Source of the DNA: Gammaproteobacteria bacterium
GTDB taxonomy: Bacteria; Pseudomonadota; Gammaproteobacteria; GCA-002705445; GCA-002716945
DNA length: 38,665 nt
NCBI GenBank assembly: GCA_038101125.1
Contig: JAYNVZ010000006.1
Span: 869-39,533 of the forward strand
Direction of reading: 5' to 3'
The first letter of the stretch is position 1. Each line of letters begins with the position of its first letter. Shown piece by piece: positions 1 through 38,665 of the stretch. The notes beneath the pieces were generated by a model, which was not told the DNA's origin, searched no databases, and saw only the letters and a list, made by a program, of their open reading frames with translations. Position numbers and translations under genes: made by a program.

Positions 1-208
1 TCCCATAGATGATTTCCCTAGCTTCTTCATATGTCAATTTTTCACCTATTTTTTCGGCTTCAGCAACATACCATTTTGAGATACAATTACGACAAAAGTT
101 TGCAAGATTCATCATATCAATATTTTGAATATCTGGGTTTTGTCTTAAATGTTCCAGCAATCTCCTAAAGGTAGCAGATTCAATTTTAACTTTGTCATTA
201 TCCAACAT
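1..208 (-). CDS. DUF1244 family protein (partial, 3' end runs off the window)
   Basis: Not in ORF track. Manual translation from ATG 208: MLDNDKVKIESATFRRLLEHLRQNPDIQNIDMMNLANFCRNCISKWY...AREIIYG, matching the family pattern FRRL..HL....D.QNID.MNLA.FCRNC..KW. GAGGTG RBS just upstream. Confidence 0.85.
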   Translation of the reverse strand, partial: MLDNDKVKIESATFRRLLEHLRQNPDIQNIDMMNLANFCRNCISKWYVAEAEKIGEKLTYEEAREIIYG

Positions 209-281
209 ATATCACCTCTATTAGTTATGATATTAATATACCATAAAATTAAGTTATCTATGTCTCTGTTGTTTTAGGTTT

Positions 282-1172
282 TTAAATTATTTTGCTTTTT
301 TGAGATAATTGTATTCCAAAGATAATTACAACTAACCCTATTAAATAGTTCCACATAGCACTTTCATTGAAAAATATCACTCCAAATAATATCGCCCATA
401 CGGGGATAAGATAATTCATCATTGAAATAAAGGTCGCCCCTGAAGACTGAAGAATCTGAAAATATATTATTGTGGCGATTGCTGTACAGAATACACCTAG
501 AATAAAAACTGCTGAAACATGCCCAACACTTCCTACATTACTAGGTATTATATTCGAATTGAGACTAAGGTATATCAACATTATGGCGGCCGAGTATAAT
601 GTTACTCCTGTTGAAGCATTTAATGGATTTGTTATCTTAAATCTTTTTCCATAAACAGCTGCAAATGAATAAAATATAGCTCCTGATATAACCATTAGTT
701 CAGATGATAAGCCGTCTAGTAAAGAGGTTTTAAGGTCTGCTTTTCCAGGTAAAATAAGTATAATTATGCCTATGAATGCTATCAGAAAACCAATTAACTT
801 TTTCTTAGTCATCTGCTCATCATCTAAAAAAAAATGGGACAGAATTAATGTTGAAATTGGCATAGTTGACATTAATATTCCTGCTAATGAACTATCAATA
901 TCCATTTGACCATATGATATCAATAAAAATGGTGCCACTATACCCACAATACTCATAAACAAGTAGTATCTCCATTCAGACATTTTAATATCTACTTTTC
1001 TAAAAATTATTAGAATAAAAATAATCAGAACAATAGCCGCGATCAATAACCTGCCTGTTACAAGTATTTCGGGTGTATATGCTTCTAGAGCAAACTTATT
1101 GAGTGTGAATGCCCCTCCCCAGATAGCTGACAATAATAATAATAAGATACAATTTATTGTATATGAATTCAT
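282..1172 (-). CDS. EamA/DMT family transporter
   Basis: 296 aa, ~10 hydrophobic helices in two repeats; IWGGAF, 'SSLAGILMSTMPI', 'YLIPVWAILFGVIFFNE'. Confidence 0.9.
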   Translation of the reverse strand: MNSYTINCILLLLLSAIWGGAFTLNKFALEAYTPEILVTGRLLIAAIVLIIFILIIFRKVDIKMSEWRYYLFMSIVGIVAPFLLISYGQMDIDSSLAGILMSTMPISTLILSHFFLDDEQMTKKKLIGFLIAFIGIIILILPGKADLKTSLLDGLSSELMVISGAIFYSFAAVYGKRFKITNPLNASTGVTLYSAAIMLIYLSLNSNIIPSNVGSVGHVSAVFILGVFCTAIATIIYFQILQSSGATFISMMNYLIPVWAILFGVIFFNESAMWNYLIGLVVIIFGIQLSQKSKII

Positions 1173-1194
1173 CTTAAGTTATCCTTTTTTAATA

Positions 1195-1854
1195 ATGAAA
1201 ATATTATCTATAAACGTGTCAGAGCCAAAAAAAATCGTCTTCAATGGTAAAGAGCTTATCACAAGTATATACAAAAAACCCATCAATGGTTCGGTAGATG
1301 TATCAGATATCGGAATATCAGGTGATAGACAAGCAGATATGAAAGTTCATGGTGGTTATGATAAAGCTGTGTATGCCTATTCTTATAAACACTATAAAAG
1401 GTGGTCCGATGAAATGGGGCAAGAATATAGTGAGTATGGACTAGTTGGAGAAAACCTAACTATAGATGATTTTGATGAAAAATCAGTAAAAATAGGTGAT
1501 GAGTTTGAAGTTGGTAGCTGCATACTTCAAGTATCCCAACCAAGAATACCATGTTTCAAAATAGGAATTAAAATGAATAGCCGAGAATTTCCTAAAAAAT
1601 TTTCAACGAGTGGGCTTCTGGGCTCATATTTAAGAGTGATACGAAATGGATCGATACAAAGCGGTGATGAATTAAAATTAATTAAGACTGAGGAAAATAG
1701 CCTATCATTATTTGATATAGCTAGCATTTTATTTAAAGATATAAACAATACAGAAAAGATGAAGGCTGCTCTAGATCTGAAATATTTAACTGAAGAAATA
1801 AAAGAAAGGTTTAGAGAACGTTTAATGAAACTTGGGGATTTTGACTCCCTATAA
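1195..1854 (+). CDS. MOSC domain protein (YiiM-like, with C-terminal 3-alpha domain)
   Basis: GDRQAD..HGG.DKAVYAY, GENLT, QVSQPRIPCFK motifs. Start moved to ATG 1195 (MKILSINV) because the longer ORF overlaps the EamA gene. Confidence 0.88.
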   Translation: MKILSINVSEPKKIVFNGKELITSIYKKPINGSVDVSDIGISGDRQADMKVHGGYDKAVYAYSYKHYKRWSDEMGQEYSEYGLVGENLTIDDFDEKSVKIGDEFEVGSCILQVSQPRIPCFKIGIKMNSREFPKKFSTSGLLGSYLRVIRNGSIQSGDELKLIKTEENSLSLFDIASILFKDINNTEKMKAALDLKYLTEEIKERFRERLMKLGDFDSL

Positions 1855-1857
1855 AAT

Positions 1858-2037
1858 ATGAGAATATCGAATATTAAAATTATTGAAGATAGTGTTAAAT
1901 CTGTTAGCTGTACTGGTGATAAAGATAGTGGCTCACACCCACAAATTTTTTTAAAACTTAATGATGAAGAAGGCTCTATAGAGTGCTATTATTGTGGCAA
2001 GACATTTATACATAAGTCGAAATTTAAGAAAAAATAA
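1858..2037 (+). CDS. small CHCC-type zinc-finger protein (zf-CHCC / NDUFS6-like), 59 aa
   Basis: Below ORF-track cutoff. MRISNIKIIEDSVKSVSCTGDKDSGSHPQIFLKLNDEEGSIECYYCGKTFIHKSKFKKK; C-x8-H-x15-C-x2-C; stop overlaps hisI start (TAATG). Confidence 0.85.
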   Translation: MRISNIKIIEDSVKSVSCTGDKDSGSHPQIFLKLNDEEGSIECYYCGKTFIHKSKFKKK

Positions 2038-2492
2038 TGTTTAAAGAAAGAAAATCAGTAGAAGAAGTTGAAGAAGGGTTTAGTTTAAGCCCCAAGTTTA
2101 ATGATCAAGGGTTCATACCTGTTGTTACAACAGATACAAAAACTGGTGTACTTCTCATGCATGCGTTTATGAATGCAGAAGCTCTAAAATTGACCATTGA
2201 AACAAAAGAGGCGCATTATTACAGTAGAAGTAGAAAATGTATTTGGCACAAAGGCGCGACAAGTGGATTTGTCCAAAAAGTTGATCAAATGTTAATTGAT
2301 GATGACCAAGATTGTGTATGGATAAAAGTTACAGTTGCAGGTAATGCAAGTTGCCATGTAGGCTATTTCTCATGTTTTTATAGAGAAATTAAATATGACG
2401 GCAAAAATGTTAAATTAAGTTTCACCGAGAAAGAAAAGGTCTTTGATCCTGATGATGTGTATGGTGATGCACCAAACCCTACTATTCTATAA
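2037..2492 (+). CDS. hisI: phosphoribosyl-AMP cyclohydrolase
   Basis: LM.AFMN.EAL, YYSRSR..IWHKG.TSG, DDDQD, SCHVG..SCFYR. Confidence 0.93.
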   Translation: MFKERKSVEEVEEGFSLSPKFNDQGFIPVVTTDTKTGVLLMHAFMNAEALKLTIETKEAHYYSRSRKCIWHKGATSGFVQKVDQMLIDDDQDCVWIKVTVAGNASCHVGYFSCFYREIKYDGKNVKLSFTEKEKVFDPDDVYGDAPNPTIL

Positions 2493-2729
2493 ATTATTTA
2501 GGTTTAGGTTTTGGCTAAAGAACTGTGCTAGAACACCTGTTAGATAGCAAATAATCAAAACATACACTGGGCCCATGTATTGCATAGTATCAATAAAATA
2601 GCCTACGGAGCCTATTACAAAATTATAATTAGACACATAACCTTGAGTAAAATAAATAAATATTAGAACAGGGACCAAGATTAATGATCCGATAATAGTA
2701 CTTTTTATAAATTTTTTAAAAAATAACAT
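2487..2729 (-). CDS. hypothetical small membrane protein (2 predicted TM helices)
   Basis: 80-aa ORF filling the gap between hisI and the RibD-like gene; two hydrophobic stretches; no recognised motif. Confidence 0.55.
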   Translation of the reverse strand: MLFFKKFIKSTIIGSLILVPVLIFIYFTQGYVSNYNFVIGSVGYFIDTMQYMGPVYVLIICYLTGVLAQFFSQNLNLNNL

Positions 2730-2740
2730 ATAATTAAAAA

Positions 2741-3604
2741 ATGGTTAATAAACTTAGTATAACAAAGAAATCTTCATGGTCACTAGTTTTAGCGGCAAAA
2801 GAAACAGTATATGATGAAGAGAAACATTCTTCCCTGATATCTATAGAAAAAACTATTAGAGGGGTAAAATACACCCTAGCATATGATAGAAATTCTGAGA
2901 CGATACCTAAGTGTAATTTTATAATGGATAATTATAGTGAAATGCTATTTTCAACATTTCTTCCTATTATATTCAATAATCACCATAAACCATTTTTTGT
3001 AGCTCATTTAGCACAAACTCTTGATGGGTTTATTGCAACTGATTCTGGTGAATCAAAATATATTAGTTCCAAAGAAAACCTCACTCATATTCATATGATC
3101 AGGGCAATCTCTGATGTTATAATGGTAGGAAGCAAAACTGTAGCACTCGATAATCCTGAGCTAACCACTAGGTTTGTCAAAGGGCCAAGCCCGATGAGAA
3201 TAATTATAGATAAAGATAATAGATTATCTAATAAATATAACGTTTTCAAAAATTCTGATTCTAATGGTTATAAAATTATAAGTGATAAAATAAAAACAAA
3301 AGAAGATAATATTTTCCAGCTGCCTTTGGATAAAGGACGATTTAATGAGCAAGATATTATCTTGCTGCTAAGTAAGTTAAAGAAAAAAGTGATATTTATA
3401 GAGGGTGGCGGAGTAACAGTTTCAGATTTCTATAACAGAAACATTTTAAATAGGCTTCACTTATGCATTAGTCCAAGTATTCTTGGTAAAGGGAGGCCTA
3501 GCTTTATAACAAAAACAAAACAATCACTAGATGAAGCTAAATGTCATAAAACTAAATATTTTAAAATGGGTCAAGATATGCTTTGTGATATCAAACTATC
3601 TTGA
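2741..3604 (+). CDS. RibD C-terminal (pyrimidine reductase / DHFR-fold) domain protein
   Basis: AQTLDGFIAT..GESKYIS, R..SDVIMVG..TV..DNP.LT.R, IEGGG, P.ILG.G; no HAE/PC..C deaminase motifs. Confidence 0.88.
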   Translation: MVNKLSITKKSSWSLVLAAKETVYDEEKHSSLISIEKTIRGVKYTLAYDRNSETIPKCNFIMDNYSEMLFSTFLPIIFNNHHKPFFVAHLAQTLDGFIATDSGESKYISSKENLTHIHMIRAISDVIMVGSKTVALDNPELTTRFVKGPSPMRIIIDKDNRLSNKYNVFKNSDSNGYKIISDKIKTKEDNIFQLPLDKGRFNEQDIILLLSKLKKKVIFIEGGGVTVSDFYNRNILNRLHLCISPSILGKGRPSFITKTKQSLDEAKCHKTKYFKMGQDMLCDIKLS

Positions 3605-4489
3605 TTTAAGTCTTACTAAAAAGTATAAGCCAGGTAAAGAACAAATGAGATTTAATATCCCATACATTATAGCAACACTTATACTTACTGATGCAGATAA
3701 GCCCAATAGAAAAGATATTAATAGAGCTGCAAACTCTCTAACTCCCCAACCGCCAATACTAACAGGCAAAGTCATAGAGAATAGTATTATTGGAGTGAAA
3801 ACTAAAAACGAAAAATAATCTATGTTCAAGCCAAGAGAAACTGCAGATATTATATATATAAAAATATAAGACATCATTACAAAAAAAGACAATACTGTAT
3901 GTCTCCAGAAAACCTCTCCTGTAAAAACAGTTAGAAAATTATTTCCATAGTGCTTACTTCTTATATATTTTCTTAGTTTGTTATTAAAGATATATTTCAG
4001 GAAATAGAATGCGGCAATTAAAGGTAAAAATAAATAAGAAAAAGCAATGTATTTCTGATGAATGATAAAATATAAGCCCAAGGATAAGATAAAAAATGAT
4101 AAGAGCATTAGCTGGCCCGATAATCTCTCATATACAACTGATTGAAAGGACCTTCCCACTCTAAAGATCTCTTTTTTATCATCAATATGATGATAAATTC
4201 TAAAAATATCGCCCATAATACCACCTGGTAAGATATTATTCATAAATGTTGAAATATAATAAAACTTGATTGAGTTAATGAAACTAATATCAAGGTTTGT
4301 ATGTTTAGAAATATACTTCCACCTATATGCAGATAATATGTACTGTATAATACTTATGAAAATGATTAATATTATATAATTAATATTAACTAATTTAATT
4401 GTATCAATTATATCTTTACCGTAATTGATAAAAAGAATATAAATTAATCCTAAAGAAATTATATATTTACATATATCTATTATTTTCAT
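3596..4489 (-). CDS. lysylphosphatidylglycerol-synthase TM domain (UPF0104, flippase-like) membrane protein
   Basis: AYRW, F.NNILPGG.MGD.FR, SVVYERLSG, LPVSIGGWGVRE motifs; polytopic hydrophobic. Confidence 0.87.
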   Translation of the reverse strand: MKIIDICKYIISLGLIYILFINYGKDIIDTIKLVNINYIILIIFISIIQYILSAYRWKYISKHTNLDISFINSIKFYYISTFMNNILPGGIMGDIFRIYHHIDDKKEIFRVGRSFQSVVYERLSGQLMLLSFFILSLGLYFIIHQKYIAFSYLFLPLIAAFYFLKYIFNNKLRKYIRSKHYGNNFLTVFTGEVFWRHTVLSFFVMMSYIFIYIISAVSLGLNIDYFSFLVFTPIILFSMTLPVSIGGWGVREFAALLISFLLGLSASVSISVAIMYGILNLICSLPGLYFLVRLKSR

Positions 4490-5361
4490 TATGTCTCGAT
4501 CAATATATCTTTATGACCAACCACCAAATTACTGTTTTTATTTTCTATGTCATTTTGTTTAGATTTCAACCAATCTTCCAAGATATATTTATCAGTCAAT
4601 TCAAATTTTTTTAAAGGTTTGTAAATTGTATTGAGATATGCTTTTTGAAATATCCTTGAATCATTATCATGTGAGTCAACAGACCATGATGAATCAGCTA
4701 TATAACTTTTATAATCATTCTTTTTGGCGAGATTCTTAATGAAGTTTATGCTATTCAGGCCCAAGGCAACACCTGTTGTTTTTTCTTGTTTCTGATGCTG
4801 ATTGAACATTGAAACTATATACTTATCATGTTTATTTTTATTCTTCCATTTAACTCTCCCATCAAAACATATAGAAAAATATAGATTAGTGCCTTTATCA
4901 ATTTTATCAAATAAATATTTAATAAATTTTTTAGACAACAGATCTGACACAGCGGAAAAGCTTACTAGATTATAATCATTGATAATATCAATAGATTTAT
5001 AAAAATCTTGTTTTCTTAATGTAATAAAACCATCTTTATTATTTCTTATATTCTGAATTCTGTATGACATCATATTATCTTTTTTAAGAGATAAAGACAT
5101 CTTTGATAAATAGCTTTTTGTTCTAGGGTAAAAGCTTTTCAGCAATGCTTCATCATTATCAATAATTAGGAAATCATCATATATAATATTTTTGTAGTGA
5201 CACCATCTAAGAAAAGAACCATTACCACCCCCAAGGTCTATGACTTTTTTTAAGTTCATTTTATTATTTTTATATAGATTTTGAAGCAAATCACTTCTAG
5301 ATAACATATCATATGATTCTCTCAAATTAATCCAAGTGGTCGTAAATTTATTAGCTTGCAT
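4489..5361 (-). CDS. class I SAM-dependent methyltransferase
   Basis: W..LRE..D...RS N-terminus, IDLGGGNGS SAM motif. Start moved to ATG 5361 (MQANKF), which has AAGGG upstream and overlaps the GT stop. Confidence 0.8.
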   Translation of the reverse strand: MQANKFTTTWINLRESYDMLSRSDLLQNLYKNNKMNLKKVIDLGGGNGSFLRWCHYKNIIYDDFLIIDNDEALLKSFYPRTKSYLSKMSLSLKKDNMMSYRIQNIRNNKDGFITLRKQDFYKSIDIINDYNLVSFSAVSDLLSKKFIKYLFDKIDKGTNLYFSICFDGRVKWKNKNKHDKYIVSMFNQHQKQEKTTGVALGLNSINFIKNLAKKNDYKSYIADSSWSVDSHDNDSRIFQKAYLNTIYKPLKKFELTDKYILEDWLKSKQNDIENKNSNLVVGHKDILIET

Positions 5362-6337
5362 ATAATGCCCTTTTAAAAATTTTAGCAGTAGTGCTCCAAT
5401 TATAATATCTAAGTTTACTATTACTGATATACGGTTCTGATAATAAACTATATTCAATTGCCTCTGCTAATTTTTTACTATCATCCTTAGGGAAAAAAGT
5501 AACTTTTCCACCTTGTAAAGCTTCTTTTAAGACCGGTAGATCACTAGTGATAACATTCATACCCAATGCACAAGCTTCAACAAGGGAGATACCAAAACCC
5601 TCATAAGAGGTGGGTAATACGAATATCTTTGAGTTGAGCATATACTTCATCTTAGCATCATCAGAAATATTTCCTAAAAATGTTATATTCTCTGATAGTT
5701 TATATTTTTCTATTTGGCTAATGAGTTTAAGATAATAAATATCATTTTTTGAATACTTGCCAATAATATTAAGGTGCCACGTATGTTTAATTTTTGATAG
5801 GGATTCAATCAGAACATCATAACCTTTACGTTCTATTACATTACCTACAGTTAGTATATTTGTTGAATTTAAGTTCGTTTTATTTGAATAATATTTATCA
5901 TCAATACCTGGATATGCAACTTCTGTTTTAACGATTCTATCTATTAGTGAATTTATTACCTTTTTCATATAAAAACTAACAGTTATTATTGATTTAGAAT
6001 TACTAAAAGCTCTCCTTTCGTTAAAGTATAAATTTAAGTTTGACATTTTACCTTCCCTTTTTTCTAGACAACATGGATGATGAACTAATATGTGTATATT
6101 TTTATTAAATAAAAAAGATATTCTATTCGCTAAATAACCATCAATGAGAATGATCGATTTTTTGGGCATGTTATTAACTAAACTCAATAGTTTCATCTGA
6201 GTAATAGAATTTGAAACAATTATTTTTTTCGCAGGGACATGAAGTTTTTTTAAATATTTACATACTTCATGATCATATAATGTTCCACCAGTTGTAGTAC
6301 CTTCAAATTCAGGGAAAATAAAAAATAGTTTTTTCAT
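5351..6337 (-). CDS. glycosyltransferase family 4 (GT-B)
   Basis: TGG..YD, VGNVIERKG, FVLPTSYEGFGISLVEA (E-x7-E). Confidence 0.9.
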   Translation of the reverse strand: MKKLFFIFPEFEGTTTGGTLYDHEVCKYLKKLHVPAKKIIVSNSITQMKLLSLVNNMPKKSIILIDGYLANRISFLFNKNIHILVHHPCCLEKREGKMSNLNLYFNERRAFSNSKSIITVSFYMKKVINSLIDRIVKTEVAYPGIDDKYYSNKTNLNSTNILTVGNVIERKGYDVLIESLSKIKHTWHLNIIGKYSKNDIYYLKLISQIEKYKLSENITFLGNISDDAKMKYMLNSKIFVLPTSYEGFGISLVEACALGMNVITSDLPVLKEALQGGKVTFFPKDDSKKLAEAIEYSLLSEPYISNSKLRYYNWSTTAKIFKRALYAS

Positions 6338-6341
6338 TCAT

Positions 6342-6734
6342 TTATATTATTTTTTCATAAGAGGCAGAAGCTATATGGGATTCATTGAGTATCATTTTGA
6401 TACTATATATTTTTGATATATTAGTTTCTTCTTTATTTAGTTTTTCGATAAAATCATTTGTTAGTTGATATGCTAAAAATTCTGTAGTTGTAATAAATCC
6501 TTTTAAAGACTCTACTTCATCAAGATTCTTATAATTATATTTATTAATACATTCTTTTAGCAATTTAGATGCAAGTCCAATATCTATAACAACATTCATG
6601 CTAGAAAGTTCATTACTGCTTACTATAAGATCAATCACATATGTGGCTCCATGTAGATTTTTAGCTGGACCAAAGAATTCGTTATTAAGGCTATGTGCTA
6701 TAAATAAATTATCCCTGACTTTAACTTCGTACAT
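6342..6734 (-). CDS. 6-pyruvoyl-tetrahydropterin synthase / QueD-fold paralog (PTPS-IV-like)
   Basis: IAHS....FGPA..LHGATY, D.G, Y.NLD, TTEFLA, ESH.A.ASY; lacks the C-x3-HGH of QueD. Confidence 0.85.
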   Translation of the reverse strand: MYEVKVRDNLFIAHSLNNEFFGPAKNLHGATYVIDLIVSSNELSSMNVVIDIGLASKLLKECINKYNYKNLDEVESLKGFITTTEFLAYQLTNDFIEKLNKEETNISKIYSIKMILNESHIASASYEKII

Positions 6735-7719
6735 TTTTTTTTACTCCATAGTCAACAACTTTACAATAAAAGTTTTCATTATTTTTTATTTCAGAAAAGA
6801 AAATAGGTAAATCATAGAAATTCACCATTTTTTTCTCTATTAACAAATCTAATTTATCATTATCCAATAGACTTAGTGCAAGTTTTTTTCTATCATTATT
6901 GTCCCAGTATTTACTCCTATTATGTGAAACTTTGGATACTTGAGAGAAAATAATTTTAGCTCTTTTAGACAAAAATTCAGTACCAAATTTAACATTTGAA
7001 GTATCGTTTCCATACCAACTTAATATACATATTGTTGTCTCTTCCATTAGTTTTGTAGAAAGTTCATTGATAACAGATGAATTACCCGAACATTCATATA
7101 TTATATTCGCTTTATATGAATTGGGTATTTTCTGAGAAAATTCTATACCAAATTTTTTTGCAGTCTTTGATTTTTTGTTATCTTGATCAATTAATAATAT
7201 CTCTACTCCAGGAATTTTTTTCAATAAATATGCCGTTAACAGACCGACAATACCGGCACCTATAATTAATACTTTGTCACCACATGTTGGCAGAGTATCC
7301 CACATAGCATTGATAGCGGTTTCCATATTTGCTGTTAACAAGCATCTCTTTAGAGGGATCGAGTCTGGAATAATAATTAGATCTGATTCATCTATCGTAT
7401 ATAAAGTCTGATGGGGAAATAATGTATATACATATTTATTCTTAAATGCCGTAGATCCTTCTATAACCTTACCAACATTTATGTAACCATATTTTACATT
7501 TGCCCCAAATTCACCTTCTTGAAAGGGGCATTTCATTAGAGTGCGTTGATTTTTTGGTACACTACCAGTGTAAACTATCTTTTCTGTGCCATAACTAATG
7601 CCACTATATATAGTTTTTATCAAAGCTTGGCTTTTTTGAGGTATACTTAGAGGATGTTTCTTAATAAAACTAGTGTTTTGTTTTTTGATCCAAAATGATT
7701 CAGCTACAAGTTTTTTCAT
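6721..7719 (-). CDS. medium-chain dehydrogenase/reductase (MDR) family oxidoreductase
   Basis: YSGIS.GTE, KYGY.NVG, L.ANMETA.NA.WD, GAGIVG Rossmann motif, LSWYG. Confidence 0.87.
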   Translation of the reverse strand: MKKLVAESFWIKKQNTSFIKKHPLSIPQKSQALIKTIYSGISYGTEKIVYTGSVPKNQRTLMKCPFQEGEFGANVKYGYINVGKVIEGSTAFKNKYVYTLFPHQTLYTIDESDLIIIPDSIPLKRCLLTANMETAINAMWDTLPTCGDKVLIIGAGIVGLLTAYLLKKIPGVEILLIDQDNKKSKTAKKFGIEFSQKIPNSYKANIIYECSGNSSVINELSTKLMEETTICILSWYGNDTSNVKFGTEFLSKRAKIIFSQVSKVSHNRSKYWDNNDRKKLALSLLDNDKLDLLIEKKMVNFYDLPIFFSEIKNNENFYCKVVDYGVKKNVRS

Positions 7720-7736
7720 AATTTAATTAATTGTAT

Positions 7737-8272
7737 ATGAGTAAATCTAATTTAATAACAATTTCCTTTACATATTTGTTTTCAGTTTTACTGCTTTTAT
7801 TAACTTTTAAGGAACAGTTAACACTATTTATAATGAAAGCGCTTTTATCAGTCTTGCGTTTTTTTCATTACTTCTAGATGGGTTAGATGGATTTATTGCT
7901 AGGAGGTATAATGACACTTCCAAATTTGGAGAACTTTTTGATCAAGAGTCTGATAATTTTTTAATGTTTGTACTATCAATGTCACTTTACATAAATAAGG
8001 ATATAGGTTTATATGTTTTTCTGATTCCGGCATATCGATATATATTTATTACTTTGATGACTAAATATTCCTGGTTGAAAAATAATTTACCAGATAGCAT
8101 ATTAAGAAAATCCGCATGTGTTATGACAACACTATTAATGATAATCTCTCATGAGATATATTTTAATGAATATATCTTCAATTTTATAATAAATTTAGCA
8201 CTCTTTATAATTACATTTTCTTTTTCTAAGGATATAATTTGGTTATATAGGAATAAATATGAAAAAGGTTAA
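7737..8272 (+). pseudogene. CDP-alcohol phosphatidyltransferase family gene, frameshifted as sequenced
   Basis: Frame open 7811-8272 carries DGLDGFIARRYNDTSKFGELFDQESD (7877-7954), upstream of its first ATG (7964). ATG 7737 opens a hydrophobic frame that stops at TAG 7875-7877. Family is clear; pseudogene versus sequence error is not. Confidence 0.75.
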
Positions 8273-8849
8273 ATATATACTCATTGCCATCTGTTGTTCT
8301 ATTTCGAATATAGCTACATCAGATACTGAGAAATACATACTAGATGAAACACATTTAAGTATTGGCTTCTTGGTTGATCATGCAGGCTATGCCCGAACTT
8401 TAGGGATGTTTACAAAGGCTAGTGGCTCTTTCAAATATAATGCAGATACAAATATAGTATCAGAAGTAGAAATAATAATTGATACTGATAGCGTCTTTAC
8501 AAATCATGAAAAAAGAGATGCCCATCTCAAAAGTCCTGATTTTTTAGATACGAGTAATTTTCCAACTATGATTTTTAAGGCTGATAGAAATGACCTAAAA
8601 TTAAATCCTGGAAAAATTAAAGGTAATCTGACATTGCTTGGTAAAACGAGACCTTTATTACTGAATGTAAAAATTAATAAAATTGATACCTATCCATTCC
8701 GAGTTGGGCTTTCTAAGCCAATGGTTATGGGTGTGTCTGGCTCGGCTATATTTAAAAGATCAGATTTTGGAATGAATTATGCGGTAAAAAAGAATTTAGT
8801 CGGTGATGAAATTGAATTAATAATTGAATTTGAAGCTAGACAAGAATAA
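8259..8849 (+). CDS. YceI family periplasmic lipid/polyisoprenoid-binding protein
   Basis: Signal-peptide-like N-terminus; LDETH..IGF.V.H, RDAHLKSPDF, G.LTLLG.T, KRSDFGM. Confidence 0.92.
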   Translation: MKKVKYILIAICCSISNIATSDTEKYILDETHLSIGFLVDHAGYARTLGMFTKASGSFKYNADTNIVSEVEIIIDTDSVFTNHEKRDAHLKSPDFLDTSNFPTMIFKADRNDLKLNPGKIKGNLTLLGKTRPLLLNVKINKIDTYPFRVGLSKPMVMGVSGSAIFKRSDFGMNYAVKKNLVGDEIELIIEFEARQE

Positions 8850-9517
8850 TGAAGAATAAAAATATATCGCTAGATCCCATAAAGCTTAATGGATATATAG
8901 AACAAGTAGGATATGAAAAAGATACTATATTATCTGAATTAAGAAGCAAAACAGAGTTACTAGGTGATGTAGCTGTCATGCAGATTGGTCAGACTCAAGG
9001 ATCTCTCATCGAAATATTATGTCAATTAGGACAATTTAATAAGTGTATAGAAATCGGTGTATTCACAGGATATAGTGCAATATGTATAGCTAAAGGCCTA
9101 CCTGAAAGTGGAAAACTTTATGCTCTAGAAAACTCGACTGAGTTTAATGACATCGCAAAAGAATATTGGGTTAAAAGTAATTGTAATCATAAAATTGAAT
9201 TAATAATTGGTAATGCAATTGATTCTTTAGATGACTTTCTAATGAAAAAGATGCATGATACGTTTGACTTTATATTTATTGATGCTGATAAGAAAAACTA
9301 TTTAGAATATTACAAAAAATCTTTACAGCTTATTAGAAAAGGTGGAGTAATATTGATTGACAATACATTATGGAAGGGTAAAGTAATGGACAGTTCTGAT
9401 AAAACAAATAGTACAAGATCAATAAGAGAATTGAATAATTATATAGCAACTGATAAGAATGTTTACCACTGTCTTTTAACATTATATGATGGAATGACTT
9501 TATGCATAAAAAAATAG
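8849..9517 (+). CDS. cation-dependent O-methyltransferase (caffeoyl-CoA OMT / TrmR-like family)
   Basis: MQI...QG, EIGVFTGYS, FDFIFIDADK.NY..Y, GG.ILIDN.LW.G, DGMT. Confidence 0.9.
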   Translation: MKNKNISLDPIKLNGYIEQVGYEKDTILSELRSKTELLGDVAVMQIGQTQGSLIEILCQLGQFNKCIEIGVFTGYSAICIAKGLPESGKLYALENSTEFNDIAKEYWVKSNCNHKIELIIGNAIDSLDDFLMKKMHDTFDFIFIDADKKNYLEYYKKSLQLIRKGGVILIDNTLWKGKVMDSSDKTNSTRSIRELNNYIATDKNVYHCLLTLYDGMTLCIKK

Positions 9518-10200
9518 ACACCACGATCAGTTTTTATAAATTCATAAAAATCGATGATTTAGAGAATCTAAAATTGAAAATTCATAGCTATCTGAAAGAA
9601 CTAAATATTTATGGGACAATAATATTAGCACCAGAAGGCATAAATGCTAATTTTTGTGGATCAAAAGATGACGTAGAACTCTGCAAATCCTATATATCTA
9701 ATTTATTATCGTTAGGCTCCATACATTATAATAAATCTACTGTATCTGAAAAGGTCTTTACAAAATTAAAGGTAAAAATTAAGAATGAAATAATAAAAGC
9801 TGGCTTTACTATATCTGAAGAAATAGTCTCCCAAAATAATTCCTTAGAACCTATAGAATGGGATAAATTACTTGATCGCAAACCACTAGTCATCGATATG
9901 AGAAATAGGTTTGAATATCTGTTAGGTACATTTGAAAATTCAAAGAGTTTAGACTTATTAAATTTTAGCGACTTGAAAGATACCCTAAAAAATAATAAAG
10001 ATATAGATACTAAGAAGGATGTGGCAATTTTTTGTACAGGAGGTATCAGATGTGAAAAAGCAACTGTCGCCCTGAAAGAAATTGGTTTTAATAATATTTT
10101 CCAACTAAAGGGTGGAATTATTAACTATCTAAATAATCCAGATAATAAAAATAAATGGAAGGGAGATTGTTTTGTATTTGACGATAGAATTACATATTAA
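9502..10200 (+). CDS. trhO: rhodanese-domain tRNA U34 hydroxylase (UPF0176)
   Basis: FYKF, GTIILAPEGIN, KLKVK.K.EI, D.RN.FEY..GTF, FCTGGIRCEKA, L.GGI.NY, W.G.CFVFD.R. Confidence 0.85.
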   Translation: MHKKIDTTISFYKFIKIDDLENLKLKIHSYLKELNIYGTIILAPEGINANFCGSKDDVELCKSYISNLLSLGSIHYNKSTVSEKVFTKLKVKIKNEIIKAGFTISEEIVSQNNSLEPIEWDKLLDRKPLVIDMRNRFEYLLGTFENSKSLDLLNFSDLKDTLKNNKDIDTKKDVAIFCTGGIRCEKATVALKEIGFNNIFQLKGGIINYLNNPDNKNKWKGDCFVFDDRITY

Positions 10201-11156
10201 TTGATATTATATTCACTCTGATCAAGTATATCTATAACATCTGACTCATACATAGTTTCCATATTTTTATCTACCGAAGGTTCATTACTGCCTTTAATAT
10301 ATAATCTTAAATTTTTCGGTATTGGCGCATCTACTATCATTTTGTTTTTTGAATCAATTATAAAAGTAATTGGTAGTTCATCATTTTTAAACCTCATTAC
10401 AGCAAAAGGAATATTAGAGCCATCTTCTTTCAGAATGAAAAATATATAATTGTATCTAATTAATGAACCATAGGATGTTTCTGAGATTATAATTTTTAAG
10501 TTAAATGACCCAGATGACTCCATTTGATTTAATGCAGCAATATACTGATCTTTATTTTGTATTTTTTGATTAGAAATAATATCTTTAAGGATTTGCTTTG
10601 TCAGATCAGCATCATTTATATCTATTGAGTAATTCAACTTCATATTATAAATATTAAGATTCAGATTATCTAGTAACAATAGCCTATCAAATGAATTTAA
10701 TATTTCTTCTTTATTGGATTTTGGATCAAGCTTTATTAATACTGAAATAAATTCTTCGATTATGACTGGGTCATCAGCATTAAGTGATAAAGCTTTTTCA
10801 TATGCAACTCTTGCTTGCGTAATATCATCAGTAATTATATAAGATTTAGCTAACATCACCCAACCCTGATAATAGTCTTTTTCTTTATTTAGTTTTGAGC
10901 GGAGTATGGGTATGTTTTTCTTAATCGTAGAAATATTTTTACGAATATCGGAATGTTTATCTAGAATAGACTCATATTCCTCATGATTAGTAATTCCAGA
11001 ATCTTTGACAAATATACTTATCATCAGAATAAGTAAAATTACAATTACACTAATAAATTTCTTGTTATTATATGAGACTTTAGTGCCTTCACCAATATTT
11101 TTAAATAAAAAGAATAAATAAAATAATGTGAAAACAGAAATAATTATATATATCAT
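10197..11156 (-). CDS. ccmI: cytochrome c biogenesis TPR protein CcmI/CycH-like (divergent)
   Basis: Two N-terminal TM helices, GWVMLAKSY TPR, C-terminal P.AV.R....LP..F domain; last gene of ccm run. Confidence 0.72.
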   Translation of the reverse strand: MIYIIISVFTLFYLFFLFKNIGEGTKVSYNNKKFISVIVILLILMISIFVKDSGITNHEEYESILDKHSDIRKNISTIKKNIPILRSKLNKEKDYYQGWVMLAKSYIITDDITQARVAYEKALSLNADDPVIIEEFISVLIKLDPKSNKEEILNSFDRLLLLDNLNLNIYNMKLNYSIDINDADLTKQILKDIISNQKIQNKDQYIAALNQMESSGSFNLKIIISETSYGSLIRYNYIFFILKEDGSNIPFAVMRFKNDELPITFIIDSKNKMIVDAPIPKNLRLYIKGSNEPSVDKNMETMYESDVIDILDQSEYNIN

Positions 11157-11521
11157 TTAATTATATTTTTCCTAAAAAGAATGAAATATATTATTAACAA
11201 AAATAAAAATGGGCCAATCCATAATAATATATTTTGTACCCTAAATGGTGGATCATAGAGTATGTAATCACTATATCTATCAGACATATATTTTTTAATA
11301 TATTTTTCATCATAGCCACTATTAATCATAGTTTTTACTTTATTTCTTAGATCAACAGCAAGCGGGGCTTCTGATTCTGCTATATTTTGATTCTGGCAAA
11401 CCATGCATCTTAATTCAGTTATAATTTTATTATAGAGTTTTGTGTCTTTAGAATTTTCGCCATATGAAATTGTAGTCGAAATAAGTATTAAAAGACTGAA
11501 TAAAAATATTTTACTTCTCAT
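11153..11521 (-). CDS. ccmH: cytochrome c biogenesis protein CcmH
   Basis: LRCMVCQNQNIAES.APLA.DLR, RY.D.ILY.PP. Confidence 0.95.
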   Translation of the reverse strand: MRSKIFLFSLLILISTTISYGENSKDTKLYNKIITELRCMVCQNQNIAESEAPLAVDLRNKVKTMINSGYDEKYIKKYMSDRYSDYILYDPPFRVQNILLWIGPFLFLLIIYFILFRKNIIK

Positions 11522-12035
11522 CTGATATAATCTCTATAGTTGGCAATATCTCATTGTAATAGATATCTTCGCTTATGGCACCAATATACTTTGCTCTTAT
11601 AATATTATTCTTATCTATTAGAAAAGTCTCGGGTACGCCGTAAACTCCTAAATCAATTCCAAGCTGACCATCCGTATCAACAATATTGTACTCATAAGGG
11701 TTTCCATATATTTTTAGCCACCCAATAGCATCATCCTCATTATCTTTATAATTGATACCGATTAACCTTACTTTCTTTTCGCTGTTAATTAAATTAAGTA
11801 CTTGATGCTCTTTGATGCATGCTACACACCAACTGGCCCATATATTTAGAAGAAAAACATCATCAGGGAAATTAGAACTATTAGCATATGATTCTGACTG
11901 AAGAACAGGGAGATTGAAATCTGGTATAGCTTTATCTATCAGTGGTGAATGAACTAATCTTGAGTTATTTGATAAACCTAAATAGAGCAACAAAACAAAA
12001 ATAATGAACATTGTTATAGATATTTTATTGTTCAA
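11511..12035 (-). CDS. ccmG: thiol:disulfide interchange protein CcmG/DsbE
   Basis: WASWCVAC..EH, GINYKD, LGVYGVPETF; TTG start. Confidence 0.95.
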   Translation of the reverse strand: MNNKISITMFIIFVLLLYLGLSNNSRLVHSPLIDKAIPDFNLPVLQSESYANSSNFPDDVFLLNIWASWCVACIKEHQVLNLINSEKKVRLIGINYKDNEDDAIGWLKIYGNPYEYNIVDTDGQLGIDLGVYGVPETFLIDKNNIIRAKYIGAISEDIYYNEILPTIEIISDEK

Positions 12036-12037
12036 AA

Positions 12038-13957
12038 TTATTTCACCACTTTTGTATTTCTTCTTTTCATCAAAACACTAAGAATTGCTCCAAGCGCCAT
12101 CATTAATGCGCCAATCCAAATAAATCTAATCAACGGTTTATGATATATTCTTACTGACCATTTATCTTGATCTATCATTGTTCCAAGCGTTATGTATAAA
12201 TCTCTCTTAAATCCAGGATCAATCCCTGCTTCTGTCATTGGCATTTCACTTGAATTATATAATCTTTTTTCTGGGTACATATCAGTAATAAATTCATTAT
12301 TAATATAAACTCTAAAGTGTCCTATGACTGATGAATAGTTTGGCCCCATATTTTCATTTATATCGACAAATTCAAATGAATAACCTCCAACGTCTAATTT
12401 TTCACTGAGATTCATAATTACTTCTTTTTCAGTTTTATTATTTTCTACTACGGTAGCTCCAATAATAAATAATGCTAAGCCTAGATGCGCCATGAACATA
12501 CCAATGTTTTTAAAAAAGAATCTAATGTCGCCTGTAGATATTAATTTAGATATAAAGTCATATATTAAATTGAGAGTTATCCACGCAAACAAGAAAAACC
12601 CAATGAAAATACTTAGGTTATATACGTCGAACAAAGAATGACTAAGCAATGAAATCAGGACTATTATGATAAAACTGATAAAAAAATATTTAGACTGGCC
12701 ATGCGATTTTACTTTTTTTGATAAAAATAAAATCGGGATATATCCAGCTAAGAAAACTAGCGGTATCATCAAAGGAAGAAACACAGAATTATAATATGGT
12801 ACGCCAACAGATATTTTTTCTAAACCCAGGATATCAAGCACTAGAGGATACATGGTGCCAAGCAATATAGTGAATGTTGCCGTAACGAGTAAAATGTTAT
12901 TTATTAAAAAGAAACTTTCCTTGGAAAAAAAATTAAAAGAGGTCTTATCATTCATTTTAGGGGAATTCTTTAAGTATAATATTAATGCTGATCCAGTTAT
13001 TATTGCTAAAAATAATAAAATAAAAGCTCCTCTTGCAGGATCATTAGCAAAAGAATGTACGGATGTTAAAATTCCTGATCTAACCAAAAAAGTTCCAAGT
13101 AAACTTAATGAAAATGCGATAATAGATAGCAAGATTGTCCAATTCTTAAACATAGATTTCTGTTCACATGTAATAAGCGAATGTATCAGAGCTGTCGTTA
13201 TTAACCATGGCATGAAAGATGCATTTTCAACTGGATCCCAAAACCACCAACCTCCCCAACCTAGTTCGTAATAAGCCCACCAACTTCCCAGAGCTATACC
13301 TAGTGTTAAAAAACTCCATGACATCAAAGCCCAAGGTCTGATCCACTTTGCCCATTCGGGCTTAAAGTCATTTTTCAGCAGGCATGTTACAGCAAAGCTA
13401 AAAACCACAGATAATCCTACATACCCCATATAAAGCATTGGAGGGTGAACAATCAGACCAAAATCCTGCAATAAAGGATTTAAGTCCCTTCCATCAATTG
13501 GGATAGATAAATTTTTTTCGAAAGGGTTAGACGTAAATATAAGAAATGCCAAAAATCCTATATTTAATAATCCCATTATTGATAAAAATTTCAATCTAAA
13601 ATCAGTATCTAGATCTTTGCTATATACACTTGCCATAAATGTCCAAAAACTTAATACCAGACACCATAGTAACATTGAACCCTCATGACCAGCCCAGGTT
13701 GCAGATATTTTGTAATAATAAGGTAATAAAGAATTAGAATTAGATGATACATATTTCAATGAAAAATCATTTGTTAAAAAAGATATTATCAAGCTTATGA
13801 ATGAGAACAATATTAGAGGAAAAAGTAACTTTGAAGAAGATAAAATTACCGAACCATAATCTGGCATGACTTTTGATAATAATGGTTTTGAAGATATTAA
13901 AATTAATGCATTTAAAAATGCGAGTAATATTAAAAAAAATCCGATGTACGCAATCAT
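12038..13957 (-). CDS. ccmF: heme lyase CcmF
   Basis: W.GHEGSMLLW, HPPMLYMGY, WAYYELGWGGWWFWDPVENAS, SVHSFA.DP.RG. Confidence 0.97.
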   Translation of the reverse strand: MIAYIGFFLILLAFLNALILISSKPLLSKVMPDYGSVILSSSKLLFPLILFSFISLIISFLTNDFSLKYVSSNSNSLLPYYYKISATWAGHEGSMLLWCLVLSFWTFMASVYSKDLDTDFRLKFLSIMGLLNIGFLAFLIFTSNPFEKNLSIPIDGRDLNPLLQDFGLIVHPPMLYMGYVGLSVVFSFAVTCLLKNDFKPEWAKWIRPWALMSWSFLTLGIALGSWWAYYELGWGGWWFWDPVENASFMPWLITTALIHSLITCEQKSMFKNWTILLSIIAFSLSLLGTFLVRSGILTSVHSFANDPARGAFILLFLAIITGSALILYLKNSPKMNDKTSFNFFSKESFFLINNILLVTATFTILLGTMYPLVLDILGLEKISVGVPYYNSVFLPLMIPLVFLAGYIPILFLSKKVKSHGQSKYFFISFIIIVLISLLSHSLFDVYNLSIFIGFFLFAWITLNLIYDFISKLISTGDIRFFFKNIGMFMAHLGLALFIIGATVVENNKTEKEVIMNLSEKLDVGGYSFEFVDINENMGPNYSSVIGHFRVYINNEFITDMYPEKRLYNSSEMPMTEAGIDPGFKRDLYITLGTMIDQDKWSVRIYHKPLIRFIWIGALMMALGAILSVLMKRRNTKVVK

Positions 13958-13958
13958 A

Positions 13959-14423
13959 TTATTTATATATTTTCATAGACTCAGTAGTTTTGTTGAGAGC
14001 TTCTTTATTATTTTTTAAGCTATCTAGTACTTCAGGAGGCATGTATGTTTCATCATGTTTTGCCAAAACTTCTTCTGCATAAAACATGCCATCATCACCT
14101 AGCTTTCCTCTTATTACAACACCTTGGCCTTCTCTGAAAAGATCCGGCAAAATACCTGTATAAGTAATATCAAGATTTTGTTCGTAATCAGTAATAGCAA
14201 ATTTTACATTCATAGTGTCTTTACTCTTAATTAATGAGCCATCAAGAACAACTCCGCCAACTCGAAAAACATAATTATCAGGGAACTCTGAATTAGTAAC
14301 TTGAGAGGGGCTACGATAAAATAATAGATTATCATTAAATGTCTTTATAAACATAAAAAAAAGTAAAGATAATAATACCAAGATGAAAGAGATATAATAT
14401 ATTCTTAGAGTTCTCTTCTTCAT
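13959..14423 (-). CDS. ccmE: heme chaperone CcmE
   Basis: YTGILPDLFREGQG, VLAKHDETYMPPE. Confidence 0.97.
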   Translation of the reverse strand: MKKRTLRIYYISFILVLLSLLFFMFIKTFNDNLLFYRSPSQVTNSEFPDNYVFRVGGVVLDGSLIKSKDTMNVKFAITDYEQNLDITYTGILPDLFREGQGVVIRGKLGDDGMFYAEEVLAKHDETYMPPEVLDSLKNNKEALNKTTESMKIYK

Positions 14424-14426
14424 AAT

Positions 14427-14552
14427 TTATCTCTTATCTTTAATGTTTCCTTTGATTTTTTTAAATGTGAAATAGAGAATTATTGCATTCAATAACATTG
14501 AGCCTATCACGATAGCATAGGAAGAAAAAATATATATAAAGTAGTTCATCAT
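14427..14552 (-). CDS. ccmD: heme exporter protein CcmD (41 aa)
   Basis: Not in ORF track. MMNYFIYIFSSYAIVIGSMLLNAIILYFTFKKIKGNIKDKR: Y..Y..SSY pattern, one TM helix, basic tail, ends 3 nt before ccmE. Confidence 0.75.
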   Translation of the reverse strand: MMNYFIYIFSSYAIVIGSMLLNAIILYFTFKKIKGNIKDKR

Positions 14553-14607
14553 AATCAAATAATAGCTTACTAACAAGATAACAAAAACTACATTTAAAGT
14601 AATAGAA

Positions 14608-14681
14608 TGGTTATGGGTGGATTTGAACCACCGACCTCAGCGTTATGAGTGCTGTGCTCTAACCAACTGAGCTACATAACC
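14608..14681 (-). tRNA. tRNA-Met (CAT), elongator type; CCA not encoded
   Basis: GGTTATG/CATAACC acceptor stem, TAGCTCAGTTGGTTAGAGC D arm, CTCATAA loop, GGTTCAAATCC T arm; paired G1-C72 (not initiator). Confidence 0.93.
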
Positions 14682-14682
14682 A

Positions 14683-15759
14683 TTAAATATTAAAACGAAA
14701 GTAAATTACATCACCTTCTTGTACCATATAATCTTTGCCTTCTTGTCTCCAAACACCGCTATTTTTAGAACCCTGCTCACCATCATTATCAATATAGTCA
14801 GCATAAGATACTGTTTCTGCTCTTATAAACCCTTTTTGGATATCTGTATGTATGATACCTGAACATTCCCTTGCATTAAAATCTTTTTTTGCCGCCCATG
14901 CTCTAGTTTCCTTTGGTCCAGAAGTAAAAAATGTTTTAAGACCCAAGAGTTCATAGCCTTTTCTGATAATCCTTGTAAGAGCACTTTCCTTAATTCCCAT
15001 TTCGTCCATAAAATCAGCTTGATCGTTGGGGTCTAAATCTGAAATATCTTGCTCTAGTTTGACATCTATGGTTACAAGATGAATATTGTCAGATATTTTT
15101 TTTTGGAATTCTAGAACTTCATTTTCATCAGTTTTGTCATTAATATTTGCTATAATAAACATTGGTTTTTTTGTTAATAACTTAAGGTCATTTAAAGCCA
15201 ATAAATCATCGCTAAAATGAAAAGAAGAGGCAAAATTATCATTAGAAAGATGTTCTATTAAGCTTTCTAATTCCGTTACCAAAATATCCTTTTCTTTTGG
15301 ATTCATCTTACTTTTTTTTAATCTTTCTAGATATTTAGATAAGGTATTCAAGTCAGCTAAAATTAATTCAAGATTTATATCTTGAAAGTCCTCAAAAGGA
15401 TTATGCTGACCTTTGACATGCAGAATATCATCGTCCCTAAAAAACCTAACAACATGAGCAATTACATCTGTGCTATTTATATGACTTAAAAATTCATTGC
15501 CTAATCCTTCTCCTTTGGAAGCTCCTTTAATTAAGCCTGCTATATCTACAAACTCAATAGATGCTTTAATGACTTTTTCAGATTTATTGACATTTGCCAA
15601 GCAATCAAGCCTTTGGTCTGGTACCTCAACATAAGCGACATTTGGATCTATAGTACAAAAAGGGTAATTATCAGCAGCAATTTTTTGTTTAGTTAACAGA
15701 TTGAAAATCGAAGATTTTCCGACATTAGGCATCCCAACTAAGCCACACTTAAATCCCAT
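14683..15759 (-). CDS. ychF: redox-regulated ribosome-binding ATPase YchF
   Basis: GMPNVGKS, NYPFCTIDPN, DIAGLIKGASKGEGLGN.FL, IHTD..KGFIRAE; start set at MGFKCG (15759). Confidence 0.96.
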   Translation of the reverse strand: MGFKCGLVGMPNVGKSSIFNLLTKQKIAADNYPFCTIDPNVAYVEVPDQRLDCLANVNKSEKVIKASIEFVDIAGLIKGASKGEGLGNEFLSHINSTDVIAHVVRFFRDDDILHVKGQHNPFEDFQDINLELILADLNTLSKYLERLKKSKMNPKEKDILVTELESLIEHLSNDNFASSFHFSDDLLALNDLKLLTKKPMFIIANINDKTDENEVLEFQKKISDNIHLVTIDVKLEQDISDLDPNDQADFMDEMGIKESALTRIIRKGYELLGLKTFFTSGPKETRAWAAKKDFNARECSGIIHTDIQKGFIRAETVSYADYIDNDGEQGSKNSGVWRQEGKDYMVQEGDVIYFRFNI

Positions 15760-15760
15760 C

Positions 15761-16348
15761 TTACTTGTTCTCCCCATTTAATTTATTCATTAGTTTAGTA
15801 GATTCACCTGAGAAAAAATTATTTATTTCATCAATTAGTAAATCAATACTTTTATTAATCAGATTTTTGTCAATCAATGATGGTCTTCCAAGGACATAAT
15901 CTATCACTTTATTCTTATCATCAGGTTTACCAATACCTATTCTTAGTCTCCAAAAGTTTTTTGAACCAATCTGCTCAATAATACTATTGAGACCATTATG
16001 GCCTCCACTACCGCCACCTTGTTTCAATCTAACCTTTCCAACTGCTAAATCTAAATCATCATAAATTATCAAAATATTTTCTGCCTCAATATTTTTATTC
16101 TTAATAAATTTTTTAATTGGCACACCGCTGTTGTTTATATAACTTAGGGGTTTCATAAAATGAAATAAGCGTGACTCAAATTCATACTCAAAAAGATCAG
16201 ATTCATATTTTTTATGGAAAGTAAAATCTCTAGCTAACTTTTCTGAAAGAGAGTCTGCTACCCAAAAACCAACATTATGTCTGGTTGTCATGTATTTTTG
16301 TTCAGGATTTCCGAGACCAACTATTAGCTGTAAAGACATTTGACTCAT
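15761..16348 (-). CDS. pth: peptidyl-tRNA hydrolase
   Basis: VGLGNP...Y..TRHNVGF, DDLDL, GGHNGL, RLRIGIG; start may be ATG 16339. Confidence 0.96.
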   Translation of the reverse strand: MSQMSLQLIVGLGNPEQKYMTTRHNVGFWVADSLSEKLARDFTFHKKYESDLFEYEFESRLFHFMKPLSYINNSGVPIKKFIKNKNIEAENILIIYDDLDLAVGKVRLKQGGGSGGHNGLNSIIEQIGSKNFWRLRIGIGKPDDKNKVIDYVLGRPSLIDKNLINKSIDLLIDEINNFFSGESTKLMNKLNGENK

Positions 16349-16373
16349 AAGCGCAACTAAATATAATTAAAAA

Positions 16374-17066
16374 CTAGCTTTCTTTTGAATCATCAACATC
16401 ACCTTTTGTAGCCGTCTCATCATCTTTCGACGCGGTAGCATCTTCAGGTTCTGCCATAGCTTCTGGTGCGGCAGTATCTATAACTTCTTCAACAGGCTGG
16501 TAACATTTCACAACTGCGGAATCATGATCTTTATCAGTGCCTGATAGAAATTCAACACCATCCGGTAATTTGATTTCTGTTAAATGGATACTCTGATTTA
16601 TATCTAGCTCCTGTACATCAACCTCAATATTTTCAGGGATATCTTTAGGTAAACAGTTAATCTCTATTTCAGTGATTATGTGTGAGACCACACCACCAGA
16701 TTTTTTAACACCAACGCAAGTATCTTCATTTATAAAGTTTATTGGTACATTAACTGTAATTTTAACATTTTGATCAACTTCAAGAAAATCTATATGAGTA
16801 ATATGAGATTTTTGCGGATCTCTCTGAATATCTTTTAGGATAACTTCTATTTTTGTTTTTCCAACATTTAAATCTATTACATTACTGTAAAACTGTGGAT
16901 CCTTGATTTTATTAGTTAATTCAAAACTATTTACCAATATGGATTGATTATCCTTAGAGGCCCCATATACCTCTGCAGGCACAAGATTCTCTCTGCGATA
17001 ACGCTTCGAGGCTCTTTTGCCAAAATTTTCTCTTTTTGTCCCGCTCAATATATATTGTGATGTCAT
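16374..17066 (-). CDS. rplY: 50S ribosomal protein L25 / Ctc (long form)
   Basis: GK.AS.R.RR...VPA.VYG, Q.DP....I.HIDF, C.GVK..GG, acidic tail. Confidence 0.95.
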   Translation of the reverse strand: MTSQYILSGTKRENFGKRASKRYRRENLVPAEVYGASKDNQSILVNSFELTNKIKDPQFYSNVIDLNVGKTKIEVILKDIQRDPQKSHITHIDFLEVDQNVKITVNVPINFINEDTCVGVKKSGGVVSHIITEIEINCLPKDIPENIEVDVQELDINQSIHLTEIKLPDGVEFLSGTDKDHDSAVVKCYQPVEEVIDTAAPEAMAEPEDATASKDDETATKGDVDDSKES

Positions 17067-17097
17067 AATCTATGTCTTCCAAAAATAGGATTATACA

Positions 17098-18051
17098 CTA
17101 ATCCATGAAAAGTGTACTAACTGATTCTTTCTGATGAATCCTTCTGATTGTCTCAGCAAGCATTTCAGATACTGATATTTGCCTGATATTTTTAATATTC
17201 TTAGCTTTTTCATGTAATGGGATTGTATCAGTTACAATAATCTCATCAAGCTTTGATTTCTTAATATTTTCATAAGCTTTCCCAGATAATACTGGATGTG
17301 TTATGTAAGCCAATACTTTTTCGGCACCCTGGTCCTTCAGAGCTTTAGCTGCACCACATAGTGTCCCAGCAGTATCAACAATATCATCAACCATGATACA
17401 TGTCATACCGGACACATCCCCGATTATCTGCATAACTTCAGACACATTCGCTTCAGGTCTTCTTTTATCAATTATAGCTAAATCACAGTTGAGCTGCTTT
17501 GCTAATGCTCTAGCCCTTACTACACCGCCAATATCAGGAGAAACTACTAACATATTAGGGTGTTTTTGCTTATAAATATCAGCAACCAATAATGGTGTAG
17601 CGTAGATGTTGTCTACAGGAATATCAAAGAAACCTTGAATTTGATCCGCATGTAAATCAATTGTTAACAATCTATCGATATCAACGCTTTCTATCATATT
17701 CGCAACTACTTTTGCTGTAATTGGCACTCTGGCTGATCTAACCCTTCTGTCTTGTCTAGAATATCCAAAATATGGAACAACTGCCGTGATTCTCTCTACA
17801 GATGATCTTCTCAGTGCATCTGTCATTATCATTAATTCCATTAGATGATTATTTGTTGGCTGACAAGTTGGCTGTATTATAAAAATATCCTGCCCTCTAA
17901 CATTTTCTTGTATCTCAACTGAAACTTCCCCATCGCTAAAGGTTGTAACACTTGCTTTACCTACAGATAACTTTAAGTGGGATGCTACATCAATAGCTAA
18001 TTGTTTATTAGAATTTCCTGAAAAAATCATTAGAGGTTTGTCATTTTTCAT
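17098..18051 (-). CDS. prs: ribose-phosphate pyrophosphokinase
   Basis: [53 protein letters not shown] 18051 preferred (AAGG 8 nt upstream); GTG 18060 is the alternative. Confidence 0.97.
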
Positions 18052-18069
18052 AGTGTGCACCTTATTAAA

Positions 18070-18141
18070 CTGGGGTGGAAGGATTCGAACCTCCGAATGA
18101 CGGGATCAAAACCCGCTGCCTTACCGCTTGGCGACACCCCA
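18070..18141 (-). tRNA. tRNA-Gln (TTG); CCA not encoded
   Basis: TGGGGTGTCGCCAAGCGGTAAGGCAGCGGGTTTTGATCCCGTCATTCGGAGGTTCGAATCCTTCCACCCCAG; U1-A72, G discriminator; conserved position between ispE and prs. Confidence 0.96.
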
Positions 18142-18200
18142 AAATAAATTTGTTTAAATATATCAAGAGTATCTAAGATTTACTAGCCCCTTAGCCATTG

Positions 18201-18230
18201 AATATAAGCTTAGGTTAACATGACAATCAA
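18201..18230 (-). promoter_or_regulatory. candidate sigma70 promoter for tRNA-Gln-prs
   Basis: TTGATT (18230-18225) - 18 nt - TATATT (18206-18201) in the largest intergenic gap of the window; weak because the DNA is very AT-rich. Confidence 0.3.
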
Positions 18231-18265
18231 AATAAGTGTATGTTAAATAACAATGTTTTTGCTAA

Positions 18266-19075
18266 TTACATATCTAGAGATTTTACAATTAATGAAATTT
18301 CTTTTTTTGGCAAGCTAGAAAGAACCTTTTTTGCTTCTTCATAAGACGGCAAAGGCAAAAATACTGTCCCCCCTGTACCTGTCATGCGAGCTCTGCCATA
18401 GCTAGATAAATATTTATAAGACTGATGTATTGAAGGGTAGTTTTTGAAAACTATTTCCTCAAAATCATTAATCGTATTATTCTCTAAATAATCATCATAA
18501 CTAAACTCTCTAAAATGATTTTTATAAGTGTACTTTGAGAAGATATCTGACGTAGAGATATTGTGTTTACTGAAGATCATAACAAGCCATGTTGGTTTGA
18601 CGAATATAGGTGTTATGATGTCTCCGGTTCCCTCAACCCAAGCATTTTTCTGATGTAAAAAAAAAGGGACATCGCATCCTATTTGTCTTGCAATACGTTT
18701 GAGCTGAATAGCTGATAATTTAGTTTCATATATCTCATTGAGAGCCATTAAACATGTTGCTGCATTTGAACTCCCTCCACCAAGCCCTCCTCCTATTGGT
18801 ATGTTTTTTTTCAAAATAATGTCTAATCCTATATTAGGCAATTGCGTATAACCCAAAAAATGATCAATTGATTTGTTAATTAAATTATTATTCTCAATTT
18901 CTTTTACATTACATTTTATCTTTATTAGACTGTCTTTCCTTTTCTTAATACTTATCTCATCATGAAGATCTATTAGCTGAAAAATACTTTGGATATTATG
19001 ATACCCATCAGGTCTCTGTCCGATTATTCTTAGAAAGAGATTTATTTTGGCATGAGACTTATAAGATTGAGTCAT
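18266..19075 (-). CDS. ispE: 4-diphosphocytidyl-2-C-methyl-D-erythritol kinase
   Basis: AKINLFL.I.G.RPDGYH.IQS.F, GGGLGGGSSNAA, G.DVPFF, RMTGTG; start set at MTQSYKS (19075). Confidence 0.95.
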   Translation of the reverse strand: MTQSYKSHAKINLFLRIIGQRPDGYHNIQSIFQLIDLHDEISIKKRKDSLIKIKCNVKEIENNNLINKSIDHFLGYTQLPNIGLDIILKKNIPIGGGLGGGSSNAATCLMALNEIYETKLSAIQLKRIARQIGCDVPFFLHQKNAWVEGTGDIITPIFVKPTWLVMIFSKHNISTSDIFSKYTYKNHFREFSYDDYLENNTINDFEEIVFKNYPSIHQSYKYLSSYGRARMTGTGGTVFLPLPSYEEAKKVLSSLPKKEISLIVKSLDM

Positions 19076-20762
19076 TATGATATGAATTAAGTTTATCAAT
19101 AAATTCAAGATTATTTTTATTTCTCTCCAACTCAATCTTGATAACTTTTTTTAATTTTTCAAATTTTTTATTCTTTATCAATATTTCGCAGTAGTGCTCA
19201 ATAATCTCTGGGTCTTTATCTCGGTAATATGATGACTCAATATAATCCAGGGCTTTAACATAATTACCTTTCTTATATTATGCCCACGCAATACTATCTA
19301 AAATAGCTGCATTGCCAGGATCATAGTGATATGCCTCAAGTAACAAATTATAAGCTTCTTCATATCTTTTGGTATGAATAATCAAACTATATCCTAATGC
19401 ATTTAGGGTGTTTGCATTTCTAGCATCTATACTTAAGATTTTTTTTAAATCAATCTCCATAAGATCAATCTTTTGTAAATTTTCATATGCCATTGCTCTG
19501 GCATACAATATGTTTGTTGAGAGAGGGTCTTGTGTTAAAAAGTTATTACAAAACTCTATCACTTCTTCATACATTTTATTTTCATTTAAAAGAGATATTT
19601 GGTGTAAGGTGAGATTAAGATTAACATCCTTATCATCATAATCTTTTTTAGTGCTCTCAATATATGCAAACGCCTTATCTAGGCCATATAGCTGATTCAA
19701 CGATGAAGATATATTTATATGTGACAATATTTTATAATTAAAATCTCTTACTCTTTTAAAATGCTCAATGGATTCGTCATAGTTGCCTAACATATAGTCA
19801 TTTAGACCTCTCATAACATTAACCCGATCATTTTCTACAACAATATATGATAGATATTTCTCAGATAAAAGATGATGGCCTTTATCATGTAATAAAGTTG
19901 AAATTTTAAATAAAGTATCTAAATTATCTGGATCTTTGGTTAATATACTGCTTATAAAGTTTTCCGAGAAAATTATGTCTCCCTTATCTAGATACACATC
20001 TAGTAGTTCCAACTCAACCTGTCTATCAGAAGTTACTTTATCTGATATGTATTTCTCCAAAATACTTATAGCCATATTTTTGTTACCCATTGCGCTTAGA
20101 GAGTTAGCATAAATTCTTGTTAAGCCTCTATCACTAAATGATCCAATTTTGTTAATATGCTCAATAACTTTTTCATGCATATTATAGGAGTATAATAATT
20201 CTATGAAGTTTATATGCAGTGCATAATTATTATTTTTTTTTAAGTACTCCTCAAAAAATCTAACAACATTGAATCTATTTTTATTTTCAATAATAAAAAA
20301 AACAAGCTTTGCATAGTCTCGTCTGTCTCTTGAATCACTCACTCTAATAAAATTATCAAAATATTCGTTAGCTTTATCAAAATTACTATTATCAATAGAG
20401 GCGCTTAACGCATACATATAAGCTAGGTAAGAGTTACCATCAATCTTGATCCATCTATCTGATATAGCTTGAGAGTAATTAAATCGGTGAGTATCTCTTG
20501 AGATTTTAGATAGTTTCTCAAATAATTTAATATCATCCATTGTATCTATATTATTAATGAAGGTGCTTAGAGCTTCGTCATTTAGTGACTTCTTCAAGGC
20601 TAAACTAATATACAATGAGTTATATAAATGTGAATACTTATCACCGCTGAAATTCTTCTGTGAATTAGTCATATTCACACTCGAGACTTCATCGCGATTA
20701 TTTGAACAAGATGACACAAATAAAGGGATAATTATTAGTAAAATATTCAAATAGTTACTCAT
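19059..20762 (-). pseudogene. TPR-repeat lipoprotein interrupted by an in-frame TAA at 19278-19280
   Basis: Start MSNYL...VSSC (lipobox) at 20762; LYARAM, LNALGYSL, AILDSIAWA* and then, in the same frame, YKKGNYVKALDY...DPEIIEHY.EIL for 72 more codons to TAA 19059. May be a base-call error. Confidence 0.8.
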
Positions 20763-20827
20763 AATAGTATAATATATCACATATCTGTATTTTCGGAGGA
20801 TGTAGAGTAAATACACATTAAAATATC

Positions 20828-22072
20828 ATGGCTATAAATGTTCTAGGCGTTAACCATAAATCCGCTCCAATCAAAATAAGGGAGAAATTGGCCTTCGGCA
20901 AAGACTCTATCCCTCGCGCGTTATCTGAAATAAAGAAGATAGAAGGAGTAAATGAAGTTGTTTTGATATCAACATGTAACAGAACTGAAATATATACAGA
21001 GAGTAATTCTGACAATTCAAAGATTATCCAATGGCTCAATAATAATCAGAGCATGACTAAGGATTGTGAACCTTTTACTTACAGTTATCATGAAGAAAGA
21101 GCTATAAAACACTTATTTAATGTTACCTCTGGAGTAGATTCAATGGTAATAGGAGAAAATGAAATTCTAGGGCAAGTGAAAGAAGCCTTTAAAATTGCAG
21201 ATCAAAATAAATGTTTAGCATCATCTTTGAAAAGATTATTTGAGTTCTCATTTTCTGTAGCAAAAGAAGTTAGAACTACAACTGATATTGGTTCTAACCC
21301 AGTTTCTTTTATGTTCACATCAATGACATTAATAAAAAAAATATTTGATGATATCTCTTCTAAAAGAGCACTTGTTGTAGGATCTGGTTATATGACTAAG
21401 CTTGCTATCAAATATTTACATGCAAACAACCTACATAACATAACTTTAACAAACAGGAATTATGAAAAAGGAAGTAAAGTTGCTAAAGAAAATCAGTGTA
21501 ATTATTCTAGATTGCAGTACCTACCGAATATAATTTCATCTCACGATATCATAATCTCTTGCACGTCCAGCACAATACCTATTATTGGCAAAGGGATGAT
21601 GGAAAGCTGCATTCATAGTGGTAATGAAAAACCATATGTAATTATAGATATGGGAGTTCCAAGAGATGTAGAGCCAGAAATATCTGACCTTGATAATGTA
21701 TATTTATATAGTATCGATGATTTAGGCAAAGTCATTGAAAATAATTATAAAATACGAGAACAAGCCGTTGATGAGGCAGAAAAGATAATTAGTTATAAGA
21801 TATTAGAATTCAGAAAGTGGCTAGATCAAAATCAATCTAACAACCTTATTAAAAATTATCGAGGCTATGTAGATGATATAACAGATGGCGCCATTATTAA
21901 GGCTAAGAAATTAATTAAAGATGGTGAAAATACTGATGATGTAATATCTCATTTGGCAGAATCTTTAAAAAACAAACTCACCCATGAGACAACTAAAAAA
22001 TTAAAAGAAGTTCTATCACTAATTGATGAAGAAACCTCGCTTAAGATTCAAAATATTTTTAAAAAGAAGTAA
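20828..22072 (+). CDS. hemA: glutamyl-tRNA reductase
   Basis: G.NHKSAP...[38 protein letters not shown]. Confidence 0.96.
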
Positions 22073-23130
22073 TGAATAATAAGCTAATCGAAAAATTGAA
22101 TGAGCTTATCTCAAAACATCAAGTTATAGCTGAGCAACTTAAAGATGAAATGATATATCAAGATCATGCTTTATTGAAAAAATTAAATCAAGAATTCTCA
22201 AAAATTGACCCGATCATAAAAAAATATGATGAATATAAGAATGCCATTAAATTAATCGAAGAATCTGAAGCTTTTCTAAATGAAAAAGATAAAGAGCTTA
22301 AACTCATGGCAGAAGAAGAAATATCTGTTAATACAAATATCAGAAATTCATTGGAGGAATATCTTGAAAATGAGCTAGTTGATAAAGATCCAAATGACTC
22401 TAAAGATGCATTTGTTGAAATAAGAGCAGGGACTGGTGGGGAAGAAGCAGCTATCTTTGTTGGAGACCTTTTCAAAATGTATTCAAAATTTTCAGAAAAA
22501 AATTCATGGGATATTGAGTTATTAAATGTTACAGAAAGTGATCATGGAGGATATAAAGAAATAATACTGAAGGTAAGCGGTGTGGATGTCTATGGTAACT
22601 TAAAATTCGAGTCAGGCACTCATAGAGTTCAAAGAGTGCCGAATACTGAAACACAGGGGCGGATACATACCTCTGCATCCACTGTTGCGGTTTTGCCTGC
22701 AGTTGATGAAATAGATCAAATAGATATTAATCCAGCAGATTTACGGATAGATACATATCGTGCCTCTGGAGCTGGAGGTCAACATGTAAATAAAACAGAT
22801 TCAGCAGTACGTATTACTCATATTCCTACTGGCACAGTATCGGAATGTCAAGATGGGAGATCTCAACATAAAAATAAAGCTCAAGCAATGTCAATATTAT
22901 ATTCGAAAATATTAATGCATGAGCAGGAAGAACAGAGAAAGAATACTGCTGAAGAGAGAAAAAATATTGTTGGCAGCGGAGATAGATCGGAAAGGATAAG
23001 AACCTATAACTATCCCCAGGGAAGAATAACAGATCATAGAATTAATCTAACTCTCTATAAATTAGAACAAATATTAGAGGGTAATATCGAATCACTAATT
23101 GACGAACTTAAAAAAGCTGCCATAGACTAA
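22072..23130 (+). CDS. prfA: peptide chain release factor 1
   Basis: [20 protein letters not shown] (PxT), [17 protein letters not shown]. Confidence 0.97.
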
Positions 23131-23132
23131 AT

Positions 23133-23978
23133 ATGAGTTCTACAATAAATAAAATATTACAATCATATTATTTAGATAATTCATCGATAAATAAAAGAGA
23201 TATTGAAAACTGTCTTCTAGATATAATAGGTAAAACAAAAACATTTCTAATTAAAACACCTGAATATAAGATTTCCTCATATGAATTGAAATGTTTTAAA
23301 AGATCAATTGAGTTATTAAATAATGGAGTCCCTCTTGCTTATATAATTGGTAATCAAGATTTCTATGGATATAAATACTTTGTTGATAGCAATGTGCTTA
23401 TACCAAGGGCAGAAACAGAAATTATTATCCCAGAAGTTTTAAAACAAGGGGATTTGTTATACAAGAAAAACAAAAAATTGAAATTAATCGATGCAGGCAC
23501 AGGTTCAGGGTGTATTGGTTTAACAATAGCAAGAGAAAGGCCTGATTGGGATATTGTGCTTATTGATAATTCACTTGAATCAATTAAAACTTTACAAAAG
23601 AATTATAACAAGAGAATTCATGATAATTGCAGAATCGTTGTCTCAAATTGGCTTAAAGGTTTCAAAAAAAATATTGCTGATATCATTATTTCAAATCCTC
23701 CATATATAGAATATAAATCAAAGTATCTCGATGAAAATGTTTTTAAATATGAACCACATTATGCATTATTTGCGCATGAAAAGGGTCTGCGTGATATTAA
23801 AATATTAATATCCCAGTCCAAGTCAATCCTCATGGAAAAAGGTATTCTTTTCATTGAAAATGGATTTGATCAATCTAGGGAAATTGTGAAACTATTGAAA
23901 CAAAACTATTATGAAGACATAGATATTATATTAGATTATAATGGCATAAAAAGATTTACTGTATCAAGAAACTTGTAG
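23133..23978 (+). CDS. prmC: release factor glutamine methyltransferase
   Basis: PLAYIIG, VLIPR.ETE, D.GTGSGCI, SNPPY; follows prfA. Confidence 0.94.
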   Translation: MSSTINKILQSYYLDNSSINKRDIENCLLDIIGKTKTFLIKTPEYKISSYELKCFKRSIELLNNGVPLAYIIGNQDFYGYKYFVDSNVLIPRAETEIIIPEVLKQGDLLYKKNKKLKLIDAGTGSGCIGLTIARERPDWDIVLIDNSLESIKTLQKNYNKRIHDNCRIVVSNWLKGFKKNIADIIISNPPYIEYKSKYLDENVFKYEPHYALFAHEKGLRDIKILISQSKSILMEKGILFIENGFDQSREIVKLLKQNYYEDIDIILDYNGIKRFTVSRNL

Positions 23979-23979
23979 T

Positions 23980-24261
23980 ATGGATAAAAAAACAATTATT
24001 AAGATAGCAAACCTTGCCAAGCTTGAAATCAAAGACGATAAATTAGATGATATCGCGTCGAGTTTAGAAAAAATTCTGAATTTAGTTGATGAGATGAATG
24101 ATGTAGATACTGATGACGTAACTCCTATGTCTCATCCATTAAATCTTAAACAAGAATTAAGAAAAGATGAGGTTAAAGAAGTAAACCAAAGAGATTTATT
24201 CCAGAAAGGCAATGAAAATACAGACAATGGATATTATAAGGTTCCAAAAATTATCGATTAA
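23980..24261 (+). CDS. gatC: Asp/Glu-tRNA amidotransferase subunit C
   Basis: [30 protein letters not shown]. Confidence 0.93.
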
Positions 24262-24263
24262 TT

Positions 24264-25712
24264 ATGCATAATAAAACTGTTTCAGAACTAAAAAAAGCTA
24301 TTGAAAAAAAAGAAGTTAGCTCCTTAGAGTTGACCAGTCATTTTCTTGAGCGAATAAAGAGCAATGATCCAGAATTAAACTCCTTTATAACTCTGACCGA
24401 AGAGCATGCTATAGATAAGGCAAAAATTATAGATAAAGAAATTTCAAAAGGTATCTTAAGGCCACTATCAGGCATACCTTTGGCACAAAAAGATATCTTT
24501 TGCACTAAAGATATTAAAACAACATGTGGATCAAAAATGCTAGATAACTTTATAAGCCCATATGATGCAACTGTGGTTGAAAAACTTAATGATGCTGGGA
24601 TGGTTGTAGTAGGTAAAACAAATATGGATGAATTCGCCATGGGATCTTCTAATGAAACAAGTTTTTTTGGTGACGTAAAAAATCCTTGGAATAAAGATTA
24701 TGTTCCAGGAGGTTCGTCCGGCGGCTCTGCTGCAAGTGTATCAGCTAGACTGGTCCCATGCTCTACTGGAACTGATACCGGTGGATCTATCAGACAACCA
24801 GCATCGTTAACTGGTATCTGTGGGATTAAACCAACTTATGGAAGAGTCTCTAGGTTCGGGATGATAGCGTTTGCCTCTAGTCTAGATCAAGCTGGTGTTT
24901 TTACAAGAACTGCCGAAGACTCTGCAATTCTATTAACACATATTTCAGGATTTGATCCAAAAGACTCAACTAGCTCAAAAAACCCAGTTCCTGATTACGC
25001 AGCTGATTGTGTAAAAAAGTTTAAATCACTAACAATTGGCATCCCATCAGAATTTTTAGATGGTCTAGATGATAAGGTTCGAGAAGTTTTTGATGAGAAT
25101 ATTAGAATTTTAGAAAAGAATGGATGTAAATTTAAGAAAATTAGCCTGAAAAGTTCTAAGCTGGGTGTTTCAGCATATCAAGTGGTAGCTCCTGCTGAAT
25201 GCTCTTCAAACCTATCAAGATATGACGGCGTCAGATTTGGATATCGAGCAAAAAATGTGAAGGATATTGAAGAACTGTATAAAAAATCAAGATCTGATGC
25301 TTTTGGGTCGGAAGTTAAAAGAAGAATTCTTATAGGAACTTATGCATTGTCTGCAGGTTATTACGATGCATATTATTTAAAAGCACAAAAAATTAGAAAA
25401 ATTATTTCGAATGAGTTTGAGTTCGCATTCAAAGAAGTTGATCTTATAATTGGTCCTACAACTCCCGATACTGCCTTTAAGTTAGGGGAAAAAACTAATG
25501 ACCCTATAGCAATGTATTTATCAGATGTATTTACTGTGAGCACTAACCTTGCTGGATTACCAGCAATGTCTATTCCTATGGGCTTTAAAAATGATCTGCC
25601 ATTGGGTTTACAGATAATTGGTAATCACTTTGATGAATCTAAAATTTTATCTTTAGCTCATCACTATCAAAATTTAACAGATTGGCATACTAAATCGCCA
25701 CAGGAGAATTAA
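24264..25712 (+). CDS. gatA: Asp/Glu-tRNA amidotransferase subunit A
   Basis: [45 protein letters not shown]. Confidence 0.97.
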
Positions 25713-25717
25713 CAGAT

Positions 25718-28200
<2,483 letters not shown>

Positions 28201-28202
28201 TA

Positions 28203-29048
28203 ATGAATCGCTTTTCTCAAAAAAGTACAAATCAATTCTACGTTTTTATTATATTGATACTTTTGTCTATTACTATTCTAGTACTTGATCATAGATATAA
28301 TAAAATAACCCAGATTAGATCCACAATTAATGACTTAGTTGTTTATCCAATTGAAAGATTATCAAGTTTACCTAAATTAATTTTAGAAGAGGCAATCAGA
28401 GAATCTAGTGATATAGAAAGTTTAGAGGAGAAGCTATCTTTGTTAAGAAAAGAGAATCTAGATTTGAAGATAAAACTACAAGAACTTGAATCTTTAAAAG
28501 GAGAAAACATTAGACTCAGAAAAATCACAAAAGAATCTAGTATTTTATCTAATAAACAAACTATTGTTAAGGTAATAAATACCTCTGCAAGCCCTACTAA
28601 AAAAGTCATACTAATCGACAAAGGGAAAAAGCATGGAATATATCTTGGCCAAAACGTTATAGGCACAAATGGATTAGTAGGGCAAGTTATCGAAACAAAT
28701 TCTTTGTCATCCAAAGTAATACTAATTACAGAACCAACACATGATATACCTGGCCAAATTAATAGAACTGGACAAAAAGTAATAGTAAGCGGTTCTGGAA
28801 ACAAAGAAAAGTTAATGATTAATTATGCGAATATAAATAGCGACATTGTGGTAGGAGATGTTATTTCTACCTCAGGGATTGCTAATAGATTCAAACCTAA
28901 GATCCCTATCGGGACAGTTACTAAAGTTGGAGATAATTTAGATGCTGAGTTTAAAGAAGCAGAGATACAACCTTTTGAGTATCCAGAAAAGATGCCCGAG
29001 CTTATTTTAATATGGGACTACATGCCGAAGGAAAATATTAATGAGTAA
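28203..29048 (+). CDS. mreC: rod shape-determining protein MreC
   Basis: N-terminal TM, coiled coil (L..EN.RLR), IDKG...G, GLVGQV, TSG. Confidence 0.92.
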   Translation: MNRFSQKSTNQFYVFIILILLSITILVLDHRYNKITQIRSTINDLVVYPIERLSSLPKLILEEAIRESSDIESLEEKLSLLRKENLDLKIKLQELESLKGENIRLRKITKESSILSNKQTIVKVINTSASPTKKVILIDKGKKHGIYLGQNVIGTNGLVGQVIETNSLSSKVILITEPTHDIPGQINRTGQKVIVSGSGNKEKLMINYANINSDIVVGDVISTSGIANRFKPKIPIGTVTKVGDNLDAEFKEAEIQPFEYPEKMPELILIWDYMPKENINE

Positions 29049-29511
29049 ATTTTTCACCATATTTTTATCATTAATATTTTCGGTAATATTAACAATCAGT
29101 ACTTTTCCCTTAGGATCATTCTCTCCTGATTGGACACAGCTTTTCCTTATATATTGGATATTAGCTGCACCCTTATCAATTGGGCTTCTTTCATCATGGA
29201 TAGTTGGGCTGGTACTAGATGTAGTACTAGGATCGACATTAGGGATAAATGCTCTAATGTATACTATTATATCTTATCTCGTTTTCAAGATTCACCATAT
29301 AACAAGGTATATAACTGTTTTCCAACAATCAATAGTCATCATAGCTATCTTGCTAATCAAATTCACGCTTGTCTTGTGGATTGATTCAATCTTGAGCATA
29401 AATAACTATAATATTTCTTTATACTGGAGCTGTTTAACTAGCGCATTGTGTTGGCCATTAATTTTTTATTCTCTTAGAGTGATAAGAAGGAAGTATAATA
29501 TTTCTGAATGA
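29041..29511 (+). CDS. mreD: rod shape-determining protein MreD
   Basis: PDW....LIYW, GL.LD...GS.LG.NAL, QQ; follows mreC. Confidence 0.92.
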   Translation: MSKFFTIFLSLIFSVILTISTFPLGSFSPDWTQLFLIYWILAAPLSIGLLSSWIVGLVLDVVLGSTLGINALMYTIISYLVFKIHHITRYITVFQQSIVIIAILLIKFTLVLWIDSILSINNYNISLYWSCLTSALCWPLIFYSLRVIRRKYNISE

Positions 29512-30209
29512 AAATATTTTGTGATAAACCTAACATTACTAAATGCACATTATTAAAGAATTCAATAGATATTGAGAAGGTTGACACAAATATTGAGTTA
29601 CACCTTAAAAAAGACAAAATTTATATAATAAACAAAAACTATAAAAATCCTGTAAAGATTATTGTTGATTTTAATGAAAAAGATTTTACAGAAAAAATGA
29701 ATATGAGGCTAAAAGATAACAAAGACATTTTTCGTAAAGTTTTTTCTGATAAGAATTCTGACATTTTGGATGGCACAGCAGGTTTTGGTAGAGATGGAGT
29801 TTTATTAAATGCCATGGGACATAATGTGACGATGGTTGAAAACAGTCCAATAGTTTCTCTATTATTAAATAATGGTTTAGAAAGATCAGATAATAAGATT
29901 AGGTTATTTCATGGTAATGTTTATGACTTTTTAAAACATAGTAAAAAAAGATATGACTATATATATTTAGACTTTATGTTTAATAAATTAAAAATAAATT
30001 CTCTTTCATCAAAATATGATGAAACTTTGAAGCTAATTGCATTTATTGATAACAATAAAAAAGAAATTGTTGAGATTGCCAAAAAATACTGTAAAAAGAA
30101 AGTTATCGTGAAGGAACCAAGCAATTCTATTTCATCTCTACCAAAACCAAATCATATAATTAAGACCAAGCTCATTTCATATAATGTATACTTAAGTCAT
30201 GATGCATAA
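29508..30209 (+). CDS. rsmJ: RsmJ/YhiQ-like 16S rRNA methyltransferase (divergent)
   Basis: LDGTAGFGRDG..L, V.MVE.SP....LL..GL.R, IYLD.MF, VIVK.P. Confidence 0.7.
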   Translation: MKIFCDKPNITKCTLLKNSIDIEKVDTNIELHLKKDKIYIINKNYKNPVKIIVDFNEKDFTEKMNMRLKDNKDIFRKVFSDKNSDILDGTAGFGRDGVLLNAMGHNVTMVENSPIVSLLLNNGLERSDNKIRLFHGNVYDFLKHSKKRYDYIYLDFMFNKLKINSLSSKYDETLKLIAFIDNNKKEIVEIAKKYCKKKVIVKEPSNSISSLPKPNHIIKTKLISYNVYLSHDA

Positions 30210-30651
30210 TTTGCAAAATATTATTTCAAGTATGGTGGCAGATGATAATACACATAGTCTACTTGCTGAAAATAATGGTGATGATATTTCAAAAATCTTA
30301 AATGAAAGAAAGTTGTCTTATAGCTTGATTAAAGTTAGCGATTATGATGTTCAGGGAGATTTACTAATACTTTTTTTAAAAGACAAAACACTGATAGACT
30401 CATATGATGATATTGGCAGGATGACACATAATTTTCCAGAAAGATTTACAATAATACGTAAACTTAATACTCAAGACTATATAACTGATACACATAATAT
30501 GCTCATGTCTTTAGGGTTTAAAATGATATTTAAATCAAATGAGAATAATTTATTTTATTTTTTTTATGCTTATAATATAAGTAGTTATAAAAATATACCT
30601 GATTGGCTGAACAGTGACAATTGGGCCAATCCAGAATTATGGGAGAAATGA
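30199..30651 (+). CDS. conserved hypothetical protein (DUF6231-like)
   Basis: C-terminal Y.Y.I..YK..PDWLN...WANPE.W.K motif; family name from memory, not searched. Confidence 0.55.
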   Translation: MMHNLQNIISSMVADDNTHSLLAENNGDDISKILNERKLSYSLIKVSDYDVQGDLLILFLKDKTLIDSYDDIGRMTHNFPERFTIIRKLNTQDYITDTHNMLMSLGFKMIFKSNENNLFYFFYAYNISSYKNIPDWLNSDNWANPELWEK

Positions 30652-30652
30652 A

Positions 30653-30880
30653 ATGGAAGAAACTATTAAAAAGATTTTAACTGATAATATAAGCGACTCA
30701 AAAGTTCATGTGGAAGGAAGTGATGCTAAATTCACTGTAAAAGTTGTGAGCGATATATTTTTAGATAAATCGATTATCGATAGACATAAAGTTGTATATT
30801 CTCTGCTAGATAAATATATAAAAACTGGGGAAATCCATGCCCTAACAATAAAAGCCTCTACTACTAATGAGAGCAGATAA
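30653..30880 (+). CDS. BolA/IbaG family protein
   Basis: VVS..F.......RH..VY..L......G.IHAL.IKA; start set at MEETIKK (30653). Confidence 0.9.
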   Translation: MEETIKKILTDNISDSKVHVEGSDAKFTVKVVSDIFLDKSIIDRHKVVYSLLDKYIKTGEIHALTIKASTTNESR

Positions 30881-31955
30881 ATTTAACAACATAAAATTTA
30901 ACTACAAAAAAATTATTCATGTAGATATGGACTGTTTCTATGCTTCGGTAGAAATAAGGGATAACCCACAATATATAAACAAACCTGTAGCTGTCGCTGG
31001 AAGCTCAGTGAGCAGAGGTGTTGTAACTACTTGTAATTATATAGCTAGAAAATTTGGTGTTAAATCTGCTATGCCATCTGTGACAGCAAAAAGACTTTGC
31101 CCTGAGATAATTTTTCTACCAGTTAACATGCATAAATACAGAGATGTATCTCAGGAAGTTCATAAAATTTTTAGATGCTATACAAAAATAATTGAACCAG
31201 TATCCCTAGATGAGGCTTACTTAGATGTATCAGATTCTAAATACTGTGATGGTGATCCAGAAAAAATGGCACTACAAATACGCCAGAAGATTTCGGAAGA
31301 CTTGGGGATAACAGCTTCAGCTGGAATTTCTTCAAACAAGTTTTTAGCAAAAATTGCAAGTGATTGGAATAAGCCAAATGGACAGTTTTATGTCTCTGAT
31401 AGTGACATTGATGAGTTCGTTTTAAAAATACCGATAAGAAGCATACATGGCGTTGGTGAGAAAACAGAAAAGCTACTAAAAACAAAAAAAATAAATACAT
31501 GTGAGGACCTACAGAAACTCAAAAGATATGATCTTATTGAGATGTTAGGCAAATATGGAGATACATTGTACGAATTATGTAGAGGTATTGACGAAAGAGA
31601 AGTTAAGTCTGATAGAATCAGAAAAAGCTTAAGCGTTGAAGATACTTATGAAGAAGATCTGAAAGATTTTGAATCATGCTCTAATAAATTATCAGTCTTA
31701 TACGAAGAATTATTAAAGAGAATAGATGATGGCAATTATAAAAATAAAAAAATTAAATCATGCTTTATCAAAATTAAATATAGTGATTTCAAATTAACTA
31801 GTTCACAAATATCATGCAATAATATGAGTTTTAATATTTTCCTTGAACTTTTGATCCAAAATAATATTAATAGAAACAAACCTATAAGGTTATTGGGGTT
31901 AGGCATAAATTTTAATAATGTAGATAAAAACCAATTAAATCTTGATATCTTTTAA
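30867..31955 (+). CDS. dinB: DNA polymerase IV
   Basis: IIHVDMDCFYASVE, CNY.AR.FGV.SAM, SLDEAYLD, KFLAKIASDWNKPNG. Confidence 0.96.
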   Translation: MRADKFNNIKFNYKKIIHVDMDCFYASVEIRDNPQYINKPVAVAGSSVSRGVVTTCNYIARKFGVKSAMPSVTAKRLCPEIIFLPVNMHKYRDVSQEVHKIFRCYTKIIEPVSLDEAYLDVSDSKYCDGDPEKMALQIRQKISEDLGITASAGISSNKFLAKIASDWNKPNGQFYVSDSDIDEFVLKIPIRSIHGVGEKTEKLLKTKKINTCEDLQKLKRYDLIEMLGKYGDTLYELCRGIDEREVKSDRIRKSLSVEDTYEEDLKDFESCSNKLSVLYEELLKRIDDGNYKNKKIKSCFIKIKYSDFKLTSSQISCNNMSFNIFLELLIQNNINRNKPIRLLGLGINFNNVDKNQLNLDIF

Positions 31956-32019
31956 ATTAGACTAGTAATATAGCTAGATTTTTCTTATCATGAATGAATA
32001 CTGAATTTTGGGGGAACTA

Positions 32020-33318
32020 ATGAAATTTGAAACAATTGCGATCCATGGAGGTTATTCTCCTGAGACAACAACAAATGCTGTAGCTGTACCAATATATCAA
32101 ACAGCGTCATATTCTTTTAGAGATACACAGCATGGTGCTGACCTATTTGATCTAAAAGAAGCTGGTAACATTTATACAAGAATAATGAACCCAACATCTG
32201 ATGTTCTTGAAAAACGTGTTGCTGCTATGGAAGGAGGTATTGGCGCACTTGCACTGGCATCTGGTTCTGCTGCTACAACTTATGCAATTATGACTATTTG
32301 TGAAGCTGGTGATAACATAATCAGTACTGGTACATTATATGGTGGTACGTATACCCTATTTGCTCATCAATTACCTAGATTCGGGGTTGAAGTTAAATTT
32401 GGTGAGCACAATAAAATAGATGATATGGCATCTTTGATAGATTCGAAAACCAAAGCTATTTTCTGTGAATCAATTGGTAATCCTGCAGCAAATGTCGTAG
32501 ATATTCCTAAAATGGCAAAACTAGCACATGATCATGGTATACCATTAATAGTTGACAATACTGTACCTTCTCCATATTTATTCCGACCAATAGAACATGG
32601 CGCAGATATCGTTGTTCACTCTTTAACTAAGTATATGGGAGGGCATGGAACGACCATTGGAGGGATTATTGTAGATTCAGGTAAATTTCCTTGGGCGAAA
32701 CATAAAAAAAGATTTAGTAGATTAAATACACCTGACCCATCATATCATGGTGTTGTTTATACAGAAGCAATGGGTGATGCAGCATTTATCGGTGCAGCAA
32801 GAGTTGTGCCTTTAAGAAACATGGGGGCTGCAATTTCACCATTTAATAGCTTCCTTATTTTACAAGGCATTGAAAGTTTAGCTGTACGTATGGATAGACA
32901 TTGTGAAAACGCTGTAAAAGTAGCAGATTTTTTACTTAAACATCCTAATGTATCCTGGGTTAACTATCCAGGGATTCCAAGTAGCCCAGATTATGAACTT
33001 GTTAAAAAACTAATGGGCGGCAAAGCTTCAAGTGTTTTAAGTTTCGGTATACAAGGCGGGAAGGCTAACGGTGCTAAATTTATTGATAATCTTGAGTTAA
33101 TAGTGAGACTGGTAAATATAGGAGATGCCAAATCATTAGCATGTCATCCTGCGTCAACAACGCATAGACAATTGTCTAAAAAAGAATTGAAGCTTGCAGG
33201 AGTTCCAGAGGATCTAGTTAGGCTTTCTATAGGTATAGAAAACTCAGATGACATTATCAATGATATCAGTCAAGCATTGAGTGGTGTTTTTGGTAAAACT
33301 AAGAAGAAAAATAAATAA
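32020..33318 (+). CDS. metY: O-acetylhomoserine aminocarboxypropyltransferase (sulfhydrylase)
   Basis: VPIYQT, GNIYTRIMNPT, HSLTKYMGGHG (PLP lysine), NIGDAKSL..HPASTTH; ATG 32020 with GGGGAA RBS. Confidence 0.92.
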   Translation: MKFETIAIHGGYSPETTTNAVAVPIYQTASYSFRDTQHGADLFDLKEAGNIYTRIMNPTSDVLEKRVAAMEGGIGALALASGSAATTYAIMTICEAGDNIISTGTLYGGTYTLFAHQLPRFGVEVKFGEHNKIDDMASLIDSKTKAIFCESIGNPAANVVDIPKMAKLAHDHGIPLIVDNTVPSPYLFRPIEHGADIVVHSLTKYMGGHGTTIGGIIVDSGKFPWAKHKKRFSRLNTPDPSYHGVVYTEAMGDAAFIGAARVVPLRNMGAAISPFNSFLILQGIESLAVRMDRHCENAVKVADFLLKHPNVSWVNYPGIPSSPDYELVKKLMGGKASSVLSFGIQGGKANGAKFIDNLELIVRLVNIGDAKSLACHPASTTHRQLSKKELKLAGVPEDLVRLSIGIENSDDIINDISQALSGVFGKTKKKNK

Positions 33319-33319
33319 A

Positions 33320-35131
<1,812 letters not shown>

Positions 35132-35184
35132 TTAATTTAATTGGAATTAAAGTATAATATAACAATACTAAACTTACTAAAGAA

Positions 35185-35823
35185 ATGAAAGAAGATAATA
35201 CAAATACAATTAATATGGTTGAAAATCATATTAGAACACTTAATGTTATTGATGACGGTGTCTTGGATACACTAAAAAAAATATCTAGAAGATCATTTGT
35301 TCCTGAAAAATATAAAGCATTTGCTCATGTCGATATGAGTATACCAATCGGCTTTAACCAGAAAATGTTATTACCATCTGTAGAAGCTAAGATATTACAA
35401 GCTATGGATATAAAAAAAAGTGAAGATGTATTATTGGTTGGATCAGGTACAGGATATTTTTCAACATGCATATCAATGCTTGCAAACAGAGTACACTCAA
35501 TAGATGTGGTCGAAGATTTTATAGAAAATGCCCAACAAAACTGTAGAAGTATATCAAGTGGCAATATGAACTTTGAGAAATTAAATATTCTAGATAACCT
35601 TAAATTGATAAAAAGTTACAAAGTAACTATTTTTACAATTGCAATTGATAATATTGATGAAATATTAGACAACATGGATAATGGTGCTCGTTGTTTTATA
35701 TTTGAAAATATTGCTAATTGCCCAATACAAAAAGGCATGGCTATATACAAAACTAATAGATCGAGCTATCTAAAAGAATATGTACTTGAAACCAACATAC
35801 AGACAATTTCAACTGGTGAATAA
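35185..35823 (+). CDS. pcm: protein-L-isoaspartate O-methyltransferase family protein (divergent)
   Basis: MVE..IR...V.D..VL, R..FVP......A..D..IP, VGSGTGY; usual position between thiC and tolC. Confidence 0.72.
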   Translation: MKEDNTNTINMVENHIRTLNVIDDGVLDTLKKISRRSFVPEKYKAFAHVDMSIPIGFNQKMLLPSVEAKILQAMDIKKSEDVLLVGSGTGYFSTCISMLANRVHSIDVVEDFIENAQQNCRSISSGNMNFEKLNILDNLKLIKSYKVTIFTIAIDNIDEILDNMDNGARCFIFENIANCPIQKGMAIYKTNRSSYLKEYVLETNIQTISTGE

Positions 35824-36146
35824 TGATTGAAAAAAGCCCAAGAGAAGTCAAAGATATAATTGATAATGCTAAAAATCACCCAATGATTCTTGATGTAAGA
35901 GAACAATGGGAATATGATATATGTCATATTGAGAATTCTACACATATACCTATGGGTAAAATTGCCAATGCTGAAGGAGAGCTAAGCATCAATATGAAAA
36001 TTATTGTTGTTTGTCATCATGGTATTAGAAGTAGGATGGTTGCTAAATACTTAACATCAAAGGGTTTTAGCGATGTAATTAATTTAACCGGAGGGATAGA
36101 TGCGTGGTCAATGAATATTGACCCATCAATGCCTAAATATGTATAA
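35823..36146 (+). CDS. single-domain rhodanese-like protein
   Basis: LDVREQWEY, CHHGIRS, NL.GGIDAW...IDP..P.Y. Confidence 0.92.
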   Translation: MIEKSPREVKDIIDNAKNHPMILDVREQWEYDICHIENSTHIPMGKIANAEGELSINMKIIVVCHHGIRSRMVAKYLTSKGFSDVINLTGGIDAWSMNIDPSMPKYV

Positions 36147-37446
36147 ATCAAAATTATATTTAATGATCATTATAATGTTAACTTCACATGTTGAAGCGGC
36201 TGATATTATGGATGTCTATAATAGGTCATTAAATTTTAATAATGATCTTAAAATAATTACTAACGATCAAAAAATTTCTCAAGAAGTTTATAGTCAAACG
36301 TCATCAAATATATTCCCTGAAGTTAGCATAACAGCTAATACTCAAGAAATTAATGTTAACAAGTATACTGGTACTGGTATGCAAAAAGACTACTCAACAG
36401 AAAGTGCAAGCTTAATAATTACACAACCACTGCTCAGATTATATTTTTTTGATGAGCTGAGTAAAGCAGAATCAATAGTTAAGAAATCTGAAATAAATCT
36501 CGCAGAGTTTAAAAAAGATTTGATAGTAAAATCGGCGGAGTTATATTTTAATCTCATTAATGCTAAAAATAGTGTTGCTGCTGGTGAAGTAAAGTTAGAC
36601 TCAATGCTAATTAAATATGAGAGTGCAAAAAAACTTTTTGACAATGGTTATATATCTGATATTGAATTGAACAAATATAGAAACAACTATGAAATGACCA
36701 TGGTTGAAAAACAAATACTAGTAAATGAACTTGACATGGTTAAACAAGACGTCTACATATTTACTGGTAGAGAAATTCTGGATATACATAACCTTAATCA
36801 TACGATTGAAGTCCCATTATCGACGTATGATGCAAACAGTTTAATTTCCAAAGCTCTAGTATCTTTTGATAGTATTAAATCTGCATTACTAGATGTAAAT
36901 ATCTCTAGAGATGAAATGAAATCTAATAAATCAAAACACTATCCAACTATAGATCTAAATGCTACTTATGATTATTCTGATACTAGTAGTGGTTCTAGAC
37001 TGGGCAAACAGACAAGAGAGTCTAATACGATTGGACTAACGATTAATATACCTATATATCAGGGTGGTTTTCAAAAATCTAAGGTAACTGAAGCAAGATA
37101 TAAGTATAAAAATGCAAAAATAAACTTGGATAACTTGAGAAGAACCACAAGAAAAGAAATTTTAGATAATATAAATAATTATAACTTACTAAAAAGTTTA
37201 GTTATAGTTAAACGTGATAGATATAATGATGTCAATCAAGATTATCTAACACTTTCCCAAGGGGCTGATATTGGTCTTTATACTGACGTAGAGGTTAAAG
37301 ATGCAGAATATAATTTAATGATAGCTAAAAATGATTTAATTGAAAGCACATTAGACTTGCTACTAATCGACCTAAATTTAAAGAAATATTCATCTAATTT
37401 AAGTGTAGAAAACATTCGAACTATAAATAGAATGTTAGTATGGTAG
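36139..37446 (+). CDS. tolC: TolC family outer-membrane channel
   Basis: Signal peptide, .QPL, Y.NL..A, HYPT.DL, G...NIPIYQGG; start set at ATG 36139. Confidence 0.87.
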   Translation: MYKSKLYLMIIIMLTSHVEAADIMDVYNRSLNFNNDLKIITNDQKISQEVYSQTSSNIFPEVSITANTQEINVNKYTGTGMQKDYSTESASLIITQPLLRLYFFDELSKAESIVKKSEINLAEFKKDLIVKSAELYFNLINAKNSVAAGEVKLDSMLIKYESAKKLFDNGYISDIELNKYRNNYEMTMVEKQILVNELDMVKQDVYIFTGREILDIHNLNHTIEVPLSTYDANSLISKALVSFDSIKSALLDVNISRDEMKSNKSKHYPTIDLNATYDYSDTSSGSRLGKQTRESNTIGLTINIPIYQGGFQKSKVTEARYKYKNAKINLDNLRRTTRKEILDNINNYNLLKSLVIVKRDRYNDVNQDYLTLSQGADIGLYTDVEVKDAEYNLMIAKNDLIESTLDLLLIDLNLKKYSSNLSVENIRTINRMLVW

Positions 37447-37460
37447 CAACAATTAGATAG

Positions 37461-38665
37461 ATGATAATTTATAATTTAATACTATATCTCATCTCTCCAT
37501 ATCTAATAAGTAGAGTCATAATAGAAGCAATAAGAAGAAGAAGTGGCGTCTCCTTCATAGGACAACGACTGGGCCTATTTTCTAAAAAGCTATTTAAGAA
37601 GCCCATATGGATTCATGCGTCCTCTGTTGGCGAGACTAAAGCTGCGATAAGTTTATATAAAAGTTTGTCCAAAAAATTCCCAGAAGAAAATTTCCTAATA
37701 ACAACTAATACTTCATCCTCAAGAGGCATTATCCCTACAAATAAGAATTTAGAACATACATACTTGCCACTTGATTGGTTATTTACAACGAAGAGATTCA
37801 TTAATTTATTTAATCCTCGAATATGTATTTTAATAGAAACTGAATTATGGCCTAATCTTATATCAACCTGTAAAAAAAATAATATTTCAATTATTATAGC
37901 TAACGCAAGACTATCTAAAAGAACAACCGAGAGTCCCTCTTTCATTAAACAAATTTACAAAAAAGTTCTTTCAGATGTCGATCTCATACTTTGTAAGTCG
38001 AACAGAGATAAAGAAAATTATATTCAACTTGGTTATTTAAATAAGAATATTAAAGTTATTGGTAATCTTAAATATGCAGATACAAATAATATAGTTTATA
38101 ATAATGAAAATATTGTTAACAGAAAATATGTACTAGCGTTATCAACACATCCGGATGAAGAAAGACAAATCATAACTGAATGGATGAGAATAAATGAGAA
38201 AAAAATTCTTCTAGTAATTATGCCGAGACATCCCGAAAGATTGGGGGATATTTTATCAGATATACCTTTAGATATGTTGAGTATTTCTATACGTAGTAAA
38301 AATGAACCTATCAAAAAATCAACGCAAATATACATCGCAGACACATATGGCGAAGCAAACCTTTTTTTAGAACATTGTGAATTTGTATATTTAGGTGGCT
38401 CCCTCGTAGATCATGGTGGACAAAATTTTATGGAAGCTGCATCATATGGAAAGACAATTATCGTTGGTCCATATATGTATAATTTTATAGAGGAAACAGA
38501 GGAATTTCTAAAAAATAATGCCATGATTATGGTGAAAAGCTCGCCAACACTTAAACATGTTTTTGAACGACTAATTAAGTCAAAACAAAGACGAGAGCTA
38601 TTCGGAGCTAATGCAAAAAAAATATTACTTTCCAAAAAAGATATTATCAATGATTACTGTAAAGA
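37461..38665 (+). CDS. waaA: Kdo transferase (partial, 3' end runs off the window)
   Basis: Not in ORF track. Open from ATG 37461 to window end: IWIHASSVGE, YLPLD, ETELWPN, NARLS, GNLK, STH..EE, PRHPER, GGSL...GGQN..E. Confidence 0.95.
   Translation, partial: MIIYNLILYLISPYLISRVIIEAIRRRSGVSFIGQRLGLFSKKLFKKPIWIHASSVGETKAAISLYKSLSKKFPEENFLITTNTSSSRGIIPTNKNLEHTYLPLDWLFTTKRFINLFNPRICILIETELWPNLISTCKKNNISIIIANARLSKRTTESPSFIKQIYKKVLSDVDLILCKSNRDKENYIQLGYLNKNIKVIGNLKYADTNNIVYNNENIVNRKYVLALSTHPDEERQIITEWMRINEKKILLVIMPRHPERLGDILSDIPLDMLSISIRSKNEPIKKSTQIYIADTYGEANLFLEHCEFVYLGGSLVDHGGQNFMEAASYGKTIIVGPYMYNFIEETEEFLKNNAMIMVKSSPTLKHVFERLIKSKQRRELFGANAKKILLSKKDIINDYCK

Follow-up and report, generated by a model that had tools for sequence, protein, structure and literature searches.

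A compact copy of a widespread orphan PTPS-IV gene cluster in a streamlined gammaproteobacterial lineage

The window analysed here (the whole stretch of 38,665 nucleotides from a gammaproteobacterial contig) carries a run of closely spaced genes around a PTPS paralogue, which raises the question of whether these genes belong together and what they make. The locus is a genuine, compact copy of a widespread, cross-phylum and still unexplained orphan PTPS-IV gene cluster, the product of which is probably a methylated, sugar-bearing ring compound that derives from the breakdown of GTP and may be anchored to a membrane lipid.

Genes of the PTPS-IV locus

The preliminary description listed seven gene families in a given order, five of them in a tightly packed minus-strand run. 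Profile searches and structure models bear out all seven family assignments (Table 1), and the minus-strand genes indeed overlap their neighbours or are separated from them by at most 4 bases. Six genes are intact where they had been placed; the seventh (7964-8272) proved to be a tail fragment only (see below).

Table 1. Features of the PTPS-IV locus, in window coordinates
Feature	Position	Strand	Length (aa)	Assigned by
Stand-alone RibD_C-type pyrimidine reductase	2741-3604	+	287	PF01872, E 4e-32
Flippase-like membrane protein, LPG_synthase_TM domain only	3596-4489	-	297	PF03706, E 1.2e-36
Class I SAM-dependent methyltransferase	4489-5361	-	about 290	AlphaFold + Foldseek
GT4 glycosyltransferase	5351-6337	-	328	PF00534, E 2.5e-31
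PTPS-IV (SCO6650-type T-fold protein)	6342-6734	-	130	PF01242, E 4e-17
BchC-like MDR dehydrogenase	6721-7719	-	332	TIGR01202 (BchC), E 2e-14
CDP-alcohol phosphotransferase gene, interrupted at 7832/7833	7731-8272	+		PF01066
YceI-like periplasmic lipid-binding protein	8259-8849	+		PF04264, E 1e-36

The PTPS paralogue scores 36.3 bits on the QueD model TIGR03367, the cut-off of which is 89.25, and its sole match in the PDB, over its whole length, is SCO6650 of Streptomyces coelicolor (3D7J, E 3e-25). Its motif reads FGPAK..LHGA; FG.A..HG.T is kept across 35 aligned relatives and FGPAQ is given as the PTPS-IV signature in a section of PMC5445326. The protein match and the FGPAQ-type signature identify it as a SCO6650-related PTPS-IV, as had been proposed, and the further claim that it is not of the queuosine or folate type is supported at the sequence level, given that the motifs of QueD, PTPS-II and PTPS-III are absent from it and that a true QueD is encoded separately in the same genome. 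Compared with this QueD, the catalytic Cys and the last His of HGH are both replaced by Ala and the Asp-His pair by Asn-Tyr; two His and two Glu are retained.

The RibD_C protein, which has an N-terminal extension of ca. 80 aa outside the assigned domain, falls under the cut-off of every NCBIfam riboflavin model (78.7 vs 186.45 bits for TIGR01508). By solved-structure matches it is nearest to archaeal and fungal-type diaminopyrimidine reductases, the best being 2AZN of M. jannaschii and 6P8C, a 2,5-diamino-6-ribosylamino-pyrimidinone 5'-phosphate reductase. Seven residues ahead of the G of its LDG motif it has a His where the full RibD of the same genome has a Lys, and no K occurs at this position in 48 cluster copies, which have Q (24 copies), H (12) or S (12) there. 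The MDR dehydrogenase reaches 53 bits on TIGR01202 (cut-off 291), and its AlphaFold model (pLDDT 92.0) has as nearest folds RspB (4ILK), TarJ (6XH9/6XHK) and xylitol, sorbitol and L-idonate dehydrogenases, with TM values of about 0.73-0.79. At what we take to be the positions of the Cys and His-Glu zinc ligands of zinc ADHs it reads SGISYGTE and KYGY. It is thus modelled as a zinc-less, polyol-dehydrogenase-like protein that resembles polyol, sugar-phosphate and ribulose-5-phosphate dehydrogenases.

Among the remaining minus-strand products, GT4 has 6KIH and PimA (2GEJ, 4N9W) as weak solved relatives. The methyltransferase, which probably starts at ATG 5361, the listed TTG 5457 being too early, has only a weak match in Pfam, but its model (pLDDT 95.5) was matched by Foldseek and VIA-align to small-molecule methyltransferases (top match 3MGG, Z 19.4) and its DLGxGxG motif is conserved. 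The flippase-like protein passes the cut-off of TIGR00374 (63.5 vs 43.2 bits), and Pfam and NCBIfam profiles found no MprF synthase domain in it. The YceI gene, which shares 14 bases with the 3' end of the phosphotransferase gene, encodes a product with a signal-peptide-like N-terminus. Both genes adjoin in 14 of 57 loci, exclusively in gamma- or betaproteobacteria, and by this adjacency YceI is a possible accessory gene of the cluster.

The phosphotransferase gene is broken as assembled. The PF01066 match (E 3e-16) extends over 7772-8203 with one internal TAA, and ORF 7964-8272 (102 aa, no Pfam match) is the C-terminal portion of the protein. The catalytic motif DG-x2-AR-x8-G-x3-D-x3-D lies upstream at 7889-7957 in the same frame, separated from this ORF by the TAA, and the N-terminus (ATG 7737) sits in a different frame from the tail. 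A sister genome (G007) has 187 bases more than the window and an intact gene of 242 aa, the length also found in G009. Logan contigs from four of four sequencing runs have some 181 additional letters at window 7832/7827, and the junction seen in the window occurs in none of the contig pieces listed. Because these independent contigs contain the missing bases, the interruption probably arose during assembly. On family models the protein is weakly PgsA-like and archaetidylinositol-phosphate-synthase-like, with scores far under the cut-offs.

Co-occurrence and distribution of the cluster

Partner genes were counted within 7 kb of PTPS-IV at 57 loci that extend at least 5 kb on either side of it; loci with PTPS-IV span at least five phyla (Pseudomonadota, Actinomycetota, Bacteroidota, Gemmatimonadota and Acidobacteriota). 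MDR was found at 56 of the loci and GT4 at 55, followed by the methyltransferase and the CDP-alcohol phosphotransferase (49 each), RibD_C (42), the flippase-like gene (36), GTP cyclohydrolase II (29), a creatininase-family gene (24) and an FkbM methyltransferase (13). The seven families therefore co-occur elsewhere, and many genomes add a GTP cyclohydrolase II paralogue, as the preliminary description had it; it had named a lack of such co-occurrence as the outcome that would count against it, and the 57 loci gave the opposite result. Since an identical gene order is found again across phyla, the arrangement, as far as sequence comparison goes, is not due to chance. GT4 and the methyltransferase are moreover fused within a single open frame at 12 of 58 loci, compared with one or two for other adjacent pairs.

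The cluster had also been described as retained in a streamlined genome, and this is borne out by PTPS-IV occurring in 22 of the 24 genomes of this streamlined family vs 7 of 300 drawn class-wide; completeness is 82% and 57% for the two family genomes in which it is missing. The ecological roles suggested for the cluster (UV, redox or phage receptor) are guesses. G025, a more distant gammaproteobacterium, groups only the PTPS-IV, GT4 and methyltransferase genes, which sit beside FolE2 and a PTPS-III-type gene; lipid genes were not found in the 18 kb examined.

Proposed pathway and alternative readings

The reading that we prefer, with a probability of roughly 45%, is that the locus represents the SCO6650-type orphan cluster in a streamlined lineage and works through a ring-opened-GTP pathway, each chemical step of which is read from family names and gene neighbourhood. 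The substrate would be a 2-amino-4-oxo-pyrimidine nucleotide from GTP ring opening, of the 2,5-diamino-6-ribosylamino-pyrimidinone 5'-phosphate kind. RibD_C would turn its ribosyl group into a ribityl chain by reduction and the zinc-less MDR would re-oxidise one ribityl hydroxyl, the net effect being an aldose-to-ketose isomerisation comparable to that of xylose reductase with xylitol dehydrogenase. PTPS-IV, in which the ring-anchoring Glu are kept and the PTPS/QueD catalytic residues are gone, might bind the ring and close or tailor the side chain, perhaps to yield a neopterin-like pterin. GT4 would then add a sugar and the methyltransferase a methyl group on either sugar or ring, after which the CDP-alcohol phosphotransferase could link the product to a lipid through a phosphodiester and the flippase-like protein could bring it to the outer leaflet for possible binding by YceI.

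Several observations count against this proposal. We know of no metabolite, enzyme assay or mutant for the cluster, and its product is named in none of the papers found. Neither a GTP cyclohydrolase II nor a creatininase-family gene linked to the cluster was found in this genome, G025 has a partial set, and the phosphotransferase gene is broken as assembled. The copy here is, from the genomes searched, a reduced one, the usual GTP cyclohydrolase II and creatininase genes being absent from the lineage. The only PF00925 match in the genome is a RibB-fused domain without Cys ligands, as in 14 of 15 family genomes searched, and none of these 15 yielded a catalytically plausible GTP cyclohydrolase II, so that the proposed diaminopyrimidine precursor is without an identified source in this genome. 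In favour of a link to GTP, such genes do lie inside the cluster in Vreelandella, Streptomyces and others; in their alignment the one Streptomyces copy has a Met where the other two cluster copies aligned (L076 and L024) have Tyr, a switch that changes the product. Finally, a passage of a review (PMC5041015) assigns PTPS-IV to F420 synthesis on unpublished work, which the proposed pathway leaves unexplained.

An alternative, which appears unlikely, is a soluble methylated and glycosylated pterin comparable to cyanobacterial biopterin glucoside or cyanopterin, made by a core of PTPS-IV, GT4, methyltransferase and MDR from FolE2-supplied dihydroneopterin triphosphate, the phosphotransferase and flippase-like genes being lineage-specific additions or serving another lipid. 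FolE2 is the sole GTP cyclohydrolase with intact features found in the genome and adjoins the PTPS-IV group of G025; parts of PMC5445326 place it in PTPS-IV neighbourhoods, and pterin glycosides and pteridine glycosyltransferases are on record in sections of PMC5683033 and PMC4133829. However, none of 80 loci has FolE2 within 7 kb of PTPS-IV, and the G025 pair may be plain folate genes because the PTPS beside FolE2 has the folate-type ExxHGH motif. The cluster, moreover, pairs PTPS-IV with GTP cyclohydrolase II and the RibD_C pyrimidine reductase, not with enzymes of the GTP cyclohydrolase I type. As to the lipid genes, most loci do have the phosphotransferase, but 8 of the 57 have no such gene inside the 7 kb range and 21 have no flippase-like gene there, which also suggests that, within the ring-opened-GTP pathway, lipid attachment may be optional.

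It is quite improbable that the product is an ordinary glycophospholipid with no GTP-derived ring, in which PTPS-fold and RibD_C proteins were recruited for sugar or polyol chemistry. The head group would then be a polyol phosphate or sugar phosphate, much as in phosphatidylinositol mannosides or ribitol-phosphate polymers. The likeness of the MDR model to the ribulose-5-phosphate reductase TarJ and polyol dehydrogenases would fit this reading, as would the weak similarities of GT4 to PimA and of the phosphotransferase to PgsA and archaetidylinositol-phosphate synthase, and the absence from PTPS-IV of the PTPS catalytic Cys, of one zinc His and of the Asp-His pair. Yet both Glu are kept in PTPS-IV, the T-fold is a purine- and pterin-binding fold, GTP cyclohydrolase II genes lie inside the cluster in 29 of 57 loci, and every RibD_C relative of solved structure acts on ribosylaminopyrimidines.

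A cofactor role, in which the genes would form an alternative early branch leading to deazaflavins (F420/FO) or flavin-type cofactors, as hinted for archaeal PTPS-IV, can hardly be right: GTP cyclohydrolase II, the creatininase-family protein (weakly ArfB-like, E 2.7e-5) and RibD_C do resemble early steps of the archaeal riboflavin/F420 pathway as generally known, but no CofD (PF01933) was found in this 87%-complete genome, which has its own RibD and RibH, and to our knowledge a glycosyltransferase, a CDP-alcohol phosphotransferase and a flippase-like protein belong to no known flavin or deazaflavin pathway.

Comparison with known systems

The pairing of a CDP-alcohol phosphotransferase with a GT4 enzyme is shared with phosphatidylinositol and phosphatidylinositol-mannoside synthesis, in which the GT4 enzyme is PimA; similarity to the corresponding models is weak, family-model scores being far under cut-offs, and unlike that system the cluster is without inositol-phosphate synthase and has a T-fold protein, a RibD_C reductase and a methyltransferase. 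The pterin glycoside pathways of cyanobacteria and Chlorobium likewise have a glycosyltransferase and a reductase or dehydrogenase acting alongside a PTPS-family protein on a ring derived from GTP, such a ring being presumed here, and cyanopterin, a known pterin glycoside, has a methylated sugar. These pathways, however, start from GTP cyclohydrolase I, and their PTPS is catalytic and has Cys and HGH, residues that the window protein lacks, whereas the cluster partners are RibD_C, lipid-type genes and, elsewhere, GTP cyclohydrolase II.

The best solved relatives of RibD_C come from the early riboflavin steps of archaea and fungi, in which the ring-opened GTP product is reduced before deamination, and like those reductases it is without the bacterial RibD Lys at the aligned position. 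It differs from them in falling under the TIGR01508 cut-off, in its N-terminal extra and in occurring in a genome with a separate, complete RibD. Finally, Streptomyces loci have the same order as the window, namely MDR, PTPS-IV, GT4, methyltransferase, flippase-like gene and a divergent CDP-alcohol phosphotransferase, with an extra GTP cyclohydrolase II and creatininase-family gene, whereas the window version is AT-rich and compact and is followed by YceI.

Gene content of the 2741-8272 region

With a G+C content of about 30%, the window is AT-rich; it sits on contig C27 of a 1.0-Mb genome that is 87% complete, and its close protein relatives carry the label of marine Gammaproteobacteria MAGs. 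Gene calls between 2741 and 8272, which drew on the list of ORFs and on two HMM libraries, recovered the families and places of the seven genes that the preliminary description had proposed, except that the seventh ORF corresponds only to the tail of a gene. The minus-strand genes of the cluster overlap or are separated from their neighbours by at most four bases. Both flanks consist of housekeeping genes, with EamA, a MOSC protein, HisI and an 80-aa membrane ORF on one side, and YceI, an O-methyltransferase, TrhO and then ccm genes and a tRNA-Met on the other.

Genes called in the PTPS-IV cluster (window positions)
Feature	Position	Strand	Basis
RibD_C-only reductase	2741-3604	+	ORF list + HMM
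LPG_synthase_TM / flippase-like membrane protein	3596-4489	-	ORF list + HMM
Methyltransferase-like protein	4489-5361, or to 5457 with a TTG start	-	ORF list + HMM
GT4 glycosyltransferase	5351-6337	-	ORF list + HMM
PTPS paralogue	6342-6734	-	ORF list + HMM
MDR dehydrogenase	6721-7719	-	ORF list + HMM
102-aa ORF, without Pfam match	7964-8272	+	ORF list

The last of these ORFs encodes only the end of a CDP-alcohol phosphotransferase. The motif DG-x2-AR-x8-G-x3-D-x3-D is read upstream in the frame of this ORF, at 7889-7957, after a TAA, and a hydrophobic N-terminus, which begins with an ATG at 7737, lies in a different frame. The PF01066 match (7772-8203, E 3e-16) contains one internal TAA. The gene carries the motif of its family and is interrupted in the present assembly. 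By HMM, its product is only distantly PgsA-like or archaetidylinositol-phosphate-synthase-like. An intact 242-aa phosphotransferase gene is found in a genome of the same genus, and a sister genome, with 95-97% DNA identity at the locus, has 187 additional bases between two TTTATA copies and encodes an intact 242-aa protein. Logan contigs of four public sequencing runs were further placed on window 6800-8800. In run X1, one 7,994-letter contig fits both sides near-perfectly, with 181 additional letters inserted between window positions 7832 and 7827; this run is the best match and possibly the source sample. A contig of X2 does likewise, and contigs of X6 and X10 continue beyond 7832 with a translation like the segment that the sister genome has and the window is missing. 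Because the longer form occurs in public contigs and the window's own junction is in none of the listed contig pieces from the four runs, the break is attributed to misassembly or, at most, to a minority deletion, and the natural gene is most likely intact.

Several features of the flanks and of the window as a whole were recorded. The upstream MOSC (YiiM-like) and HisI genes occupy 1099-2492, with a gap of 182 bases at 1855-2036. The 80-aa ORF (2487-2729, minus strand) encodes two membrane helices, has no Pfam family and lies 11 bases from the start of RibD_C on the opposite strand; it shows 46-54% identity across the seven own-family loci examined and is matched in one wide-scan locus (L023, from a MAG that shares the synteny) and in none of the 79 others. 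On the other side, a Methyltransf_3 O-methyltransferase gene (8849-9517, E 9e-63) overlaps the start of the TrhO gene (9502-10200; 232 bits, above cut-off). TrhO is the tRNA uridine-34 hydroxylase, and together the two enzymes could form 5-methoxyuridine in tRNA, in the manner of TrmR in Bacillus. Two tRNAs were the only Rfam matches in the window, none being a riboswitch, and a promoter scan of the window returned 62 sites, where 61 were expected, and found no terminators. Metatranscriptome runs contained 8-18% of the sampled words.

Assignment of the cluster enzymes

The PTPS paralogue (PF01242, E 4e-17) matches a single entry among all PDB sequences, 3D7J, deposited as "uncharacterized protein SCO6650" (E 3e-25, residues 1-129). 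According to PMC5445326, FGPAQ is the signature of PTPS-IV; the window protein reads FGPAK, one substitution away, and 35 relatives give FGPAQ as their consensus, in which F, G and A do not vary. Based on the 3D7J match and this signature, the protein is classified from its sequence as PTPS-IV. When aligned to the QueD of the same genome, Cys is replaced by Ala, HGH by HGA and the Asp-His pair by Asn-Tyr, while two His and both Glu, namely E85 (within TTTEF) and E118 (within ESH), do not change among the 35 relatives. QueD/PTPS-I was rejected, since the protein reads AKNLHGA instead of CxxxHGH and reaches 36.3 bits with TIGR03367 against a cut-off of 89.25; the genome's true QueD has CxxxHGH and scores 109.6 bits. 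The CxxxxxHGH motif of PTPS-II is missing. PTPS-III, the folate bypass enzyme, has the motif ExxHGH according to PMC5041015, and was likewise rejected because the Glu three residues ahead of the His is absent and HGA stands in place of HGH. Sequence comparisons thus agree with the earlier proposal that this is an SCO6650-type protein and neither a queuosine nor a folate enzyme. Four proteins of 375-855 aa (P0126, P0127, P0133 and P0137) each contain three tandem PTPS-IV-like stretches, with 33-39% identity to the window protein.

The nearest solved relatives of RibD_C (2AZN and 6P8C) are diaminopyrimidine-type reductases. It scores 106 bits with TIGR00326, the bacterial RibD reductase model (cut-off 156), and 78.7 bits with TIGR01508, the archaeal/fungal diaminopyrimidine reductase model (cut-off 186.45), in both cases below the cut-off. 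At the position seven residues ahead of the G in LDG, it has a His where the RibD of the same genome has a Lys; among 48 cluster copies this position is Q in 24, H in 12, S in 12 and K in none. By its TIGR00326 score and by this residue, the protein was rejected as a bacterial RibD reductase. In RibD, the Lys recognises the 2-oxo group that the substrate bears after deamination, and its absence from the cluster copies fits a 2-amino substrate.

The MDR model (pLDDT 92.0) is closest to polyol and sugar-phosphate dehydrogenases (TM about 0.73-0.79), namely RspB, the ribulose-5-phosphate reductase TarJ and the xylitol, sorbitol and L-idonate dehydrogenases. It reads SGISYGTE and KYGY at the ligand positions of zinc alcohol dehydrogenases. 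BchC was rejected for this protein (53.4 bits with TIGR01202, cut-off 291.25), the likeness being in motif style only. The methyltransferase model (pLDDT 95.5) shows a class I SAM methyltransferase, and its nearest matches are assorted small-molecule methyltransferases; fold searches and an Atlas search returned generic class I small-molecule matches that do not separate N-, O-, S- and C-methylation. No pteridine glycosyltransferase (BGluT/PGT) occurs among the PDB matches of GT4 at E <= 1e-5. The sole family match of the flippase-like protein, PF03706 (the TM region), spans residues 8-287 of 297 and therefore leaves no space for a synthase domain; MprF was rejected, as the C-terminal aminoacyl-lipid synthase domain is lacking.

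Conservation of the cluster

Of the 24 genomes from the window's family, 22 have PTPS-IV, and the remaining two are 82% and 57% complete. Across the class, it occurred in 7 of 300 evenly drawn genomes (E <= 1e-18), two of which belong to the window's genus. Within the family the entire region is syntenic, flanks included, which leaves the cluster ends undefined, and a wider scan was therefore performed with one genome per species and two peptide patterns taken from an alignment. More than 600 stretches were matched and at least 597 loci confirmed, with record titles from Gamma-, Alpha- and Betaproteobacteria, Actinomycetota, Bacteroidota, Gemmatimonadota and Acidobacteriota. The best 80 of these loci were analysed, a sample biased to query-like loci, by targeted tblastn within 7 kb of PTPS-IV; de novo ORF clustering of the same loci was set aside because spurious long ORFs in GC-rich DNA fused families.

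Families found near PTPS-IV in the best 80 loci of the wide scan (tblastn)
Family	All loci	Loci with >=5 kb on both sides
MDR	75/80	56/57
GT4	75/80	55/57
Methyltransferase	61/80	49/57
CDP-alcohol phosphotransferase	61/80	49/57
RibD_C	52/80	42/57
Flippase-like	44/80	36/57
GTP cyclohydrolase II	35/80	29/57
Creatininase family	26/80	24/57
YceI	17/80	14/57
FkbM methyltransferase	16/80	13/57
FolE2	0/80	0/57

The co-occurrence of the cluster families elsewhere, as previously claimed, was confirmed by these counts, and the order of MDR, PTPS-IV, GT4, methyltransferase and flippase-like genes is nearly constant across loci. GT4 and the methyltransferase share a single open frame in 12 of 58 loci (L045, L050, L056, L057, L070, L076, L077, L078, L081, L087, L090 and L095; 644 aa at 10396-12330 in L076), compared to 2 of 73 for MDR/PTPS-IV and 1 of 75 for PTPS-IV/GT4. 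These frames appear to be natural fusions, and their recurrence ties methylation to the glycosylation step.

The window copy is the smallest version among those seen, with neither a dedicated GTP cyclohydrolase II nor a creatininase-family gene, and with 22 of 24 family genomes retaining it, the set of essential enzymes is narrowed. The host genomes, of about 1 Mb, are otherwise gene-shedding, yet the cluster was kept, which argues for a function relevant to the surface ocean.

GTP supply and the proposed product

The preliminary description had noted that PTPS-IV members elsewhere are accompanied by a GTP cyclohydrolase II paralogue, and had proposed a glycosylated, perhaps lipid-linked product derived from GTP. 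The families, the PTPS-IV identity and the co-occurrence were upheld, and the cyclohydrolase accompanies PTPS-IV in about half of the well-flanked loci elsewhere, but no cluster-linked paralogue occurs in the window. The single PF00925 match of the genome is the C-terminal half of a RibB-fused ORF on another contig (C2:11775-12236; L104 883-1971), beside RibD (C2:9937) and RibH (C2:12338). This domain reads HVQNVLTD..STNLSTWP where cluster-type enzymes have HSACLTGD..SLRCDCG, from which it follows that the Cys ligands are lost, and it also lacks the EGRGIGL stretch. A single low-scoring match of this kind (105-119 bits) was found in 14 of the 15 family genomes searched. Because the sole GTP cyclohydrolase II-like domain has lost these elements, no first enzyme was identified for the riboflavin pathway of the lineage. 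Neither a FolE-type GTP cyclohydrolase I nor a creatininase-family gene was found in the genome. In other genomes, the cluster GTP cyclohydrolase II has about 180 extra N-terminal residues in the proteobacterial loci L076 (14174-15343) and L024 (14104-15237) and about 130 in Streptomyces (L066, 14224-15228). The proteobacterial enzymes have a Tyr where that of Streptomyces has a Met, at a position that determines removal of the formyl group.

Families, folds, conservation and fusions are established by observation, and from these we infer the chemical steps of a model, held with moderate confidence, in which the cluster builds a GTP-derived head group. RibD_C would reduce the ribosyl group and the polyol-dehydrogenase-like MDR would re-oxidise one hydroxyl of the chain, the two steps together being formally an aldose-to-ketose isomerisation. 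PTPS-IV may then bind the ring and close or tailor it. Glycosylation and methylation would follow, then phosphodiester coupling to a lipid and, as the last step, a flip to the outer leaflet. In its complete form, the model predicts a new class of membrane phospholipid, whose head group would be a heterocycle derived from GTP, either a neopterin-like pterin or a ribityl-diaminopyrimidine, that arises from the reductase and polyol-dehydrogenase "isomerisation" and subsequent T-fold-assisted closure. The ring would bear a methylated sugar and be exposed either on the inner membrane's outer face or in the periplasm; this joint reading is tentative, with a probability of about 0.3. If true, near-universal retention in a 1-Mb marine lineage would imply a core envelope function.

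Since a diaminopyrimidine precursor has no identified source in the lineage, a pterin route fed by FolE2 stays as a rival. FolE2 is present in the genome, where it adjoins QueD on another contig, and was rejected as a cluster member, since it was not found within 7 kb of PTPS-IV in any of the 80 loci. Of the cluster genes, a distant gammaproteobacterium (G025) has just PTPS-IV, GT4 and the methyltransferase, which lie beside FolE2 and an ExxHGH-type PTPS. This gene set, together with loci that have no lipid genes near PTPS-IV, suggests that the core product could be a soluble glycoside and lipid attachment an addition to it. PMC5041015 assigns PTPS-IV a role in archaeal F420 synthesis, with reference to unpublished work; for the present genome (87% complete) an F420 link was rejected, as no CofD was found in it.

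The cluster product was named in none of the papers found by a search that did not extend to the main COG0720 family paper or to supplements, and the accessible part of a 2026 pterin review (PMC13259868) mentions neither PTPS nor lipids. With at least 597 loci, PTPS-IV and its neighbours represent one of the larger conserved gene sets without a known product, and the locus described here is a reduced member of this known orphan cluster. Should the product prove to be a ring-bearing glycolipid or pterin glycoside, it would constitute a new class of lipid or pigment in abundant marine bacteria and would provide a function for 3D7J, a solved structure that is still labelled uncharacterised.
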